From IMG/VR virus record IMGVR_UViG_2700989363_000007: a stretch of 4,835 bases of DNA; one strand, given 5' to 3'. Both the position numbers and the translations under genes were made by a program. Under the pieces are notes generated by a model, which saw only the letters and a list, made by a program, of their open reading frames with translations, was not told the origin of the DNA and did not search any database. Origin of the DNA: a virus. Lineage: Duplodnaviria; Heunggongvirae; Uroviricota; Caudoviricetes. Shown here in pieces: positions 1-4,835 of the stretch (within the stretch, counting starts at the first letter, position 1; every line of letters begins with the position of its first letter).

Positions 1-36
1 CCGGCGGGCTGTCATAACACTGTGTTACCTGGCTAA

Positions 37-636
37 TCAGAATTTATAACCGACACCCACGATGAAACCGTCAGTGCGCCAGTCACCACTGCCGGAGCCT
101 TCATAAGCAATATCAATGGCCACGGATTCGGTCGGGTTAAACTGCACGCCAGCTCCCCACGCCAGAGACGTGTTGCTGTGGCGATCGTCATCACTTCCGG
201 TCAGCACATCGTGCGTTTTCCCCTTGTTGTCAGTTACGCGGAGATAATCCCCGGAGAACGTCGAAACACGGCTGTAAGCCACACCTGCCATCGCATAAGC
301 ACTGAACCATTCATTCACGCGTACAGATGGCCCCGCCATCATGCTGAACCAGCGGTTACGCACTGAATCTTCATGCCAGCGGGTATCGCTGTAATGCGTT
401 TTTTGCTCATCTTTGGCATTGGCATAACTGAATGACGTCACCAGCCCCAGCGTGTCCGTAAACTCATAACGGTATTTCACGTTAATGCCCTTCAGGTCAT
501 CACTGCCTGGCATATCAGTATGGGTCTGAAGATACCCGGCGCTTAGTGTGGACTGATGCTCTGCTGCGCTCGCTGGCGTACCAGCGGCAACCAGCCAGAC
601 TACTGCGGACAGAATAACAGCACATAATTTACGCAT
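37..636 (-). CDS. lom: Outer membrane protein Lom (Ail/Lom/PagC/OmpX family 8-stranded beta-barrel), phage moron gene
   Basis: 199-aa ORF with stop TGA at 37-39 and ATG at 634-636. N-terminus MRKLCAVILSAVVWLVAAGTPASA/AEHQ is a typical Sec signal peptide with an AxA cleavage motif. The mature protein has alternating hydrophobic/aromatic beta-strand patterning and ends in a C-terminal Phe (GYKF), the outer-membrane beta-barrel signature. Sequence closely resembles lambda Lom as I recall it, and the position immediately downstream of J matches lambda gene order. Confidence 0.93.
   Translation of the reverse strand: MRKLCAVILSAVVWLVAAGTPASAAEHQSTLSAGYLQTHTDMPGSDDLKGINVKYRYEFTDTLGLVTSFSYANAKDEQKTHYSDTRWHEDSVRNRWFSMMAGPSVRVNEWFSAYAMAGVAYSRVSTFSGDYLRVTDNKGKTHDVLTGSDDDRHSNTSLAWGAGVQFNPTESVAIDIAYEGSGSGDWRTDGFIVGVGYKF
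565..636 (-). other. Signal peptide coding region of Lom (residues 1-24, predicted cleavage after ASA)
   Basis: Positively charged N-terminus (MRK), hydrophobic core (LCAVILSAVVWLVAA), then small-residue ASA before AEHQ. Cleavage site is predicted by motif only. Confidence 0.6.
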
Positions 637-641
637 AATTA

Positions 642-647
642 CCTCTC
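642..647 (-). promoter_or_regulatory. Shine-Dalgarno sequence for lom
   Basis: Minus strand reads AGCGAGAGGTAATT-ATG. The GAGAGG purine-rich motif sits 5 nt upstream of the lom ATG. Confidence 0.5.
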
Positions 648-657
648 GCTTTTCTGC

Positions 658-684
658 AATAAAAAAGGCACCATTTCTGGTGCC
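658..684 (-). terminator. Rho-independent terminator downstream of J (minus-strand orientation)
   Basis: Minus-strand sequence GGCACCA-GAAA-TGGTGCC is a perfect 7-bp GC-rich stem (plus 667-673 / 678-684) with a GAAA tetraloop, followed immediately by TTTTTTATT (plus 658-666). It lies 20 nt after the J stop codon. On the plus strand the same hairpin is not followed by a T-run, so it is unidirectional. Confidence 0.72.
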
Positions 685-703
685 CGTATCTGGGTTATAA
701 AAT

Positions 704-3700
704 TCAGCTAATCGTGATGCCTGCAGTGGCTTTCTTCATCACAACAACCAGCAAATCGCTGATACTTGCTGTGGGATACCAGCCATTTACCAGCCATGCT
801 GACACCGAAAACTCCAGTGTCATGTGACCGTGACCGGCAGGCATATCAATAACGCCACTGTAAATCAGCGTATTATCCAGCGCGGTACGGTTATAAATTT
901 CAGCACCGTTTTTCCGCACTATCAGACGGCATGAGGAGTAAATATCAGTATGCTCTCTCTCATGCTTAGCGCCACTGAATGCCACAGCCGGAATAACAAT
1001 TTGCCGGTCAAACGGCTGATCGTCATAAACCCTGACGGTAATGGTCCCTGATGGCCACCGCTCCGGTGCCCGGGAGTCACGGGGGAAAGCTTTGCCCACT
1101 GTTTTAACGAGATCGCCTTCAATCTGGTTCGCGGACAGTTTTCCCAGAACCCGACAGTTCTCGTTAATCGTGACGTTGTTGAGCGTCCCGGAGTTCGCAT
1201 TCACGTTACCGCTGATATCGGCATTTTTCGCCGTCAGCCGCCCGTCCGGTGTCAGGGAAAATGCCGGAGGATTACCGCCGCTGGTAATGGTGGGAGCCGT
1301 CAGGCGTTTCAGGAACACGTCGTTCATGAATATCTGATCGCCCTGACCAACAAACATCGGCTTTGTGTTGCCATTCGCAGGATTAATCATCGCAATCCGG
1401 TCAGCAGCCAGAAGCACCTGACTCTGCATACCTGCTGGCGTATTCTCAATACCGGCTCCGATACCCGCAATATAAAGGCGTCCGTCCTTCATCTGCTGCA
1501 GTTTCACGGCCCACATGCTGTTCAGGTTATTATTTGTATCAACCTGAACTTTCTGTATCTGCTGGATTGCCGCGCTCTGATTTTCCAGTTTCTTATTGAC
1601 GGTCTGTGTGATTTCATTGCTGACATCCGTAATGGACGTCCTGATTTCAGCCAGGTCAGGCGCAAGCTGATCGTTATCAATCTGCGTCCACAGCTCCTGA
1701 GCCAGATGTGTTTTCCCGATTTTTTCTTTAAAAAAATTCAGGTAACCTTCCGCATCATCGCTCGCCCGACCGACGGCCTCCACGAATGCCGATTTGCCAA
1801 CGGTATTCACACTGCGGATATAAAAGTAATAATCATGGCCCGGCCTGATATTGATACTGGCGGCTATCCAGTACATCCCCGTGCCAAGATAGCGGGCTGT
1901 GGTTTCAACCTGCCTGATATCGGCAATCCGCTTTTCCGAAAACCAGAACTCAAACTGTACCGTCGGATCATAAACCGCAAGATGCGGCGTGGCGGTTATC
2001 TGAAAATAGCCCGGCGTCAGCTCAATCTGTGACGGCGCTGCCGGTGCGGCAATCCGGAACGATACCGACGCCGGATCGCCCTGCTGTCCCCATGCATTTA
2101 CTGCCCGGACTGTCAGCCTGTAGTTCCCCAGAGCCAGTTGTGTGAAGCGGTAAGTGGTTTCCGTCGTCCGGGCCGTGCTGACCAGCCGCTCACTGCCGTC
2201 ATCCGCTGCCACGGTCAGGCGAAGCATAAAGCTCACCCCCTTCACCACCTTCGGCGTGTCCCAGCGGGCCAGCACCTGGTATTCCCCGCTGTCTGCGGTG
2301 ACTTCGGCGGTCAGATGCTGCACTGCTGGCGGCGTGACACCATTCACCGTGCCGCTCTGGTTACCGTCAAAGTGCGCCCCGTTATCCACGATGGCTTCTT
2401 TCTCCGGTACATGCTGCACTGCAGTGATGGCATACGTACCGTCGTCGTTCTCACGGATACTCACACAGCGGAACAATCGCTGGTGCAGCGTCGGCAGCTT
2501 CAGCCCCCACACGCTGTACTCGGCAACGCCGTCAGGAACCCGGCTCACTTTCACCTTCACGCCGTCGGTGATGGACTGGACCTCCACGCTGACCGGATTG
2601 CCACTTCCGTCAACCAGGCTTATCAGCGTGGTGCCGGAGGATGGCAGCGTGATTTCACGGTCGAGCGTCAGCGTCCGGGTCTGGCTGTTCACCGCCAGCA
2701 CGCGCCCGCCGGTGCTGATACCGGCATAGTCATCATCGCAGATTTCAATGACATCGCCCGGTACATGGCGAAGCCCTTCGGCACCCACGCTGAAGTCCAC
2801 GGTCTGCGTCTCCAGCAGTTCTGTTTTAATCAGCCACAGCCCGGCGCGGTGCGCCTGCCCCCGACTGGTACAGCCAAACGCATCCATCTTTGTGACGTTA
2901 CGACCATAACGGGCAATGGCCTGCGAGTCCTCCACAAGCTCTGTGGCCGCCTCCCAGCCGTTATCCGGGTCAATCCAGTTCACTTCAACGGCATTATGGC
3001 GGTCTTTCAGGGCGCTGAAGCTGTAGCGGAATGGTGCACCATCATCCGGCATCACCACATTACTGCGGTTATAGGTCCACACCTTATCCGATGGTCGGTC
3101 CTGCACGAACGTCAGCGTCTGCCCGTTCCATACCGGCATACAGCGCATCGCCGAGCAGAAATCACTGAGCACATCCCACGCCTTACGTTGTGTGGTCAGG
3201 TAAGCGTTACAGGTGATGCGCGGCTCCGTACCGCCAAAGCCGTCCGGCACCGACTGGTCGCAATTCTGGCCGATGACATACAGCGCCCATTTGTCCACAT
3301 CCGCCGCACCGAGACGTTTCCCCATGCCGTAGCGCGGGTGGGTCAGCATATCCCACAGACACCAGGCCATGTTGTTGCTGTATGACGGTTTAAACGTCCC
3401 GTCCCAGATACCGCTGTATTGCCGCGTCTGCGGGTTATAATTCGACGGCACCTGCAGAATACGCCCGCGAAGATGATAATTACGGCTCACCTGCTGGCTG
3501 CCGAACTGCTCCGAATCCACCTGTACGCCGACCAGTGCCGTGTTCGGGTAGCACTGTTTCACATCGATGATTTCGGTGTATGACGACCAGAGCGTTTTGT
3601 TCTGCAGCTGGTCTGTGGTGCTGTCCGGCGTCATCCTGCGCATCCGGATGTTGAACGGGCGCGGCGGCAGATTATCCACCACTACCGAGGCCAGATACTG

Positions 3701-4183
3701 CGAGGTGGTTTTGCCCTTAATGGTGATGTCTTTTTCCGTCACCCAGCCACCGTTACGCTGTATCTGAACCAGCAGGCGGACTTCCGACGGATTCCGGTCC
3801 CCCTTTGAAGTGGTTTCCACCAGTGCCTGCACACCGAAGGTAAAGCGCAGACGGTCAATGTTTGCCGACGTGATGGTCCGGGTGATCGGCGTGTCGTATT
3901 TCACTTCCGTGCCCAGTACCGTCTCGGAACCTGATGATTCAAATCCCTCCGGCGGTGTCTGTTCCTGCTCACCTGCCCGGAACACCACCGTGACACCGGA
4001 GATGTTAGTATTCCCCTCACTGTCCAGCACCGGTGTACTGTTCAGCAGCACGCTTTTTAATCCATCCACCGGACCTTCAACCGGCCCTTCGCTGATGGCA
4101 TCGATCACACTCAGCAACTGCGTGGACTTCAGGTTGTCCTTTGCTTCGCGCGGGGTATGCCCCTTACTGCTGCCTTTACCCAT
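704..4183 (-). CDS. J: Tail tip host-specificity protein J (central tail fibre, receptor-recognition protein)
   Basis: 1159-aa ORF with ATG at 4181-4183 and stop TGA at 704-706. N-terminus [41 protein letters not shown] and long internal stretches match lambda gpJ as I recall it. Size (lambda J is 1132 aa) and position between I and lom fit. The C-terminal region diverges (see findings). Confidence 0.96.
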
Positions 4184-4191
4184 TCCTCACG

Positions 4192-4195
4192 CTCC
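4192..4195 (-). promoter_or_regulatory. Shine-Dalgarno sequence for J
   Basis: Minus strand reads TTTATGGAGCGTGAGGA-ATG. GGAG lies 8 nt upstream of the J ATG. A second GAGGA abuts the ATG but is too close to be the functional site. Confidence 0.5.
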
Positions 4196-4205
4196 ATAAA
4201 CGACA

Positions 4206-4225
4206 AAACCGCCCGGAGGCGGTTT
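4206..4225 (-). other. GC-rich stem-loop in the I-J intergenic spacer (terminator-like)
   Basis: Plus 4206-4213 AAACCGCC and 4218-4225 GGCGGTTT are perfect inverted repeats around a 4-nt loop. On the minus strand the stem is followed by TTTTGTCGTTTAT, a U-rich tract. It sits between the I stop (4244-4246) and the J start. Confidence 0.4.
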
Positions 4226-4243
4226 CACATAAAACGTTTTTCA

Positions 4244-4835
4244 TCAACGACCAATCACCACAACCTGACCACCGTCCCCCTCGTCTGCCGTGCTGATCTC
4301 CTGAGAGACAACACGTGACCCCACGCGCATTTCACCGTACAGAACAGGCAGAACATTGCCCTGGGCAACCATGTTGTCCAGTGACGAGAAATACGTGTTC
4401 TGCTTACCGTTATCCGTTGTCTGTGTACGGGGAGTTCTGGGTTTAGGGGCCAACATCTGGGCCACACCGCCAAGCACCATACTGGCACCGAGAGAAAACA
4501 GGATGCCGGTCATACCACCGGCCCCAATGGCTGCCCCCCATGCTGCAAGGGTGGCTCCGGCAGTAAAGAATGATCCGGCAATGGCGGCAGCCCCCAGGAC
4601 AATCTGGAATACACCACCTGACTTGGCCCCGGCGACTCTGGGAACAATATGAATCACAGCGCCGTCAGGCAGAGTCTCATGTAACTGCGCCGTTAACCCG
4701 GACGTGCTGACGTCCCGCCCGGCAATCCGTACCTGATACCAGCCGTCGCTCAGTTTCTGACGAAACGCCGGGAGCTGTGTGGCCAGTGCGCGGATGGCTT
4801 CAGCCCCCGTTTTCACACGAAGGTCGATGCGGCGG
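4244..4835 (-). CDS. I: Tail tip assembly protein I, 5'-truncated by the window edge
   Basis: Stop TGA at 4244-4246. Translation ...RRIDLRVKTGAEAIRALATQLPAFRQKLSDGWYQVRIAGRDV...EGDGGQVVVIGR matches the C-terminal ~195 residues of lambda gpI as I recall it. The reading frame stays open to position 4835 (upstream codons give RRIDLR), so the true start is beyond the window. The M at 4816 in the ORF track is an internal GTG (Val) codon, not the start. Confidence 0.93.
   Translation of the reverse strand, partial: RRIDLRVKTGAEAIRALATQLPAFRQKLSDGWYQVRIAGRDVSTSGLTAQLHETLPDGAVIHIVPRVAGAKSGGVFQIVLGAAAIAGSFFTAGATLAAWGAAIGAGGMTGILFSLGASMVLGGVAQMLAPKPRTPRTQTTDNGKQNTYFSSLDNMVAQGNVLPVLYGEMRVGSRVVSQEISTADEGDGGQVVVIGR

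Follow-up and report, generated by a model that had tools for sequence, protein, structure and literature searches.

Does the lom gene behind the tail-tip gene J of a lambda-like prophage serve the virulence of the bacterial host, or does it serve the phage that carries it? A role in virulence or lysogenic conversion is routinely ascribed to it from the family name alone, and the initial annotation of the locus described here had likewise called it a moron with lysogenic-conversion cargo. We analysed the locus within a stretch of 4,835 nucleotides from a virus of the Caudoviricetes, referred to below as the window. In our best explanation, an intact lom carried as a cassette would be expressed mainly by read-through of the late operon, and its product would mask the outer-membrane receptor of its own phage. 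We assign this explanation as a whole a probability of roughly 0.55, while its parts differ widely in strength and are graded where they are discussed.

Identity and frequency of the lom gene

The lom reading frame runs uninterrupted on the minus strand from an ATG at positions 636-634 to a TGA at 39-37 (Table 1). Neither a frameshift nor a truncation, both of which the initial annotation had allowed for, was found in the window sequence. The ribosome-binding site in front of the gene is conserved in lambda. Family membership of the product was tested against the NCBIfam equivalog cut-offs, Pfam, PHROG and PADLOC-DB 2.0. The Pfam family Ail_Lom (PF06316) matched residues 1-199 on profile positions 1-199 with an E-value of 1.7e-127 and a score of 423.3 bits (cut-off 23), and PHROG 108, 'Lom outer membrane protein', matched residues 1-199 of 199 (E 2.3e-107). 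Because both matches are full-length, the reading frame is not a product of chance. The protein is identical to WP_001228252.1 of E. coli MLI109, named 'Ail/Lom family outer membrane beta-barrel protein' in RefSeq, and the identical protein is also present in 10 IMG/VR prophage loci. It differs from the consensus of its own allele class, here called type A, at two positions only (V99M and G151D).

We regard it as virtually certain that this is the intact lom of a lambda-like E. coli prophage in its dominant natural allele. The family match, the predicted fold and the gene order all agree with the earlier naming of an Ail/Lom-family outer-membrane barrel in a lambdoid prophage. The observation is real, correctly named and ordinary; the exact protein had been annotated before and is therefore already known.

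The frequency of the gene is high. Of 5426 complete E. coli genomes, 4084 (~75%) have a match to at least 80% of the window lom DNA, and the copy number in genomes with any match has a median of 2 and a maximum of 14. The lom of lambda itself reached at least 80% coverage in no more than 94 genomes; laboratory or commercial strains account for many of those listed. The 90% cluster closest to the window protein has 24,859 member sequences. Three types of Lom were distinguished among the IMG/VR loci: type A, to which the window protein belongs, has 199 aa, type B has 207 aa and loops resembling those of lambda, and type C is the lambda type of 206 aa. Most E. coli genomes carry type-A lom, often in several prophages, and its presence has little weight as a discovery.

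Table 1. Features annotated in the window, with the evidence on which each was placed
Feature	Position	Strand	Details and evidence
lom coding sequence, type-A allele	37..636	-	199 aa, intact; ORF list, Pfam PF06316, PHROG 108
Ribosome-binding site GAGAGGT	641..647	-	4 nt 5' of the ATG; read from sequence
Signal peptide, residues 1-24	565..636	-	MRKLCAVILSAVVWLVAAGTPASA then AE; Sec / signal peptidase I type; read from sequence
Extracellular loop L1, residues 39-48	493..522	-	Alignment and AF2 (loop 41-46)
Extracellular hairpin L2, residues 73-96, tip 82-85	349..420	-	Alignment and AF2 strands 63-81, 86-106
Extracellular hairpin L3, residues 121-157, tip 136-140	166..276	-	Alignment and AF2 strands 111-135, 141-166
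Loop L4, residues 182-188, GSGDWRT	73..93	-	Lambda comparison
J, tail-tip attachment / host-specificity protein, 1159 aa	704..4183	-	Directly upstream of lom; NCBIfam lambda_TipJ (2377 bits), all Pfam J domains
J C-terminal receptor-binding domain, last 131 aa	707..1099	-	Sequence comparison
Tail assembly gene I, 5' end beyond the window edge	4244..4835	-	Pfam Lambda_tail_I; gene order in L001 and lambda
lom cassette, window part (21-nt leader with ribosome-binding site, lom, 3' region)	1..657	-	Junction comparison; last ~16 nt of the terminator beyond position 1
Intrinsic terminator in the J / lom interval	658..685	-	GGGCACCAGAAAUGGUGCCU then U-tract; terminator scan; fold -17.1 kcal/mol, z = -2.8
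5' arm of the downstream terminator of lom	3..10	-	AGCCCGCC; rest beyond the window edge

Predicted fold and topology

The signal peptide has an A-x-A site and no lipobox cysteine. The AF2 model places a helix at residues 2-18 and a low-confidence linker at residues 19-25, and the solved OmpX and Ail chains align to Lom only from residue 26-29 on. The C-terminus of the protein, ...GVGYKF, reads as an aromatic beta-signal for insertion by BAM. The AF2 model has a mean pLDDT of 85 and a pTM of 0.74 when the alignment includes OmpX homologues, and a pLDDT of 34.5 was obtained with the 27 close Lom homologues alone. Eight strands were modelled (residues 29-40, 47-58, 63-81, 86-106, 111-135, 141-166, 172-183 and 186-198), seven of which have an alternating hydrophobic pattern, and the periplasmic turns fall at residues 59-62, 107-110 and 167-171. 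The membrane topology of OmpX is established and was used to place the turns of Lom; the turns derived independently from the OmpX alignment and the published topology agree with those of the model.

A Foldseek search with the model gave Ail (3qrc; E 1.4e-17, TM 0.85 on the target) and OmpX (1qj9) as top matches, and the closest solved chains by sequence are lambda Lom (9wso_C, E 4.6e-50) followed by OmpX and Ail (~1e-18 to 1e-19). Lom is predicted to fold like Ail and OmpX, as an outer-membrane barrel of eight strands from which L2 and L3 would protrude outward as two long, charged beta-hairpins. Two peptides that had been quoted as probable surface-loop stretches were located accordingly by this topology, HEDSVRNR (residues 88-95, window 352-375) inside L2 and TDNKGKTHDVLTGSDDDRHSN (residues 135-155, window 172-234) inside L3.

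Divergence from lambda Lom and selection on the loops

The window protein and lambda Lom (NP_040601) are identical at 94 of 207 positions (45%), so that the earlier statement that the two differ at multiple positions is true and at the same time an understatement. Topology mapping showed that the differences are enriched in loops and do not concentrate in the membrane strands: identity is 70% in the strands against 32% over all extracellular loops (Fisher p = 3e-6). Among the individual loops, identity is 30% in L1, where lambda has 8 extra residues, 21% in L2, 27% in L3 and 100% in L4. The proposal that the differences lie in surface loops therefore holds for the contrast between strands and loops as a whole, whereas L4 is identical and the signal peptide (33%), the periplasmic turns (33%) and strand b3 (30%) also differ.

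It had further been proposed that these loops are exposed to host and immune selection, and this finds no support in the variation within type A. In a set of 82 distinct type-A genes, the strands have a dN/dS of 0.13, L1-L3 together of 0.21 and L3 of 0.11, with a range of 0.11-0.26 across the individual hairpins, and L4 has no amino-acid change at all. The two quoted motifs hardly vary, HEDSVRNR being nearly all invariant in the 27-sequence alignment and the TDNKGKTHDVLTGSDDDRHSN motif having few variable positions among type-A genes. The variation that does exist within type A is located in the signal peptide, in L1 and in the initial portion of L2. As dN/dS is well under 1 everywhere, we rejected diversifying selection for the loops. 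Since type-A loops are under purifying selection, their divergence from lambda is not an ongoing diversification of the immune type, and the loop differences therefore mark an old, distinct allele class. The same substitution pattern shows that type-A lom is functional.

The lom cassette and its expression

A stretch of E. coli MLI109 (L001) is 99.7% identical to the window and carries, one after the other, the genes for tape-measure, M, L, K, I, J, lom and stf. This full order is shared with lambda, and lom lies on the same strand as J. J-stf junctions without lom were found in two loci, from E. ruysiae (L166) and Escherichia sp. (L170). There the terminator hairpin behind J is followed directly by the ribosome site and start of stf, the sequence reading ...GGTGCCTTTTTTATT up to the junction point and TGTGGAGTGAATATG after it, while in the window and in MLI109 an insert of ~673 bp is found at exactly this point. 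The full cassette thus lies between J and stf and begins with a 21-nt leader (GCAGAAAAGCGAGAGGTAATT). The terminator hairpin behind J is shared with both lom-less loci. The cassette ends in its own terminator, which is complete in MLI109, where it reads AGCCCGCC-GGUUCA-GGCGGGCU-UUUUUU with a fold of -23.6 kcal/mol.

A sigma-70-like promoter was not found on either strand of window positions 1-1300, including the 400 nt upstream of lom, even in a relaxed search; these were consensus scans, which a weak or non-canonical promoter could escape. The tail of the post-J terminator is separated from the lom ATG by only 21 nt, and the cassette leader therefore has no room for a promoter. An Rfam scan of the window found no RNA family. 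The GC content of lom (53.0%) is unremarkable beside those of J (56.1%) and the 3' third of J (51.4%), so that the base composition expected of a moron is lacking. The gene thus forms a cassette that is present in some prophages and missing from others and that brings a terminator of its own, and the strict definition of a moron applies to it only in part: absence from some relatives and the terminator agree with it, the base composition does not, and no promoter was detected by the consensus scans.

Because a terminator lies just upstream and no promoter was detectable, transcription of lom would come mainly from antiterminated read-through of the late operon and would be at most low in the lysogen. 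Late read-through agrees with the reported behaviour of lambda lom, for which high late expression (PMC12366544) and strong lytic-cycle expression (PMC9836094) have been described. Expression in lysogens has been reported for lambda and for phi24B, whose lom is reportedly expressed equally in lysogens and on induction. The sequence here offers no explanation for this observation.

The J neighbour and its pairing with Lom types

J is 83% identical to lambda J overall, the two being ~97% identical for roughly 820 residues and divergent thereafter. The C-terminal receptor-binding domain is only 41% identical to the LamB-binding domain of lambda, 62% identical to receptor-domain type B and 55-57% identical to the gpJ called 'A8', which was deposited together with OmpC in PDB entry 9wcb and for which experiments have demonstrated the use of OmpC (bioRxiv 10.1101/2022.09.30.509847). 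As the J receptor domain is closest to the OmpC-binding type, it is plausible that the receptor is OmpC or a related porin and probably not LamB.

The pairing of Lom types with J receptor domains was tabulated for 111 distinct J + Lom haplotypes, from loci sampled by Lom similarity and counted irrespective of kinship. Type-A Lom was paired with J domain A in 69 of its 86 haplotypes, with domain C in 10, with domain B in four and with other domains in three. Type-B Lom was found with domain B in all 19 of its haplotypes, and type-C Lom (lambda) with domain D (lambda) in all six. The segment in the middle of J, before the receptor domain, recombines more freely, as three main types of mid-J segment precede domain A (in 42, 16 and 10 haplotypes).

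A strict one-to-one pairing was rejected. Type-A Lom proteins, which are at least 94% identical, were found behind at least 4 families of J receptor domain, and identity between some of these families is only 39-42%. Lom variants whose loops resemble those of lambda likewise occur with more than one domain: some follow an OmpC-type domain (type B), others a domain that has 81% identity to that of lambda. Nine lom-less loci with a J-like protein ~44% identical to the lambda receptor domain (L201-L209) belong to a different phage group and were left out. The types of Lom and J domain appear from these haplotypes to be associated, and their pairing is not strict. Since only ~70 bp separate the two genes and Lom similarity guided the choice of loci, linkage alone could explain this association.

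Comparison with known proteins

Lambda Lom shares with the window protein both family matches (PF06316 and PHROG 108), the position between J and stf, a terminator-like hairpin before the gene and the type of signal peptide. L4 and the last strand are identical in the two proteins and the C-terminal third is 80-100% identical. Unlike lambda, the window has an L1 shorter by 8 residues, L2 and L3 hairpins of low identity (21-27%) and a J domain in front of lom that has diverged from the LamB binder of lambda.

Yersinia Ail (3qra / 3qrc) is the best structural match and shares the Pfam family, the 8-stranded barrel and the protruding hairpins. It differs from Lom in an identity of ~30% that is confined to the barrel, in having much shorter counterparts of L2 and L3, in its chromosomal rather than phage-borne gene, and in ligand-binding loop residues that are not conserved in Lom. 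E. coli OmpX (1qj8 / 1qj9) has the fold and strand register of Lom at 36% identity, whereas the NCBIfam equivalog model for OmpX (PRK09408) scored 104.9 against a cut-off of 176. The best NCBIfam match was PRK15240, 'resistance to complement killing' (E 3e-35), which reflects membership in the same Ail/Lom superfamily as Salmonella Rck and PagC. At 121.5 bits against a cut-off of 258, Lom is not an equivalog of these proteins and complement resistance is not inferable. The serum-resistance and invasion roles of Ail, Rck and PagC are accordingly not transferable to Lom, with both equivalog scores far under their cut-offs and the loops that carry these functions not conserved.

A different kind of comparison is offered by Cor of phages phi80, N15 and HK022 and by Llp of T5, which are outer-membrane proteins that inactivate the receptor of their own phage. 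The analogy is functional only. Cor and Llp are small lipoproteins and not barrels, and homology to Lom, which is without a lipobox, is not expected.

Proposed receptor masking and the alternatives

We propose that the Lom barrel would bind and mask the outer-membrane receptor of its own phage, by analogy with lambda Lom. Masking would lower the number of sister phages lost by adsorbing to lysogens, to cells already infected or to debris, and the role of Lom would parallel that of Cor and Llp for FhuA-dependent phages. Cor acts on FhuA, and cor and llp both adjoin a receptor-binding gene. Llp of T5 is likewise described as binding FhuA (e.g. PMC9586334). Masking by a neighbour of the receptor-binding gene has precedent in T5 Llp and Cor. 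In the locus studied here, lom also adjoins the receptor-binding gene, and the Lom types differ most in the outward hairpins.

The most direct evidence concerns lambda. PDB entry 9wso contains lambda Lom (chain C) together with a 422-residue LamB construct, the same as in the gpJ-LamB entry 8xcj. From this co-deposition we infer that the entry represents a physical Lom-LamB complex; our literature search found no paper describing a Lom-LamB structure. Expression of lambda Lom gave strong defence against lambda-vir and none against T7 (Cell Host Microbe 2025, PMC12366544), while OmpX and OmpA gave no protection from lambda-vir, and the authors proposed that Lom prevents non-productive adsorption (PMC12366544). 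The same study also provides evidence against masking, as lambda lysogens are still sensitive to lambda-vir and Lom at prophage level is therefore not excluding (PMC12366544). No defence-system model of PADLOC-DB 2.0 matched Lom at E <= 0.01. Judged by analogy with lambda Lom, Cor and Llp, masking by the window Lom is a tentative proposal with chances somewhat short of even, and it is no less likely than the classical role in adhesion. The claim of lysogenic-conversion cargo is only in part borne out by the anatomy of the cassette, while 9wso and the defence data (PMC12366544) point to a role at the phage receptor instead or besides.

That classical role would make lom a lysogenic-conversion or virulence moron, a barrel expressed from the repressed prophage that makes the bacterium adhere to epithelia of the animal host and might, like Ail, Rck and PagC, also confer serum resistance or invasion, with loops shaped by host or immune pressure. 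It draws on the Ail/Lom family membership and the Ail-like fold, on the concentration of the differences from lambda Lom in exposed hairpins, and on reports that lambda Lom is made in lysogens and aids adhesion to human buccal cells (Vica Pacheco 1997 and Reeve & Shaw 1979, both as cited in later papers) and that phi24B lom is expressed in lysogens. The adhesion report is, however, a single study of 1997 on the different allele of lambda, and a role of this kind is also opposed by the terminator directly upstream and by our finding no promoter of its own for lom. Scores on the Rck/PagC and OmpX models stay below their cut-offs, and the L2 and L3 hairpins are longer than those of OmpX and unrelated to them in sequence, which leaves no function to be transferred by homology. 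The loops are under purifying selection with the quoted motifs varying little or not at all within type A, and type A is found in ~75% of complete E. coli genomes whatever their pathotype. We consider this role unlikely.

Two further possibilities would require neither adhesion nor masking. Lom could aid lysis at the envelope, for example together with holin or spanin in outer-membrane disruption or progeny release, in line with the frequent co-transfer of lom with a holin gene and its strong expression in the lytic cycle (PMC9836094). This support is purely correlative, lom is dispensable and missing from related prophages, and neither the co-structure with LamB nor the specific protection from lambda-vir would be explained; such a role is improbable. 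Decay of the gene into a neutral passenger without current function is documented elsewhere, as lom is decayed in prophage remnants of Shigella flexneri (L167, L171 and L174), database variants have deletions or duplications of 14-16 aa and some related prophages have no lom. For the window copy this explanation is very hard to credit, given an intact reading frame, the low dN/dS in strands and loops with an unchanged L4, and the identical protein in many independent genomes.

Receptor masking, if it operates here, might also be organised as a two-gene module of 'key and cover', in which L1-L3 of each Lom type would mask the receptor used by the adjacent J, with lambda Lom covering LamB and type A covering OmpC or a related porin. 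We consider this extension of masking doubtful.

Implications

The textbook Lom of lambda is a rare allele and type A is the natural norm, and functional work on Lom should therefore use type A. If receptor masking is true, counts of lom in genome surveys would not be virulence markers. Were the module of J and Lom true as well, the commonest 'virulence-family' gene of E. coli prophages would be a device for self-exclusion or progeny protection, and its allelic types would report receptor usage.

Recombination in lom and J

Four Lom proteins of 207 aa in the database (P0058, P0069, P0072 and P0075) were found to be chimeric, as they carry a type-B-like signal peptide and a long extracellular loop L1, joined at about residue 49 to a body of type A. 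Lambda Lom has an L1 of the same long kind as the 207-aa type B and the chimeric proteins. These chimeras show that the loops of this outer-membrane barrel protein are shuffled by recombination inside lom itself.

J, the tail-tip host-specificity gene, was also observed to be mosaic, diverging from lambda in its C-terminal third. Sequence comparison with lambda J gave about 97% identity across residues 1 to ~820; beyond that point come a 27-residue insertion and a coiled region that has diverged. In the receptor-binding domain, identity is 41% to the lambda counterpart and 55-57% to the OmpC-binding 'A8' gpJ (PDBID: 9wca/9wcb). Because the ~200 residues N-terminal to this domain are of at least three types among the loci that share it, the alignments place a recombination joint just upstream of the receptor-binding domain.

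Positions in the window of the features described
Feature	Window	Strand	Location or content
Perfect 13-bp palindrome TAACAC-A-GTGTTA	15-27		between lom stop codon and lom terminator
Last 42 lom codons	37-165	minus	codons 158-199; barrel strand b6 to C-terminus, including loop L4
Length-variant region	292-351	minus	lom codons 96-118
J C-terminal third	707-1700	minus	mosaic
Hairpin AAACCGCC-UCCG-GGCGGUUU, then U-rich sequence	4206-4225	minus	between I stop and J start

Length variants and decay of lom

Some Lom variants in the database are 183, 185, 213 or 215 aa long (P0007, P0008, P0019, P0027, P0038-P0046, P0057, P0061 and P0067). Relative to the 199-aa form, they have lost or duplicated a block of exactly 14 or 16 residues. 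Their breakpoints fall between the short repeats WFS...WFS and MAG...MAG, the former being encoded by TGGTTCAG, which is present twice in lom, 42 nt apart. Indels of this size would delete or double barrel strand b4 together with a turn. These variants are probably either products of slipped-strand events or recombination, likely non-functional, or assembly artefacts.

In three chromosomal prophage remnants of Shigella flexneri (loci L167, L171 and L174), the lom downstream of J is split into several short frames, which is consistent with the decay of lambdoid prophages in Shigella.

Intergenic elements

The strong hairpin preceding J folds at -22.9 kcal/mol with z = -3.6 (RNA folding). It looks like a terminator within the late operon, and Q-modified polymerase presumably reads through it. 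The palindrome 3' of lom is too tight to fold into a hairpin as RNA; it could be a site at which a protein binds.

Structures and the conserved end of Lom

The PDB sequences include lambda Lom and LamB together in one entry (PDBID: 9wso), and an OmpC-binding gpJ chimera with OmpC in 9wca and 9wcb. Our literature search found no paper on these three entries; structural work that addresses the function of Lom may soon be published.

At the protein level, 33 of the last 42 Lom residues are identical to lambda Lom, with b8 and L4 at 100%; identity over the remainder of the mature protein is about 40%. The C-terminal end could represent a shared functional core (the BAM signal), or an anchor for recombination that all Lom types have in common.

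Follow-up and report, generated by a model that had tools for sequence, protein, structure and literature searches.

A conserved terminator-like hairpin between J and a lom cassette lacking a recognisable promoter in the distal late operon of lambda-like prophages

The lom gene is a textbook case among prophage genes, credited with expression in lysogens and with promoting adhesion. In phage lambda the late genes are carried on an mRNA of about 27 kb originating at pR', on which J is the last essential gene and lom, stf and tfa lie just beyond it (PMC10695390); the logic of antitermination is described in PMC7547250. Lambda lom has been widely reported to be expressed in lysogens (PMC7067206, PMC1151598), and a further array study, in which lambda lom went undetected and whose authors remark that little is known of the lom promoter (PMC2147009), conflicts with PMC1151598. 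The lom gene of phi24B, a phage closely related to VT2-Sakai, was found to be expressed equally in lysogens and induced cells, independently of induction (PMC3342100). A preliminary description of the locus examined here started from the premise that lom is expressed in the lysogen from a promoter of its own, a premise which, given the conflict between the lambda array data (PMC1151598 versus PMC2147009), is not established.

The window, by which we mean the whole stretch of 4,835 nt that was analysed, covers the distal tail region of a lambda-like prophage, with its genes on the minus strand in the order I-J-lom. Many E. coli lambdoid phages match the window at 92-96% identity, and phage 2G7b has the same J-lom junction at 100% identity. 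A 121-nt stretch spanning this junction has 13,302 copies in 4,350 of the 5,426 complete E. coli genomes, with up to 12 copies per genome. The features of the window, in the direction of transcription, are as follows.

4244..4816, minus strand: tail tip assembly gene I (ORF of 190 aa; annotated as protein I in relatives)
4198..4225, minus strand: hairpin with U-rich tail in the I-J spacer (by sequence, folding energy and the terminator annotated there in Ayreon)
704..4183, minus strand: gene J, for the host-specificity tail tip protein (1159 aa), ending in TGA at 706-704
686..703, minus strand: A/U-rich segment of 18 nt from the J stop to the hairpin, containing the -10-like TATAAC at 699-694
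666..685, minus strand: putative terminator stem-loop (5' arm 685-678, GAAA loop 677-674, 3' arm 673-666)
658..665, minus strand: U-tract UUUUUAUU (UUUUUUAUU when U666 is included), with a mosaic joint directly after 658
637..657, minus strand: leader of the lom cassette, GCAGAAAAGCGAGAGGTAATT, 21 nt, with the Shine-Dalgarno sequence (SD) GAGAGG at 647-642
37..636, minus strand: lom (ATG at 636-634; 199 aa), an outer-membrane beta-barrel protein of the Ail/Lom family
1..36, minus strand: 3' flank of lom, in which 1-10 is the 5' arm of a second terminator whose remainder is cut off by the window edge

The same-strand order I-J-(lom)-stf is collinear with that of lambda, and late structural genes lie beyond the terminator. 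From homology to lambda-like phages, the Q gene and pR'/qut are expected to lie upstream, outside the 4.8-kb window.

The spacer between the J stop and the lom ATG (637-703, minus strand) is 67 nt long and reads, in the direction of transcription, AATTTTATAACCCAGATAC GGGCACCA GAAA TGGTGCCT TTTTTATT GCAGAAAAGCGAGAGGTAATT ATG. Its hairpin has the core GGCACCA-GAAA-TGGTGCC at 684-667, lengthened by a G685:U666 pair to a stem of eight pairs (seven Watson-Crick and one G:U; five are G-C) that is closed by a GNRA loop (GAAA). Directly 3' of the stem is the U-tract (T666-T661, A660, T659 and T658), which ends 21 nt before the lom ATG, and the lom SD begins 10 nt past it; the 18 nt between the J TGA and the first stem base at 685 leave the hairpin room to fold. 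In isolation the hairpin has a folding energy of -14.2 kcal/mol (z = -4.0), which none of 200 shuffles equalled, and a consensus terminator scan calls it a terminator. In these respects the preliminary description was correct: it had given a 67-nt spacer, a strong terminator at 658-684 some 20 nt ahead of the lom start, a lom SD about 10 nt past the U-tract, and no room for a lom promoter between terminator and gene. Its remark that the spacer is mostly occupied by the terminator was too strong, as the element takes up 27-28 of the 67 nt (about 40%).

A crude scan of the window for terminators found four candidate sites, where shuffles gave an expectation of 4.4, such that the count alone is uninformative and the case has to rest upon the J-lom site's own properties. 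That the site is not random is argued by the z-score of its energy, by its retention in 103 of 103 lom-anchored loci, and by compensatory substitutions in its stem. Taken together, the element has every sequence-level attribute by which an intrinsic (Rho-independent) terminator is recognised, and it would be expected to terminate transcription accordingly. Extra structure in the 101-nt context of the hairpin is not significant (z -1.5) and includes no competing antiterminator fold, and Rfam searched at a permissive threshold gave no match at the J-lom site, its sole match being a spurious lncRNA inside lom. The junction offers neither the competing antiterminator nor the known RNA family that would mark an attenuator or riboswitch. 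As an element, the J-lom hairpin is ordinary and very common, it belongs to a well-known class, and it has already been annotated in a public record.

Loci carrying lom were gathered from IMG/VR and GTDB genomes by way of the Lom protein, and are mostly close relatives. A hairpin of at most -9.7 kcal/mol, followed by a T-run, is present no more than 80 nt from the ATG in all 103 lom-anchored loci whose upstream sequence was long enough. The U-tract, the leader and the SD are nearly invariant in relatives, and the 18 nt preceding the hairpin contain three variable positions. The stem itself is found as GGGCACCA/TGGTGCC, GGGCGCCA/TGGCGCC or GGGCGTCA/TGACGCC, with G:U or mismatched intermediates being rare, and over 29 distinct sequences pairing is kept in 98.7% of cells. 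Compensatory double changes occur at two of the eight stem pairs (in 5 and 8 sequences) as G-C/A-U and C-G/U-A swaps; the resulting covariation score was matched by 0 of 500 shuffles, and controls with a slid partner were only 33-63% paired. Given the close kinship of the sequences and the confinement of variation to two of the eight pairs, this covariation is modest, and supportive rather than overwhelming. The same position in lambda is occupied by a non-homologous hairpin, CGTCCG-GGAA-CGGGCG followed by TTTTATTAT, and a lom allele of 47% identity (L245) has there yet another non-homologous hairpin, GGCACCT-CAGG-AGGTGCC, with a U-tract. The structure has been maintained in evolution, for which the unrelated hairpins at the J-lom position of lambda and L245 provide independent support.

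The same collection of loci yielded several ancillary observations. Rare stems with one or two mismatches (e.g. GGGCACCA...TGACGCC, in IMG/VR loci) resemble recombinants of the common stems with a crossover in or near the loop. One viral contig (L075, 1165-1945) has an IS3-family insertion just 5' of the hairpin, which replaces TATAAC and parts J from the terminator and lom; this contig was considered as a mosaic joint proving that the hairpin travels with lom, and was rejected as such because an IS3-family insertion is uninformative in this regard. A lambda-like J-lom upstream region, accompanied by a Lom 45% identical to that of the window, is also present in GTDB assemblies (L094-L104) from Neobacillus, Kitasatospora, Pseudomonas, Shewanella, Bradyrhizobium and others. 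Three of these contigs measure about 48.4-48.5 kb and several have roughly 1x coverage, and the sequences are almost certainly lambda DNA contaminating the assemblies.

Several phage matches to the junction stop exactly where the U-tract ends, at window position 658, and the phages concerned are without lom. In Lambda_ev087, mEp460_4F5 and Tritos the J stop is followed by ATTTTATAACCCAGATACGGGCGCCAGAAATGGCGCCTTTTTTATT, comprising the hairpin and then TTTTTTATT, and at once thereafter by TGTGGAGTGAATATG, the start of stf. In the lom-plus phage 2G7b the same stf start, TGTGGAGTGGATATG(stf), is placed after a lom-distal terminator, AGCCCGCCGG-TTCA-GGCGGGCTTTTTT, and lambda shares this layout of lom, second terminator and stf. 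The indel that separates lom-plus from lom-less phages measures 677 nt in 119 of 132 loci, and among 197 occurrences of the hairpin pattern approximately 90% are followed by the lom leader and approximately 8% directly by stf. Judged from these borders, lom is a precise cassette of about 677 bp made up of a 21-nt leader with its SD, the ORF, a 3' flank and a terminator of its own, and the J-distal hairpin persists independently of it, with only those 21 nt of the cassette preceding the ATG. The observation at the core of the preliminary description was real and its interpretation is partly supported; this independence of the terminator from lom had escaped it. Either insertion or deletion of lom could account for the two arrangements, and the upstream hairpin could originally have come with lom.

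With regard to the status of lom as a moron, two of the expected attributes are found and two are not. It constitutes extra DNA (the indel of about 677 bp) missing from otherwise collinear relatives, and it has its own downstream terminator, AGCCCGCCGG-TTCA-GGCGGGCTTTTTT, of -18.2 kcal/mol. A sequence-based test of the spacer and of J detected no sigma-70-like site that could serve as its own promoter, and its G+C content does not deviate, being 53.0% for lom, 52.7% for the last 600 nt of J and 56.1% for J as a whole.

The left edge of the window cuts the second terminator, AGCCCGCCGG-TTCA-GGCGGGCTTTTTT, of which positions 1-10 are the 5' arm. The 3' flank of lom, TTAGCCAGGTAACACAGTGTTATGACAGCCCGCCGG, is identical in lambda even though the Lom proteins are 45% identical, which suggests that lom alleles have been swapped between conserved flanks. 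Between the lom stop and the downstream terminator lies a perfect 13-nt palindrome, TAACAC-N-GTGTTA (15-27), which is also present in lambda, 2G7b and the K-12 Rac prophage; its loop is too short for an RNA hairpin, and it could be a candidate protein-binding site. In the Rac prophage (L242, 4390-4599) lomR is truncated at its 5' end, fused in frame to a tape-measure fragment (ynaA) and split by IS5. We rejected lomR, for which rich transcript maps exist, as a proxy for lom, since the J-lom junction and its terminator are gone there; the lomR-stfR terminator is intact.

A comparable arrangement precedes J. The I-J spacer holds the hairpin AAACCGCC-UCCG-GGCGGUUU (4225-4206) with the tail UGUCGUUU, about 12 nt ahead of the J SD; its folding energy is -16.2 kcal/mol (z -4.2), its U-tail is interrupted and weaker than that of the J-lom hairpin, and its layout is the same. 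The consensus terminator scan of the window missed this I-J hairpin. In the 12-kb tail region of 2G7b, the two best terminator-like sites on the same strand are those flanking lom. As J and stf are late structural genes that would hardly call for private promoters, a terminator placed right before the SD of the next gene is a trait of the distal late operon rather than of lom. The distal late operon of lambda-like phages is punctuated by hairpins at I|J, J|lom and lom|stf, and terminators coincide with mosaic joints.

Promoters were sought with a position weight matrix calibrated on lambda pR (12.9 bits), lambda pL (12.3 bits), lacP1 (10.6 bits) and pRM (9.3 bits), which covers sigma-70 only, such that activator-dependent or alternative-sigma promoters would escape it. 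By this measure there is no credible sigma-70 promoter in the spacer or in the 4 kb upstream of lom, and a built-in promoter scan likewise gave no hits on the gene strand of the window. The preliminary description had pointed to TATAAC at 694-699; its position and its weakness are borne out (3.8 bits, with the final T missing and no usable -35), and it lies in the spacer, not inside J as had been stated. The same hexamer is present upstream of stf in lom-less phages, is absent in lambda, and reads TATAGC, TTTAAC or TAAAAC in some relatives. The best gene-strand site of the window, CTGATA-17-TGAAAT (925-897, -35 at 925), lies within J, 261 nt before the lom ATG, and scores 8.8 bits as compared with a shuffle maximum of 10.5 +/- 1.25 bits. 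Sites of at least 8 bits are, if anything, depleted on the gene strand (1 seen versus 5.5 expected). The hexamers of the 8.8-bit site are invariant in 81 distinct sequences, a degree of invariance reached by only 15 of 361 frames. An unusual promoter embedded in J, which the preliminary description had offered as one of two routes to lom, finds no support in a gene strand that is poor in sites relative to shuffles and whose best candidate, at 8.8 bits, is confined to one J allele.

The depletion of sigma-70-like sites on the gene strand is, in its own right, consistent with selection against internal promoters in a late operon. Two further leads were rejected: conservation at synonymous sites of J, taken as a possible mark of a promoter embedded there, given the low diversity of the region and the limitation of the motif to one J allele, and a PhoP box such as might be expected from pagC, another member of the family, with no match at up to two mismatches. 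A direct repeat of 16 nt, GCTGAA(A/T)TTTATAACC, is present at 889-904 inside J and at 693-708 across the J stop and the spacer (0.01 expected by chance). The copy at 889-904 is confined to the J allele of the window and overlaps its best, weak promoter-like site.

The anatomy of the junction, its conservation and covariation, the borders of the cassette and the lack of sigma-70-like sites are direct observations, and the reading of them that we regard as probable is that an intrinsic terminator stands at the end of J within the late operon, with a promoterless lom cassette of about 677 bp behind it that is transcribed mainly by late readthrough. The genes stf and tfa are late structural genes downstream of the J-lom site, and in lom-plus phages stf follows lom and the second terminator; since stf is thus a late gene behind hairpins, the late, Q-antiterminated polymerase must read through them. 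We infer that the J-lom hairpin terminates transcription, is read through in a Q-dependent manner, and has an insulating role. During lytic growth, Q-modified polymerase from pR' would ignore the hairpins and place J, lom and the side-tail-fibre genes in one message, whereas in the repressed prophage unmodified polymerase would stop at the J-distal terminator and leave lom, stf and the sequence beyond insulated. The lom cassette sits exactly past the U-tract of that terminator, and its want of a recognisable promoter would make late readthrough the main route of lom transcription. Readthrough by Q-antiterminated late transcription had been the other route named in the preliminary description, and it fits the comparative anatomy: phages without lom have the same hairpin immediately ahead of the late gene stf. 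Should lom be expressed in the lysogen, the source would be leak-through, spontaneously induced cells or some weak start site. This late-readthrough model sits uneasily with the reports of lambda lom expression in lysogens, which imply a promoter activity or a leak that the model cannot place.

Several other explanations of the hairpin deserve consideration. It might act mainly after transcription, with the three hairpins (I|J, J|lom, lom|stf) of the antiterminated late transcript blocking 3'-to-5' exonucleases and thereby setting the stability of each segment of the polycistronic message; the presence of three stable hairpins at successive gene borders of an operon that is read through anyway, and a structure more strongly conserved than the sequence, are both in keeping with such a function, but an invariant U-tract right after the stem would be unneeded for it and points to termination. 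We hold this to be rather unlikely as the explanation of the element, noting that it is compatible with a terminator role and could add to it. An improbable alternative is that of a promoter-proximal attenuator, in which a weak promoter (either TATAAC at 699-694 with a start near 687, or CTGATA-17-TGAAAT at 925-897 in J) fires in the lysogen and the hairpin keeps lom at a low level, serving either as a terminator that leaks or is regulated or as a stem-loop stabilising the 5' end. Such a view would accommodate the reported transcription of lambda lom in lysogens, the retention of TATAAC across several different J C-termini, and the invariance of the J-internal hexamers in 81 distinct sequences, which only 15 of 361 frames equal. 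However, at 3.8 bits TATAAC is without its key final T and a -35, it is equally conserved before stf in phages without lom, it is absent in lambda, and it was destroyed by the IS insertion in L075; the J-internal candidate, for its part, occurs in one J allele only and scores below pRM, and the 101-nt context (z -1.5, no Rfam match) contains no alternative fold through which attenuation might operate.

It is also conceivable that a promoter overlaps the terminator itself, with its -35 in the hairpin and its -10 in the U-tract or leader (TCGTCC-17-TATAAA in lambda, TTTATT-17-AATTAT in the window), which would result in a very short or leaderless lom mRNA. The leader is indeed invariant, and the lambda candidate is the top site in the 400 nt before lom, at 6.9 bits with a -10 that ends 18 nt before the ATG. 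Scores of 6.2-6.9 bits nonetheless fall in the random range (21 sites of at least 6 bits versus 24 expected), and the candidate of the window would have its -10 overlapping the ATG and its transcription start within lom, so that we consider this highly improbable. Least credible, in our estimation, is a Hfq-binding sRNA derived from the 3'UTR, whereby the end of the J mRNA (U-rich stretch, hairpin and poly-U) would be released as a regulator. The combination of AUUUUAUAAC, the hairpin and U6 does resemble the published Hfq-binding module, and prophage sRNAs are common in pathogenic E. coli; yet those of EHEC and EPEC prophages (AgvB, AsxR, StxS and most Pas) map by the Q, pR' and lysis genes and not at J-lom, the EHEC Hfq-CRAC study neither mentions the hairpin in its text nor includes its sequence in the supplements, and the 18 nt ahead of the hairpin vary at three positions. 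Identity of the hairpin with Pas, AgvB, AsxR, StxS or HnrS itself was rejected, as those sRNAs that have been placed lie by the Q, pR' and lysis genes (locations are not given for PasB and HnrS) and the hairpin is not among the Hfq-CRAC supplements.

Returning to late readthrough past a J-distal terminator, one may ask how far this applies to lom at large. We tentatively propose, as a possible but doubtful generalisation, that the commonest class of lom (that in the J-lom-stf arrangement, in about 80% of complete E. coli genomes) is a promoterless late gene between two terminators and not a moron with its own promoter, that Lom is made mainly in the lytic cycle, and that the 'lysogen expression' of lambda reflects leak-through or a spontaneously induced subpopulation. 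Were this true, another role for Lom would be called for, such as in lysis or release. The exact borders of the cassette and the promoterless appearance of the commonest lom class are a modest refinement of the existing picture. Given a 21-nt leader, a conserved terminator ahead of it and the independence of that terminator from lom, an ill-defined gap becomes a simple question open to test, namely whether every cell of a lysogenic culture makes Lom or only the induced ones do. The coincidence of terminators with mosaic joints also bears on how accessory genes slot into phage genomes with late expression left undisturbed.

The closest described counterpart is the J|lom terminator annotated in Ayreon (MF807953, 18454-18494), which is the same element in the same position, with the stem variant GGGCACCAGAAATGGTGCC and the U-tract; terminators at I|J and lom|stf were marked by its depositors as well. 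The annotation in Ayreon is computational only, and the J C-terminus upstream of it is another allele. The J-lom hairpin of lambda, CGTCCG-GGAA-CGGGCG with UUUUAUUAU (NC_001416, ~18922-18946), follows the same plan, in which a tetraloop hairpin with its U-tract comes some 18 nt past the J stop, and the SD GAGAGG and then the ATG come after roughly 10 nt more; it differs from the present locus in an unrelated and weaker stem (-9.7 kcal/mol), a Lom of 45% identity and the absence of TATAAC. Lambda tR' is similar in being an intrinsic terminator inside the pR' unit that is overridden by Q-modified polymerase (PMC7547250, PMC10695390), but it stands just past the promoter and defines 6S RNA or StxS, whereas the J-lom site is more than 20 kb downstream and between structural genes. 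The classical morons, such as HK97 gene 15 and the lom of Stx phages of the VT2-Sakai, 933W and phi24B type, are likewise accessory, present in some relatives, and equipped with their own downstream terminator; unlike lom of the window, whose cassette has just a 21-nt leader behind a terminator and shares the G+C content of its neighbours, they have a promoter of their own. In the short-tailed Stx2 phage VT2-Sakai, lom is preceded by a 90-nt spacer of 76% A+T without a hairpin, its only terminator being the downstream one, and a promoter-like site of 10.0 bits is located 60 nt upstream of its ATG.

Follow-up and report, generated by a model that had tools for sequence, protein, structure and literature searches.

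This locus raises the question of whether a J protein with a lambda-like body has exchanged its tip by recombination and, if so, which outer-membrane receptor the present tip recognizes. The initial annotation of the window, that is, of the whole analyzed 4835-bp contig, had proposed that a conserved scaffold carries a replaced tip, directed at a receptor other than that of lambda or at a variant of LamB. The window includes the complete J gene (central tail fiber, or tip attachment protein) of a lambda-like Shigella sonnei prophage together with its neighbors:

37–636, minus strand: lom-like outer-membrane protein gene, 199 aa (Pfam Ail_Lom over its full length, E = 1.7e-127)
666–685, minus strand: terminator-like hairpin followed by a T-run between J and lom, found by a consensus scan
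704–706, minus strand: stop codon of J
704–4183, minus strand: full-length gene for J, the tip attachment or host specificity protein (1159 aa, with the stop codon included in the coordinates), as given in the ORF list
4244–4835, minus strand: 3' part of the tail assembly gene I (Pfam Lambda_tail_I), cut by the contig end

The J protein belongs to the gpJ family. Its six Pfam domains (Phage-tail_3, FNIII-A_GpJ, Ig_J, Ig_J_second, Phage_Tail_Tip, and Ig_GpJ_C) all score above the curated cut-offs and follow the order observed in lambda, and the gene order I–J–lom on one strand is collinear with that in lambda, 434, and PhiR46_1, as expected for the family. In the BLASTP comparison with lambda J (NC_001416, 1132 aa), the identity is 83% over 1159 aligned positions (E = 0). 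An exact match to the whole protein is provided by WP_052969156.1 from Shigella sonnei. On one side of J, the gene I region shows 92–98% nucleotide identity with lambda; the GTG start listed for its ORF probably arises only because the window ends within the gene. On the other side, phages 434 and 21 have a terminator annotated at the matching position between J and lom. The lom gene is 98–100% identical at the nucleotide level to that of phage 2G7b and 97–100% identical to that of PhiR46_1, and it is part of the same 2G7b-like block as the J tip.

Identity to lambda is distributed unevenly along J. It amounts to 98% for residues 1–200, 98% for residues 201–400, 96% for residues 401–600, and 95% for residues 601–815; thus, the near-identity to lambda claimed for the first ~815 residues holds. 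The departure was also placed correctly, at about residue 816 (nt 1736–1738), as identity falls to 20% over residues 816–889, where gaps of 21 and 7 positions leave 28 extra residues in the window protein. It then rises to 78% over residues 890–1005 and decreases again to 56% over residues 1006–1064 and 34% over residues 1065–1159, the last residue being encoded by nt 707–709. Hence the last ~150 residues, described in the initial annotation as strongly divergent, retain only 34–56% identity, well below the >90% that would speak against this description. The peptides quoted in that annotation are present in the window J. The following parts of the gene can be delineated:

2027–4183, minus strand: lambda-lineage body, residues 1 to ~719, with the hub domains and the first FNIII/Ig domain
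~1901–2026, minus strand: interval holding the left crossover, residues ~720–761, defined by runs of informative sites
1517–1738, minus strand: divergent alpha-helical shaft module, residues 816–889, longer than that of lambda by 28 residues
1169–1516, minus strand: central straight fiber (beta-prism), residues 890–1005, conserved among J proteins
707–1168, minus strand: Ig-like receptor-binding domain (RBD), residues 1006–1159, of the VT1-Sakai/2G7b/gpJ-1A2 allele

The body DNA is 90–99% identical to that of lambda, 434, 21, 2G7b, and PhiR46_1, and every long run of informative sites up to aa 708–719 sides with lambda over VT1-Sakai. The last lambda-type run ends there, and the first VT1-Sakai-type run begins at aa 762. 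The exact crossover point within residues ~720–761 is invisible, because the window resembles lambda and the donor lineage equally there, at ~94% similarity to each. At the DNA level, the crossover therefore lies upstream of the point where the protein begins to differ from lambda. From approximately residue 762 onward, the J DNA is 92–99% identical to that of VT1-Sakai, and by sequence the gene follows a VT1-Sakai (O157 Sp15)-like lineage through to its end, starting at residue 762 or before it. The protein sequence of the shaft module is 93% identical to those of phage 21, PhiR46_1, and VT1-Sakai, and its DNA has no nucleotide alignment to lambda while matching VT1-Sakai at 94–96%. Lambda residues 841–861, which are part of the shaft (PMC11101478), map to window residues 869–889.

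The central block had been noted as conserved again, and its 78% identity to lambda agrees with that; it is not lambda-derived, being 97% identical to VT1-Sakai. This difference in identity implies a single non-lambda block that begins at ~residue 762 and runs through the stop codon; residues 890–1005 are simply conserved among all J proteins and do not form a lambda-derived island. The Pfam domain Phage_Tail_Tip spans residues 872–1000, and the nucleotide bin at residues 950–983 is 85–96% identical in six lambda-like comparison phages and 82% identical in phi330. The C-terminal end of the prism is both a natural and an engineered junction. 2G7b changes there from the lambda-type sequence to the window tip, and the engineered fusion point of the 1A2 and A8 chimeras, lambda residue 964, corresponds to window residue 992 (nt 1208–1210).

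The DNA of the RBD and of lom is 99–100% identical to that of phage 2G7b. The RBD DNA is also 95–99% identical to that of VT1-Sakai, although the N-terminal J body of that prophage is only 62–84% identical to the window. No alignment of the RBD DNA to lambda was obtained at the nucleotide level in 100-nt bins. In 2G7b, this RBD is combined with a shaft of the lambda type, which demonstrates that the domain is exchanged as a module. Segment identities, 100-nt bins, and informative-site runs concur on this mosaic anatomy, and congruence between body and tip across lambdoid phages is already contradicted by the bins and the runs. The divergence of the J tip from lambda is due to recombination and not to local drift, and the proposed replacement of the tip by recombination among lambdoid phages is confirmed by the same RBD DNA on the 2G7b and VT1-Sakai backbones.

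The fold of the tip is retained despite this replacement. An AlphaFold2 model of residues 992–1159 was obtained with a mean pLDDT of 79 and a pTM of 0.73. Its top Foldseek match is 9wcb (TM 0.74, 62% identity), entitled 'Open state of A8 gpJ 713 central tail fiber with OmpC ... EDL933'; further best matches are 9wca (A8 gpJ713 without OmpC) and the lambda gpJ structures 8xck and 8xcj (TM 0.74–0.75, 46% identity). The same A8 and lambda gpJ chains are returned by the PDB sequence search (E = 2e-120 to 3e-100), and the Pfam domain Ig_GpJ_C spans residues 1029–1159. The structure prediction suggested in the initial annotation thus yields a preserved Ig-like porin-binding fold, nearest to A8 gpJ and lambda gpJ. 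Nevertheless, the domain is not a LamB-binding RBD of the lambda type, as the fold is shared but the loops differ throughout. The lambda loops L1–L4, which enter LamB, are given without residue numbers in the text of PMC11101478, so predicted secondary structure and the hairpin numbers of phi330 were used to define loops. In the RBD model, identity to lambda is 37% in strands and 51% in loops. The polymorphic sites of the allele family within the structured core of the model (1076/1077, 1118/1120, and 1131/1134) fall within predicted loops or at loop termini.

A direct link to receptor use is provided by a set of chimeras in which natural J tips follow residue 964 of lambda J and whose sequences were published (Brödel et al., Nature 2024, PMC11338833). 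One of these chimeras, gpJ-1A2, has a tip almost identical to that of the window downstream of this fusion point. When a strain deleted for lamB and ompC was supplied with the ompC allele of E. coli EDL933, gpJ-1A2 delivered DNA efficiently through this OmpC, whereas delivery was poor with MG1655 OmpC in the same deletion background (PMC11338833). The 1A2 sequence was taken from a machine-converted PDF with indel errors, and an ordinary tblastn search of the window tip against it gave frame-shifted pieces; hence a frameshift-tolerant alignment was used. Among 168 codons, 156 are identical, 5 are unreadable, and 7 are different, so that the two RBDs are near-identical (156/163 readable codons). 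Five of the seven differing codons adjoin base drops in the machine-read text and are doubtful in addition to the five unreadable ones; a stop codon is among these five differing codons. This leaves two credible substitutions between the window and 1A2, R1076K and G1134N, which correspond to the natural VT1-Sakai/783R2 variant. In the window, these codons are:

956–958, minus strand: codon AGA, R1076 (K in gpJ-1A2)
782–784, minus strand: codon GGC, G1134 (N in gpJ-1A2)

By analogy with this chimera, the receptor of the window J is most likely OmpC and not LamB, since the same RBD, two residues apart, redirects lambda particles to OmpC in gpJ-1A2. The earlier suggestion of a different outer-membrane receptor or a LamB variant is supported by the published OmpC use of the near-identical tip. 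It is likely that the window J is a recombinant joining a lambda-like body to an acquired block of shaft, prism, and OmpC-type RBD.

Other readings of the same data have to be weighed against this one. Accelerated point mutation of the resident tip, driven by diversifying selection and without import of a foreign module, would be consistent with the location of the core polymorphic sites in or beside predicted loops, where selection would act on contact residues. However, the RBD has no DNA alignment to lambda while the body is 90–99% identical, the strands are as divergent as the loops, and identical RBD DNA is present on different backbones in 2G7b and VT1-Sakai. In-place hypermutation as the cause of the tip divergence is contradicted by the 100-nt bins and the informative-site runs, and we reject this explanation as extremely improbable.

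The choice of receptor is a separate matter. The window tip could still bind LamB, perhaps a Shigella or E. coli variant, as an old, functionally equivalent allele similar to that of phage 21. The native receptor of this phage is LamB (PMC11336670), and over the last 168 residues its J has 68% identity to the window, more than lambda J has. LamB of S. sonnei is a very good lambda receptor (PMC11101478), and two loop residues distinguish the window allele from the tested 1A2 tip. We nevertheless find LamB use unlikely, as the 98.8%-identical 1A2 tip is active in a lamB deletion strain and requires OmpC (PMC11338833), and phage 21 differs from the window at ~32% of positions and has a 5-residue insertion in one contact hairpin. 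Use of another outer-membrane protein (OmpF, FhuA, FadL, etc.) or of two receptors is less plausible still and can be regarded as very unlikely. Several receptors are known for lambdoid J tips, and lambda and phage 21 gain OmpF use through point mutations (PMC11336670), but both tested relatives, 1A2 and the A8/phi330 type, use OmpC, the RBD fold is of the porin-binding Ig-like type, and nothing points to another receptor for the window allele family.

In the preferred reading, J was built by homologous recombination and most likely recognizes OmpC. Its first ~720 codons are of the lambda/434/21 lineage, and codon ~762 through the stop codon, together with lom, is of the lineage of phage 2G7b and the O157 prophage VT1-Sakai (Sp15). 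This acquired block comprises the longer alpha-helical shaft with its 28 extra residues, the conserved beta-prism fiber, and an Ig-like RBD of an allele family other than that of lambda. By analogy with the lambda–LamB structures, the bottom loops of the trimeric RBD most likely enter an outer-membrane porin that is itself a trimer, and binding of the porin would open the tail tip, as inferred from the lambda structures (PMC11101478).

The closest known systems share parts of this architecture. gpJ-1A2 has a lambda-type J body and the same RBD allele from window residue 992 to the C-terminus, but its helical shaft and beta-prism are of the lambda type, whereas the window shaft is longer and of the VT1-Sakai type; its OmpC assay was thus made on a lambda shaft. 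It has K1076 and N1134 in place of R1076 and G1134, and its tip DNA is synonymously recoded, with 70% nucleotide identity to the window. VT1-Sakai, or Sp15, of E. coli O157:H7 Sakai (AP000400) and many Stx1a/Stx2a phages have a shaft, prism, and RBD similar to those of the window. The last 168 residues of VT1-Sakai are 98.8% identical to the window, differing at R1076K and G1134N, and its own J is annotated as split by a frameshift mutation. Phage 2G7b (LR595866 / NC_049954, Nesevirus) has a lambda-like J body and R1076/G1134, and its last 168 residues are 100% identical to the window; unlike the window, it has a lambda-type shaft without the 28-residue insertion (1131 aa), and its crossover into the shared tip is at ~residues 950–990 and not at 720–760. 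2G7b has been propagated on a laboratory indicator strain, K-12 MAC1403 or E. coli C.

More distant relatives differ in the RBD allele. Lambda gpJ (P03749; structures 8XCK and 8XCJ with LamB) has the same domain order and fold and binds LamB, whereas the allele family of the window binds OmpC, as tested in 1A2. The tip of A8 gpJ (PDB 9WCA and 9WCB) is of the phi330 type; phi330 (PV189401) uses OmpC, as established by knockout and complementation (PMC12502783). Both have the same fold as the window but a distinct allele, the phi330 identity being 64% over the last 168 residues. Their indel pattern differs from that of the window in two loops: five residues, NQQSY, are inserted in one contact hairpin of A8 and phi330, and the 4-residue RAPE segment of the window is missing from both. 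The long shaft is shared by phi330 and the window, whereas that of the A8 chimera is of the lambda type; A8 can use OmpC of either K-12 or EDL933. Reference 47 of PMC12502783, cited there for long-tailed Stx phages using OmpC, concerns the virulent phage PP01 and is irrelevant here. Phage 21 J is similar to the window in its long shaft (93% over residues 816–889) and prism (94%), but its RBD allele is different and closer to the phi330 type. For the PhiR phage panel (PV3405xx), the literature search yielded a ManYZ/SNIPE paper using the panel and no receptor assignments for those phages.

The two residues that distinguish the window from 1A2 deserve separate consideration. R1076 falls in segment 1075–1080, aligned with the phi330 hairpin E953–S962, whose predicted orientation is toward the inside of the OmpC barrel, and G1134 falls in segment 1132–1137, aligned with hairpin A1015–P1020, predicted to contact the barrel rim (PMC12502783). 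Site 1134 is polymorphic (G/N/D) among natural alleles and sits in a predicted loop of the model. Because both credible differences are located in predicted OmpC-contact hairpins, the OmpC specificity of the window allele could differ from that of 1A2. Receptor use in the J family shifts easily, as phage 21, which natively uses LamB, gains OmpC use by a single J mutation and evolves use of both OmpC and OmpF (PMC11336670). It is conceivable, though we regard it as rather doubtful, that R1076 and G1134 set the accepted OmpC variants, e.g., K-12-type versus EDL933-type, or even restore LamB use.

Of 5426 complete E. coli genomes, 3373 contain a match to the RBD DNA, with 193 records at 99% identity or more and 1921 at 95–99%. 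The window tip thus belongs to one of the most frequent tip families of E. coli prophages, which has already been characterized, so that the finding, while real, is ordinary and constitutes no noteworthy departure. It has little discovery value, confirming the textbook mosaicism of lambdoid tail-tip genes. For annotation, the gene is better described as J with an OmpC-type (1A2/VT1-Sakai-like) RBD than as 'lambda J, LamB-binding'. The naturally polymorphic residues 1076, 1134, and 1118/1120 are candidate positions for tuning the recognition of OmpC variants by lambda-based delivery particles. If R1076 and G1134 do determine the range of accepted OmpC variants, a natural two-residue host-range switch among E. 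coli and Shigella lineages would exist in this very common family of tips.

On the minus strand, the window follows the gene order of the lambda tail-tip region:

4244-4835, minus strand: gene I, 3' part only, truncated at the window edge
704-4183, minus strand: complete J gene, 1159 aa
666-685, minus strand: terminator-like hairpin between J and lom
37-636, minus strand: lom-like gene, 199 aa, Ail/Lom family

Gene I (4244-4835) leaves the contig at its end, and the 190-aa ORF with a GTG start is probably a window-edge artefact, with the real start elsewhere. The element at 666-685 is a GC-rich hairpin followed by TTTTTATT; it lies 19 nt past the J stop codon, ahead of lom, and phages 434 and 21 have annotated terminators at the equivalent position.

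The J protein was aligned with lambda J (NC_001416, 15505-18903), and identity was taken by segment.

Protein identity of the window J to lambda J
Residues 1-815: 95-98%
Residues 816-889: 20%, with gaps of 21 and 7 giving 28 extra residues in the window
Residues 890-1005: 78%
Residues 1006-1064: 56%
Residues 1065-1159: 34%

This pattern is not due to chance, since the DNA of the J body matches lambda at 90-99% identity, and neither the shaft nor the receptor-binding domain (RBD) can be aligned with lambda DNA. The initial annotation, whose coordinates and peptides are correct, had described near-identity to lambda up to residue ~815, a departure from residue ~816 and divergence of the last ~150 residues; all three hold, the C-terminal identity being 34-56% rather than above 90%.

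Pfam assigns Ig_J_second to residues 716-818, Phage_Tail_Tip to 872-1000 and Ig_GpJ_C ("C-terminal receptor binding domain") to 1029-1159. The cryo-EM structure of lambda gpJ shows, past the two FNIII domains, first a shaft of alpha-helices, then a prism of beta-sheets, known as the central straight fibre, and last an RBD of Ig-like fold, which inserts four of its bottom loops into LamB (PMC11101478). A part of the lambda shaft, residues 841-861, maps to window residues 869-889. The three zones are thus a helical shaft that was replaced and lengthened, a conserved prism and a replaced RBD. The shaft module (window 1517-1738) is 28 residues longer than in lambda, both gaps being heptad multiples. 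The long form is shared with phages 21, VT1-Sakai, phi330 and PhiR46_1, whereas lambda, 434 and 2G7b have the short one. The lambda shaft flips and partly refolds while the tail opens, and so shaft length might influence triggering.

The origin of this mosaic was analyzed by comparison in 100-nt bins with lambda, 434, 21, 2G7b, PhiR46_1, VT1-Sakai and phi330, and by counting informative sites in a six-way DNA alignment. Up to residue ~719, all long runs of informative sites side with the lambda-like phages and against VT1-Sakai; from residue 762 onwards, as far as the stop codon, all side with VT1-Sakai. Thus, the crossover lies between residues ~719 and 762. In this interval the window is ~94% similar to both lineages, which explains why the protein looks non-lambda only from residue 816. 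The central block (890-1005), previously read as conserved again, is indeed conserved, but it does not originate from lambda: being 97% identical to VT1-Sakai versus 78% to lambda, it is part of the imported segment, merely conserved across J proteins.

Between about residue 983 and the end of lom, the window DNA is 98-100% identical to 2G7b (over lom, 97-100% to PhiR46_1). The lom-like gene aligns poorly with lambda lom and travels together with the RBD, and hence the exchanged block reaches past J. Phage 2G7b has a lambda-type shaft and changes to the window-type tip at residues ~950-990, a stretch with 85-96% identity in six lambda-like comparison phages and 82% in phi330. Finding one RBD on three distinct backbones provides direct evidence of modular exchange, as proposed initially in terms of recombination among lambdoid phages, and rules out divergence in place. 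Modular exchange also agrees with the divergence of the RBD from lambda, which affects predicted strands (37% identity) as much as loops (51%).

The decisive evidence on the receptor has been published, for engineered chimeras. Brödel et al. (Nature 2024; PMC11338833) fused natural J C-terminal parts at lambda J residue 964, equivalent to window residue 992, and screened for use of receptors other than LamB. Chimera A8 works through the OmpC of MG1655 as well as that of EDL933, chimera 1A2 is efficient in delivery only via EDL933 OmpC, and combined they reach 21 of the 23 OmpC variants tested (PMC11338833). The DNA of both is printed in the supplement (PMC11338833); as the 1A2 text was a machine reading with many dropped bases, a frameshift-tolerant protein-to-DNA alignment was used. 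Over the 168 residues from 992 to the C-terminus (the tip), 156 codons are identical, five are unreadable and seven differ. Five of the seven adjoin dropped bases, one of them being a stop codon, and are almost certainly reading errors; the remaining two, R1076K and G1134N, represent the natural VT1-Sakai/783R2 variant. Past the fusion point, 1A2 and the window share only 70% DNA identity, with nearly all third codon positions different, versus ~99% for the protein. The published tip is thus a recoded sequence, at odds with the methods, where it is described as amplified from a strain (PMC11338833).

The A8 tail is a phi330-type tip, and phi330 requires OmpC, as demonstrated independently by knockout and complementation (PMC12502783). 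The top sequence and fold matches of the window tip are A8 gpJ713 alone (9WCA) and bound to EDL933 OmpC (9WCB), followed by lambda gpJ. By analogy with 1A2 and the A8/phi330 type, the window J probably uses OmpC; the earlier suggestion of a different outer-membrane receptor or LamB variant is supported by EDL933 OmpC-dependent delivery with the near-identical 1A2 tip (PMC11338833).

Receptor choice shifts easily in this tip family. Phage 21 shares 68% identity with the window over the last 168 residues; its native receptor is LamB, and one J mutation adds OmpC use (PMC11336670). Residues 1076 and 1134, the credible differences from 1A2, fall within segments 1075-1080 and 1132-1137, which align with phi330 hairpins E953-S962 and A1015-P1020, placed by an AlphaFold3 model in the OmpC barrel and on its rim (PMC12502783). 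Among the comparison sequences (VT1-Sakai, L004 and L009-L012), polymorphism recurs at 1076/1077, 1109, 1118/1120, 1131/1134 and 1157; sites 1076/1077, 1118/1120 and 1131/1134 are in or next to predicted loops, and residue 1134 is G, N or D across natural alleles. The exact window allele is also present in 2G7b, which appears to come from a study whose indicator strains were K-12 MAC1403 or E. coli C (PMC6969025).

Residues 992-1159 were modelled with AlphaFold2 from 25 sequences. The model is an all-beta domain (mean pLDDT 79, pTM 0.73; within the structured part, 79-97 for most blocks of 10 residues), with Foldseek TM scores of 0.73-0.75 to 9WCB/9WCA and to 8XCK/8XCJ. Judging from the model and these matches, the fold is kept, the predicted difference from lambda being one of surface, and the trimeric, porin-docking mode is probably kept as well.

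The full-length J exactly matches WP_052969156.1/CST42491.1 from Shigella sonnei, recorded on one 4835 bp contig and alone in its 90%-identity cluster; the window thus represents an entire short contig from a draft assembly. This mosaic is rare, although every module is common. In tblastn, the last 168 residues match 55 phage records with at least 90% identity, including 2G7b (100%), VT1-Sakai, PPompW prophages, many Stx1a/Stx2a phages, PhiR5_1, PhiR55_1 and PhiR46_1. The RBD DNA (window 707-1168) has matches in 3373 of 5426 complete E. coli genomes (median 2, maximum 9 copies per matching genome), with 193 match records at 99% identity or more and 1921 at 95-99%. Co-resident prophages in one genome often have the same tip type, and 31 matches of the RBD family are on plasmids. 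In VT1-Sakai, the O157 Sakai Stx1 prophage, the J gene (AP000400, L007:1035-4507) carries an annotation as a pair of overlapping truncated ORFs ("truncated protein by a mutation"), and still its tip shares 98.8% identity with that of the window; thus, intact-looking tips survive in prophages with a broken J.

In summary, the mosaic J with a replaced tip is confirmed, and its interpretation as a receptor switch is supported. The window J is an ordinary member of an already known and previously tested tip family, and four main J clusters were noted among infant-gut lambda phages by Mathieu et al. (PMC6969025). The window tip is a mainstream allele, and that of lambda is merely one among several.

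Follow-up and report, generated by a model that had tools for sequence, protein, structure and literature searches.

The J gene and its domains

How far does the J gene of this virus resemble that of phage lambda, and where do the two part company? The window (the whole stretch of DNA analyzed, 4,835 nucleotides from a virus of the Caudoviricetes; IMG/VR record IMGVR_UViG_2700989363_000007) carries a gene for the tail tip attachment, or central tail fibre, protein J (Table 1). A search of the PDB with this protein matched lambda gpJ (E = 0), and six domains scored above threshold against the gpJ-related Pfam models. Residues 1–815 are ~98% identical to lambda J at the amino acid level. Likeness is then lost sharply from residue ~815 to ~949; beyond that, nucleotide identity climbs back to ~90%, and a second loss follows in the receptor-binding domain (RBD), where nucleotide identity to lambda is about 50% and the nearest solved chain is 9wca "A8 gpJ 713". 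The first of these divergent regions, called the cassette below, takes in the upper part of the beta-prism; residues ~950–1000 of the prism are its conserved right flank. A Pfam scan of J left residues 819–871 without any match, as a gap between Ig_J_second and Phage_Tail_Tip. The opposite strand holds only a 108-aa ORF (1706–2032), unsupported and without a PHROG match, and an Rfam search of the window returned zero matches.

Table 1. Coordinates of J and of the features discussed, in nucleotides of the window
Feature	Residues of J	Position	Strand	Remark
J gene (tail tip attachment / central tail fibre protein)		704..4183	-	ORF, 1159 aa
FNIII-2 domain (Pfam Ig_J_second)	716–818	1730..2038	-	Conserved left flank of cassette
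Upper shaft helices	811–834	1682..1753	-	Homologous to N-terminal part of lambda AHS upper helix (809–840)
Exchangeable cassette (helical shaft + upper beta-prism)	~820–949	1337..1726	-	Long allele
Peptide of the original prediction, THLAQ...MWAV	825–893	1505..1711	-	Exact string match
30 residues without lambda counterpart	837–866	1586..1675	-	Net +28 = four heptads
Predicted long lower helix	841–882	1538..1663	-	AF2 + family-averaged hydrophobic period
Central straight fibre / beta-prism (Pfam Phage_Tail_Tip)	872–1000	1184..1570	-	
Receptor-binding domain (Pfam Ig_GpJ_C)	1029–1159	707..1099	-	Second, independently varying module

A segment longer than its lambda counterpart

The original prediction had singled out a segment of J as rich in Gln, Asn, Glu, and Lys and as the source of most of the length difference from lambda. 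The peptide it quoted is real, although its residue numbers (822–890) are off by three, and the nucleotide span it gave (1530–1738) covers residues 816–885 and is not that of the peptide itself. Gln and Asn are indeed enriched, at 24.6% of the segment vs. 9.4% elsewhere in J (binomial P = 2e-4), whereas Glu and Lys are not (10.1% vs. 8.4% in the rest of J, P = 0.36). The segment does account for the length difference: the J protein of the window exceeds that of lambda (1132 aa) by 27 residues, made up of +28 within residues 833–866 and −1 in the RBD. In the HMMER alignment, residues 801–836 pair with lambda 801–836 and residues 867–913 with lambda 839–885, so that 30 residues (837–866) stand in place of lambda 837–838; residues 869–889, in the C-terminal part of the lower helix, align with lambda 841–861. 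The lambda equivalent is thus shorter by 28 residues, as had been stated, but to call it unrelated in sequence was an overstatement: over the whole cassette, blastp finds 39% identity (E = 1e-31) with a single net 28-aa gap, and only ~30 residues are without a counterpart. A tandem duplication was rejected as the origin of the 28 extra residues, with Tandem Repeats Finder empty over positions 1300–1800 of the window, and no protein-level repeat is evident within them. Our PDB searches found no solved structure that covers residues 837–866.

What occupies this slot in lambda? Residues 809–861 of lambda gpJ form the alpha-helical shaft (AHS), a trimeric helix bundle lying under FNIII-2 and resolved at 2.76 Å (PDB 8XCJ/8XCK and 8IYK; Ge and Wang 2024, PMC11101478). 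Each J subunit contributes one helix, and the three FNIII-2 domains are clamped shut from below (PMC11101478). When the lambda tip binds LamB, the bundle loosens and turns over by ~180 degrees to lie on the prism; residues 841–861 refold into beta strands, such that the tail tip can open (PMC11101478). The segment in the window belongs to the same family and fills the same slot between FNIII-2 and the beta-prism; both of its ends are homologous to those of lambda, the flanking domains are shared at 89–95% nucleotide identity, and the shaft is helical as solved in lambda and as predicted in the window. Unlike that of lambda, which is highly charged (Q+N 3%, D+E 28%, K+R 18%), the shaft in the window is polar and uncharged (Q+N 22%, D+E 15%, K+R 10%), and it is 28 residues longer.

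The segment is probably the AHS of J in a long allelic form, contained within a recombination cassette that has two alleles. Following the second fibronectin-like domain and preceding the beta-prism fibre and receptor-binding tip, this AHS would have 30 residues where lambda has two, giving a lower helix predicted at ~42 rather than ~21 residues. Were all 28 extra residues in a helix, they would add about 4 nm to the fibre (28 × 1.5 Å). By homology with lambda, the shaft may also form a trimeric bundle, clamp the FNIII-2 domains, refold on receptor binding, and influence the reach of the fibre.

Evidence for a helical shaft

On what does the predicted helix rest? AF2 applied to a 126-residue fragment starting at residue 795 placed helices at 811–823, 826–834, and 841–882, followed by the two strands of a beta hairpin (889–897 and 903–912), at low confidence (mean pLDDT 57; ~50–65 in helix 841–882). 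Applied to residues 713–1159, for which the alignment was shallow and made up of near-identical homologues, it gave an unusable model (pLDDT 34). The periodic hydrophobic spacing that had been noticed by eye is present. In the single sequence, hydrophobicity peaks at a period of 3.5 (P ~ 0.02 vs. shuffles), with a weak a/d contrast (P ~ 0.11); averaged over three long-allele sub-families, residues 841–885 have a hydrophobic period of 3.5–3.6 (P ~ 0.003). The conserved hydrophobic positions (844, 847, 851, 858, 862, 866, 873, 876, and 879) are spaced 3-4-7-4-4-7-3-3, a heptad-like core with a 4-4 stutter. No significant heptad signal was found by the periodicity test in residues 819–840. The shaft contains two helix breakers, Gly823 and Pro842, which interrupt the helices, so the likely form is a bundle broken into segments, not a single coiled coil running its full length. 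The earlier suggestion of a coiled coil or extended linker therefore gains support from the position of the trimeric shaft in lambda, the homology of both ends, the predicted helix, and the 3.5–3.6 period.

A flexible and mostly disordered low-complexity linker, a mere tether giving the tip freedom, would account for the high Gln and Asn content, the low AF2 confidence (pLDDT 50–65), the lack of a Pfam model over residues 819–871, and the weak single-sequence a/d test. It sits poorly, however, with a hydrophobic period that is conserved across long-form sub-families 51–75% identical to the window, with the single unbroken 42-residue helix given by AF2, and with the ordered helix bundle seen at 2.76 Å in the homologous region of lambda (PMC11101478). 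The spacer is fixed at exactly 67 residues throughout the divergent long sub-families. Across J-like proteins it takes lengths of 39, 67, 93, 140 ... 1516 residues. Within-allele dN/dS, albeit measured on residues 886–937, is 0.04–0.08, indicating strong constraint. We regard a disordered linker as very unlikely.

The central fibres of F-type pyocins, which contain a coiled coil, offer a second comparison (F2, PDB 25vf, PMC13455828; F7, He et al. 2026 preprint, PMC12874032). Their domain order is J-like, with a three-stranded helical shaft after FNIII and then a beta-prism, and the J protein of the window aligns with the F2 fibre over residues 4–855, with a marginal match at the helix-to-prism junction (E = 0.016). 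The pyocin shaft differs in its much greater length (the coiled coil that turns into prism in F7 has 163 residues), in its sites for attachment of side fibres, and in its repeats of an SxSxxMxxLxS motif. A fold-switch motif of the pyocin type was rejected for the helix in the window, which is predicted at ~42 residues and in which the motif is not enriched: the relaxed pattern, with M free, occurs twice in residues 819–885, where shuffled sequences would give 0.66 (P = 0.15). A co-variation of shaft length with the side tail fibres, which attach to the shaft in the F2 pyocin, was likewise dropped, because the Stf collar of Ur-lambda binds gpV/gpM, not J (PMC12617516).

Might the extra residues instead form added layers of beta-prism in the closed virion, leaving a shaft as short as that of lambda and a longer straight fibre? 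Lambda residues 841–861 take up a helix in one state and a strand in another (PMC11101478), central fibres with closely related sequences are folded by AlphaFold as coiled coil in some cases and as prism in others (PMC12874032), and the cassette includes the upper prism, such that shaft and prism are inherited together. Yet AF2 places a helix at 841–882 and strands only from 889; the power spectrum of residues 841–885 has no alternating signal (0.2 at period 2 vs. 51 at period 3.6); and the strand motif, as noted, is not enriched. This arrangement seems to us rather improbable. In the virion, the 28 extra residues would be helical on this prediction; homologous fibre segments of related systems may fold as coiled coil or as beta-prism (PMC12874032).

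Two discrete alleles of one cassette

Is the segment exchanged separately from the rest of J, as had been proposed? Nucleotide identity to lambda drops sharply at residue ~816 and recovers at ~942, providing the recombination junctions that the original prediction had suggested looking for; at base level, the left junction lies at residues ~820–823 and the right one varies from ~937 to ~949. Among 75 close relatives of J, classed by anchored alignment, the corresponding region is exactly 125 aa (long; residues 816–940 in the window) or exactly 97 aa (short; as in lambda), with no intermediates, and is at least 93% identical to the cassette of the window in the long class and ~35% identical in the short class. 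In these relatives, nucleotide identity between alleles is 0.35–0.7 inside residues ~815–950, recovers at ~950, and outside this region equals the identity within alleles. The Ig_J_second flank is 0.9–0.98 identical in nucleotides, the same between cassette types as within them. Synonymous divergence (dS) between alleles is 2.3, which is saturated, vs. 0.19 in the FNIII-2 flank, where it has this value irrespective of the allele that follows. Many Stx phages (BP-4795, YYZ-2008) carry a third sub-type, which has the length of the long cassette and 68–75% nucleotide identity.

The cassette is a separately exchanged recombination module with two discrete alleles. What is exchanged goes beyond the segment originally flagged, extending over residues ~820–949 and including the top of the beta-prism. 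Could it nonetheless be lambda sequence that drifted by point mutation and small indels in a vertically inherited J, with no module replaced? The 39% identity of the two cassettes does indicate a common ancestor, but drift is contradicted by the restriction of divergence to residues ~820–949 with sharp edges, by a dS of 2.3 in the cassette vs. 0.19 in the flanks, by the absence of intermediates between the two classes among the 75 relatives, and by the finding of both classes on shared flanks and joined to shared RBDs. We give it almost no credence. On our preferred reading, shaft and upper prism would constitute a single cassette whose long and short alleles are both ancient, and homologous recombination in the conserved flanks would move it among J backbones and RBDs.

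Assortment of the cassette with backbones and tips

If the cassette is exchanged, its alleles should not be tied to one type of tip. Of the four main tip types, three are combined with both alleles: RBD cluster 1 has 19 long and 10 short cassettes, cluster 2 has 5 long and 16 short, and cluster 4 has 6 long and 4 short, while cluster 3 has the short allele only, among the sampled loci. Cassette and RBD are associated (chi-square P = 3e-4, the sampled loci being mutually non-independent), and assortment is thus not at full equilibrium. J of phage 2G7b is 95–99% identical to that of the window except in the cassette, and J of VT1-Sakai is 73–79% identical in its body and 95–97% identical from residue 816 on. 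Near-isogenic pairs occur in nature: in 2G7b and PhiR47_1, which have the short allele, and in 640R1 and PhiR55_1, which have the long one, flanks and RBD of the J gene are each about 94–99% identical to those of the window. Congruent trees for cassette type and flanks are contradicted by the identity profiles, the cross-table with RBDs, 2G7b, and VT1-Sakai.

The same long cassette, at 91–95% nucleotide identity, is found in phage 21, VT1-Sakai, cdtI, Stx2 phage 1717, vB_EcoS-640R1, PhiR55_1, and many E. coli prophages, and these relatives of J are annotated as host specificity protein J. They differ from the window in the backbone (VT1-Sakai) or in the RBD; the match to J of the window stops at nucleotide ~3100 of the gene in phage 21 and in the Lambda_ev phages. 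Sharp junctions, deep discrete alleles, and varied backgrounds, the marks of a mosaic module in lambdoid tail genes, are all found here. The long cassette is a well-supported case of the ordinary mosaicism of tail genes, here within a known domain.

Frequency of the long allele and its possible role

How common is the long form? Its core is found in 3545/5426 complete E. coli genomes and the short (lambda) core in 2624/5426; the long allele is very common, commoner in these genomes than the short one, and it is the most frequent form among E. coli prophages. In all, the complete E. coli genomes contain ~10,600 copies of the cassette. The long allele is the common form of a known domain, without a solved structure: all solved structures are of lambda's short shaft, and roughly two in three complete E. 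coli genomes have the long form. The J helical shaft couples receptor binding by the tip to opening of the tail. If four extra heptads alter the length of the fibre or the size of the refolding part, models of infection built on lambda only would miss the commoner design.

One could go further and view the cassette as the conformational trigger of the tail tip, with two ancient alleles held at intermediate frequency by selection rather than chance. The 28 extra residues lie exactly between the static upper helix and the fold-switching lower helix of lambda, and with them the refolding part could grow from ~21 to ~49 residues, which would make the J protein of the window intermediate between the small switch of lambda and the 163-residue coiled-coil-to-prism switch of the F7 pyocin. 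Under such a trigger, the long allele would alter the reach of the tip through the O-antigen/capsule layer, the energy of tail opening, or both, and its effect would be independent of which receptor the tip binds. We consider this extension speculative and unlikely as it stands.

Engineering of J at the tip only, by a C-terminal swap, would likewise neglect a second, independently exchangeable module. Among homologues of the C-terminal 459 residues, only E. coli and Shigella fragments were listed, at 92–97% identity.

The J shaft and its long form

What is the Q/N-rich stretch in the window's J, the lambda-like tail tip (central tail fibre) protein? It is the counterpart of the alpha-helical shaft (AHS) of lambda gpJ, which occupies lambda residues 809-861 between FNIII-2 and the beta-prism (residue numbers below are those of the window's J unless lambda is named). 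In the lambda AHS, three helices bundle together beneath the FNIII domains and anchor these to one another; upon LamB binding it flips about 180 degrees onto the prism, lambda residues 809-840 remodel, residues 841-861 turn into beta strands, the FNIII trimer is freed, and the tube opens (PMC11101478). Probably the segment builds J's trimeric helical shaft, in a long allelic form that would clamp the FNIII-2 trimer and pass receptor binding on to tail opening, as in lambda, and that would make up a single recombination cassette with the upper prism.

The peptide named in the original prediction is present at J residues 825-893 (window 1505-1711, string match); it had been misplaced at window 1530-1738, which spans residues 816-885. 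Aligned with the lambda reference (NC_001416), J is about 98% identical in protein up to residue ~815, after which it carries 21+7 extra residues, with weak similarity to ~940 and high identity at 942-1000. The tip is divergent from lambda and one residue shorter. The 27-residue length difference is therefore +28 in the segment and −1 in the tip, so that the segment does explain most of it, as had been proposed. HMMER comparison with solved structures equates residues 801-836 with lambda 801-836 and residues 867-913 with lambda 839-885, leaving 837-866 in place of lambda 837-838. Because every solved J (8IYK, 8XCJ/8XCK, 9E7M, 9WCA, and 8JVM) has lambda's short shaft, residues 837-866 are without structural precedent.

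The predicted Q/N/E/K richness held for Q+N (24.6% vs. 9.4%, P = 2e-4) and failed for E+K, which showed no enrichment in the segment; the lambda counterpart, very different in composition, is charged and not Q/N-rich. An AF2 model of residues 713-1159 was unusable (pLDDT 34). With an alignment of diverse homologues as input, AF2 on residues 795-920 predicted helices at 811-823, 826-834, and 841-882 and strands at 889-897 and 903-912, at a mean pLDDT of only 57. The predicted lower helix would be about twice the length of lambda's, and the fibre would gain about 4 nm if all 28 added residues were helical; that extra prism layers take the place of the helix in the closed state is unlikely. In the window's sub-type, Pro842 marks where the long helix is predicted to begin; the other long sub-types do not conserve it.

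The periodic, coiled-coil-like hydrophobic spacing that had been predicted is apparent in the lower part of the segment. In the single sequence, the hydrophobic period is 3.5 residues (P ~ 0.02) and the a/d contrast is weak (P = 0.11). Averaged over three long-allele sub-families, a clear peak at 3.5-3.6 is found in residues 841-885 (P = 0.003), while residues 819-840 lack it. Conserved core positions (844, 847, 851, 858, 862, 866, 873, 876, and 879) are heptad-like with a stutter. We read the segment as a putative segmented helical bundle; that so Q/N-rich a stretch is a disordered linker we regard as highly unlikely.

Two alleles of an exchangeable cassette

Has the segment simply drifted from the lambda sequence, or has it been replaced? 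Nucleotide identity to lambda is ~94% up to residue 815, collapses from ~816 to ~940, returns to ~90% at 942-995, and drops again in the tip and lom. We aligned J tails from 80 IMG/VR loci whose FNIII region is at least 95% identical to the window's; 75 full-length tails were classified (73 IMG/VR loci plus the J proteins of the window and lambda). In all 75, the region 816-940 has one of exactly two lengths, 125 residues (long class, at least 93% identical to the window) or 97 (short class, ~35%); an additional tail, from phage vB_EcoS-640R1, is of the long form. Up to ~815 and again from ~950, tails of different class are as alike in nucleotide sequence as tails of the same class; in the stretch between, identity across classes is 0.35-0.7. 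At base level, the left junction lies at residues ~820-823 and the right one varies from ~937 to ~949, which implies several independent events. Between-class dS is 2.3 (saturated; alignable part 886-937) vs. 0.19 in the FNIII flank, and dN/dS within each class is 0.04-0.08; thus, both classes are functional and old. No tandem repeats were found in the cassette. Plain drift is contradicted and retains practically no likelihood.

Does the cassette travel with the receptor-binding tip? Three of the four main receptor-binding-domain clusters pair with both types (long/short 19/10, 5/16, and 6/4), and the remaining one with the short type only (0/11); cassette and tip are not paired at random (chi-square P = 3e-4), yet the pairing is plainly not a strict one. 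Phage 2G7b J is 95-99% identical to the window's except in the cassette, where it is lambda type, whereas VT1-Sakai J is only 73-79% identical in its body and 95-97% identical over residues 816-1159. The nearest solved structure to the window's tip (PDB 9wca/9wcb, "A8 gpJ 713") has a lambda-type shaft. The identity profile, two discrete classes, shared flanks, and mixing with the tip bear out the suggestion of a separately exchanged module. It is suggestive, by analogy with lambda, that the cassette would hold precisely the two elements, the shaft and the prism top, that shift relative to one another in the lambda open state.

Several observations accompany these comparisons. The annotation of VT1-Sakai J (AP000400, 300-3772) splits it into two truncated CDS that overlap, making it a frameshifted pseudogene. 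In two IMG/VR loci (L047 and L062), J relatives have tails of 146-161 aa that break off 31-36 residues after the cassette region begins; truncation or frameshift of a prophage copy is the probable cause. P0121, a 466-aa 50%-identity representative, has an apparent duplication inside the cassette (a QQIQK...MWAVK...GIGAG stretch, then QQIQK again), either natural or an assembly artefact. The window's receptor-binding domain (window 707-1180, J residues ~1001-1159) has ~50% nucleotide identity to lambda and is not lambda's; its type is the commonest among classified relatives (29/75).

Frequency and family range

How common is each allele? The long type (at least 90% identity) occurs in 65 phage records, including VT1-Sakai, cdtI, Stx2 phage 1717, and Ayreon, with phage 21 grouped here through its colinear match; a same-length sub-type (68-75% identity) occurs in 96, mostly Stx phages. 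Lambda's short type occurs in 89, including lambda, 434, HK629/630, and mEp460, as well as Fels-1 and Gifsy-2 at 77-81%. Complete Escherichia coli genomes contain the long core at 6653 sites (3545 genomes) and the short core at 3986 (2624 genomes). The majority allele is that of the window; lambda's is the exceptional one. The original observation is real and its interpretation largely right: the segment is a very widespread allele, passed around by the usual mosaic recombination among lambdoid tail genes, of a domain whose structure has been characterised. New here are the precise cassette map, the two-allele structure, and a majority form without any representative among solved structures.

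A search with residues 716-1000 against 50%-identity representatives returned 683 relatives. Where both flanks (FNIII-2 and prism) could be located, the spacer between them measured 39 residues in the lambda type—the shortest seen—67 in the window type and its sub-types, and 93, 140, 200, 220, 238, 295, 404, 426, 534, 555, 608, and 1516 in more distant J-like proteins. All measured spacers start alike ("KG-I---HLG-EL---ID"), and since their length ranges over 39-1516, variable shaft length is a trait of the family. F-type pyocins are among the long ones: in F2, the extended shaft is three-stranded and bears side fibres (PMC13455828), and in F7 a 163-residue coiled coil turns into beta-prism, driving puncture (PMC12874032). 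The window's helix shows no enrichment of the SxSxxMxxLxS repeat that goes with the F7 fold switch, and it is therefore not classed with that mechanism. An enlarged fold switch, maintained because selection acts on reach or on the energy of triggering, is an unlikely reading of the long cassette.

Gene context

A Pfam search found six gpJ-related domains above threshold in J, and residues 819-871 matched no Pfam model. Of 5426 complete E. coli genomes, 4985 contain DNA related to J-lom, and the top whole-window match is 96.3% identical.

Genes in the window and Pfam domains of J
Feature	Position	Strand	Source
Tail gene I, 3' part	window 4244-4816	minus	
J, 1159 aa	window 704-4183	minus	
lom	window 37-636	minus	
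FNIII-A	J		Pfam
Phage-tail_3	J		Pfam
Ig_J	J 610-714		Pfam
Ig_J_second	J 716-818		Pfam
Phage_Tail_Tip	J 872-1000		Pfam
Ig_GpJ_C, C-terminal receptor-binding domain	J 1029-1159		Pfam

No Rfam families were found within the window, and an antisense ORF at window 1706-2032 lacked support. A perfect 8-bp inverted repeat (AAACCGCC / GGCGGTTT), read from the sequence and absent from the terminator scan output, lies in the I-J spacer (window ~4201-4222) directly upstream of the J ribosome-binding site. An intrinsic-terminator-like hairpin (window 666-685, minus strand; GGGCACC-AGAAA-TGGTGCCT, then TTTTTATT) lies in the gap that separates the J stop codon (704) from the start of lom (636). lom matches the PHROG Lom family over its full length; its nucleotide identity to lambda lom is ~40-65% over most of the gene and ~90% at the 3' end (window ~1-130), a step that marks another mosaic junction.
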